A DNA stretch of 64,000 bases from contig CP075494.1 of assembly GCA_021613535.1 (NCBI GenBank), positions 8,618,001 through 8,682,000 on the forward strand, read 5' to 3'. Shown here one piece after another: positions 1 through 64,000 of this stretch (its first letter is position 1; each line of letters begins with the position of its first letter). This DNA comes from Adineta vaga. Its lineage: Eukaryota; Animalia; Rotifera. The position numbers and the translations under genes were made by a program. The notes beneath the pieces were generated by a model, which ran no database searches, was not told the origin of the DNA, and saw only the letters and a program-made list of their open reading frames with translations.

Positions 1-281
1 GAAACAAAGAGGATTTTCTATCTGTTGGAGTTCTTAAATTGAAAGCTAATGACTTCTTTGACCTATTTAATCCTTTCATTTACATTTTTATTTATTGTTC
101 GAAGAAGGGTAAATGATTTTCAGATAATTGAGGATTATGGCGAGAATAAAACCTAATAGAACATTATTCTAATAAGATCTACTCTTAAAGAATATATGTA
201 TATTTTAATTCAAAAGACATTTTTCCATGATAAAAGGATTGTCATGAATGTAATAAACTAAAGTATGAAAAATGTGATAGT

Positions 282-1322
282 TTAAAATTTAGTTGTTTGT
301 AATCGTGGATTTTTATTTGATACAGCTTTTTGTGCATTTGTTGTCGTCGGCTGAACTCGTCCTGCATTTGTTCGACTACGAAATTGATTAGTTTTTACAT
401 ACAGAAAAGTTCTTCGCCATTCTTGCCAAAAACGAACATCTAATGCAGCAATGATAATTGGATCTAGGACGATTTCAATAAAATTAAGTAATCGAACATT
501 ACGAGTAATTATATCATCACTGATTGATATTTGAAAAACAATAACATTTGGTGACCATAGTGAAACCCAAATAATATAGAAAAGAAGAAATTGAATAACT
601 AATGAACGATTATATTTTTCACGTGCCGAAACATGATGTGCTGCTCGTTGTAACGTTGATGTTAATCGAACATGACGAACGCTCATATAAATGACGAGAA
701 TGTTGAGAAAGATCGGAAGAGCAAACGCAGTGATAACATTGAAAACTTGAATGTAAATATTTGTATAAACAACTTGACAAGAATCTCTTGGAATTATTTT
801 TATTTGACTCCAACCAGTATAAAATTGTACAAATAATGAAATCGCTGGTAAAATATAGATGAGTAAATGCGAAAGAATCAATGATTTAGTATGAATACGA
901 TAAACATTTCGATTATATGCAATTTGAATATAACGACAGACATTTAAAGCTAAAAGAATATAGACTTCAAGAATGTTCATATAGTTGTCGAGAAGTGCTT
1001 CGAAATAATACATAAATAAAACCCATGATCGATTTGGATTACAATCAGCTGTTGTTGTGTAAATAATATAGATAAAAAAGTATCGAAAAAGTAGAAAAAT
1101 ATCTGTCACTAAATATGCATAGAGCCATTGCATTGAACTTTGTCGAACGGAGGAACAAAAGGCTAGTTGTAACCAAAAGATAGAATGAGTAAATATAGCT
1201 GCAATACAAACGATAAGTCGAGCTCTTCGATTTTCTATAGCTGACTCTGTCCATAAGAGTGGTTGTGGGCATAGAACATCTGTACCATTCAGACTCACTA
1301 ATGGCAATGTTATATTATCCAT
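282..1322 (-). CDS. Orphan rhodopsin-like 7TM receptor, intronless CDS
   Basis: Seven hydrophobic segments; TM3 LALNVCRYIQI (DRY variant), ECL2 Cys, TM6 WSPN, TM7 LDPIIIAALDVRF (NPxxY variant). Likely ATG at 1322 (MDNITLP); the ORF-track start at 1370 is non-ATG and a 43-nt GT-AG intron (1372-1414) lies just upstream. Confidence 0.8.
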   Translation of the reverse strand: MDNITLPLVSLNGTDVLCPQPLLWTESAIENRRARLIVCIAAIFTHSIFWLQLAFCSSVRQSSMQWLYAYLVTDIFLLFRYFFIYIIYTTTADCNPNRSWVLFMYYFEALLDNYMNILEVYILLALNVCRYIQIAYNRNVYRIHTKSLILSHLLIYILPAISLFVQFYTGWSQIKIIPRDSCQVVYTNIYIQVFNVITAFALPIFLNILVIYMSVRHVRLTSTLQRAAHHVSAREKYNRSLVIQFLLFYIIWVSLWSPNVIVFQISISDDIITRNVRLLNFIEIVLDPIIIAALDVRFWQEWRRTFLYVKTNQFRSRTNAGRVQPTTTNAQKAVSNKNPRLQTTKF

Positions 1323-2475
1323 TTCGAGTGGCAAATGTCTTCTTGAGAGTTTCTTTAGCAAATATGACAATCTAGAAAAGTGCTTTATCTATATATATAT
1401 AGATAGACATTTACCTGATAATTAGAAAGATGACGGAAGCTTATTTGATGTGCATGATAATAATGAACTTCTGTACTGTCAAAAAATAATATGATAAAAG
1501 GACATCTAGCACGATACCTAGTTGAATCAAAGTATATACAGTGTATTCATCATTTTATAACTCAACAAAAGACGAAGTACTTAAAAGCTCAATATCTATT
1601 TTTCAGTAAAGAAAAGTTCCATCTTAATTCATGCTAGAATACCTTTCATTTGTTGTACGATAGATCTTAACGGATCAAATGCACTTGGTATATATTAAGA
1701 GTAATTGAAGCAAATTATAACCATCTCAATACTAGACTTGTTATTTCAATTATAATAATGATAGTGAAATAAGATCGTTATTTTCTACTTTATTATGAAT
1801 TTCAATTGGGTGTATGGCATGCTACAGAAATAGATAAGAAAAGAAAATGTAGTATCAGATATTCATATTCAGAGGTAACGATAGAGAGCAAAATAAGTCA
1901 AAGACAATATGCTAAAAGCTTGAGAAAGAACATTTTAATAATACAGATATGTAGAACAAAATTATAATATATTAACAGATTGTTAGAAAGTTCTTTTCAC
2001 TTATAAGTTGTTGTGAGACAGTTCGACATTCTAGAGAATCCATTAAAAATTAAAAAAACTCATTGAATTGTCATTCTAAATACATTTCGATATAGTATTG
2101 ATGAACAAAAGAATACATTTGCTTCCTGGTCATTTGAAGAATAACTGTCCTTCTAGAGCTATTGAACGTGTTACAATCTTGTCTACACAACATGCTTTTG
2201 GACAGTTTATAATGATCATTGTTACTCCAGGGTTGTATGCTTCTTTCAAAATTTCAGGTCTCATCATCTATATCATTCAGTTATTAATAATTATACTCTC
2301 GCCAGTTCGTTCACTATATTTTGTATGCGTGCCGTAGCGACATCTAGATTGACATACGCAACCGCGAGCGAGGATATTATTTTTTGCTTCGATAGAAATG
2401 GCGAAGGAAGAAAATCAAATCACTCTGTATCTATAAATAAAATATATAATATAGTATTTATTGATTTCCTTTCCG

Positions 2476-4647
<2,172 letters not shown>

Positions 4648-5204
4648 ACATTTATCAACATTATCTCCATTAAAAACAACGTCATTTGATTTCTTTTTCT
4701 GTTTTGTGTAACTTTAGTTTATTTTTGTTTTGCACCTCTCAGAGATCATCTAATAAACAAAACACGAATAGTACTGTCTCCGTAACAATTAGACAGTTAA
4801 TAAAATGCAAAAAAAGTTTTTTACGTGACTAAAATCATTTTTATATGTCGATTACGTCTCTGGATCTTGTTCATTCAATATGAAAATAAAATACAACTCT
4901 TTCATCATAATCTCTAGTAATTATCTTTCTTAATCAGTGATAATAAGTATGATGTGAAGAAGTTACAAGTTTATTTCAAATCAAAACTATACAATAAGTT
5001 TCAAGAATGGATGAGATGAAATATCTAACATGCATGGTATACGAAATGGAAGAATTTCTAAACAAAAAATAAAGATTAGAAAAGTATATTTTTTTATGAC
5101 ATAGTTATGTTACCAAAAAGTTTAACATATTTTGACATTTGTGATAGTATCCTGAATTACATGTGAAAGAAGATGAAAAAAAGAAATATATCGTTCATCA
5201 TATC

Positions 5205-5645
5205 ATAAATCTTTTTTAAAATCAATATATACTATACTATCCTCTTCAATTGTAAAGTGACCATCAGCTTTAAGAACTCTTAGGAAATTAATCTTGTATT
5301 GATCAGCTTGTAAATCAATAGCATTTGTTAAACATTTTGTTATCCAATCCATTCATTTGTTCTGGTGTATCTGAAAATTAAAATCTTACACTGATACTCA
5401 GATTGAGAGTGAGGCAAATGCATTACTAATACATTGCTCTGTTGTTCTAATTACATTGTGTTCACCATGCTTCAAAATTGCATGACTATTTCGTTTGTTT
5501 TCATCAATAACACAAATTTTTACAGGTTTATGAGATTCATTGAAGACAATACATCCTGTCATTCTACTTCGGCTAAAGTATTTATTTGGTCTATTTGGAA
5601 AACGCAATTGACAGGCATTCTAAATCTAGTTTTCGTAATTTTCTT
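5205..5645 (-). pseudogene. Degenerate spliced fragment resembling a PH-domain C-terminus
   Basis: A GTAAG...TTTCAG intron joins ...NAFASLSI*VS to DTPEQMN, then a 1-nt frameshift gives DWITKCLTNAIDLQ, like the terminal helix of PH domains. Contains a stop and a frameshift. Confidence 0.3.
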
Positions 5646-6977
5646 TGAAGAATGAAATCAAAATCAGAGACAAGAGTAAATGTAAAACTAATTATATACT
5701 ACCCTATTGTTTTATATTTTCTAGAATTAAATATAGTTTTACTCAATATCGTGTGTGAAAAATGAACTAATTTTTCTTTTTGAATTGCAAATTTCTAATT
5801 GAAATATATATTAGTATGAATAATATATTAAAAAACTTATAAGCAACAATATACGATGTATTTAACATAATAAAGTAGAATATATTTTGTGTGAACTCCT
5901 TTCACAGGCACTACTGAAAACTAAAGAAATGCGAAGAATAATAGATCTTCAAAAGAATTTGTGGAAGAATAGCGCAAGTTGATTAATTGATATAGTAGCT
6001 ATAAACACTCTCAACGTATCAATTTGAAATTTATAGATACTATCTCTTATAGTGCTCCATTATTCACTAGAAAGAAGTGTTGATAGAGTTGTTGTTATTG
6101 TTGTGGACTATATTTACGATATAGGAATATTTGCACTCTGTTGTACGGGTACAATAACATTATAATATAATATTTTCGTGTGCTTCCCTGAACTGAAGAC
6201 AAAGAAAAACAAGATTCCGTACGCATCTCTCTCATTGATATTGATAGATTAAATAGTTATTGCACGCGAATAGACCAATCGAATGATTTAGTACAGCAAC
6301 ACAATACATGCAGTCAGATATAAAGAAGGCAAAATATATGTGTCACAATCATTTTATAGGTTTGCGAAAGTTTTTTCGTCTTCAATTTTTTAGTAACGAA
6401 AGAAGAGTGAGTCTTAAAATATGATTTTAATACTCCTTTATTATCGAATACCTACAAAAAGTATTCGATAGAGAAAAAAATTAAATGAGATTATAATTCA
6501 GTCTCGAGATACTGGTAAGATTTAATGTAAAATAAGGTCAATTCGAAAATAAACTCTCAGTTACATAAGAAAAATAGAAAACAATGATGCTAGCATGAAC
6601 TTCGATACGTCTTCACATTTCATTTATAATAAAACTATGTTATTGATGATAAATTGCTAATTTAAACAAAGGTAGCTGCATCTATATAAATATATGAGAA
6701 AATAGTTATAGTAGTATATAACCTATAATATACAACATATGAGTACAATAAATCATGATTCAGGGGCAAATTGAAAAATAGAAATATGACATAAAGTCCT
6801 TTTACAATGAGAAAAAGTTACTTTCTTAGGTTATTTTACTTACAAATATGTTCGGTTAATGAAATTAATAAGAAAACAGATTTTTAAAAAGAACGCTTTA
6901 TACAAAATAGAGTATTATAATGAGAATTGATGTATTTTTAGTGTTAATCTTACATAAAAGTCGTATATTAAATTATT

Positions 6978-7523
6978 ATGAATGATACTAATCATTTTCA
7001 AGTCAAAACATCATCTGAAAATGGTGAAACAAATCAAGTAGAATTAAATTTTCGAAATATTCCAGAAGCTGATGCTGTTCAACTACTTCATGGACCATTA
7101 TGGGACGCTATTAAAGAAACAGCATATGCACATAAAATTAATCAAGTTCAAGTTTATCGAAAAGCATGCATGCTTGAAATAGAAGAAATTCTCAAGAATC
7201 TTGGATTTTCTAAAGCACGATCTGAAAAATAGATAAGTGATAGTCTTACTAAAGTATTTAAGTTTAAAAATAATAGTGTATCACAAATTATTCCACAATT
7301 TAAATCGAACGATTCAGGTAAAAGTGTTTATAGTTTTGAAGGTATTCCAGGTGTCGCTTGTCAATCCAAAGCTGCATCAGTTTCTTCAACTGTTGAGAGA
7401 AACATCGGTATAAATAAAGAACATATAGATCAATTAATGTTCTTGATTCAGAGGATCCATGTATTAGAAATGAATACTTACGTTATTTGTCAGAATGTTA
7501 GGAATTCTACAAATAGATTATAG
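6978..7523 (+). pseudogene. ~180-codon frame split by one in-frame TAG; weak GNAT-like similarity
   Basis: The 84-aa ORF ends in TAG at 7230-7232, but the frame stays open for 96 more codons to TAG 7521-7523. EEILKNLGFSK resembles GNAT motif B. Confidence 0.4.
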
Positions 7524-8606
7524 TAAAACTGTTCAAAATGTCGCATTTCATCAACCGACATATAAAAATGAAATGAGTTATATTCAAATGGCATTTGGAA
7601 CACCGAAATAACTCCGTCAAAAAGCTTATATATTCGTAAATCTATGTGAGGGCGAGAATGTGATTAAGCATCAGCAATGACATATTCAACATCTTCATTT
7701 TCAATGTTTGATTTCTTCCACTTCTACTTTTTTTTCTGTTTTCTCAGTGATCATCTATAAAATATGAACAGTACCGCCATGATAACAATTTGCTAGTGAA
7801 TAAGAAGCAAGAGTTTTTCATGTGTTGAACTTTTTTGTATGTTGATTTATATAGACGTAATGCCTGATTATTATCTCTTGACCTTGTTCATTCAATTTGA
7901 AAGGAAAACAGAAACAATACGATGATTTCGAGGACAAGAAAACGTAAAAATGAATTTTTCTGCTGTCAAGCAAGATATTACCTTGAAAAATTGACTGTCT
8001 TTAATAAAAATCCGTTTGAATTTTTTTCTTCGTTCGAAAACGATTATTGTACTTATTATCGGTTGTTTTATATCAAAGAAATACTTCAATCGTTTGTCAT
8101 CGAACTAAGTCAACTTTAATTTTTCGATTTCTGTTTTCTTCGTCAAACAAGAAGGAAAGGAATACTGAGTAAATTTATTTTTGCATTTTGACAATATTCC
8201 GATAAAAGATAAGAAATATCTTCAAAGATTATTCTGAACAAAACAAAAGAAATCTTGCTAATAGTATTCTTCACAATCATTGGTGATATAATATTCGTTC
8301 TTCTCATATTATTTTAATCGACTTTTTTCCTATGGTGCTGATTGAACTTTCTTTTTCTCGGTTTTCTTTTGTAATCGTATTGCATTGAATGTATGGACAC
8401 TCGAGTTGCTAGCAATGACAGTAACATTTGTTTGATCATTATGCTTCCGAACACTATAATGCCCTTGTGCTGATAGCTAAAAGAGAAAGAGAGAGAGAGA
8501 GAGAACGAGAGAAGGAGACAAAGAACACATACACTTTTCTTTTTATTCTGACTGTTATTTCTTTCTTTAAAAACTGTTGTAATGCAGGTGAAAATCTTCT
8601 CTTGAT

Positions 8607-11519
8607 ATGGCGCTTAATTATGAAACATTAATACGTGCTGTTAGTAAATCACCTGAGCAACGAACAATCACTGAAGTGAATGATTTTATAGTTCCATGGT
8701 TAAAACAATCATTAAAAAAGAAACAAGGAATATTTCAAAAGATTTCCGATGGTAAAATCGATGATTTGTTGTTTCTCTTTGACGAAGTTTCGTTTTTTTT
8801 AAAGATCTTATCTATGATATTTGTAAGGCAATTATGTTGGAACGACGTCCAGCATGGGATGTTGTTATTCGACAAAATGATCCAGGTGATACGTAAGCTA
8901 TTAGTCAAGATTATTTGTTATGTATTGTTAGATAATTTGTTTCTTAGATTTTATATTATCTTACAAGGTTCAGTGAATATATATCGACTTGATGATGAGA
9001 TACCTAAATCAAGCGAAGCAGAAGTGAATTTTGAGACTGAATTTATCAAAGTAGACAATGATCCTGAAAAACGTGAAGAATTTATTGCACAAACTTTTGG
9101 TAACTACATCGTTACGTTAGGTAAGCATCAAACAAATGAAAGGTTCTCGTGAGGGTTTGAAAAATATTTTTATTTCTCTGTACCCAGTTACGACTATCAG
9201 CTGTCATCAATTCAAATGTCTGTCTTATAAATAAGAACACGAAAGGTTTATGTTTCTACATAAATCATCGATCAGACGATTTTGACAGTGTTTTTTTTCT
9301 AAGCTGTAAATCATAATTAGTTCTTTTGTACATGAGATTGTTTATCAGAAGTCTAATTTCATAGATACTTCAAATTTTAAAGTTTCAAATAATATGACGT
9401 ATCACTATATACAATCAAAAATGTTTCATTAGAAGAGGGAAATGAATTTTGAAGGACCTTTACAAAATTTATCGTTCCATAAATAATTTCTTTGAGAGTT
9501 TTTCAAAACAACTATTTTTCTTACAAGATGATCAAGTTACATTGATCTATTTTGTGATAATATATACTTCTATAAGATCAAATAATCCTAGAATATTTAC
9601 TTCTTAAAAAAGAAGAACTTTCACTTTTCAATCATATGTCGATTTAACCTTGTAACAAAAGAATTTATTGGCGAACACTTCTATATTTAGTGGGTGGTTC
9701 TGATTTTGGAGAACGAGCACTTATTACAAATGAACCTCGTAGTGCAACAGTAATGACAACCTCACCAACTGATCTATTAGTTGTTGATCGCGAAGTTTTT
9801 AATAGGTATGTCGAAACAATAATTCTCCTAATTCACTCGAATTTATCTTCAAAAACAAATTAGAACATTGAAATCGGCACATGAAAAAGAACTACAAGAT
9901 AAAACCGAATTTATTAATCGTAGTCCTTTATTTTCGTCATGGTCAGCAAGATTAAAACGTCTGGTTAGTCTTAGTTTAGAACGAGGTAGATTTGCATATG
10001 ATAGTGCACTGTATAAACAAGGTACACCTGCTGATGCAGTTTATTTCATTTGGAGGTAAAGAAATATTTTCTGTCCTTTTTTTCCTCTTCAATTTACTAA
10101 AAGCATTCTTTCTTCTCTTCTATTTAGTGGAGAAGTAAAATTAAGTATGGATCCATTATTACATTGGGTTCAATATCCGCATCTTTTACCACAATCAGAC
10201 CCAATGAAACAGTAAAATATTACTACTTATGTGTTGATCGCATAGTTTTACTCAAACATATATATTTCTAGACGTGCATTAGAATTATATCTTCCAATGT
10301 TACAATTATCTCGTCAAACACATACGATGAGAAGTGAAAGTTTTTCGATAAAACGTCGTTCTATGACATTTGCCGAAGCTGAAAAAGAACGTGCTTATCG
10401 AACAATTCAAGTTGCTCTACTAAATACAGGTGATATTATTGGTCTAGAATCCTTTGTCTGTGATCTAACAACACATATGAATTCAGCAAGATGTACAGCA
10501 CCATGTGATCTTTTTTATATTTTAAAACATAATTTTACTCGTTTACAAAAACGACATGCCACACAAGGACTTAGTGAACGTCTACGAGAAATTGTTCTTC
10601 TTACATTACAAGCTTATCCATCACGTATTTTAAATCTACCATTATTTACATCTTTAATGAGACGACAATTAGCACCAGTCATAATTGATGAACAACAACA
10701 TTATCAAAATAAACAATCATGGATTTTTCGCATTCATAATAATTCAAATTCTGTTTGTTATATTTATCTTTTGTTGTACTTTAATTATTCATTGATTGAG
10801 TTATATATATATATAGAATACTCGTCGATTACGAACACCATCACCTCATCCGCCAACACTTAGTCACACTTCACCAACACGTCTAGCTCGAACAACACAA
10901 TTGGGAAGTGCAGCCGCAGTACAATATATGACCAATGATCATGTTCGAGTTAGTAAAATTGAAGATCGTTTAAAACAATGGCATGCACAACTTGGTAATG
11001 ATTCAAAAACACAAATTCGAGCATTAACACGATATGTAAAAGATAAATGAATCATCTTTGTATTGCATTCTTTTATATTTATTTCTTGTAGAATATTGCA
11101 CGACCGACTAAGAGTGCTCTGATGCGAACATCATCACTTGATCTATCGAAAACACACTCTCGCTCTTTGAATATTTCACCCAGGTAAACGATAATTAGAT
11201 TTTTCAAAAAGATCTTATATTATTACATTTGCTATAGTGTGTCTAATTATAACAATGAAATGGTAGTTCCAATTGAACTACTTCCAGAAGCAGACAGTAC
11301 TTTAAATGAGTCTCTGACGACATATCCATTTGTATGTCCGATTAGTTTTGCTTATTTTGATTTGAATTCTATAAGCATTTTTAGAATATATCTTCTCAAT
11401 CAACTCAGCTACCTCAATTGCGGATGTATACGAATCAAGAACGATATGAAGATCTTCGAGCTTATCTCAAACAAGCATGGAAAGAATTTCGTAAACGACC
11501 TATTCCAACTGTTTATTGA
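8607..11519 (+). CDS. Cyclic-nucleotide-binding domain protein with two CNBDs (CNBD2-like), multi-exon
   Basis: CNBD1: VVIRQNDPGDTFYIILQGSVNIY and phosphate-binding cassette DFGERALITNEPRSATV. CNBD2: LYKQGTPADAVYFIW...GDIIGLESF. Last exon ends KRPIPTVY-TGA at 11519. Confidence 0.85.
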
Positions 11520-11829
11520 ACTTCTTTTTCTATTTTAAATAAATTCACTATAATAATAGTTGTATTTGTGCAAGTGTATTATTGTAGATACTTATATGCA
11601 CCAACTAGCTCACAGTTAAAAACGTGCTTTGCGACAAACGATGAGAATCATCAAATTATATTTTTACTATTTTATTGTGGAAATATAGCTATACACAAAT
11701 TCATTATCTTAATTTTTTATTCTGAAAACCTACACCAAAAAGAAAATGACCAATTTATTATTCAGTTTATCAATACACCATGTAGTAAATTCTCTGGGAA
11801 AAAGAATAAACTTTTACTCAAATGTTCAC

Positions 11830-12612
11830 TTACGCATTTACTGGCGATGCGGTTGTAGTACTACGAAACGATGCGCGTTTTCGTGCTGGTAACGAGTTAT
11901 TGCCAGGTGAATTTGTCTGGTTTACAAATGGAGTTGGTCTTGTACCCTTGTTTCCTTGGCGTGAGGGTGGTGTAGATTGAACAGTATTGTTGCTGGATGA
12001 GTCAGCTTGATTGGCTACTGTTGTTGATCGTGGACCAGCAGCACCCTTGTTTCCTTGGCGTGAGGGTGATGTAGATTGAACAGTATTGTTGCTGGATGAG
12101 TCAGCTTGATTGGCTACTGTTGTTGATCGTGGACCAGCAGCACCCTTGTTTCCTTGGCGTGAGGGTGATGTAGATTGAACAGTATTGTTGCTGGATGAGT
12201 CAGCTTGATTGGCTACTGTTGTTGATCGTGGACCAGCAGCACCCTTGTTTCCTTGGCGTGAGGGTGATGTAGATTGAACAGTATTGTTGCTGGATGAGTC
12301 AGCTTGATTGGCTACTGTTGTTGATCGTGGACCAGCAGCACCCTTGTTTCCTTGGCGTGAGGGTGGTGTAGATTCAGCAGTATTGTTCGATGTTCCAACT
12401 TGTTGCATTTGTGGAGGTGCTCGTGAGCCCTTAACTGGTTTATTTCCTTGTATTTGCGGAAGTTTTTGACTCGCTGTAGTTGTGTCTTGATTCTGATTTC
12501 CATTAGTATCAACAATATTTAATTGACTACTAAGATCAATCACTGAGTTAGCTTGCGATGCTACCAATGTGAAAACCACCGATAATAGAAAAAGAGAAGT
12601 TCTGCATACCAT
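11830..12612 (-). CDS. Secreted low-complexity Ser/Thr/Asn/Gln-rich protein with 33-aa tandem repeats
   Basis: Intronless 260-aa ORF with ATG start, signal-peptide-like N-terminus (MVCRTSLFLLSVVFTLVASQA) and a hydrophilic repeat body. Confidence 0.85.
   Translation of the reverse strand: MVCRTSLFLLSVVFTLVASQANSVIDLSSQLNIVDTNGNQNQDTTTASQKLPQIQGNKPVKGSRAPPQMQQVGTSNNTAESTPPSRQGNKGAAGPRSTTVANQADSSSNNTVQSTSPSRQGNKGAAGPRSTTVANQADSSSNNTVQSTSPSRQGNKGAAGPRSTTVANQADSSSNNTVQSTSPSRQGNKGAAGPRSTTVANQADSSSNNTVQSTPPSRQGNKGTRPTPFVNQTNSPGNNSLPARKRASFRSTTTASPVNA
11944..12387. repeat. Coding tandem repeat, 99-bp unit, about 4.5 near-identical copies
   Basis: cccttgtttccttggcgtgagggt recurs at 11945, 12044, 12143, 12242 and 12341. 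Confidence 0.95.
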
Positions 12613-14104
12613 TGTTATGTTGGGAGAACGGAAGTAATAAAAAGAATCTTTTACTGTTGCTTGTATTTAGAAAAAGCCTGTATATTTATATGTCCGTATA
12701 TTCATTTCAGATTACTGTTTGTACTTTTTCAGCACATTATTCGATATGGAAACAGCTGCAATGTAGTAAAAATAATAGTATCTGTATATTTCGATCATCA
12801 ATAATGTCAAACAAAGATTTCTAATAGTCACTTAGATTAAAAATAGTAGAACGATATACTTTTTACTGTCATTATCATTCGAAAAGATTCGCTGGGTACA
12901 TATTTTCGTTCGTCATTCATAATGATAATGATGTCAAAGTGTACACCAGTTGGCTCGTTGGCGAGATGTACTATTTCAGTATTAACGATAAAAAACAAAA
13001 TGGATGCCCAACCAATTAGTGTACTATTCTAGCTATCGTATGATACATTCGATCATACTTGATTTTAATTATCTCGTTTATATTTTGCAATTATGGTAAT
13101 TCAATATAATCAAATAACTACTATTTCCTGCGTTATAATGCTTTGCAAATATCCTATTTTTGGCAAATAAATGAAATGATTGTCGCGGATACGACACTTT
13201 ATATCTTTTTTGTAAAAATAAGAAAATTGGAAGTATCAAGAATGAATGTGTGTCAAAATTCAAGTGCATTTTCATGGATTAATACAAATATACGAAATCT
13301 CGGTATTCATATTCACAGATTTAGTGGTGAAGTTTCTCACTATTCGACAAATTTCGCTCATGTAATTCAATACAAAATAAATTAATCTATTTCTTTCAGT
13401 TTCATTTGTATCCAAATCTCCATAGAATTGATTTTGAATGAGAATGACACATTTCTTATAATGAAAATCAAAATGAGAAATGCAAAACCTTCTTCTTAGT
13501 AGTAACATCGTTACTACATCTTGATTGATGATAATTGTCTCAATGACACACTATGACAGTTATATTATAAAATTGTTTTTTAATTTCGGAAATAATTATT
13601 CTATAATATCATCTATATTTCTAGTTGACATTGTTGAAGATATATAGGTACTCATTGACATATCTATATTCCAAAGAAATCTTCTTTGTAAATGAATCCA
13701 ACCGCAAGATAGAGAACTAATCTAATTCGTCGACATTGTTTAACATGTGATTGATAAGAATACATTTGCTTTTACCAATCCGATGTAGATCCTATGACTA
13801 TTTCATATAAGAATAATCTTGTTAAAGGCCACTATATATGTTAGAATAAGAAAGTCATTTTTCTTTTTTACACATATATATGTAAAGCACAAAAATTACA
13901 TTATTTTCTTGAGAGAAAAAAGTGGTTGGTTATTTTAAAGTTTCAAAGTCGCTGTGTTGTTGTTTGACGAGAAGAGAGAAAAAGGAAGAGGAGCAACGCC
14001 ATGAGATTTTGATAATAGAATATAATCTTCTTAAAAAACTGTGAGCCATCATTCTGGTGCGAACTTTCAGTGCAGTAATTCTTTATTACTACCAACAAAA
14101 AGAA

Positions 14105-15100
14105 ATGATACTATTCGTTCGACGATGCCCGAGAAAATATCACAGAACAGTCATTTTGATATTATTCTTATTTCTTTTTCTTTCAATCAACTATTTATCA
14201 AATACTAATGATTACACTGCTCCACCATCATCTCAATTAATTCAACCATTAGATCGTTCATCGTTATTACATATCAATGGTAATGAAACAAATTTAGGTA
14301 AAATATCTACAGTCTATCTTATTAATCTACCAACGCGTGATGACCGACGAACTGAATCAATAGCATTATTGCAAAGATTAAATTTTGATGCATTCATTGT
14401 TCCTGCATATTCAATTTATTCTCGAGAAATTCTTTCTCGACAAGATTTTCATCTCTTTTTTACAATAACAGAATTAGCTTGTTGGGCAAGTCATATGCGT
14501 TTATGGATGACCATTTCAAATACGACATCGTGTCTTAATAAAACTTGGTCACTTATTTTCGAAGATGATATTGATTTAGAAACAATGACACCACAAATAA
14601 TACAATCGTTTCCAGATTCAATTTGGAATGAAGCCGATCTAATCTATCTTGGTCATTGTGCAAATCCACCTGGAAAATTACTCTATCAATCATCTAAATA
14701 TTCCTATCGTATTCATCAAGCTCTTCATCCAAGTTGTACGCATGCGTATGCAATTCGATCAGACACAGCAAGAAAACTTGTTTATCTTCTATCGAAACCA
14801 TCAAAACCAATTGATAATTCTTTAGTTAAACTTGTAAATAATCATCAATTAGTTGCTTATAGTATCCATCCACCTTTAGCTATGCAAAAGCCAGTTTCAC
14901 AACAAAATCCATCGAATGTCAATCGCATCAATCGAGATTCATGGATTTATCATATACAATTTTCTATTTATACATTTTTACAATGGCTAAATGGTGTTGA
15001 ATTGTATGATACATTGAAAAATTCAACATTGAAAATAGCAAATTTTACCAATGCAAAACATTGGAGAGCAAAATATGAAAAAGGAATATGGAAATATTAG
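14105..15100 (+). CDS. Glycosyltransferase family 25, type II membrane, intronless
   Basis: N-terminal TM anchor; GT25 motifs YLINLPTRDDRR, ELACWASH, LIFEDD, CTHAYAI and PID. First ATG at 14105. Confidence 0.85.
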   Translation: MILFVRRCPRKYHRTVILILFLFLFLSINYLSNTNDYTAPPSSQLIQPLDRSSLLHINGNETNLGKISTVYLINLPTRDDRRTESIALLQRLNFDAFIVPAYSIYSREILSRQDFHLFFTITELACWASHMRLWMTISNTTSCLNKTWSLIFEDDIDLETMTPQIIQSFPDSIWNEADLIYLGHCANPPGKLLYQSSKYSYRIHQALHPSCTHAYAIRSDTARKLVYLLSKPSKPIDNSLVKLVNNHQLVAYSIHPPLAMQKPVSQQNPSNVNRINRDSWIYHIQFSIYTFLQWLNGVELYDTLKNSTLKIANFTNAKHWRAKYEKGIWKY

Positions 15101-16642
15101 CATTGATATTTATATCTTGACAAATAACACATGATTTCTAGTTTCTATCATATTGAAACGTAAGTTGAAGACGTTCATGAATTTACATCAATGTCTACTT
15201 TAAAACAATCTGAATATCGTATCTGAGTTTTTTTTAAAGTTCTTTAATCTATATAGTTGAAAGCATCGTGCGGGGATATTCAAAATGAGTTTGCCGGAAA
15301 TGACATGCTATCATAATGACATACATGTTGAGAAAAAGATTAATTCAGCGTTATTTTACTAACCATGAAAATTGAGTTATTTTTATCATGAAAACGAGAA
15401 ACCAATGAATATGTTTTTTTTATTCTGCAAAAGTTTGCACTCTGTATACGCCTTTCTCGTATAATATGAGTAAACGTTTATAAAAGAAAAATGAAAGATA
15501 ATCTCTTTGAGTAGATGAGACAGTACGAATGTTAGAAGAATATCTGAATATTAAATGTCTTTTCCAATCATTAGTTCATCAAGTAATTATCGAATCTTTT
15601 CTTTCTCTTTATTTCCTAGAAAACAATCCACGCTTAACATCTATTCAAGCCAATAACCGTGCGTCTTCCATGATTTCTTATTTATTAGTTAAAAAGAAAA
15701 GAATATGTCTTATTCTGATTAATGTGATTCCAAGAATTTGATGAATGTATTTTTTTTTACTTTTCTTCTATAATATAAAATTGTTCCTTTTACAAAGAAA
15801 AAGAACAGAATATTATGTGATGTATTTTTCTTGATGAATTGTAATAAAATTATCTGTTTGATTTCACATTTGAATTTGTAAAAAAACGATGGGATTAAAC
15901 TCATAATCAGAATAAACTTTTCGACATGAAACTATAAATGTAATGTAATAACATGGCTCAAGGTAGTTGATATGAGATTTAAGTTTGAGATTATAAAAAT
16001 GAATGCATTGATAAGCTTACTTTTGTCATTGTTAATTCTATATAGAGAAAAAAAAGATCATATTTATGAAACTTTAGAAAATATACAAAAGAGTCTTATA
16101 GGTATCAATAAAATTTACTGCCGTTGGAAAAAAAGGTGAACTACTAAGAATGTACTCATGCTCAACTATTCATTGAACAATAGGAGAAATACCTCAAACA
16201 TATTGTTTAAATATTTTATTACAGCTTGATTTCTATTACACTAATCAACGAATGTTACGCGTAAATTTTTTGCAACGTAATCCTTTAGTAACGACATCTA
16301 TAGTTCGTCTATTCAAAATCAAATCATACGAATTGTAAAACTACTTCCTTTCCGTTTTTGTAATTCGATTTTATAAAATCAATTTAAAAAACGTATTTTT
16401 TCCGAAAAATTAAAGCGCCATCTAACTAATGATCATTTTAGTACAGTTTCTTTGATTGGCTAACTAATCCAATTGAATTACTTTCTGACTTGCTGCCATT
16501 TGTTTATTTGTTTTATCTTTGTTCTTACTATAATCGACTGTCAGTGTCAGTCAGTCATTTAATCACTTCACTTTGATTTGTTAAGTATCTTATTAGCATA
16601 TTCTTTCTTTCTTTTTTTTGCGATTACTTTTTCGAATGTTGA

Positions 16643-18295
<1,653 letters not shown>

Positions 18296-20927
18296 TTCGC
18301 ATTCAACTTTATTATTTCTATGTTCTTTTTCACTTCTCATATGTTGTACATTGATTTCATTGTAGTTTGCTTCTGTATGTTTGTCTGTAGTTTTCTTCTC
18401 TGTTTTGTTTCCTTTTCATTCCACATAAATCTTATATATATATATATATATATGTGTGTTTCGTGTGGAATCTCTCTCTCTCTCACTTTGTCATATGTCT
18501 CTTTAAATACTTGTTTGTTTCGGCTTCTAAAGTAATTTCTTTTCTTCGACTTAAATCAATAGCTCCCCTCTTCTTTCCATCTAACAAACATACAAATAAA
18601 ACATGTATTCATGAATACGATATGAAAGATAACTATCTATGTTCAAAACACTTATTTTTCAAATGTAAACATAACAACTCCTATGATACATAAAATAAAT
18701 GATTTTATTATTGATAAAAATAGATATGTGTGCATATTCATACTATTTATACCAACCGTATTATTTTCTTCCGATATAGAAGGAATTTTTATCTCATTCT
18801 TTGAAACTTCCACTATATATATATATATTAACTGACATATTCAAAATGGTTTTGTTTATATAACTAAAACAAGCGATCTTCTTCAATAAATGTCATTAAT
18901 GACACGAAATATTAAAGTTAACAGACGAATCGATACGATGTCTTGCAATCGTATGTCAAAGAAAAAGTATGTGGGTGTATATAATAATAAAGATTTGCAG
19001 CTGTTAATTTGTAAATGATGTACTGATGTAAATGAATTCGAACATAAAAACTCGCCGTCGATAATATCGGAAATGATGATATAAATAATCCATAACAAAT
19101 TAAACGATAATTAGTGATTGCTTGGTATCATTTAATAAACAATGACGGTGCTATTCTCGCCAAATAAGCTTATACATTCGGTACTAAGATTTACGACTGC
19201 TACACAGATCATAGGTCTATTTCTTTAGGGAAAGACTTGCATTAGCCACTAATATATAGCAATATATATATATATATTGCTTAAGTGCTGTTACTTTCCG
19301 GAAAGAATGAATCTTCACTCCGTTTTACATGTTTTGTCCATTGATATAAACTCTTCCGTAGCTGTTAGTTAACGTCCATTGTCTTAGAACTCTATCCAAT
19401 AATTTACTTATCTATGAGAACAATGAACAATCAATAAAAATTTTGAGAACCATTTATCAATCCATTAATATTCATTAATAAATAATTACAAAGATCTATT
19501 TTTCTTCTCCTTTTTTTCAAGTGTTCATTTCCTACAATGTTTATCTTTTCTTTTGACCATTAGAAGATATTTGTCATTCTAATCGACGATCTTAGTTTTT
19601 CCGAAAAAAAAGAACCTTGACGGATTTACACACATTAAACAATTGATTACCTTAAAAGATGATGTTTATTTAAAGTACTCTTCCATTCATTTCCATGAAA
19701 CTATGCTTGCAACAAGTGTGAATAAAACGTAAGTAAAGAGATTCTACACATTTCTACAACTGATAGTTGTTCTAGTTCGCTTGGAATTCTATATCAATAG
19801 TATCATGCGTTCTTAATAGATATCTTAGCAGTGATCTTGATTCTCTTTACAGAAATTATTTCAGGTCATCTATTTGATTAAGAAGTGTACCGACGACATT
19901 CCCATCGAGTAAACAGATGTTAAGATTTCCAGAATTGATACATTTTTCTCTGCCATTTCGAATAAGTGTTAATATAACAGATATTAACATCTAATGTTAA
20001 TTAGATTTTGTGTAAAGTAAATGATGCTTTACGTATATATTCAGATCAAAGTCTATACTTGTAATCTTCATGGTCAATAATGACTTTGAACGAAGTGTCA
20101 AACGTCTAGGAAATGATTTCATTTCTCGTTTAGATTATCTTAATAAATGTCAATTGATCTTTCACGTTATTAATAATAAACATTTCTTTCTCGAAGTTTT
20201 ATTTTCCTATAAACATGAGAAAAGCATATTTCCAGTTTTATATTACACATTAGTATTGAATCAACATACGCTCGTTTAATTGCTTAACATATGGCTAATA
20301 TAAAAAAGAAGCATCACTAGTTATCGTTACAAGACTGATGTGAAGATCTATCGTCATGCTGATTAACAGCAAAACAAAATTGATTTGAATTCGATCTCTA
20401 TATCCCATTCTATCCATTTTTCCTTTCTGTTCTTATCAATTCTGCAATTTTATATATAATCAGTCAAGAAAATATCAACGGATGTAAAGATAATAATGAA
20501 AGTTCAATATTAGAATAGAGAGAAGAAAAAAAACCTAAGAGAAAGAAAAAAGTCTAGTTAAAAGCAGCACAATTAAGAGACAAAAAAAAATTCCATCTCG
20601 TTGTCTCTTTCTCTCTGGCTCGTTTCTCGATGCGCTTCATAGCTATCAACATCAATAATATCGGGATTCTTTCTTTTGTTGTGCTCTTGTCTCTTGTCAA
20701 TGAAGGGAAGATAAAGACAATGGACTTTTCTTTAGGCTTGTCTTGCTTCTTTGATTTTCCATCCATCCCTTTCTTTGTGATATTTCAATGACAAAGCAAT
20801 AGCAGTAATGTGCGCACGAAAGACAATCGATATATATATATATAATGGTCACAAGTGTTAGAAAGTGACGTATGTTCGAGATTTCCGTTCTTAACGATTG
20901 ATGAATACGAATCGATAGTTCAAACGC

Positions 20928-21392
20928 ATGGGAACTCCAGTCACCATTCAAATTGCTGCATCTTCAAACTATAATGATTAGTAAGTAAAAAATAAGAAAA
21001 GGAAAATCATGAGAAAATAGGGATTAATTTTATTAAATAGAAAAGTTCTATTTTAAGTAAATTGGTTAAATGATTCAAAAGAAATTACATTGATAATTTT
21101 CGATTTACATCTCTTTTATAAACTAATCATCTTTTCTGCATGAATAGATCAGACTAAATCTTACTAAAATCTTCTTTGTTTTCTAACCATCTGATAACAT
21201 TTGATTTTTTGAAAAGAAAAAGAAATGAAAAATTAATAACTAGATTATATTTCATTTGACTTTTTTTTCATTTTCTAGCGATAGTCAAACAAACCATCGA
21301 CGTCCAATAAATGAACGTCGTGATCATGAAAATGTTTTATTATATAATTATGACGGTAGTCAACATACAAAATATGGTACAAGTCCATTATC
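20928..21392 (+). other. Putative Shaker alternative N-terminus A (exons 20928-20980 and 21279-21392)
   Basis: [18 protein letters not shown]|DSQTNHRRP...GTSPLS; GTAAGT donors, TTTTCTAG acceptor, open frame, phase 2 throughout. Confidence 0.65.
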
Positions 21393-24300
21393 GTAAGTTT
21401 TCCGTTTCATGGCAAAAGCTTGTTCTTATTATCTAATTTAATAATAAACATAACAATACTTATTTGAAAGTGAAGAAGCACTTGATTGAAGGAAAAATCA
21501 TATCTGTTATTTACAAATAGATTGATCGAAAAAAGAAAATCAACTTCGATTTTTCTCAAGGTCAATATTTATTTGTAAAAGAATTATTCAATTATACCAT
21601 TGAATTAGTCATTTTTTTTGTCTTTCTCATTTTTTCCTTTACTATCGTTATTTTATTAGACTTAGCTTTTATTCCGTCAATGTTGCTACTGCTACTACTA
21701 CAACTCCTATTCTTCTTCTTCTTCTTCTTTCTTTTTTTTTTATCAACATAGTTCGTATATATATTCTTTAGGAAAGAACGAGTAAAAAGAAAGGGAAAAA
21801 AAAGAAAGAACTAATGTGCTTTTCTATTAAGCTCACAGCACTAGCTTGTTAGTAATATGCAAGAATAATATGCGTAATGCTAATACCCTCAGCGTCGGTT
21901 CGTCGTCGCGCTCAATGAAATTTTCGACACGACACGCATGTGCTTTCTCGCTCGTTCCGACTGTTGTGCTGTGATGATAGTATTAGTAGCAGGCGTATTG
22001 TATAATAAAATGCGAGAAAGTAGAAGAAAAAGAAGAAAAAAACAAAGGGTAGGAAAGGAAGAGAGAGAGCGAGAGAGAGAAGGGAAGAGAAGAGAGAAGA
22101 GAAAGACTATGTGAGCGCATGTTCATCATCAGACGCGAATGCTTTTACACTGCCTTTCTTTCTCCTTGACTATGCAATGAGAAAAGACGAGGCCCATGCG
22201 ACTGACGACGAAGGAAAATGGAGAGTATAGGAGTGACTATTGCCGTTTTCAAACGCAAGCAAAATAAAGCGCTACTCGTTTCATGTGTGTGTGTTGACTT
22301 CCGAGTATGATATACAACAAGTGATTGGTAATCTTCTAAAATAATATTCAAACAAATTTTTACACGTATATTTAAATACCTGAACAAAAAACTCTTTTCA
22401 AAATGACGATGGCAACGGTTTGGCAACATGTTTCGTTGAACGATCATCCAATGTAAGTAGAAAAGAATAGTGATTTGTAAATATGATAAAAACAGCTTTT
22501 ATCATTATTTGCTTATGTCACCCATAAACGATTCGATATTTTGCGTATATCGTACTCAGTTGTCTTAGATCGACATACAAGCAACGGAACGAAGACACTT
22601 CGTAGCCACAAATTCCTTTCCTCTCTCTCTCTCTTTTTTTTCTTGTCACTAACATACGATTTTCTGGCGTTCGATTGACGTTCGCGTGTTGCTTTTTTTT
22701 CATATTATTAGAAAGAAAAGAATTAAATATAAAGACAGAAACTATATTACCATGTATAAATTACAATCATTCGTGTCTTCTATAGATCTACATATTGTTA
22801 GAAGTGAACTAGGAAAAAGAAGAAGAAGAAATAACAACAGCACTCAAGCATTTGTAATTTTTTTAGTCAAGAAGCTTTCTGTATATGATAGTCTTCTTTG
22901 AAAGAGATGTCTACTAAGTGCATGTTATTAATGGGCTAAAAGTCGAAGATGATTTTGTTCAATTTCGAAGAACAAAAAAACCGGATAAATGATGAAATGT
23001 GGTGAAAGATTAATTATTTGTATTCTTAGAATATTGTTTAGGTTTTGTTTGTCAAGGATAAAGAATTCTAATTACTCTTTCATAATATAATTTGATTTTG
23101 AACTCAACGTTCTACTTAATTCTTTGATTGATATAACTACGTCGTTCACTCAGGAAAATTAGATATGAAGAAAAGAGAAACTCAAAGAGAGAGACAGAGA
23201 GAGAGAAAGAAAGAGAGACATAGAAACATAGTCAAGCACAACATTTGAAATTGAAACAATAGAGAAAAGGTCATTTATGATGATAGATGAATTGGCTCGA
23301 TGATAGAGAAAATATTGTATTAGTAACTGAAGTGATTATTGTTCTCTCGGGTTTTTTCGATGTTTTGACGTCACTAAAGGATACGACAGAAATGCAAGCT
23401 TAAGATTAGTAACATCTCCTATTACACATCGTTTGCGACTTTCGGTATCCTTCTTCTTCTATTCTATCTCTTCATTTCTGCTTTTCTGTTCTTATTAATA
23501 TTTACTGTTATTGGTCTTATGTATATGTGGTGCCATTAGGAAACGTCATTTTCAGATTCTTTCTTCTTTTTTTGCTTGTCTAATCTTTCTATGCTTTTCT
23601 CGTGACTATTGATATCATCTTTCTTCTCGAGAATAAATCGACTTAGAAATCCATCAATCAATATACCTCTGAAAACAGCTGTGATTTTCTAATGATTCTT
23701 ACTGATCGATCTCTGTAAGTGTTGATCTTTCTTTTCTCCATTAATTATTGAAATCTTTCCATTCGTAAACAAAAGCGGTCATGAAACAACACGTCGACGT
23801 GGTGTCGATTTTAATAATGATCAGTCATCAAATGCCGCCCGATCAACCGGTCGACATATGTCTCTTGTTCACCATGGTCCAATACATGATCTTTCAAATG
23901 GTATCAATACTTCCACACCGTTCGATGGTGAAATACCACGAACATCTACTGTTAATTGTCTTGTACCCGGTAGTATAGCCGTTACTGGCAGGTGAGATAA
24001 AATCGACTAGAAGAAAAAGAAAATCAAATCATGTTTATTTATAAGTGATGACTTGATGTTGATTGACATTTGATAATCTTTGCTTATCATTATTGTTAAT
24101 ATTATTATTATGTGTTATAGTGAAGTTTATTATTTCTAAAATGAGTGACAAGGATTAATGTGTATATTATTGATAGACTAAGAGATAAATCAAATATTGA
24201 GACTTGCTTTTTTTCTTCTTCTTTGTTTATAATAATGGTGAGAAATTCTTTAGTGATATAAATATATGTTGGATAAATCTGCGTAGTTTAGCTTGTAGTT

Positions 24301-24943
24301 ATTCGTATATATGTAAGAAATAACTTTTTCTTTTAATTTAACTAAAAGTAGCGGATGTTATAAATGAAATGAAAGGTTCTTTTTCTTGCTAGGATTCAAA
24401 TCGTTCTTGAATTTTAATAATTGAAAAAGACATGAATTTCTATTAGTTGTTTTCAAAATCTATAATTTAAACCGTATTTAAATGTCATTTTCAAACGATC
24501 TATTATTTCGAAGAAATAGCTTCTTTTTTTTTCTTGTTCTTATGACATTAAACATAGAGAGAGCTATTAATAAATGATATGCATCTGCATATTCGAGTCC
24601 AGATAATCATTATACAGCAATGACATTTTGCATTCTAGTCTTTATTTAGAAATAATCATCGTCTACATTCTTTCTTTTAATAAAACGAGATTCCTATTGA
24701 TTAATCTTTACATATAAAAAAGAATTGGTCAAGCTAGAAATTTCACCAAGAATTGTTTACATTGATCGGATATGTGTATATGTTAATACGATTAGAAAGT
24801 GGTCAGAAAAAGAAAACCTTGCCATTAAGACATTCTGTGTTGTACAGATGCGTATTAATATAACCTTGTTTGACGAACGTCGTTGTCATCATTTGTCCTC
24901 TTTACGTCTTATCGGTGGGATTTATAGATGTGGAAATAATTGG

Positions 24944-24980
<37 letters not shown>

Positions 24981-27814
24981 AGAGAAGAAAGAGACAAGAG
25001 ATATTCTAGTCTTTTTCTCGACAGTTCTTTCTGTTGTCATTGCTTCAACTAAATCTTACTGTTATTAGAATTATTGTTTTCTTGTTGACGACATGCTTAC
25101 AAGCAATCTTCAGCTTATCAACGATGAAGTAGAAGAAATGTGAATCTAATAGCTTAATTAACCTTTTCTTTATTCTATCTATTCATCTTTTACGATCATT
25201 ATTTTTTCTTTCTCATCATCACCGCTGGATCTCTTGAGTAACAGACACTATTGGTTGTTATCTGTTGCTTTTCTTCTTTTTCCAAACGTGTCATTGTATG
25301 CATGCTCGAACGAGGATGTTGTCTGTGTTGGTGTTGCTCCGGGGAGCAAAATCATGACACATGTTGTTCTCTAGTTTTGTTTGCCAATACTAGTTATTTC
25401 AAAGAACAACTGCTCATGCTGTGAGTAATATCTTGAAAATTAGCTCTATTCATTTTCTCGAAAGAAAATGAAAAGAAAATAAATAAATAAATAAATATGT
25501 ATGTATGTATTCGATTTGTTTTTTTAATTTTGTTTCGTCTATAGGGCATTTTCTCGTCCATTGGATGAAGAGTTAACCCTTGAAGAACAATTAGAAGCAT
25601 CCAAACATCCCGACTACGAATCAACGGAACGTGTTGTTATCAATGTATCCGGCTTAAAATTTGAAACACAATTACAAACATTGAATAATTTTCCTCGAAC
25701 ATTACTGGGCAATCCTTCACGACGTGTTTGCTTTTTTGATCCATTACGAAATGAATATTTTTTTGATCGAAATCGACCGAGTTTCGATGCTATTCTCTAT
25801 TTTTATCAATCCAATGGTCGACTTCGACGACCAAATCATGTACCTATTGGTAAACGAATAATAATGAAATCCGTTCCTAAATATCTACGTTTTTGTTCTT
25901 GTTCTAGATGTGTTTACAGAAGAAATCAAATTTTTTGAATTAGGCGAAGATGCATTTAATAAATTCCGTGAAGATGAAGGTTTTATTAAAGAAGAAGAAC
26001 GTATATTACCCAAACCTGAAGTTCAACGCAAGATTTGGCTTCTCTTCGAATATCCTGAAACGTCACAATGGGCACGTGTTATTGCTCTGATATCTGTCAT
26101 TGTTATTCTTATGTCAATTGTCATATTTTGTCTTGGTAAGTGATCGATTATGTACTCATTTTTACATTCAAGAATTCAAACTAGTACATGAATATATAAC
26201 CATCTGAAGCAAGAAGAATGATTAGAGACTTCAATCATAGCGATGATATAGAACCTAATCAATAAATCACTTTGACATTTTCGAAGTTGATCCATCATGA
26301 TGAATGCATGAATGATAAAGACGAGAAGATAACCTTGAGTTCGTTTTTTGCGTGCAAACCCTCGATTGATAAGTACATTCTATTATTCCTATAGGAGACA
26401 GGTTTTCTTCAAATCAAATCATACCGATCCGTAAGAAGTTACTCGAAGACCATGACAAATATCTAGCTACAGTTTTCTTCCTGTATATCGTCAAAATGAT
26501 GATTACGAAGATTGTTTAACAAAAAAATCAGAACATATATGTATTATTTTAAAAAGTTAAGCAAGACGTTAATTAGGTTAGCATTTAGTTAAACAAAAAG
26601 TCATCTTTCAAATGTCAAGTTATTTTTATCTACTTATATAGAAATAGACATTGTATATTTTCGTATTTTAGAAACCCTTCCTAAATTTAAACGTTATCGC
26701 GTTCGACCAGCTGACAATACATCTTATGATTCATCTCGTTTAACTATTGAAGAAGATGATATCCCTGAACTAACAGAACCATTTTTTATCATTGAAACAT
26801 GTTGTATTATATGGTTTTCATTTGAATTAATTGTTCGTCTTGCTTCATGTCCATTGAAACTTGTCTTTCTTAAATCAATGATGAATATTATTGATATCGT
26901 CGCTATTGTACCTTATTTCATAACATTATTTACCATCTTAGCTGAAGAAAAAACGAAATCAAATCAAGCAATGTCCTTAGCTATTCTACGTGTTATACGT
27001 CTTGTTCGCGTTTTTCGTATCTTTAAATTATCGAGACATTCAAAAGGTCTACAAATCTTAGGTCAAACATTGCGTGCAAGTATGCAAGAATTGGCTCTCT
27101 TGATATTTTTTCTCTTCATTGGTGTTATACTATTCTCATCGGCGGTTTACTTTGCTGAACAAGGAGAACCAGAATCATTTTTTAAATCTATACCTGATGC
27201 ATTCTGGTGGGCGATGATCACAATGACAACGGTATGCTAATAGTTTTTGATCAGAATATATTTATTTAATTCTCATATTTCTAATCATCTTTAAATATCT
27301 TTAGGTTGGGTATGGAGATATGAGACCAGTCGGTATTTTTGGTAAAATTGTTGGTTCGATGTGTGCTATTGCCGGTGTTCTTACAATTGCTTTGCCGGTA
27401 CCTGTTATTGTATCGAATTTTAACTATTTCTATCATCGAGATATTGATTCCGAAGAACAAAAAGATATCAAATATTCGAGTGCAGGGACATGTACTCCAC
27501 CCGCTGGTGATATGACAACAGATCAATTTGCATTATCAATACCAGGAAGTAGTAGTGGTGGAGGAATACTAAAAGGAAAGAAATCGATTTCATCTATGGA
27601 TGGACATTATCATTTGGATGAATCAGATGCTTTTCTTCATTCATATTCTGTTGTTGACGATGCAACTTATCGTTCTCCAACTGCCAATCATAAAACGACC
27701 CGAACTTCTCCAACACAACAATTAACTCAAAGAAAAATTTCAGCAACCAATAATAATAATAATAATAGTCTACATACATCAACTGAACCATTGAATGTTG
27801 AAACAGACGTCTAG
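20928..27814 (+). CDS. Sh: Shaker/Kv1 voltage-gated potassium channel; core exons 25545-27814 plus alternative 5' coding exons
   Basis: T1 domain [15 protein letters not shown]...[17 protein letters not shown]; S4 [22 protein letters not shown]; pore MTT|VGYGD split by intron 27232-27304; S6 [15 protein letters not shown]; PDZ ligand ETDV. 5' extent inferred from phase-2 exons. Confidence 0.93.
22403..22452 (+). other. Putative Shaker alternative first exon B
   Basis: [16 protein letters not shown] followed by a phase-2 GTAAGT donor at 22453; GA repeats upstream. Confidence 0.6.
23692..23991 (+). other. Putative Shaker first exon C (23692-23714) and internal exon 23776-23991
   Basis: MILTDRSL|[12 protein letters not shown]...GSIAVTGR; GTAAGT and GTGAG donors; splices in frame to 25545. 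Confidence 0.7.
24946..24982. repeat. (GA)n microsatellite
   Basis: Visible GA run; similar GA tracts at about 8482-8519, 22060-22105 and 23187-23220. Confidence 0.9.
25302..25420 (+). other. Putative Shaker alternative first exon D, cysteine-rich
   Basis: [40 protein letters not shown]; phase-2 GTGAGT donor at 25421, in frame with the acceptor before 25545. Confidence 0.65.
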
Positions 27815-28555
27815 TGGAATATCACTGACTCATATCCGTCCACCTATTCTGATTAGTTTAATTAGCCTTTATTATTTATTAATTTGTCACTTACGTATAA
27901 TATATATATATATATATATATAATAGTCATTCTGTTGTGTATGCAGTTCATAACCGGTCTCGCAAACAAAAAAAATTGTAAAAGAAATTATTTAAAATGA
28001 TGTGTTCAGATAGAGAGAAGATAATTTAGCAATTGCAATTCGAATTAATGATTTATACTATGGAAATGAAAGACATGTGTTTTTTTTCCTTGTTCTGTTT
28101 GTGTTTTGAACGAAACCTTATTTTGATAGAAGAACAGAACTGTTTTGCCCAGTGTTTTTTTTGTAACTTTCTTTTTTTTTTGTGTAACAGATCTTAACTT
28201 TTATGATTATTGTTCTATTTTCTCATGTATATTTATGGACGTAATTTACACGTTTGTTCTTTGATAAAATGAAAAATGACAAAAAACATTGTACCGATCT
28301 GTAAACGAAAAAAATACAAACAGTAACTTGTTTATATTTCGCAAACAAAGTGAATGGGAATTCATTTATTTTTGAAATTGAATTAGAAAAATAAGTAATA
28401 TAGTTGTACTAGAGAAACTATTGCATGTTATTTGTAAAAACCAGAATATTTCTTAACCAATGATTATCTGAGAATAGAATTTTTGCTTTTATTTCATCGA
28501 AGAACAACATTTTTCTTCTCTCTTTCTTTTTTTAAAAATCATTTGTTTTCCATCA

Positions 28556-29184
28556 ATGTCACCTATACGTTTAGTTCTATTAGCATACATTCTTGTTCAT
28601 TATTCTTCTTCTACAAATGACTTAACATTTCAAACTCAACCTCGACCCGTACGTATTAATAATCAAGATATTTATGTCATTAATGAAGCTAATTATATCG
28701 GTCAAGTTTTATATCGATATGATCGTATTCAATTGGCGTGCGAATGTTATACCGAAGAGAACGACATCAAATATAGTATCTATTGGACAATAAATAATAA
28801 AACGATCTCTCATTATAATAATTCCAATCATATTCAATTAGTTATGAATAAAACTAATGTAAAAGTACCAGTAACATATGTCGCATGTCATTGTGTATTT
28901 TATCGAACAAATTTTAATAAAATAACAAGTTATTATCAGTATAAACTCTATATAGGTAAGACAATAGATTGAAGATTTCGTCGTATTTATTATATATGAA
29001 ATTTTAAGATCTGGAAAGTGAACCATCATTAGAAATGATTCGATATTCTGTTCAAACAAGTATGATCAAAGCACATGTCGATGATTTTCTTCATCGTCAT
29101 GTTGTCGCAATTGTTAGTTTGGCTGTGGTCATGATTGGAATAACATTTTCATTGATTATTTTTAATTGGAGTGCTTTTCGCTAA
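28556..29184 (+). CDS. Small single-pass membrane protein with one Ig-like domain, 2 exons
   Basis: Signal peptide; IQLACEC...IYWTINN...YVACHC Cys-Trp-Cys spacing; phase-1 intron at about 28956-29008; C-terminal TM VVAIVSLAVVMIGITFSLIIF; TAA at 29184. Confidence 0.7.
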
Positions 29185-29788
29185 ATTTTTTTCCTATATT
29201 TATTCAATAACGATAAGAGCCTTCTTTTTCAGAATACATCTTATGAGAATTTAGTATTACTAATGAACGGATGTGAATACGAGTCATGGATATTCTCAAT
29301 ATTCATATTACCCTGGATAATTCAGGTGAACGTGTAATGACATGACACATAATTTTCTACAAAACCAGACACTGCTTGTTTGAGAGCAATGCAATCGACC
29401 GATTGATAGATAAGATGAGTCATCGTTCGTTTTAAATTCGATCGAATCGAACAGATGTCACTTGTCATCTGATAGAATCATATGAATTAAATTTGATATT
29501 TTTTATCTTAAAGAAAACTTTTCAAGAAAAATTTCATAAAATTTCATCCAAAAATCGATTTATTATAAAACACATGTTATTCAATAGATGAAATAAGTCT
29601 TCTCGAATCTGATTGGTGATTTAGAAATCCTAAGTTCTTCATTGATTTGTCTTGTTTATTTTGTCAGATTCAAAAGTATTTTCTTGCAAAAAAACATAAT
29701 AAATTCAAATCTCTGTTCATTTTAGATCTTTGTCGATTTCACGTGAATAAAAATCTTTTCAAACTATTCACATTGAACTTCCTCAAAC

Positions 29789-30163
29789 ATGGCAACAAAA
29801 GATCCAACTAGCGGTAAAATTCCAGCTCAAGCTGGTGCTGGCGAACAACAAGAATATAAAATTCGCATCACATTAACATCTCGCAATGTCAAATCACTCG
29901 AAAAAGTCTGTGCTGATTTAATACAAAAGGCAAAAGATGAAGAAATCCGTGTCAAAGGACCCGTACGTATGCCAACAAAAGTTTTACGTATAACAACACG
30001 TAAAACACCCTGTGGTGAAGGTTCAAAAACATGGGATCGTTTTCAAATGCGTATTCATAAACGTGTTGTCGATTTACATTCAAAATCAGAAATTGTCAAA
30101 CAAATTACATCAATTAGTATTGAACCTGGTGTAGATGTTGAAGTGACAGTTGCTGATAGTTAA
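29789..30163 (+). CDS. RPS20: 40S ribosomal protein S20 (uS10)
   Basis: [53 protein letters not shown]. Confidence 0.99.
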
Positions 30164-30440
30164 ACATCCTTATCAGAACGAACAATTGATTTCAACAATG
30201 AAGAATCGACATGCGCATGAAGACAAAAACAAAACATCAAGATCATCATTCAAGCAATGTGTCGTTTCTTCGTGTTTTTCTCTATTGTTGATATTGTTTT
30301 GTTCATATTAAATAAAAAATAAAAATCAACATTAACAGTAACAACTATAATAAAATCTTACTCTTATCAATCATTCTAGAAATATATATATATATACATA
30401 CATACATACATCAAAAAGAATCATAGAATAAAGTGATAAG

Positions 30441-33115
30441 ATGAAATATTTATTATCAATTTTTCGCCGAACATCAATAAATCGACTACAATCTTATCGA
30501 TCATCATCATCAATAGTAAATAATTATAATCAACTACCAACAGCATGTGATGTACAATCCGATGTTTACAAGGTAGTATTGCATCAAATTATACATACAT
30601 GAAAGTGCATGATGTATGTTTCGTCAAGTTGTTAGCTTAATCGAAGATTTGAATAATCTTATTGGAGTAATCAGAATATGTTTTGCATTCTTTAGAATAA
30701 TTATGAAGCCATGAAAAATACGGTGAATGAATTAAAAACGACGATTAAACGTATTACACTGGGTGGTAATGAAGAAGCTCGTAAACGTCATACTTCGAAG
30801 AATAAATTATTAGCAAGAGAACGTGTTGATAAATTAATTGATTCAAAGTTTGTTTCATTGTTTTATACAATCTTTTCATTATGAATTGTTTTAGTACACC
30901 ATTTCTTGAACTTTCACAATTAGCTGGCCATCAATTATATGGTGATGACGAAGTTCCAGCTGCTGGTCTTATTACTGGCATTGGTCAAGTTGAAGGGTAA
31001 TTATAGACATATTCTGTCAATGCTGTATGTAGTTTATTTCAATTAGACGAGAATGTATCATTGTTGCAAATGATGCAACAGTAAAAGGTGGATCCTATTA
31101 TCCAATTACAGTAAAAAAACAATTACGTGCTCAAGAAATAGCACGAGAAAATCGTCTACCTTGCATTTATCTTGGTGAGGAAAAGAGAGTTGATTATATT
31201 TCGAGAAACAAACGATTTGAACTAAATCTTATCGTTTTAGTTGATAGTGGTGGAGCTAATTTACCTCGTCAAGCAGATGTTTTTCCAGATAAAGAACATT
31301 TTGGACGTTTATTTTATAATCAAGCAACAATGAGTGCATCAGGTATACCACAAGTAAGTAGTCAATAAATAAATCGAGAAATATAAATTTGAATTTATTT
31401 ATTAATAGATTGCTGTTGTTATGGGTAGTTGCACAGCCGGTGGTGCTTATGGTATGTAGAGAAAGAACATTCGATCTATCTTTTTCAGTATTCAAAAAAT
31501 AACTCGAAGGATTCTGATGAACATGACTTTCTTGCTTTGAGTAGCGAATAGAAACGCGAGATGCCAGTTCTGCTGTAGAACGTTTGATGAGATTAAAGAA
31601 TAACAATATTTTCTCTTTTGACGATAGTCCCTGCCATGGCTGATCAATCTATAATTGTCCGTCGACAAGGAACTATTTTTCTTGCTGGTCCACCACTAGT
31701 CAAAGCCGCTACCGGTGAAGTTGTATCAGCTGAAGATCTCGGTGGTGGTGATCTTCATTGTCGGTTAGTTCTATTTCTCTCTTTGATTTGAAATTATATT
31801 TTAATGATAAAATATCATTAATAGTCAATCCGGTGTAACAGATTACTATGCAATGGATGATAGTCATGCTTTGCATTTAACTAGACGTATTGTGGCCAAT
31901 CTCAATTATATAAAACCACAGCAAGTTAGTGTGAAATTGATTTGTATTAGTCTGTATTATTCGAATTTATTTTTTCAGGTTTTAATGAAACCATCTGTTG
32001 AACCACTTTATCCAGCAGAAGAATTATACGGTATTGTTGGTGATAATCTCAAACGAGTATATGATGTTCGAGAAGTAAGTCATTTTCAAATTTAATGTTC
32101 ATGCACATATCTGTATGTGTTTTCGTTATGAAGATTATTGCTCGAATTGTTGATGGTAGTGAATTTGATGAATTTAAAAAATTATATGGAGAAACACTAG
32201 TCACAGGTACGTAGTTTTTAAAATAGACGAAAACAATCGATGATAAATTGTCTATTCAATTAGGTTTTGCTCGTATTCATGGTTATCCAGTTGGTATATT
32301 GGGTAATAATGGTGTTCTCTTCTCTGAATCAGCACTCAAAGGCGCTCATTTTATTGAATTATGTTCTCAAATGAAAATTCCATTACTCTTTTTACAAAAT
32401 ATTACTGGTAAGATCTGTTGATGAGCGACATTGGTCAAAAAATTAAAACAAATTTATTAATAGGTTTTATGGTCGGACGTGAAGCTGAAGCGGGTGGTAT
32501 TGCCAAAAATGGTGCGAAATTAGTTAACGCTGTTGCCTGTGCTCAAGTACCAAAGATTACTGTCATTGTTGGAGGTATGTGCATCGAAATCTAATCTAAT
32601 ATCACTTTTGAAAAATCTATGTATCTGTAGGAAGTTATGGAGCTGGTAATTATGGTATGGCTGGAAGATCATATAGGTAAAGAAAAGCGAAGTCTATTTA
32701 GAAAACCAATATAATGATTCTATCTATTTTTTTTATCTAGTCCAAGATTTTTATACATGTGGCCAAATGCCAGAATATCTGTAATGGGTGGTGAACAAGC
32801 TGCTCAAGTTCTCACGCAAATCACTGCTGAACAACGCAAACGACAAGGCCAAAAGGTAAGTTGCATTATTACCTTATTGTTCAACTTTTACGTATTTCAT
32901 TTTCGTTATAGTTCACTAGTGAAGAAGAGCAAAAAATCCGTGACCCAATTCTTCGTAAATATGAACATGAAGGTTCACCTTATTATTCTTCTGCACGTCT
33001 TTGGGATGATGGAGTTATTGATCCAGTCGATACTCGAATTGTTTTAGCCCTTAGTCTTAGTGCTTCATTAAATGCGCCTATTGCTGATACACGTTTTGGT
33101 ATCTTTCGAATGTAA
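30441..33115 (+). CDS. MCCC2: Methylcrotonoyl-CoA carboxylase beta chain, multi-exon
   Basis: [99 protein letters not shown]; ends FGIFRM-TAA. Confidence 0.97.
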
Positions 33116-33201
33116 TATGTTTCATCTCCTTGTTCGTTTTCTTTCCAAAATAAATTTTTACACAAAAAAAAGCAAAAAGAAGTAGATTGTCGACAAAAAT
33201 A

Positions 33202-33438
33202 TCAACGATAATTATACGAATGTCCACTTCGGTGGTATCCACCAGATTGATGGTAATATGGAGGAGGTGATTGCGAATAATAGCCACCGGGTTGATTATA
33301 ATAGCCCATTGCCTGTTGTTGAGCACTCATTTCTTCTACTGTACTGTGATAAGCTCTATGAGCTCGTTTTCCCACTTTGTAAGTAAGATATGCTGCTCCT
33401 GCTGCTGCTGCTGCACCAACTAATAATATTTCAGCCAT
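33202..33438 (-). CDS. Small 78-aa protein, hydrophobic Ala-rich N-terminus and Gly/Tyr/Gln/Pro-rich tail
   Basis: ATG at 33438 (MAEILLVGAAAAAGAAYLTYKVGKR...GYYNQPGGYYSQSPPPYYHQSGGY); coding-like composition; tail-to-tail with MCCC2. Confidence 0.7.
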   Translation of the reverse strand: MAEILLVGAAAAAGAAYLTYKVGKRAHRAYHSTVEEMSAQQQAMGYYNQPGGYYSQSPPPYYHQSGGYHRSGHSYNYR

Positions 33439-36400
33439 GACGATCCTTTTTCCAACTATATGAAATGAATCGACGTTATTACGTATTTGATTCTGTTTGT
33501 ATGTCCGTACTTTTATTGCGATATCAGTGAAGCGAATCAATGCTTTATGTGTAATTATGTCACGACTATAAAATATTAAGGAAGCAAAAATGTGTGATAT
33601 AGATGAAGTCATTATTACTCATATTAGTGTGATGTATATTGGAAAAAAATGATAGAATATTGCTAGCTAAAAATGCAAATCAATGTATAACTTGTTTCTT
33701 TAAGAAAAAACAATCACGAAATTGATTTTTATCAGTTTAATTTCGATCGACGAATCATTTTCTTTCGATAAAGATAGATAATGGCTTTTGTCTATTTCAT
33801 GAGCACGCTTTGCTACTGTTTTTTTTCGATCTAATTACTTCTAATAATATCTTAAATCTCATGATCTGTAGCTATTATTAGGATAGATAATATTCGTTCA
33901 TCTGATTTGCAAATCTTTCACAATAATTACACATATGAATAAATAATAGCTTGTTGGTGGAGCCAAATGACAGTAGTTAAACGATAGAAAGTTCAGTCAA
34001 TAGAAGAAGCATGCTATGTATTACAGGCTCATGACGACTTTTTAGTATAGTTGTCTATGAAAAGAGAACGTTTTGTGTTCTAAAAAAGAAGTCATACTAT
34101 TCTCAAATCTCAATTATTATTGGTAGGTATATTTAGATTGCAAAATAGAAAGCCCTTCATAGTAAATTTATTCATATATATATATACATATAGATATATA
34201 TCAGATTTAGCATAGAATAGCTGCTTCTGGCAATTTTATTATTAAGTTTTTCATTGTAATAACTTGAACATATGATTTTTTTTTCTCTTGATGCACTTTG
34301 CCCTGAAGTCTTAAAACATTATCAACTAACATTATGAACTGTTGATGAAATATAAGCAGACAGACGTTGTCTGAAAATGATTCTCGGAAATGCGTTTTCT
34401 CTCAATACAGATATGTTGTTCATAAATATAGACACTCTAGCTCCTAGTAATCTAGGTTTCATGTCATTGACAGATAGTTGTAGTTGTTCTAGTTCATAAC
34501 AGTTAAAATGTAATCTTCCAAAAAAAAATTTATTCTTCATCATCTTAGTGATTGAATATCATTGAGTTAGAAAATACTAAGAACCATCCTTTGTTAACAG
34601 TTTAAACTTGGCAAATTAAGTATATCCGAATGAATAAAAAATTTACTAAACTAAAGATCAAAGAACATTTATTAACCTGCATTTACTCAACCTTAAAAAT
34701 CAATCAAAAACATTCATCATCTTCTATTTGAATATGAAGTTTAAAATCATGAAATATCACCTCCCACGTATAATCTATTTTCATAGTATTATTAATAGTT
34801 TGTCTTTACTCATGCACATATCTTGATTCATATAATCAATAGTATTTCATACCATATATTTAACAATAATAGAAAAAGTCTTGTCTATGTCAATCATTAA
34901 TTGATTACGCTCCGATATTTCAAATAGTTAGGTACTTGGAAATCTTATCTTCTTTTCTTCTACCTTCCGAAGTATAATAATATGTTAGAATTACAAAAAT
35001 TAAGATGATTACATGATAATTTATGCAAATAAATACATTTTCTTTAGATTTTACCATCCGGATTGCTTTTCGAATATTCTAATCAACTGTTTACTGTAAA
35101 TAATTCAATGATCTTTTTTTATATTGAAAATGAAAAGTACATTTATTTATTTATCCGTTATTTTAAACAAATAAAACTACATTCTTTTCTCTTCATCTAC
35201 GATAGATAAAAGCATTAGGAATTAATATTTGATAAACTAATAACCTTAAAAGCAGAACAAATAGTGAAATTGTTGTTCAGGCCATAACGTTTTTTATCCT
35301 TCAATAAATCCTGATTAATTCGAAAATGCTTAAATCTTTGTTTAAACGTACTATATCTTTTGTGTAGGCATTAAGTATTATCAAAGTCAGGAAATGTAAA
35401 GATGCGAGGATAATTACAGGGACTTTCTCTTTCTTTCGGTTGTCAATATTGTTTATGAGAAAAAAGCCGACGTGCCAAATGGTGTTTTTTCCAAATGAAA
35501 CCGTTCGTGTTTGAACCCAATGTCTATCATATTCATCGCAGCACAGATATTTAAGAATCGGATGGCAAAATTGTCTACTTTATATAGTTAATTCAGTTTT
35601 AACATGTGATAAAATATTCCTTTTTTTTCAGCTCAAAGTGTTCGACGATTAAGAAGAAAAAAAGTAGGACATCTCAAGAGTTGAATACTAATAGATACAA
35701 ATTTTGACTTTTATGTTCAAAGAATATTCGTAGTTTTTTCACTTTTTATCAGTTGTTTTATTATTTATATACTATTGTACGTGATGTTTGAAATAGCGCA
35801 GAAAGAAAAGCAGAAAATTTCTTCACTTCTATGCACTAGGATAATTGAAAGCTTTCAAGTTCTGTAATTATAATAACGTTGACAATTAAAACAACAACAA
35901 AAAAAGAGAGAAGAAGAATAGTATGTGCGTCAAAGAATAAGACTGTAATGGATTACTTTCTTTGATCTTTCCTTGAATTCTAGAAATGGCAATTACATCT
36001 TTAGTTTTCTGTTTAGACTGGTAGAATTTGCTGTTTTTCTTTGCATATATCATTTGATGAGAAAACTCAGCAAGGTATCGTTCAAAAGACGCATGCATAA
36101 ATTATTTGAATAGAAAATAAATCCACATATAGAATGTTGTTAGGAACATCGGTATTGGAGAATAAAAAAAAAGGAAGAGAAGTTTGCAATGCCTCGAAGC
36201 AATTTACATTATATTTTCTACGGATTGAGCAAAAGACAATTGTCATTTAGTACGAAAGTAATTAAATAGAGAAAAAAAAGAGATTGAAATAGTAATAAAT
36301 ATCTCGTGTTTTCTCTTATTCATGTTTTTTCTCTCTATGTGAAATATTCTCTTGTGTGCTTGATAAGTAACTGAGCATTAATGGAAAGAGAAATAAATGG

Positions 36401-36691
36401 GAGATCGGTGTGAAGTATACTTTCGTTTTTTCATATCTCTCTATTCAAGTTTTTCCTACTTTACTCATTAGGATCGTATTTTGTTTTACTAAAGAATAGA
36501 AAAAATATAGAATGTTAATAATCAATCCACTTTTTTCTTTTATATATAGATTCGCTACATTAAAAATTACATCAAATTTGCTTTTTTTTTCTTCTTGTCT
36601 GTCTGATAGCGATGCACTTTCACAACGGAAAGAAATTGCCTGTTGAACACATATGAAATGACTTCGTTTCCTTTCATCTTTTAGATAAGCA

Positions 36692-38066
36692 ATGACAAGC
36701 AATACAACTTATGATTCAAGTCGAGATATTCGTCGTACACGATTAATTCTACTTTCAACTTTATTTTTCGTTGGATTAGCTGGTTGTTCAATCGTTTTAA
36801 TATGGTTAATACGTTATACTCGATTTAATATGCGATCAGCTCGTATTTGTACCATTATTCTTAATTTAATTATTGCCAATGTATCTGTTTATATCTTTGC
36901 AACTGGTATACAAATCTACTGGGAACTTCAAACTAATCGACAATGGCCATTTAATGATTTAATCTGTATGTTGATGATCAAAAACAAAACTAGAAGATTT
37001 TCATTATTTTTTTAGGTCGAATTGCTAAATTTTTTCAAAGTTTCTCAATTCTTTCCTCAACATATATTGTTGTTGCAATGGCAATTGATCGTTGTATTGC
37101 AATAGTAACTCCATTGAAAGCTGGCAAAATTCGAGTAAATCTTATTAGAATTCATAGAAATAGAATATTCATTCTTTCACTAAATAGGTTCTTTATTTAT
37201 GTGGTGGTGCATGGGCTCTTGCAGGTCTTTTATCAACTCCGAATGTATTCATTTTTCGATTGCATGTCAATGGTTCTGCTCGATTTTGTACTGCAGGATT
37301 TCATCAACAGTCAACTCGTACAGGACATCGTATTTACTTAACATTTATTTCATTTGTTGTCTACTTCCTGCCATTTCTTGTTCTTGTTCTTTGTTACACA
37401 TTGATTTTCATCAAATTATTATGTCGAGAACATGATCAACAAAATGGATTTTCCAATCAATCATCAAGCAACTGTTGTTCATGGATATGTCGAAAGAAAA
37501 TTAGCACATTTACAAAAATAATTATGTATAAAACGGAGATGAATTCATCATTTAATGATCATCAACTTCGACAACAACGAGTCAATACATATGCAAAAGC
37601 TCGTTCAAAAACTTTTCGAATGGTAAGAATATCAACTAGAGCATTTCTTTACAAACTATTTATTTATCTTTAGATTATTGTTCTCGTTTTATTCATGATT
37701 ATATTTGGTGCACCCTATTATTGTCTGGAATTATATACAGCTTATACTGGTCGAAGACCTTCAGATCTAATATTAGCTTTAGCTGGTGGAGCAGCTGTTG
37801 CGCCCTCATCAATAGATCCATGGATATTTCTTTTATTTTGGATAAATTGGAGTGAACCAACGAATACGCATAATAGTCGTCGATTAGCGACGCTAAGCAT
37901 GCAACATCAACAACAACAGTATGTGCGATCGAAACGAACCGATCGTTCTCATACTTTGGTTACGTTATCGACAAGTGACCCTCATCAACATCATACTCTT
38001 CTTCAAAATACTTCACATTCAACGCCTTGCATTAGAAAATGGAATACATCATTAGAAATATCATGA
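36692..38066 (+). CDS. Rhodopsin-class neuropeptide GPCR, vasopressin/oxytocin/GnRH-receptor group, 4 exons
   Basis: QWPFNDLIC|RIAKFFQ, STYIVVAMAIDRCIAIVTPL, YFLPFLVLVLCY, KARSKTFRM, SSIDPWIFLLF. Confidence 0.85.
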
Positions 38067-38379
38067 GTTGCTCTATATATATACATACATACATACATAT
38101 ATTTGAAAAAAACAAATCAATGTGTACCTAAAAATAGATATATCTTGAATATTTGGAAATAATGAATTTATACTTCAATAACAATAGACAATGTATATGT
38201 AATAGAATACTGAAAAGTAGTTCGTGACATTCTTCTCTTTCTTTTAATATTATTATTAAATATAAAATAAAGATATGAATGAGAAGTATTATTAATCGTA
38301 GTCTTATTCAATATAGATTTTCAAATCTATTAGAATCATGTTATAGAAAATGTCTTTTATTAATCAGTTTAAATAAAAA

Positions 38380-39180
38380 TCATTTGATTAATTGTCCTTT
38401 GACAGCATCTCTAACGAAAAACAATGGAATGGGTAGTTTAGTTAATTGATATTCTACTGTCGTATAAACTTGTTTCATTGAATCGAAATAGTTTGTTATT
38501 GGTTTAAATCGACAACCATCACCAACAATTGACCATATAGGTTCAATCATTCGTTGAAATCCATATATCGTTGGATTTGTTTCGTAATTAGCTGACATAT
38601 GTTCAAAAAAAAGAAATTTTCCACCTGCTTTTAATACTCGATGCGCTTCACGAAGTACTTTTTCTGGTAACGGATCAGGTACACTACATAAAACAAGTGT
38701 CATGATCACTGTATCCATACTATTCGATGGTATTTCGTACATATCAGTAGCAGAATCGTTCGATAGACGAATAGGAAATGGAATGTCTTGATATTGTTTA
38801 ATAAATTGATAAAAATATGGATAAGTATGAATATTTGGTTCAATACCAGTATACGAAAGAATATCTGTGTTATTATGGATACATGGAAAATTGATACCTG
38901 TACCAGAACCAATTTCTAAGACATGTCCTTTAACATTAGAATGTTTTAATAATTGATTACAACGAATATCCATAATAGCTGTATTGCTTGGATCAGAAAT
39001 TTGATTTAAAAATTTGGCAAAAACTATATAAAATCAAAATTAAAATAGTTGAAAAACAAAAAAATTTCATTTACATTTTTGTCGATGAACATCGTTGAAT
39101 TTTAAGTAGCCAATACCAATAGCAATTAATGCTACAATGATTGATAATGAACGAAATAGAAATTTAATACACCCACCCAT
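38380..39180 (-). CDS. METTL7/TMT1-like SAM-dependent methyltransferase, 2 exons
   Basis: Exon 1 MGGCIKFLFRSLSIIVALIAIGIGYL (membrane anchor); VLEIGSGTGINF, GIEPN, SMDTVIMTLVLCSV, RVLKAGGKFLFFEH, GDGC. Confidence 0.88.
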
Positions 39181-39263
39181 ATCTATAACAGATCGAAAAA
39201 TGAAATCAATGTACAGATATTCTATTTTTAAGTTTTATAGGTCATATTATACAAAAGATCTAC

Positions 39264-40098
39264 CAAAATCGTAATGATTAGAAGACGTTTTAAATTCTTC
39301 ATATCTTATATGAAAGTAAGAAAAAACAAACATCAATTATGACTCATCATTATTCAGAGATATACTGTATAAACACCATAATAAAAAGTAATTGTATGAT
39401 GAATTTCGATTTATTGTCAATAAACTAAATAATCATGTGAACGAGGGCGAATAGAATTCATATTGTTGTGATTTACTTTTTGTTTACATGTTTTCTAAAC
39501 TAATTGGAAATGATCAAATCATATATTGTATACAGAAAAAAAGAAATTTATCAATGTTCACAAACTCTTTAATAAACTTTTGATTATACATTAGTATAGT
39601 CAAGCGTTAAAATCAGTATACTGTATATCATTGTAGCAAACGTATAATCATCAATAGTATTACCAGAAATGAGTCATTTTATTCTTGTTATTTTTACAAA
39701 ATAAAATCGATTGACATATGAGAAACATATTCTATTCTATTCTATTACCATATTGTGTATATTTATAAATCGACAAAATCGTCCTCGAAAAAAATTGCTT
39801 TTGTATACAATCTTTTACAGGTATATTTGTTTGATTATAATGAAGAGCCGAACTACGTAATAATCATTTCAGCGCTACAGTCTATGTTAATCGATCCGAA
39901 CAAAAAAACAAAGTTTCTTTTAGATAGAATCATTAAGTAAATTAGTAGAATAGAAGAGTTGATATAATTTCAAAAAAGTATTGATTGGTTGATAGATTAC
40001 TCAAATCATATCAATTATCTGTACGCGTGTTGTTGGTTGGTTCATTATTTTCTTCACTTCTTATTTTTCATTGTCTCACGTCGACAAGGGTGTGGGTG
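39264..40098 (+). repeat. Direct duplication copy 1 of the METTL7/TBC1D9 intergenic promoter region
   Basis: Matches 51614-52450 apart from 3 substitutions I found by eye, one 5-bp TCTAT indel and a GGG insertion in the TBC1D9 ATG. Confidence 0.95.
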
Positions 40099-40674
40099 TT
40101 GGAAGGCAAAGAATAAAGAGAGAGTACCTGGGAGACGTTCTCTGTCTGCATACATAAAACACGTTACGATGGGTGAAAGAGACCGATTGGTCACACTCAA
40201 AGAAGCAGTTACATAATATCACTCACACGACGAACTACAACAGTTGTCTATAGGATATGTCAGAATCCTTAGAAGTTGAAGAAGAAGTGTAATACTCGAA
40301 TCGAATTAACGATTTCTACACTAATCATGGAAGAAACAAAATGAATACGAAGAGAGAATCGAAGGTCAACAAGCATCATCGCCAATTCAAGTCACTATGT
40401 CAATTGTACAAATCGGGAAGAGTATGTATAGAAAGAGAGACTTTTCAATACTCATCTTTTTGTTCGACAATATTTTTCAAAAGTTGTCATATATATTTCA
40501 ACCAACAGAAAATTCTGAGTAAATTAAAACACTTTGTCATAAAGATTATCTTTATTTTGCATCTGTAGGAGATCTCAATCTCATTAAAACTTCTCCTTTC
40601 TTCAAATCATCTTCACCTTAACAACATTAAGACGAAAATGTAGCGTACATTTGAAATATTATAGTCAGACTTGA

Positions 40675-41772
40675 CCCACGAGAAAATTTTTTTAGTAAAA
40701 CCGCTGATATCAGCGGTTTCTTAATGACACCGCGGATTTATGCAGCACACCGCGGTGTGATTTTATTAACCGGTGTTAGTGCCGGTTTTTTAGGACAGCG
40801 GTAGTAGCAAACCGCGATGTACCACCTATTGACCGCGGTCTCATATATTGCGGTTATAAGCGGTTTTACATACCGCGGTGTAGAAGTCAAGAACCGCGGT
40901 TTCATATATTGTGGTTATGAGCGGTTTCCTATGCCGCGGTGTGGAAGGCAATAACCGCGGTTTCATATATCGTGGTCATGAGCGATTCCGTATGCTGCGG
41001 TTTAGAAGTCACGAACCGCGGTTTCGTATTTGGCGGTTACGAGCGGTTTTGCATACCGCGGTGTAGAAGTTAATGAACGCGGTTTTCTTGTATTGCGGTT
41101 ATTACTGCTCTTTTAAACCGCGATGTAGCTGCCACAAACCGCGATTTCATCGTACTGCAGATTTTAGCGGTTTTTAAAAATCGCGGTGTGGATGCCAATA
41201 ACCGCGTTTTGATTAGAATGCGATTTACTAATTTACGAACGCGGTATATCAATCAAAAACTCAATGTGTAGTGACTTAGAGGATGTCGTGCCCTGCTTTT
41301 TCGTAACTTTTTGCACAAATTTTTTTGTGTGGCTCTATCATTGAGAAATGAAAGGAGTCTAATGGGACTTGTAAAGTTCTCACATCGCCCCTCGAAGGGC
41401 AACTCCTGTTGGTGGAGGGTGACTAGGTCACCACAGCCGGATTTTATGTGGATTCGGTTGTTTATGAAAAGTGTTGTTTTGATGCGGTATCTGAAAATAC
41501 GGTTTTTGGCGGTTTTCTTGAGCAGCGGTAGTCAGTCCGTTAATGAAGATGTCGAATACCGCCTCAAACTGCGGTTACTGACGTTTTTTTTCTCGTCGCG
41601 GAAGTCAGGCCTTTAATGAAGGTGCGAAAAACCGCAGGAAACCGCGGTTTGAGGCGGTTTTCAGTACCTTCATTAATGGTCTGACTTCCGCGATGAGAAA
41701 AAAAACGTCAGTAACCGCGGTCTCAAAAACCGCCAAATAGCGGCGGTATTTTGCCTTTTTTTTTCTCGTGGG
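40675..41772. mobile_element. Non-autonomous TIR transposon (~1.1 kb), CMC/CACTA-like, CpG-rich
   Basis: TIR CCCACGAGAAAA...TTTTCTCGTGGG, 2-bp flanking repeat GA, dense ACCGCGGT subterminal motifs, no transposase ORF. Superfamily is inferred. Confidence 0.8.
40832..41250. repeat. Diverged ~61-bp tandem repeat, about 7 copies
   Basis: Units start with (A)CCGCGGT variants at 40832, 40893, 40954, 41015, 41076, 41138 and 41201. Confidence 0.85.
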
Positions 41773-42927
41773 GAAGACGCAATCTTATTGTCTCGGAGAA
41801 AAATCCATTTAATTTATGATATATGAACAGAAGGTTTTCTCTAGTTAATTCTATCAGACGAACTATAGCTACGTCATTTTAGGCCCAAAGAGCATTCGTT
41901 CGTATGTGTAGTCAGTTCAGAGCCAAGTTTCCAATAGTTTCAGAATAGAATCTTGGAAAAACATGATTATTCATTATGTTCATTTGTTCTCTTTTCAGAT
42001 GTGATGGTAATGGTCCGCTGAATACTCCAAAACTTTTATAAATTAGTTTTTTTCATTTTTTTAAATAAAAATCAAAAAGAAGAATATTTGTGACATCACT
42101 GCTCGTTTGAATTTTAATTTATATTGAAGATTCTATCAAACGGAGAAATATTGTGTAAAAAATACCCATTAACTATTAAGTTATATGGAGAATATTATCT
42201 GCAATATGTCATCTCATTTCATGATAGATTATATTTTCGTCTTGTTTCAACGATCTAACATTGAATATTTTCATTCTGAATTATGCTCAAGAAACCAACT
42301 TGAGATAAAATTTTCTTTCCAAGTGCATGTATAACAAGATCATTAGAAAAATAAGTATTATATTAAAAAAATACAAATAATTTAGTTGAACACAGCTGAC
42401 TATTGAAGAAGTAGAAATATATCCTACGTTGCCCCACTTTCCTAGATTCTTCGTTCCTATAGAAAATTCATTGTCAAATATTTCAGTTTCAGCCATATCT
42501 AAAGAAAAATAAATGAATTATATGTCGAGGTAACAATATGAAAAAATGTAAATCTAGACAATCATTCAGAAAATCAATTTCATAAATCTGGTGAATGAAA
42601 CATCAAGAACAGGAGAATTAAACAAATGACAAGTACCTTTTTGCCGTTATACATTTTGAAACGATAGTTCAAAACTATGATTATTTAACGAATGAAACAG
42701 AATAAAACGATTTAAAGTTTAAAAATCTTTCGAAAAATATGAAAAATGTCAAGCGTAGGTTTTTGAAAAATTCAGACGGTCGTGAAATAATGACATCTGA
42801 AAGTTTGCTAGTGTTTTATGTACAAACATGTGCCGTTATTTCCTTATGACGGAATGGGTCAAATAGAATACATTTATACAAAAGAAGAAAGAATGGAAGT
42901 GAAGTAAAGTTAAAAATGGATTGTTCT

Positions 42928-43049
42928 CAAGGGGAAAAAGCGAGACTTCTACTCCGAAATACTTCGCGTACTTCACTGGTACTTCCATGTACTTCAGCCA
43001 TACTTCAAATACTTTTTGAAGTATTTGAAGTATCGCCTTTTCCCCCTTG
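42928..43049. mobile_element. ~120-bp MITE with internal TACTTC repeats
   Basis: CAAGGGGAAAAAGCGAGACTTC...GAAGTATCGCCTTTTCCCCCTTG imperfect TIRs; TSD unclear. Confidence 0.7.
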
Positions 43050-43111
43050 GACGTCTTAATTCAACTTCAACTTAATTCACTTTTTCTGTCTGTTTGAGCC
43101 CTTAAACAACA

Positions 43112-43174
43112 CGATTGACGCATTATGAGATAAATCATCTTTTTCAGACGATTTATCTCATAATGCGCCAATCG
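43112..43174. repeat. 63-nt hairpin, 29-bp arms, 5-nt loop
   Basis: CGATTGACGCATTATGAGATAAATCATCT-ttttc-AGACGATTTATCTCATAATGCGCCAATCG, 2 mismatches. Confidence 0.9.
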
Positions 43175-43395
43175 GACGTCATATTTCAGTTATATCGTTG
43201 ATTCACTTTTCTGTCTGTTTGACCCCTCAATCTTTAAAGAAAGAATATGTGCAAAGAAAAATATTCGTCTGATTTGAATATAACTGAGGCATTAGACAAT
43301 AAAAAGGGAAGCGAATCGGTATAATACTCATTTGTGTGTACATATCTGATCATTGTTGTGTAGAATACGGACAAACGAATTCATCTTTGCACACA

Positions 43396-44769
43396 ATGAT
43401 TACTACAACTTCTACTTGTGACAATACAACCTATCGTAAGACAAACTAAATTTCTAATAAATCAGCAAGATTTTCTTTCATTGTTGTTGAAATATTAGAC
43501 ATGAACTTTTCTTTTGCAATACTTTGTTGACAAATTATGAACATATAGTTTTGAAGAACTCAAGATAAAATTTTGTTTCATGTGCTTCAGATTCATAATG
43601 ATTTTGAGATACATCTATTTCATTTGCTTTTCTTGAAAAAAATTCAGTTAGTTACATATGTACGAGAGAAAATGTTCAGTCTCACTTGTAATATTATTCG
43701 AAAATAGTTCAGTTAGCAGAATTGTCGAATCCTTATTGTAATTCTATGAAAACTTTCTATATGAAAAAGTTTATTTTGTTAAAATTAGGCATTTGTGACT
43801 CTATGCTTTGTATTTATTATCTTTAAATGATTCTCTCTTTTATCATTTTAAAGAGCAGTTAAACCTCTGTTATTGTTTCTATTTTTCATCTTCGTTCTAA
43901 AAAAGAAAAGTAATCAAAGCAATACTTATAATCGAAAATCTATCTTATCATCATTGATTTTTATAGTTTATTGTATAACAATTATTAAGACTTGAAACAC
44001 TTTTCAATTTTTGAGATTCTTTTAAATGATAATTTCGTTTACTATATTTTATTTAGAATATATGGATATTTTACGTTGTCGAAGACAACGTCTCATCTTT
44101 CTTATCCAATGTTTCTTCTTCCTTCTCTTTTTTTCTATTGGTTGTGGGTGTGGAATAGTTCATACACTTGATGATTGTTTTCAAGGTACATGTTATTATA
44201 ATACACAAGCACGTTCAGATAAACTTCAAACAACTTCAATCAACCATTGTTCTGATATTACAAATCCAGTTTGTTTTCGTCAAACACATATTAACAATCA
44301 CTTTTTCAAAGTTAGATTATTTGTTCTTTATAATGTGTCAGTTATCATTAGCATGGTTTATGCATGGCATCGTACTGTTCGTTTGTTAACTTGTCTTTTT
44401 GTTTTATCTGTTATTACTTTTATCCTTTTTTGTACTGATCTCATTCTTTATGTTGATGAAGTATTTGATAAAAGTCTGATGGTAACTCTTGGCACTATCA
44501 TCAGTTTTCCAATACTAACGTCATATTTAGCCATCGATAACGAAGATCCGTTAAGTGTGATCTGTGGATACGACAGAATAACAAATGGTCTTCACGAATT
44601 TCTTCTCAATGATAATGCGAAACGTGCGCGTTTTTATCGATGGGCAAAAAAAGTGATGAAACAATGGAATATTAAAGAAGAGAAGTTAATTATATCGATT
44701 ATTTTCATCATAATGATTGACATTTTATTGATGCTTGTAACTGTTTATGTCTTACCTTTCATGCCGTAA
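43396..44769 (+). CDS. Uncharacterised multi-pass membrane protein with a Cys-rich loop
   Basis: Long open exon 44057-44769 with about 5 hydrophobic segments; probable first exon 43396-43435 (MITTTSTCDNTTY, GTAAG donor, phase-compatible). Confidence 0.6.
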
Positions 44770-45488
44770 GAATACAAAAACAACGTTTATAATTTTAAGA
44801 CAAAAATATGAAGACATTATATATAGATCATATGAATACATACAAGTTTTATACAGATGTTTGGTGTGACTTCGGCACGACATATATAAATAAATAAATT
44901 TAATAAAACTTTGATTCATAATTATTCGAAACATGCCTACATTGTTTTTTTTTAAAATTGTATCACCGACGTTTTATACAATTGCTTAGGAGTCAAAAAG
45001 AAAGTGTGAATATAAAGAAAGCAAAAGCCGTTTAAAGTTTTTTTCGAAATGATGCGTTTCATAACAGATAAGACTTATAACACAATTCTAAATCTGTCAT
45101 TTAACTGAAAAAACTATTGAACGATATTCTCTATTGATCTTTTCAGCTCCCAAAAAGTTTCTGATACTTTGGCTCATGTAAATGATAACGTTTATTCAAA
45201 AATATGAATATGTTACCGATAGACGTTAGCGTATAGTGATCTTTATCTCATTGTCAAAGTTTATCATCACATGATACACACCAACCCTCATCGATACTCG
45301 ATCATCATTCTTATTGTAATGTTTGCCATCAGCTGGTTGTAGTTCGAAATTTGTTGAGAAGAAACTCTTGGATGAATATTTTTTTCGGAAGAACAAGGTG
45401 AAGTTGGAGAAATAACATGTAGATTTGGTTAATCTATCATTTTCATAGATTTTCAAATAATTTGATTCTCTTTTTCAAATATTTTTAG

Positions 45489-46570
45489 TTGTAGTTTAGC
45501 ATTACTTCTATCAAAAGTTCGCGAAACCGTTTTAATCTTAAGTAGCGATCCAGCTCATAATATATCAGATGCATTTAATAAAAAATTTACGAAAAAATCA
45601 ACAAAAGTCAATGGTTATGATAATCTATTTGCTATGGTTTGAACAATTTTGTTTAAATCTCTTCTTTCTTTTGATGAATTATATAAATTTCATAGGAATT
45701 TGATCTATCTGGTGGAATTAGTGAATTACCCAAGGGGGAAACAGCGGATCTGGGATTGTCGGACTTTTTTTTTGGATTGGCGAATTGTGTTCGGATTTCT
45801 CATGGATTGGCAATCCCAAAAATCTGCCGTTTCCGTCTTGGAAAAATCTGACGATAATGAAGAAAGTGATATGAATTTATCATTTAAAAAAAAGAAAAAG
45901 AAATCTTTATAATATTATTATTTTAGAATTATGGACTGTATGGTCGTTCAATGTTTCAAGAAATGCTTCCATCATTTTCTGGTATTGATGAAATAATAAT
46001 AATGAATTAGATTATTTAGAAATATGAATTTTAGTTTCGTTGTAGTTGATACCGCGCCAATAGGTCGTACATTACGATTACTTTCATTTTCTTCAGCTAT
46101 TGAAAAAGGTCTTGATAAAATTTTAAGACTCAAAAATCAAGTTGAACCAATGTTAACACAAGTAAAGAGATTGTTTTATTATTTTAAATATTCTTTATTT
46201 TTTCCTATTTCAAAAGATTTCATCAGTGTTTGGTATGGATAATATGATGTCAGAATACAAGAATTATCTAAATGTCATATAGATACACATTCAATTATTG
46301 TTAATCAAGTTTTATTTCCAACACCAAGTGAAAATATCAATTCATGTTCTTGTTGTGCATCAAAAATGCGTCTTCAACAGAAATATATTGAACAAGTATT
46401 TTTTTATTTGGAATTTATATCTTTTTTTTTACTTTATATTTTGATTTAGATTGATGATCTTTACGATGATTTTAATGTTGTGAAATTACCATTTATTTAT
46501 GATGAAGTTCGAGGTATACAAAATATCAATTCATTTTCTCAACATCTTATGAAAAATGCAATATAAACCA
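45489..46570 (+). pseudogene. ASNA1: ASNA1/GET3 ATPase unprocessed pseudogene, 5'-truncated
   Basis: [76 protein letters not shown]. No GKGGVGKT P-loop exon; frameshift, stop, internal deletion, MITE insertion; introns retained. Confidence 0.88.
45730..45841. mobile_element. ~110-bp MITE inserted in an ASNA1 relic exon
   Basis: CCAAGGGGGAAACAGCGGAT...ATCTGCCGTTTCCGTCTTGG imperfect TIRs, internal GGATT repeats; interrupts GGISEL/KSDDNEE. Confidence 0.72.
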
Positions 46571-46994
46571 CAAATATTTCATTATCAGACAAACAAAAGT
46601 TGCTCATTTTTATTTTTTTATTTAAAGTTGATCTTCTATTCAAAAGGCGAAGAATAAAACAATTATTTGTTTCAAAACGATAATATTTAAAGTAAATCTA
46701 CTAGAAAATCGAACATTTAGCTTTCGAAGACAAACGATACAAATTGGAAATAAATATATTGTTTATTTCAATCGATAATTTACAGCATGAAGAATATCTA
46801 TTTGATGAAAATCTAATCAATTTTCAAGAAGATAATGAAGTTCATTCGATGAATATTTCTAATTCTAGATGTTCTTAATCGAATAAAAAAAAGTAATTTT
46901 ACATACATTTGCTTTCATATTTGTTAATATTTCTCATGGAAGTTGCAACGAATTTTTTAAGTTGATTTCAACGGTCATAGGGTGTTTGGGAAGT

Positions 46995-47547
46995 CACTAA
47001 ATACAGAAAAATTTGAAGATTCTTCTCATTTGACAACCACACAGGCATAATTTTCCGAAGATATAGGTTCGGTGGAAGTTTTTATTCATGAGGAACCAAT
47101 CTTTATGTGTGCATGGTATACTGATCAACTCTGTTCACCGCATAAGTAGATTGTCAACAATCATTTGTTACTCATAGTTATAGATGGATACTGTGGGATA
47201 TTCTTTTAATTTATCTATCAAATAATATAGATCATATGCAATACAATATTTACGAACATGAAAGAGAAATCGTTCTTTATTGTTCAAATAATAGGAAAAC
47301 GTTGCATATCGTCTATTTCGTTCGATAAATAAACGAAAAAATATCCTACAGTATCTATCTATAACTATGAGTAACAAATGATTGTTGACAATCTACTTAT
47401 GCGGTGAACAGAGTTGATCAGTATACCATGCACACATAAAGATTGGTTCCTCATGAATAAAAACTTCCATCGAACCTATATCTTCGGAAAATTATGTCTG
47501 TGCGGTTGTCAAATGAGAAGAATCTACAAATTTTTCTGTATTTAGTG
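46995..47547. repeat. Long inverted repeat, 208-bp arms (46995-47202 and 47340-47547), 137-bp spacer
   Basis: Arms are reverse complements with about 6 mismatches counted by eye. Confidence 0.95.
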
Positions 47548-48505
47548 GCATTTCAGACATCATATAAATACGAATTTACGGATGTCATTCATACAGGATA
47601 TCTTTCAGCTACATAGGAAATATATGGGACAATGATTTTTAGGTACAATAGCTTTCAAGTCTAATAAATTTCGCAAGTTGCAGCGATATTGGAAACTACA
47701 GTCTCGTTTTTACATATATATTTAATGAACTAGGCAACAACCATATTTCAATTGTTTAAACAATTAGATGATGAAATGATAAAGTTTTCCAAATAAATAA
47801 TACGATTTATTTATGATCAATTCATTTCCAACTTTTTTTTCCTTACATGGACAAATCGTAGATATATATATATATGTATAATTCATTTTCAACTATTTCA
47901 TATAAATATATTGATATAAAGATGAAGATAAACGGAATCAAACTAAATAAACATCCAACAAAATCTTTTTGATTTACATATCACAAAATGAGGTTCCCTC
48001 TGTTTTTCTTTTAAGCAGCCGTGTATCTCTACTTTTGGTCATTTCACAATGAATCATTTTCTTGTGTGCAACGTGATCGTCACGAAGCTCTTTGTTTTTT
48101 TCTTCTCGTGGTTCTCTCTCTATGGTTTAATCTGTGTGATTTTCCTTCTCTCTCCCAGTATTGTTATCTATGGTCCTTTTTCGTTCGTTCTGTTGCCACA
48201 TATATTTCTTCCATTTATGTCTGTTGGTGTAGAATGTCTCGTGTCTTTCTTTTTGTTTTTGTTTCGTGAACAGATATTACCGTTCACTACTAATGGACGG
48301 AGATGTTAGGGAATTATACTACTATACACTAGCTAGCAATCTCTTTGGTTTTCTTCTCTTTTCTCTATTCATTCTTTTTCTTTTTCTTTCTTTGTCGCAT
48401 CTCTTTGTAGTAGTTTCAATTGGAGAAGAAGAATTTTTCTGTTGATCTTTGTCTGTTCGAATTTAAATTATATTTTTAATTGATTTTTTCATGTTTTTTT
48501 TTCAG

Positions 48506-49177
48506 ATGGCGGAAGATAATGATTTTGAAAAAATACTAGAAAAATTTAATATCGATCGATATACTTTATCTTTGGTCAGTTGGATTTTGAAGATTGGAAG
48601 GATTTTCGACAAAATTCAGCAATTGACTAAATCTAGTTCTTATCGGTTAATTATTGTAATTTCATGTTATGTTATTTTCAGTTATTATTTGACATCTATG
48701 GTGAAGTCGTATAATTCTTATATGCATTCATTTGACAAATATCAAGAAATGGAAAACAATTTGAAAAGTTTAACACAAAATAATCTTACGAATAAATTTA
48801 TCGAAGATCCACTTCTGTTCTATGGAAAGATGCATTAGGTTAATGGAAATTATTCACGAATTTTAAAGTTGATGGTTAATGATATACATTATGTTAAAAT
48901 TCATAATGTTCATCTGGATGATTTTCTTTCGAATGGGACGAAACTTAGTTTCATAATTACTTGCTTCCCTTTCGTGCTGAATACTCCTTGGTGGACAAAT
49001 ATTTTATCTATTTTTATTGGTTTATCGAATATGATTGCATCGCAACAGAACTTCGTTTTTCAATACCTGTATCTGCTGCTGTCAAATATTGTACTTGGAG
49101 AAGTTTTATTGGTTGTAACTGAAGTCAAGTTTTGGTTAAGTGCATTTGGGGCACTGATCAAGGCTAAAACTTTGTAA
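48506..49177 (+). pseudogene. Membrane-protein-like frame interrupted by one in-frame TAG
   Basis: ORFs 48491-48838 and 48869-49177 share a frame; only TAG 48836-48838 separates them; TTTCAG acceptor just before MAEDND. Confidence 0.5.
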
Positions 49178-49310
49178 TAAAGATTATGTTTTCGCCATTT
49201 TTTACTTTTCACATGATCAAATCAGGAAAATGTTTGGTAAAAGAAATAAAAAAGAACTGAAAGAAATTTTATTATTCTAAACATAATTTTTTTATGAAAA
49301 AATTCTTTTA

Positions 49311-51530
49311 GGATTTACAAGATGAAAATGATCAAGAAGTAAATAAAAATTGAATTTTTTTTCCCTATTAAAATTATTTGTTTTAACTTAGAATCGATAT
49401 TTACTTGAAGATGAAAAAAAGAAAATGAAACGAAAGAAAAGAAAAATGAAAATGAAGTTAAAAAATGAATATCAATTCGTACTGAACATTTATTAAATGT
49501 AATACTGACAAAAACTACACTTGATCTTGTTCAAAGAATTTCTATAATGTTTAATGAACTTTATTCAAAAGATCTTCCATCAGATATTGATGAAGAACAC
49601 GTTATGTTATCTATTCATAATCAAACTGGTTTTGATATAATTATTTATGAAATTCAAGGTATTCAATTTCGAAAGAATGAAGAACCTGAAGATAAAAAAA
49701 TACATTTAAAAACAAATCAATCAATTCAATTAACAATATTTGAAGAACGTTTATCAGCAACACATTTACCAGCTGTTTCTGAACAATTTTGAAAAAGAAA
49801 ACAACACTTTTATGTTTAATTTGCTGATAATACGATTTTAGTTAATATTAATCAAACATGGAGAAGAGTTTATGAGTGTGCATCATCACCAATTCCATCA
49901 TGGCCAATTCAATTACTTTGTGATTCATAAAAAATGAAAGAAGAAAAGATATCCTTAGTTTAATTATTAAAGTAATTTTATTCATTTCTTTTTAAAAACA
50001 AATTTTCTTATTTTAAGGTTTCAAATCGAACACAAATGCCACTAATTCTCTTAGATGCTGATTCATTGAACAAAATCAATTTAATTCCATTACAAAAATT
50101 GATGTTAATCAAGAATTTTATCTTCCTATTCAACTTCTTTATTTACGAACAACATCACGCCTTTATTTTACAGTTGATCAGTAAGAAAAATTTTTCTTTT
50201 CAAAATTTCTCATTTTTTTTTTCAAAGAGGAAATTCTTCAGATTTTATTTCATTTGATTAGGTTAATGATTCATCAAGTGATAGAATATTAAAATTAAAT
50301 GATGGAAGACAAGCACATTATGTTGTATGTTTTTTCTTATTTATTGAATTTTCATTTCTCTTGGTTTTTATTAAAAGATTTATAAAGAAGAAATTGAAGC
50401 ATATTCAGAAAATACCGATGAACCAAATACAATTGATTTAAATATTAAAGGACATGGAATTCATAATGAACATATGATTGAATTTACGAATTTATCAAAT
50501 GAAGCAATATTAGTAAAAGAAAGTAATAATAAGATAAAGACTTCTTTCTTCTTTTTTTAGAGAATGATTTTACGTACTGACATATATAGAGAGAATCATA
50601 TCGTGTTTCATATTATTCACCATTTTGGATTATTAATGGAACTGATTTATAATTTCAATTTAAAGTTTGTTGAAAAATGAAATTATTATTGGGTTTTTTT
50701 AAAGAAAACATTTTTTAGATTGATAATGGTAAAACTTTAATTGATGTTGGTGATAATCCATTTTTTATTCGTCCAAAAAAATTTGATAGTGATTCACATA
50801 AAAAGAAAGGACATATTAGATTATTTTATAATGACGAAGATGAAACAATTTCACAATGGTCGGAATCATTTTCACTTGATGTTATTAAAAGTACTATGGC
50901 TTCATGTAAAGTTAATAATGATAGAACTTATACAATTTGTATTGATATTGTTACTTCATCATTTAGTATGACGAAAATTATTACTTTAATTCCATCAACT
51001 GCTATTTATAATAATTCGTCTGTAATCATTTAAAAACAAGATTTCATTGAATAAAATTTTCTTTTTTTAGTTACCAATTCAAGTGTCAGAATTTAATTCG
51101 GATTCTTCACAATTAGAATGAAAATCAATTAAATCAGATAAAGTAACTAGAAATCTTTCTAGGACGTTAATTCCTATCGGCAGACACGACAGTGTCAAAC
51201 GGGTCCGGCGGAGATCCACACATAAATGAGTAGCGAGAACTCGAAGTTTTTGTCTCATTTACGCTAGACATCGATGAGTCGTAAAATGTAGGAGAGACGA
51301 GTAGATGACCGTATTGTTCATTATTTTTGATATAACGGATTACGAAACGCTGTAATTTTTAATCTTTTCTTTAGGTTGAATCTTAATGGCCACGTTCATT
51401 AGAAGAAACAAAAATGTTAGTTCGTTATGAAACTAATTCCAAAGCAAGTTTATTTTCAATTGAAGACAAACAACGAATATTATTACATATGAATAATGAT
51501 GAAGATTCTGCACTTCATACTGAAGATGAG
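49311..51530 (+). pseudogene. VPS13: VPS13(A/C-like) internal fragment, unprocessed pseudogene
   Basis: LNVILTKTTLDL, SIHNQTGFDI, YSPFWIINGTDL, SQWSESFSLDVI, IDIVTSSFSMTKIITLIP match the VPS13 central adaptor-binding region; many stops and frameshifts; introns retained; both ends missing. Confidence 0.8.
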
Positions 51531-51613
51531 GTTTAAAACCTCGAAAGCTCTATTTTATTAGTAATTTTCATATAAAAATAAATCGTCAACTTTTATCAAA
51601 TTTCATCAATATT

Positions 51614-52450
51614 CAAAATCGTAATGATTAGAAGACGTTTTAAATTCTTCATATCTTATATGAAAGTAAGAAAAAACAAACATCAATTATGACTCATCAT
51701 TATTCAGAGATATACTGTATAAACACCATAATAAAAAGTAATTGTATGATGAATTTCGATTTATTGTCAATAAACTAAATAATCATGTGAACGAGGGCGA
51801 ATAGAATTCATATTGTTGTGATTTACTTTTTGTTTACATGTTTTCTAAACTAATTGAAAATGATCAAATCATATATTGTATACAGAAAAAAAGAAATTTA
51901 TCAATGTTCACAAACTCTTTAATAAACTTTTGATTATACATTAGTATAGTCAAGTGTTAAAATCAGTATACTGTATATCATTGTAGCAAACGTATAATCA
52001 TCAATAGTATTACCAGAAATGAGTCATTTTATTCTTGTTATTTTTACAAAATAAAATCGATTGACATATGAGAAACATATTCTATTCTATTCTATTCTAT
52101 TACCATATTGTGTATATTTATAAATCGACAAAATCGTCCTCGAAAAAAATTGCTTTTGTATACAATCTTTTACAGGTATATTTGTTTGATTATAATGAAG
52201 AGCCGAACTACGTAATAATCATTTCAGCGCTACAGTCTATGTTAATCGATCCGAACAAAAAAACAAAGTTTCTTTTAGATAGAATCATTAAGTAAATTAG
52301 TAGAATAGAAGAGTTGATATAATTTCAAAAAAGTATTGATTGGTTGATAGATTACTCAAATCATATCAATCATCTGTACGCGTGTTGTTGGTTGGTTCAT
52401 TATTTTCTTCACTTCTTATTTTTCATTGTCTCACGTCGACAATGTGGGTG
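51614..52450 (+). repeat. Direct duplication copy 2; upstream region and start codon of TBC1D9
   Basis: Matches 39264-40098; contains a reverse CCAAT box (GATTGG, ~52338) and the intact ATG at 52442. Confidence 0.95.
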
Positions 52451-55400
52451 AAACCATCTGAAATTTTAGTAAATGATTTCATTTTTTTGAAAACTAAACG
52501 AAATCTAAAACAATGTTTTTCTTTTTTTCTTTATAGGTCAATGGATTTTGGTAAATATATTGTTTAAACTCGACTTTTCTATTTGACTTTCAATAGGTCT
52601 ACTGATCGTGCAAATCCTTATTTTTCATTACAACGTCGTCGAGGTCATGATGAAAAATATGCTGGACTGACCAGTATGTTGGTCGCGACACTCGATTCTG
52701 TATTTGACAGCAAAGTAAGAAAATACAATTGTTGTAAATATTTATTTATGACTCTTCTTTTAAGACTAATCGTTATCGTATTCTTCATCAACGACCTGAT
52801 TCAGAAGTTTACCATTGTAAATAGAAATGAAATTGAAAATCGAACCTTCAATAGTTTTTCACATCTAGTAATTGCTGAAGCAGATACTAAAGAAGAGATT
52901 GAAGAACATTGGCAATGGCTTGAAGAAAATTTAATGCCTGCACTTGGTAGAATAGTCGTCTTCTTAGAATTTTATTAATTTCGACTGATATTTATAGGTA
53001 AAATTGATGCTGGAGTTGATGTAACAGAATATGTTCAATCAAAAATCAAAAGTTTATGTGAACAAGTGGATGAAGATGAAATTGGTGGTAAAAAATAATC
53101 AGACGATGATTACTTTCGTATATCGTGTCTCTATATATATATATATATCTAGATTTTGAATCGGATAAATTTAAAAATGCCGTAAAAAAATTTCATAAAT
53201 TCAATGTTCCAGCTGATGAAAAACTTGTCACATGTACGTTAAAATCTCTGCATAGATTCTATCGATTTTAGTTCGTTTTTGTTCAGATTATGCTTGTTCC
53301 TATTGGCGCGGTCGTGTACCTCGTCAAGGTTGGCTGTATTTATCGGTGAATTATTTATGTTTTTATTCGTATTTACTTGGCAAAGATATTACGATTGTAT
53401 TAAAGTTTACAGACATAACTGTACGTGAGAATTGTACCTTCGATGGTGAGATTTAGAATTGATTTTGTTATATATTGTAGTCATTGGAACGTATACAAGC
53501 ATATGTAGCTGAAACAATACGTGTTGGTACACGATTTCATGTACATGATTTTTCGATGTTTCGAAATATTGAAGAAACATATCAAATGATGGAACAATTG
53601 GCTAATTTTGCAGCGAAAAAGTAGTTTACATTAAGATTCGATCGATTAACGTTGATTATGTCTTTAATTTTCGATAGATTATTATCGGAAAAAGGTGCTT
53701 TTCGTGAAGAAGATTTCTTTCCAGCAGTTACAAAGTATGTGTATGTGTGTGTGTGTTTTCTCGATTACAAATTGTTCAGAATATCTATTTAGAAAAACTG
53801 CACCGAAAGTTATCTCTCAATTAAAACGTGATCTAGATGCGAAAACACGTAGTGAACTCTATCGTTGTCGATTTCGTCTACCCTTAACTGAACGATTAGA
53901 TGGAGAAGTTTCATGTCATCTATGGACACCTTATAATCAGTCTCATGTTTCGGGTACACTTTATATATCAAATAATTTCGTCTGCTTTGCTAGTCGAGTA
54001 AGATTTCGAAACTTGGATTAAACAAAAAGATGTCGATTGAATGAATAGGTTCATCATCAAGTGAATTTAATCATTCCATTTCGTGATATCAATGTTATTG
54101 AGAAGAAACCAGATCATTTGAAAGTACCTGATATTCCAATTGACTCAGCAATATCGATGACCATAAAACAACAAGTAAACTTTTCAGTGAGATGAATGAG
54201 AATAGTTTTATGTGTTTATTACAGGAAAGAAAATTGATTTTTTCTTATTTGGATGATCGAGAATTTGTTTTGAATAAGCTAGTACAGATATTATCACAAT
54301 ATAGTGAACCGCAATCACCAAATATCGATCTAACACATATTGGTAAGTCATTTTTATCAACGTTTTTCTACCAATTAAAAAGTCATCTTTCTTCTAGAAA
54401 TTTCCCCTCCACTCTATTTACAATTCAATACTAATTATAGTGACGAACGTTTAGCACTTGAAAAACTTAAAGAAGCATCATGGCATACACATTTTCTAAC
54501 TCATGGAAGAGGTTCAACAATATATCGAACGAATGAATTATATGAATTAATATTTCAAGGTATACCTGATTCATTACGAAATGAATTATGGTTAATATTT
54601 AGCGGTGCAATACATGATGTAAATAAATTCGAATAAAACAAAACATTTGAATAACTACATTCATCTTCTTTAGAAAGCAGCAAATCCAAAAATTTATTTA
54701 AAATTAGTTCATGAATCATCACTAATGAAAACTGGTCATGAATCAACTAATGATGAAATTGAACGTGATCTTTATCGAGCATTACCTGATCAAAAAGCTT
54801 TTCAACATGATTCAGGTATAAGTGCATTACGAAGACTATTGAGAGCATATGCTTGTCATAATACTGATGTTGGTATGTCGATCTTCTTCATAATCAAACA
54901 GTTTTGTTTTCTTCGAATGAGAAATATTTAGGTTATTGTCAAGCAATGAATATTATCGGAGGAGTTTTGTTACTTTATATGAACGAAGAAGATGCATTTT
55001 GGACATTAGCAGCTCTTTGTGAACGTCTTTTACCGGATTATTACAATACGAAAGTTGTTGGTGCATTGATTGATCAAGGTAAAGATATTTATTTTCGAAT
55101 CTATTTATTTTGTTTGCGCAATATTTTCTTATAGGTGTTTTCAGTGATTATTGTAGCGAATATCTACCTGATTTATATGATCAATTGAAAAATCTTGGCG
55201 TTGCTGCTTGTATAAGTCTTTCATGGTTTTTAACATTGTTTATTTGGTACGAACAAATCAAATTTTGTCACTTTCTCTAATTAACTTTCCTTGTAGTGTT
55301 ATGCCTTTTAATTCTGCACTCTACGTTATGGATATATTTTTCTATGATGGAATTAAAGTTCTTTTTCAACTAGCATTAACCATATTAAAAGAAAATCAAG

Positions 55401-56747
55401 AAAGTCTATTACAATGTCAAGATGATGGTGATGCAATTATGGTATTAACAAATTATTTAGATGGAATAACGGATGATAATGATAAAGAAAAGAAAATCGT
55501 CTATTTAATAAAACAATCTTACATGAATTATAATGGTATTAATGAAGAAGATATCAATCGTTTACGTTTAAAACATCGTTTGAAAGTAGTACAAAACATG
55601 GGTGAAACAATTTTACAATCAGCAGCAAAGAATACATTGAAATATACATTATTTACAGAAGAACAGATCAAAGATCTTTTTTATGTTTTTCGAGTAATAT
55701 TTAGCAGAAAAGTATCGATGAAAAAAAATGAATTTATTAATCTAGGATGCGTCACGTTTATCCTTGAGTGAAACAAGTGATCCGAGAAAATTACCTTATG
55801 AAACATATCGTATTGGTCGAACTGAATATCTTCTTTTATGTAAATATTTGTTACCATGGTTTGTTGGTGAACATCCTGAAGATTTAGCAAATACATTATT
55901 TGATGTAAATATAAAAATGAATGTAAACTTGATTTGAATTGCTTTTGTTTTCTCGGATAGGGATTTTGTATGACAACAAATTCAAATGAAATGGATTTTA
56001 TTAGTTTTATTCGTTTATGGAATATTTTATTAAATGAAGAATTTAAAGAGAAATTAAAACTTTTATTTATTATACATCTTAAAGGTTAGTGTATAAAAAT
56101 GACGAATATTTATCAAGAAAAATTGTATATTTAGACGAAAAACGACGAAAAACAGCAATAATTAGTTTATTAGAATCATCTACAGTTCAGTCAACATCCA
56201 TAAGTTTTCGTCATAAACCAGAAGAACCAATTGTACCTAGTGAAGCGGATTCAACATCAGTTGAAACAGAACAAGAACAAGAACAAGAAGAAAATCTTAA
56301 ACCTAAATCAAGTCAATTACCATTGATGAATCAGGTACGTGTATATACGTAAATACAATAGAGAATCAATCTATGCAAATAATTCGTCTTTATTTTAGAC
56401 GGAATTTATACAATTATGTAAATCAATGTACAATTTAATGACAGGTGATGTTGATGATGAAAATCTCTTTCGAGCATTGACAACATCGAGTACAATTCTT
56501 TTAAAAACCGGTCGGCTTTTTCATAATCATGATGATCTTTATTCTCATTTTTTTTTCAGGTGAAATGAGTAGACCTTACCGTCGATTAGAAACCGATGAA
56601 ACAACAAATGAATGGACACTTAGTTTTGAACAATTAGAAGCAGCTATGAATGCTGAATCATCTATAGTTACATGGTTTGAATCCAATAGTCAACAGCAAT
56701 CTCTTGAACAACGTATTCATAATTACAATCAAGATTTTCTTCATTAA
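52442..56747 (+). CDS. TBC1D9: TBC1 domain family 8/9 Rab-GAP (two GRAM domains, TBC), multi-exon
   Basis: MWVKPSEIL|VNGFW|[17 protein letters not shown]; [19 protein letters not shown]; [11 protein letters not shown]; catalytic EIERDLYR and GYCQAMN; [21 protein letters not shown]. Confidence 0.94.
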
Positions 56748-56912
56748 AGATTTTTCTCTAACAGTGCAATGTATAATAACATATATTTTCTCTCTCTCTC
56801 TATTTTTCTTCATCTTCTTTTATTAATAAACATTAACGGTGCTTTTTCGGATTTCTAACCAACATAAATTACAATTATTCTTTTTAGGAAAAGAAAAATA
56901 GATTTTTTTTTC

Positions 56913-59783
56913 ATGGATCGTATCAATACGATAATAAATGATTTGATTCTCTCGAATGAATTTGATTTAATTCATCCGGTTATCAAAGCAGGATTATTAA
57001 CACTCGTTCGAGATAATTATTTATCACAATTTCTTCTAACTATCGAACAAATATCGAATCTACAAATGAATACTTATCATCTGGCATTTGTACAATTTCA
57101 TAAACAGTTAATCGATATTGAAACATATTTAAAAACATTAGCACAAACATTAGAAACTCAATATCATTTACAATTATTTAATATCGATGAATTTATGATA
57201 CAATTACCATACAATGCTGTTAAACAACAATTATTACATACAACTAATATTATTAAATCGACATTTTATATGAAATTTATTGACATTTTCGAATATTATT
57301 TAGCAGCATATGCAGCTCGACATGCACGAATCGCTTGTGCTGAATTATTGAAAGGTTTGAGGAAACAAATTTTCTTCCTTAGTAGAAAAAAAAAACTTCT
57401 TATTTTATAGATACAACATCATGTTCATTTTGTAAATTACCATTATCATCGGCATGTAAATGTGTAGAATTACAAGAACAATTCGAAATTATTATTCTAA
57501 TTTTGTAAGTTAAATTGTTTCAAAAAGAGAAAATTTTGATCTTTATTGCTATTCTAGGAAACGTCTTGGCCTTCTATCGCGTGTCTGTCAAAGTGCAGCA
57601 TTGTCAGCTTGTCGAAATCGAATTACGAATTTTATTAAACAAATCTGTGAACAATATTCATCACATGCATGTCTACCACATTTAGAACAGGTATGCAAAT
57701 CGATAAGAGTCTTTATTATTCGAATAAAGTATATAAATGGTCGTACATTTTGCATTTATTTCTAGTGGTTTGAAGGTGGTGTAATAACATGGCTTCATAT
57801 TCTTGAATCTCATTGTAAAACTGATCAAGATGATGATAAGAATAGTGAAAAACATCAATCAACATTTAAAATTGATTTATCTTCATGTCGTACTGAATTA
57901 ACGCATCATGTTTATGAATGTATTATGCGTGAAAGAGGTGCTCGACATATGTTTCAAATTATTATTGATTATCCCGAATCTCGACATGGCGGTGTATTAG
58001 ATGATTTGAAACGTTGTGTATCCATTGTTGGTAAACGTCATTTAATTATTGATAATGTACGAAATGAATTTAATAAACGACTTTTACATCCGGGTGTTGG
58101 TACAACAGATATTTTAGCAGCATTTATTAATGCAATACGAGTTTTACGTTATTTGGATTCAACAGGTGTGATGATGGAATTAGCTTGTCACAATGTCAAA
58201 CAGTTTCTTGCGTAAGTTTATGAATTCGAGATTGTATAGATATTGATTTGAATTTATGTATGTTTTAGACGACGTGAAGATACAATTCGTGTTATTGTTA
58301 GTAACATGAATGAACATGATGTTTTAGAATTAGATGAATTGACACAAAGTTTGTTGATTGAGAAGGAATATAAGTTGATTCTCATTTGCGTTTATTATAG
58401 GCGAGGGTGGTGGACATGTTCGATCAAGTCAATCGTTACTTGATGACGAATGGGAACCGGAACCGATTGAAGCATTATCAGGTTAGTTTTGATTTGATTA
58501 ATTTATTTCATTACTTTCTATTTTTCGACTGTTTAGCTCCTGAACGTGCTCTTCGTCCATCACATTCTCGTGATTTAATGTCAATGCTTGTCTCTATCTA
58601 TGGTCATGCCGAATTATTTGTTGAAGAATATGTTCATATGTTAGCGGATCGTATGTTATCTGGTCAATCAAATAAAGTTGATATCGATCATGAAGGTCGT
58701 TATGTTGATCTATTAAAACAACGATTCGGGGATGGTGGTTTACAAGGTTGTGATGTTATGCTCAAGGATTATGTTGATTCACGTCATATCAACGGTTTAA
58801 TTAATAAAGAATTAGCTAATACAAATTTTCCACTTGTTAGTACAGCTGGTGTACCTATCAAAACATTGATTATATCAAGTCAATATTGGCCTGAAGTAAA
58901 ATTTTCACCTATTGATTTACCAGATGAATTAAAAGCAATTCAAAAAGCATATACAACAACTTATGAAACGTTGAAACCACATCGTACATTACATTGGAGT
59001 CCAAATTATGGTAAAATTTCAATTCTATTCTTTTAAAGATCCAATGTTTCTGTTGTCTTTGTGTTTAGGACAAGTGGATATTGAAATTGAAATCGGTGGA
59101 AAAACATTAGAATTTAGTGTAACACCATTTCATGCAGCGATTATCTATAAATTTCAAGATAAAGGTAAATTAATCTGATAAAAGTACGAAGTTTTGTTTT
59201 AACACAAAATGGTATTTTGTAGATACGTGGACAATTGCTGATTTAAGTTCCTCATTAAAATGTTCGACAGCGTGTATACGTAAACGTATCAATCTTTGGC
59301 AAAATTGTGGATTATTAAAAGAAGAAGCGAAAGATACTTTTCGTTTAGTAGAAGATACATCTAAAGTTGCATCGAATAATTCATCTCAAGCACCCGCAAT
59401 GTTAGGTGTCGATGTTGATGATATGAATGTTGAACATCAAGCTGAACCTGATAAAAAAGAACATGAACATACTGTAAATTATCTTTTGTATTCATCTTTT
59501 TATCTTTTGCATTTTGTATTTCATTTAGATTGTACGTAATTTTGTCTTTGGTATGCTTCGTTCGATGACATCGTTAACATTAGAAAGAATCTACTCGTTA
59601 CTATGTGTTTATACATTTCATGGTCAACATGAACGAACATTAATCGATGTACGAAATATTCTTGATGCAGAAGTTAAATCAAATCAATTATTATATACAA
59701 ATGGACTCTATTCATTACCACTAAGTCAAGGAACAAATTCGACATCACCGATTTCAACAAATGAGAATATGCTTGTAGATTAA
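56913..59783 (+). CDS. ANAPC2: Anaphase-promoting complex subunit 2 (cullin-like), multi-exon
   Basis: FQIIIDYPES, RLLHPGVGTTDIL, LRYLDSTGV, RREDTIRVIV, WEPEPIEA, DLMSMLVSIYG, LLKQRFG, CDVMLKD, C-terminal SLTLERIYSLL. Confidence 0.93.
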
Positions 59784-60007
59784 ATAATGAACAAAACGAA
59801 AGAATGAATGTTTGTATATACAGAAAGGAATTCTTTTTTTTTATCAATTAAAAGTAAAACAACAATCACAGGATAGACTTTTTTTTCGATTATTAAATAA
59901 ACGAAACTTTCACAATTAAATCAAATGAAACAATCCATTGATCTGTTTGCATAAACGTTTCTTTGAAGAACATGTTTGATTATTTCAGATACGAAGAAAT
60001 AAAAGCT

Positions 60008-61176
60008 ATGTCTCATCAAACATTCCTTGTCGGTACTGGTAGTGAAACAATCTATGCATGTCGTTTAACTGATAATGGTCAATTACAATTACTGCATGAG
60101 AATAGAAGTGGAAAAGCTCCATCATGGCTTCTTAGTAATAATGACTTTCTCTATGCAGTCAATGAGGAAGATGATAAAATTGAAACATTTACTATTGATG
60201 ATCGTATTCAAGGTAAATTAACATCGAAAAATAGTATTTCATCAAAGGGAAGTACGCCATGTTCACTTGCTCTGGATCCATTGAATAAATGGCTTGCTGT
60301 AGCTAAGTTTGTTTCTCGACAAAGCGAAAGATATCTATCATCTCATAAATTAATGTGATTTTCGTTTAGTTATGGTGGACTTGGTTCATCGAATTTTGCT
60401 CTATTACCATTGAATAAATCTCAATATCCTGAAGAAAAAGATGCTCAAATAGGAACTATTGATGGACGTGGTCCACATCCTGATCGTCAAGATCATTCAC
60501 ATTGTCATCAAGTACAATTCCATGGAAATTATCTTTATGTTATTGATTTGGGTACAGATACGATAAATATCTATTGTTTTGATGAGAGTACTGGCGAGAT
60601 TCATTTACTCCATGAACGAATTAAAACACAAGCTGGTGCTGGACCACGTCATTTACTTTTTCATCCTGATAAACCAATAGCGTTCGTTTGTAATGAATTA
60701 AATTCAACAATATGTGTTTATCAAGTTGATTCAAAAGTCGGAAAATTTGAACTTCAACAAACGATAACAACACGACGTTTACAAGACATACAAAGTAAAC
60801 TAACCTATTATTGTTCGAACTATTTTATATCGATTATCTTTTAGATTCAACAAAAGAAAATACACCAGCTGAGTTACATCTCTCACCTGATAAGAAATAT
60901 TTACTTGTTTCTAATCGTGGTGATGAAAATCTCGTTATTTATACAGTCAATAATGATCAAAAAGATGACATTTTAAGTATCAAAGAACATCTCAATATTC
61001 AAGGTTCAGGTCCACGATATTTTACTTTTGATCCAACAGGCAATTATTTACTCGTTGCAAATCAAAATTCGAACAATTTGATCTGTTTTTCATACAAGAA
61101 AGAAGATGGTACATTTGAATTTCTTTCACAATTAGTGAATGTTCAAAGCCCTCAACATATTCTTTTTATTTCTTAA
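60008..61176 (+). CDS. pgl: 6-phosphogluconolactonase-like 7-bladed beta-propeller lactonase (YbhE/Pgl, cycloisomerase-2 family), 3 exons
   Basis: PSWL, LYAVNE, GSTPCSL, AN|YGG, GPHPDRQDHSHCHQV, DLGTD, GAGPRH, NELNST, VSNRG, GPRYF, VANQNS; introns 60307-60369 and 60795-60844. Confidence 0.9.
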
Positions 61177-61389
61177 AGACGTTCTTTTTTTTTAAATATT
61201 TATCAAAAAAATTAATTTATTTCCGTATACCAGCAATATCATTTAATCTCTTTTTTTGTACTGATGTTTATCACCATCTATCGTCAATTTCTTTCCATTC
61301 GTTCTTATTGTTTTAGAATAGAATTCTTCGATAACTTCATATTTTCTTTTTATGAACGAAAAAGATTATCTAACCTTGCTTAAAATCAA

Positions 61390-62143
61390 ATGGTGAAGAC
61401 ATTTACTACTCAATGGTTATATACATTTCCATGGGATCAAGTTGTAAGTGGATTTTGGCAAAAATTTCCCAATCCTTACACGTAAATTAGCATTTCTTTT
61501 CTTTATCACATTCCTTTGAGCTTTTTTATTACAGAGGTCATGTTTTATCGGAAGATACGTACTATCGAACTGTTACTAAAGATCAAGTTTTAATCTCGAA
61601 ACGTTTATTAGCAAAAACGAACAAACTTCCACGTTGGGGTGAACGAATATTTAGTCGTGGTGCAGCATCAACCATTGGATTTATTATTGAAGAATCAATA
61701 TGTGATCTAAAATCAAAGATATTTACAACATCAACAATAAATATCAATTTAAAATCACTGATGGTAAAGAAAATTTAATTAACGAAAGATTCTGATTCTT
61801 TTTTATTCATATAATCTTCAAATTTTAGACAGTAGAAGAAAAATGTGTGTTTCATCCGGATAAAACGGACGAATCAAGAACAATTTGTGAAAAGACAGTG
61901 AGTGCTCAAGGAGAATTATTTGGCTTTAAAACTACTCTCGAAACATTTGCTATTCAGCGTTATAAGAAAAATCAAGAATTACAAAGTCTTGGTTTAGAAT
62001 TTATTCTTCATAAATTATATTTACCACAATTACCACCACCACCTATAACAGGAATAAAAACACCAGATACTCGAACATTTTCCCGAAAAATAAGTGATAA
62101 AGCAAAAGATTTTTTGAAGACGTCAAAGAATGACACATTATGA
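61390..62143 (+). CDS. PRELID1: PRELI domain protein 1 (Ups1-like), 3 exons
   Basis: MVKTF...PWDQVVSGFWQKFPNPY|TGHVLSED...SKRLLAKTNKLPRWGER; TVEEKCVFHP. Confidence 0.9.
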
Positions 62144-62389
62144 TCTCGTTTGTTTGTTGATATTTTGTATAAAAAATATAACTTGTTATCGTTAAGATTC
62201 TTTTTTCTTGAAGAAAAAAATTAATAAGATTTGTTTTTCTTTCTGCTTATAGATAATGAATTATATGATTACGATGGAATGTGTCTCAGAATTTAAATTC
62301 AACTTTAGATAAAGCATCGGAGACGGTTTCTCTTTTCTCTACAATGATCAAAAAATTCTAGATATAACTATTTTGTCAATAATTCGGCG

Positions 62390-63760
62390 ATGACAGCAGC
62401 TAATGATAATATACTGTTAATAACTGCCGGTTATGATCGAACCATACGATTTTGGAATGCCAATAATGCGGCGGTTTATCGAACTATTATGCATGAAGAT
62501 TCCGTAAGTTTTTTCGAAAAGGAACTCATGTGCAGCTATAAATTCTTGTGCTTTTTTTAATATTTAGCCAACGAATTGTTTAGCGATACATCCACAGAAA
62601 ACTTTGCTCGCAGCCGGTAGTCATCAACATATAAAAATGTACGATTTAATGTCTAATAATCCCAATCCAGTGATGAAATTAGATCAACTACAGAAGAATA
62701 TAGTGACATTAGGTTTTAGTGAAGAACGAAATTTTATGTTTTCAGGCGGAGAAGATCATTGTGTGAGAATTTGGGATATGAGGTTTGAAAAGAAATTGTT
62801 CTTTTTATACTTTAATCAATTGAATTGAATTACATAGAGCGGCAAAAACAAAAGCTCATCGACAGACAACAGTCAATGCTTCTGTTAATTGTGTAACACT
62901 TCATCCAAATCAAGTTAGTTTTTATAATTTGAAAATTCTTTATCTAATGTTGATACTAACATAGGCAGAATTATTAATCGGTGATCAAGATGGAACAATC
63001 TATCGATGGGATATGGCTGGCGATAAACATGAAACATATGTATGATTATTTGATTGAAAGTTTCTATTTTCTATTGAACCAATTTTCTTTTAGACTATTG
63101 ACGCCAATAATCCAAGTGCAATTCGATCGATTTCGATTAATCGTGATGCATCTATGATGGCTGCAGTCACTAGTAATGTAAGTCATTGATATGCGAAAAA
63201 TCTTCGTCGACCAAATAGTTTTTGATGTATATAAAATATTTGTTCTTGTACGTATAGGGTAATTGTCAAGTTTGGTCAATGACTGGTTTTGCTGCTCAAA
63301 CACATCTTATACGTCGTACAAATTTCTTAGCACATAAACGTTATGCATTGAAATGTTTATTTTCACCCGATATGACGTAAGTTAAATTTCACTTCGTTTG
63401 TAAATAATTCACTCCCTTGTTTTTAGTTTATTAGCAACAACATCAGCTGATGGTACCGCAAAAATATGGCGTACATCAGATTTGTCCTGTCAGTATGAAT
63501 TAAAACATGATCGTCTACAGAATTGGGTATGGGATTGTGCATTTACATCAGATTCACTTTATCTTGTCACAGGTTTGTGTATTCTATTTTCTTTTTGAAA
63601 TATGTTTTCTTTTTTTATTACACCATTGAACTTTCTTTTAGTATGCTCTGATGGAAAAGCACGTTTATGGTCAGCAGATACTGGTGATATTGCAAAAGAA
63701 TATATAGGACACCAGAAACCTGCGACTTGTTTAGCCTTTGATGATCGACCAGCTCGTTGA
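62390..63760 (+). CDS. MLST8: TOR complex subunit LST8 (WD40), multi-exon
   Basis: [84 protein letters not shown]; TGA at 63760. Confidence 0.95.
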
Positions 63761-64000
63761 TCGTATCGTAATATTTGTATATATAAGACAGAGTATTTTA
63801 AAAATCATTTTATTGTAAAAATCCTTTGAAAAATTGAATTTATTACATGGAATGATGTTCCTTTTTGATACTCTATCGTTATCGTGAAGTTTTCAGTTGA
63901 GAGAACTGTTTGTCTTAATTAACATCTTTCTGAGAATATAAGAAATTTTATGAAGAAGATTATTTCTCATTCAAATAATCTTGCTCTACGTTAATCAATT

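Follow-up and report, generated by a model that had tools for sequence, protein, structure and literature searches.

An interstitial island of old DNA between duplicated promoters in Adineta vaga looks like a scar of chromosome-break repair

Background

Bdelloid rotifers withstand massive chromosome breakage. Additions of Athena and Terminon elements and neotelomere scars at broken bdelloid ends were reportedly described by Gladyshev and Arkhipova in 2007. Such additions and scars at bdelloid breaks are treated in PMC6431247, PMC8557442 and PMC13564844. The tails of Athena/Terminon elements join G-rich 3' overhangs (PMC8557442, PMC6431247), deletion breakpoints in Adineta vaga carry telomeric repeats and Athena fragments (PMC13564844), and recent work proposes a temporary capping of broken ends with telomeric repeats and Athena-type elements, "leaving only scars" (PMC13564844). 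Tandem duplications, in turn, arise by fill-in of complementary 3' protrusions (PMC8355091).

The locus described here looks like a chromosome-break repair scar that is recent on an evolutionary scale. As such it would be a concrete, fixed scar in a reference genome, in which the product of repair can be compared directly with an internal copy of the target as it was before the break. It would display the positions of the break ends, a telomere-like coding motif at one tip, imported old DNA with an intact gene, and a 0.8-kb duplication supplying a promoter to both neighbouring genes. This is one locus only, and we infer the key steps of its history.

Results and Discussion

Within the window, by which we mean the whole 64-kb stretch of DNA analysed, an 11.5-kb island is bracketed by direct repeats at positions 39264-40087 (A1, the left promoter copy, 824 bp) and 51614-52442 (A2, the right promoter copy, 829 bp, whose last base is the A of the TBC1D9 ATG), both delimited by repeat alignment and a genome-wide copy search and neither assigned a strand. 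The island lies in mid-chromosome, at 8.66 of 16.93 Mb, where the arm is dense in genes. Alignment of 39264-40098 with 51614-52450 covered 832 positions with three mismatches (39507, 39605 and 40016), together with one 5-bp indel (an ATTCT unit) and one 3-bp indel (GGG). The copies are 99.6% identical (0.36% divergence), and the mismatches are evenly spread without a gradient. Only two copies of the promoter repeat were found when the whole 100.8-Mb A. vaga assembly was searched, which bears out the near-identical direct repeats reported in the initial annotation. The match does reach the repeat ends given there (40098 and 52450), but the promoter homology proper stops at 40087 and 52442; the last eight matching bases, TGTGGGTG, belong on the left to the telomeric tail of a retroelement and on the right to codons 1-3 of TBC1D9.

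The left neighbour, previously called METTL7-like, is a two-exon class I SAM methyltransferase gene on the minus strand (I4U23_024665; 38383-39180; Pfam Methyltransf_11; 100% match to P0001) that is single copy in the genome and has its ATG at 39180, 84 nt outside A1. The right neighbour is a TBC1D9-like gene with GRAM and TBC domains (52442-56740, plus strand; ATG at 52442), whose exon 1 opens ATG TGG GTG and contains the same 8-mer as a native telomere-like motif. Its homoeologue on chromosome 2 (dN/dS ~0.17) encodes a protein beginning MWL, and human TBC1D9 presumably begins MWV, as the TBC1D9 of this locus does. Removal of the island and one repeat copy leaves the two genes head to head, as had been claimed, approximately 0.9 kb apart, and this is the pre-event state. 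The target duplication is direct and abuts the insert on both sides, with coding and promoter continuity restored on each. Since insertion alone would part the A of the TBC1D9 ATG from the TG, the insertion and the duplication are best explained by a single event.

An assembly or haplotype artefact, in which the order of repeat, island and repeat does not exist on one molecule here, would account for the same arrangement. The assembly collapses a diploid genome with 1.7% heterozygosity into a haploid sequence (PMC13564844), and the repeat copies differ at a sub-allelic level. However, an assembler can output the two seams only if real reads contain them, the left seam is biologically meaningful and sits on a matching target motif, and the window contains no Ns; we consider an artefact highly improbable.

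Island DNA is single copy in the assembly, and no match of at least 95% identity, and hence no donor copy, was found anywhere in it. The island ends read GGGTG... and ...AATATT and show no more terminal repeats, inverted or direct, than chance would give, which rules out a TIR, LTR or Helitron element and agrees with the reported absence of LTR- and Helitron-type ends. The further statement that transposase and reverse transcriptase (RT) are missing agrees with a scan of ten island ORFs, which gave zero matches to either. A transposable element with a target-site duplication was rejected because the island is single copy and has no defined termini, and the earlier suggestion of an unrecognised gene-capturing element, understood as a mobile family, is not supported on these grounds and because there is no RT. 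Capture mediated by a retroelement tail is still part of the best model.

The most informative feature of the locus, absent from the initial annotation, is a telomere-tailed retroelement end on a native telomere-like motif. At the island's left seam, the 3' tail of the retroelement forms the telomeric repeat GGGTGTGGGTG (40088-40098, plus strand), which comprises 1.8 units of TGTGGG, the A. vaga telomere motif (PMC13564844, PMC7943196). This 11-nt sequence is the sole exact copy in the 64-kb window, where 0.04 would be expected even with one mismatch allowed. The retroelement itself (40099-40331, sense on the minus strand), defined by a seven-copy alignment viewed on the sense strand, is short, non-autonomous and of the type that attaches to telomeres. 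It measures ~240 bp with its tail; a conserved 5' module of ~60 bp is followed by a variable middle and then by a 3' module that ends in the reverse-complement telomeric tail, the sense strand terminating in ...CCAACACCCACACCC; five of the seven aligned copies have this tail. The 5' module occurs at least 40 times across all six chromosomes, with many copies within ~2 Mb of assembled ends and several internal.

Neither the ~240-bp retroelement nor the ten scanned ORFs yielded an Athena-clade RT, and an element of this length with a fixed 5' end and no RT match can be at most a non-autonomous passenger. Rfam searches for a hammerhead gave no match within the window (E up to 0.01) or the six other copies (E up to 1), and the CUGANGA core was not found in any retroelement copy, although a diverged minimal motif would escape. 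No telomeric tract was found at the right seam, and no long flank duplications were seen around other retroelement copies; these absences, like that of a hammerhead by the tail, count against the break-repair model preferred below. The nearest relative of the seam element's 3' module is just 75% identical, so the element may be old cargo and not a fresh addition; against this view, its 5' module differs from the family consensus at 2 of 59 positions.

The left seam falls where the undisturbed copy has TBC1D9 ATG TGG GTG. Telomere-type 8-mer sites number five in the window, so such a site falls within 0-3 nt of ~4e-4 of positions. The seam reads CAA-GGG-TGTGGGTG-TTGG and priming from ...CAATGTGGGTG predicts CAATGTGGGTG-TTGG, a 3-nt offset from the simplest priming prediction that also counts against the preferred model. 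A telomere-like 8-mer on the minus strand at 39169-39176, where the methyltransferase gene starts, was considered as the second break site and rejected because it falls 88 nt beyond the edge of the duplication.

Telomere-type microhomology at the left seam, in a junction made of a duplication with an insertion at the breakpoint, would also fit template switching of the MMBIR/FoSTeS type. The 3' end of a broken fork at the TBC1D9 start would invade a telomeric-repeat tract elsewhere by microhomology, copy 11.5 kb and return to a point 0.83 kb upstream, and the outcome would be a tandem duplication that contains a templated insertion; a possible weak microhomology (CAA..ATC) between the right seam and the VPS13 paralogue is in keeping with this course. 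However, the template expected at ~99.6% identity is missing from the assembly and the 3-nt offset is likewise unexplained, and we regard template switching as improbable.

Sequence comparison shows the cargo to be an old, decayed paralogue of distal-arm sequence on the island's own chromosome. A decayed paralogous block at 43237-49174 (plus strand) is colinear with chromosome 5 15,889,455-15,900,477 by blastn and tblastx, and spliced gene models were searched one exon at a time. Although the island had been described as a gene-fragment island, the open frame at 44026-44769 (plus strand) is an intact, rotifer-specific gene for a 247-codon multi-pass membrane protein (ORF247), conserved in its family alignment: relative to its paralogue it has zero indels, a dS of 0.34 and a dN/dS of 0.70, and it retains every invariant residue of its family. 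The ASNA1/GET3 pseudogene (45343-46968, plus strand), aligned to the functional copy at C5:15884197-15886057, has a destroyed P-loop, a 115-bp insertion and two deletions removing exons. An internal fragment of a VPS13 gene (49388-51560, plus strand) matches C5:16051556-16053917 at 78% identity, is frameshifted in many places and stops ~50 nt short of the right seam. Both relics had been named before and are present by Pfam (ArsA_ATPase and the VAB domain, respectively) and by paralogue alignment. Their description as intron-retaining holds mostly, not fully, since ASNA1 keeps its intron positions but VPS13 is without exactly one 59-bp paralogue intron. Two supposed orphan frames at 48467-49174 proved to be a single frame, split by one stop at 48836-48838, in a decayed gene (48245-49174, plus strand) with a weak paralogue at C5:15899761-15900477.

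One TIR element was confirmed where three had been claimed, a multi-copy MITE-like element (40677-41775, unstranded) with inverted termini CCCACGAGAAAA... and ...TTTTCTCGTGGG, 61-bp tandem repeats inside and a palindrome close to its 3' end; the other repeats are two small palindromes (42997-43036 and 43112-43174). A long hairpin, a feature also noted earlier, is a unique inverted duplication (46977-47565, unstranded) with 230-nt arms that are 94% complementary and no other genome copy. Rfam and tRNA scans of the island returned spurious plant-miRNA hairpin matches on inverted repeats and nothing else, ruling out tRNA or 5S genes as the short high-copy repeats.

All cargo genes are antisense to the left-seam retroelement, so their introns would stay unspliced in a read-through RNA. 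This orientation would suit a single long reverse transcription of an 11.5-kb read-through RNA with a telomere-type tail, a 5' transduction on the scale of Terminons, which extend up to 40 kb (PMC6431247), and the island's left limit is the exact 3' tail of the retroelement. Such an origin is nevertheless very unlikely: the assembly holds no donor, no RT gene or hammerhead lies nearby, and the right end carries no telomeric repeats as a 5' cap.

On chromosome 2, the homoeologous locus has a GPCR gene and TBC1D9 with other genes between them and lacks the island, which points to an insertion and not an ancestral spacer; ASNA1, VPS13 and ORF247 were not found at that locus. An in-place ohnologue relic was rejected for the same reason and because the divergences do not fit, homoeologue dS (0.85-1.8) being well above the relic dS of 0.34. 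Genome-wide BLAST of the cargo, which the initial annotation had proposed as a check, returned the single-copy island and decayed paralogues on chromosome 5. From these paralogues the cargo differs by a dS of 0.34 (ORF247) and by ~22% in non-coding sequence, with the ASNA1 and VPS13 relics ~20-22% diverged and rich in indels. Compared to the flank duplication (0.36%), the cargo is thus roughly 70-90 times older and had already diverged by ~22-34% when divergence of the flanks set in, in line with the earlier observation that the relics are far more decayed than the flanks. The one assembled chromosome end inspected lacks a terminal telomere tract, indicating that the true chromosome ends are unassembled. 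A metagenome scan found a single 1.7-kb contig, too short to include a neighbour.

It is also conceivable that the insertion is about as old as the relics and that recurrent gene conversion has homogenised the two promoter copies. A. vaga frequently undergoes gene conversion and loses heterozygosity (PMC13564844), the three mismatches show even spacing and no gradient, and the cargo, the MITE and possibly the retroelement appear older than the flanks. However, holding 824 bp at 99.6% across 11.5 kb over a dS of ~0.3 demands sustained conversion, the now-redundant halves of both copies show no decay, and single-strand annealing between the repeats should presumably delete the island where breaks are frequent. 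An insertion of that age is quite unlikely.

With moderate confidence, we favour break repair with fill-in: a staggered break would have been filled in, duplicating the promoter, while its G-rich 3' tip engaged a retroelement with a telomeric tail and DNA that was already old was taken up. The single-copy island, the chromosome 2 locus without it and the contrast in divergence uphold the initial view of old DNA inserted together with an unusually long flank duplication; repair of a break is the most probable origin. The two strands would have been cut ~0.83 kb apart, the top at the TBC1D9 start and the bottom 84 nt upstream of the methyltransferase ATG, leaving two ends with complementary 3' single-strand protrusions; the 0.8 kb melted between the nicks is far above the lengths studied in PMC8355091 and counts against the model. 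The G-rich 3' tip of the left end, which resembles a telomere overhang, may then have engaged the retroelement with the CACCCA tail, in one of two forms: an RNA that an Athena-type reverse transcriptase copied, or a piece of DNA ending in that tail. Because the assembly holds no donor copy, any copy-type step needs a source that is unassembled, hemizygous or lost. The remaining cargo, possibly DNA of subtelomeric type that had already aged and whose source has been lost or is missing from the assembly, would have been joined on, the right protrusion filled in and the ends ligated. With both protrusions filled in, the promoter would be duplicated and each gene would keep one copy, which is probably the reason that the event survived.

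A broader reading is that telomere-like motifs within genes, such as that encoding the MWV start of TBC1D9, act as landing pads at which, in bdelloids, the machinery of telomere-attaching retroelements heals interstitial breaks and imports subtelomeric kilobases; this idea is tentative and rather doubtful. Imports into gene-dense regions would then include a working gene, and long fill-in duplications would keep the neighbours regulated. If true, landing pads would offer an asexual, desiccation-tolerant animal a general means of relocating genes and duplicating promoters.

Comparison with known systems

As in Athena/Terminon additions, the reverse-complement telomeric 3' tail of an element is joined to a G-rich 3' end and pieces of host genes adjoin the element, in the same species that carries the breakpoint scars. 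Unlike those additions, the locus is interstitial, has no RT, hammerhead motif or far-side telomeric cap, and records an event that rejoined the chromosome while duplicating 0.82 kb of target. Fill-in duplications (by CST-Pol alpha-primase, PMC8355091, or at paired nicks) share with it the direct duplication of the exact stretch between the cuts, a right seam without clear microhomology and room for inserted filler; however, the duplications in PMC8355091 are small, compared to 824 bp with an 11.5-kb insert and telomere-like sequence at one tip here. R9 provides a further parallel, as a bdelloid retroelement inserted between unusually long target duplications. While R9 is site-specific, endonuclease-bearing and multi-copy with a fixed duplication, the insert described here is a single-copy mosaic, and its flanking duplication is ~6.5 times longer than that of R9.

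A duplicated promoter enclosing a single-copy island

The assembly searched in this study comprises 100.8 Mb in six contigs, with the window at positions 8,618,001-8,682,000 of chromosome-scale contig 5, and is a haploid reference of this bdelloid rotifer in which the homologous haplotype is not represented. Local alignment of 39264-40098 with 51614-52450 covered 832 positions and showed 3 mismatches, one 5-bp indel of an ATTCT unit and one 3-bp GGG indel, bearing out the initial annotation of these segments as near-identical direct repeats, and a whole-genome search identified only these two copies of the duplicated promoter segment. The enclosed island (40088-51613) is single copy, with no portion matching elsewhere in the assembly at ≥95% identity. 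Stretches found only in the island include 40332-40655, 41776-42900 and 47566-48200. An assembly artefact is considered very unlikely. Deletion of the island and one promoter copy leaves, as previously proposed, a head-to-head pair of methyltransferase and TBC1D9 genes, with about 0.9 kb between them. The methyltransferase gene (38383-39180, minus strand) has its ATG at 39180, 84 nt beyond the left copy, while TBC1D9 starts at 52442 in the right flank (ATG TGG GTG AAA CCA ..., then a GT donor). The duplication left each gene a full promoter copy, which plausibly accounts for the event having survived.

The methyltransferase is identical to Adineta vaga I4U23_024665, and orthologues of it are encoded on contigs of 205 kb and 1.7 Mb from A. 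steineri and A. ricciae. Its nearest non-rotifer relatives, at about 35-41% identity, are class I SAM methyltransferases of Bacillales (Sporosarcina, Neobacillus), and the genome contains no homoeologue of it. The gene appears to have been acquired horizontally and not to be an orthologue of METTL7.

Content and age of the island

The island begins with a short element and 345 bp of unique DNA, followed by a 1.1-kb MITE (inverted termini, 61-bp internal repeats, 90-93% identical to other copies), two small palindromic repeats, a paralogous block (43237-49174) colinear with chromosome 5 positions 15,889,455-15,900,477 and, last, a 2.2-kb internal fragment of VPS13 that is 78% identical to chromosome 5 positions 16,051,556-16,053,917. 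The two source regions are found on the chromosome that carries the window (16.93 Mb), about 1 Mb or less from its end. Their order and orientation match those in the island, the spacing being 151 kb there and about 0.2 kb in the island.

The description of this DNA as a gene-fragment island with intron-retaining relics holds in part. The ASNA1 copy is a clear pseudogene (P-loop lost, 115-bp insertion, exon deletions) and the VPS13 piece contains many frameshifts; most VPS13 introns are kept, but one is absent. The ORF at 44026-44766 (247 codons) is intact, and the island is therefore not purely fragments. All residues that are invariant in a rotifer-only family of membrane proteins are retained in this ORF, and its N-terminus is better preserved than that of its paralogue. 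The two orphan frames described initially are actually one frame with a single stop, with a weak paralogue at the colinear position. The public gene model I4U23_024667 (339 aa; 44026-46560, plus strand) is a chimera, fusing parts of the intact membrane-protein ORF to ASNA1 pseudogene exons. At 49667 a single 59-bp intron of the paralogue (7836-7894 of assembly excerpt L006) is missing exactly from the VPS13 relic, with the adjacent introns kept, reflecting either precise loss in the relic or gain in the paralogue.

In the distal-arm paralogous region, the 3' part of functional ASNA1 has recently been duplicated in inverted orientation, with identical translated exons (C5:15,884,754-15,885,035, minus strand, L005:4754-5035; C5:15,895,089-15,895,427, plus strand, L008:5089-5427), and between the two copies lie a non-LTR RT fragment and large TE-like ORFs. 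At C5:16,041,491 (L010:7491) an interstitial telomeric repeat, TGTGGGTGTGGG, precedes the VPS13 paralogue by about 10 kb, consistent with a source region that is seam-rich and of subtelomere type.

The flanks differ from each other by 0.36% plus two indels, compared to about 20-22% raw divergence (introns and flanks counted in) between the ASNA1 and VPS13 relics and their paralogues, in agreement with the earlier observation that the relics are far more decayed. The intact ORF has a dS of 0.34 from its paralogue (dN/dS 0.70), and homoeologous genes on chromosomes 5 and 2 have dS values of 0.85-1.8. By these comparisons the cargo is a post-tetraploidy duplicate, and its age, barring homogenisation of the flanks, is some 70-90 times that of the flank duplication. 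An old insertion whose flanks were kept alike by concerted evolution is considered unlikely.

The chromosome 2 homoeologue contains the GPCR gene and TBC1D9, with other genes intervening, and neither the methyltransferase nor any island gene was found there. Though not an empty site, it argues against an ancestral island. In the chromosome 2 GPCR-TBC1D9 interval (C2:9,600,983-9,604,356; L007:4983-8356), four other ORFs replace the methyltransferase, one of them head to head with TBC1D9; the two homoeologous spacers were apparently remodelled independently. Placing the island at CAA|TGTGGGTG without duplication would break the ATG of TBC1D9, so insertion and duplication are most simply one event.

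A telomere-tailed element at the left seam

Promoter homology stops at ...GTCGACAA (40087 in the left copy, 52442 in the right). Past this point the right copy reads TGTGGGTG, codons 1-3 of TBC1D9, and the left copy reads GGGTGTGGGTG, then TTGGAAGGCAAAG.... The telomeric repeat of bdelloids is TGTGGG (PMC13564844, PMC7943196), and the 11-mer telomeric repeat at the seam has one exact occurrence in the 64-kb window, with 0.04 expected even at one mismatch. The following 240 bp or so (40099-40331) belong to a dispersed family. Across seven aligned copies, one end is formed by a strongly conserved module of ~60 bp with sharp boundaries and the opposite end by another module; in five of the seven, the second-end module is followed by the same telomeric tract as at the seam. 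In minus-strand orientation the element is short: its 5' end is fixed, its middle is a variable stretch of tandem repeats and its 3' end reads ...CCAACACCCACACCC. Its 5' module recurs on all six chromosomes, in at least 40 copies, of which many are close to assembled ends. Athena and Terminon retroelements attach to G-rich 3' overhangs through reverse-complement telomeric repeats at their own 3' ends, a hallmark of these elements (PMC8557442, PMC6431247). The hammerhead motif found with this tail in genuine Athena and Terminon elements was not detected, nor is there an RT, and the element is therefore classed as non-autonomous and telomere-attaching in kind rather than as an Athena member.

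As read in the undisturbed right copy, the left seam falls on a native telomere-like 8-mer set by MWV, the N-terminus of TBC1D9. Human TBC1D9 presumably also begins MWV, and the chromosome 2 homoeologue begins MWL (ATGTGGCTT). Telomere-phase 8-mers occur at just five sites in the window, and about 4e-4 of positions have one 0-3 nt rightward; the placement of the seam on the motif is taken as a mechanistic link rather than chance. Of the four natural telomere-like sites in the window (the island's own tail excluded), two sit at the start codons of the genes that flank the duplication. The methyltransferase start, ATG GGT GGG TGT, has its 8-mer on the sense strand (39169-39176, minus), 88 nt outside the duplicated segment.

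In one detail the seam departs from the simplest model of priming: extending ...CAATGTGGGTG would produce CAATGTGGGTG-TTGG, whereas the actual sequence is CAA-GGG-TGTGGGTG-TTGG. The offset could reflect trimming of the tip to CAA and then an end-to-end template jump, or a later conversion from another element copy; the chromosome 3 copy of the element shares these 19 nt. Pure template switching is unlikely as an account of the whole locus.

Proposed repair of a staggered break

Two strand cuts 0.83 kb apart would yield the observed geometry, in which the same segment borders the insert on either side and continues as in the native locus into each outer gene. The left fragment would then carry a top-strand 3' protrusion with the telomere-like motif at its tip, and the right fragment the complementary bottom-strand protrusion. 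Filling in both and joining the ends would duplicate the promoter, a demonstrated source of tandem duplications, at much smaller size (PMC8355091). The G-rich 3' tip, the substrate of telomere-attaching elements (PMC8557442), would engage such an element, and the remaining cargo may be a captured DNA fragment, a copy of an unassembled or hemizygous subtelomere, or one long cDNA. A single long reverse transcription as the source of the island is quite improbable. No donor copy of the island is present in the assembly, from which the true chromosome ends are absent, since the right end of chromosome 4 (C4:15,214,635-15,224,634; L025) stops in unique AT-rich sequence with no terminal telomere tract.

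We somewhat favour a telomere-element-assisted break-repair scar, in which a staggered break was filled in and pre-aged DNA was captured. The proposal in the initial annotation that old DNA was inserted by break repair with a long flank duplication is supported and sharpened. The locus, so far a single one, would gain in interest if the idea of telomere-like landing pads proved general. At some deletion breakpoints in A. vaga, telomeric repeats and Athena fragments were observed and interpreted as transient neotelomeres that left scars (PMC13564844).
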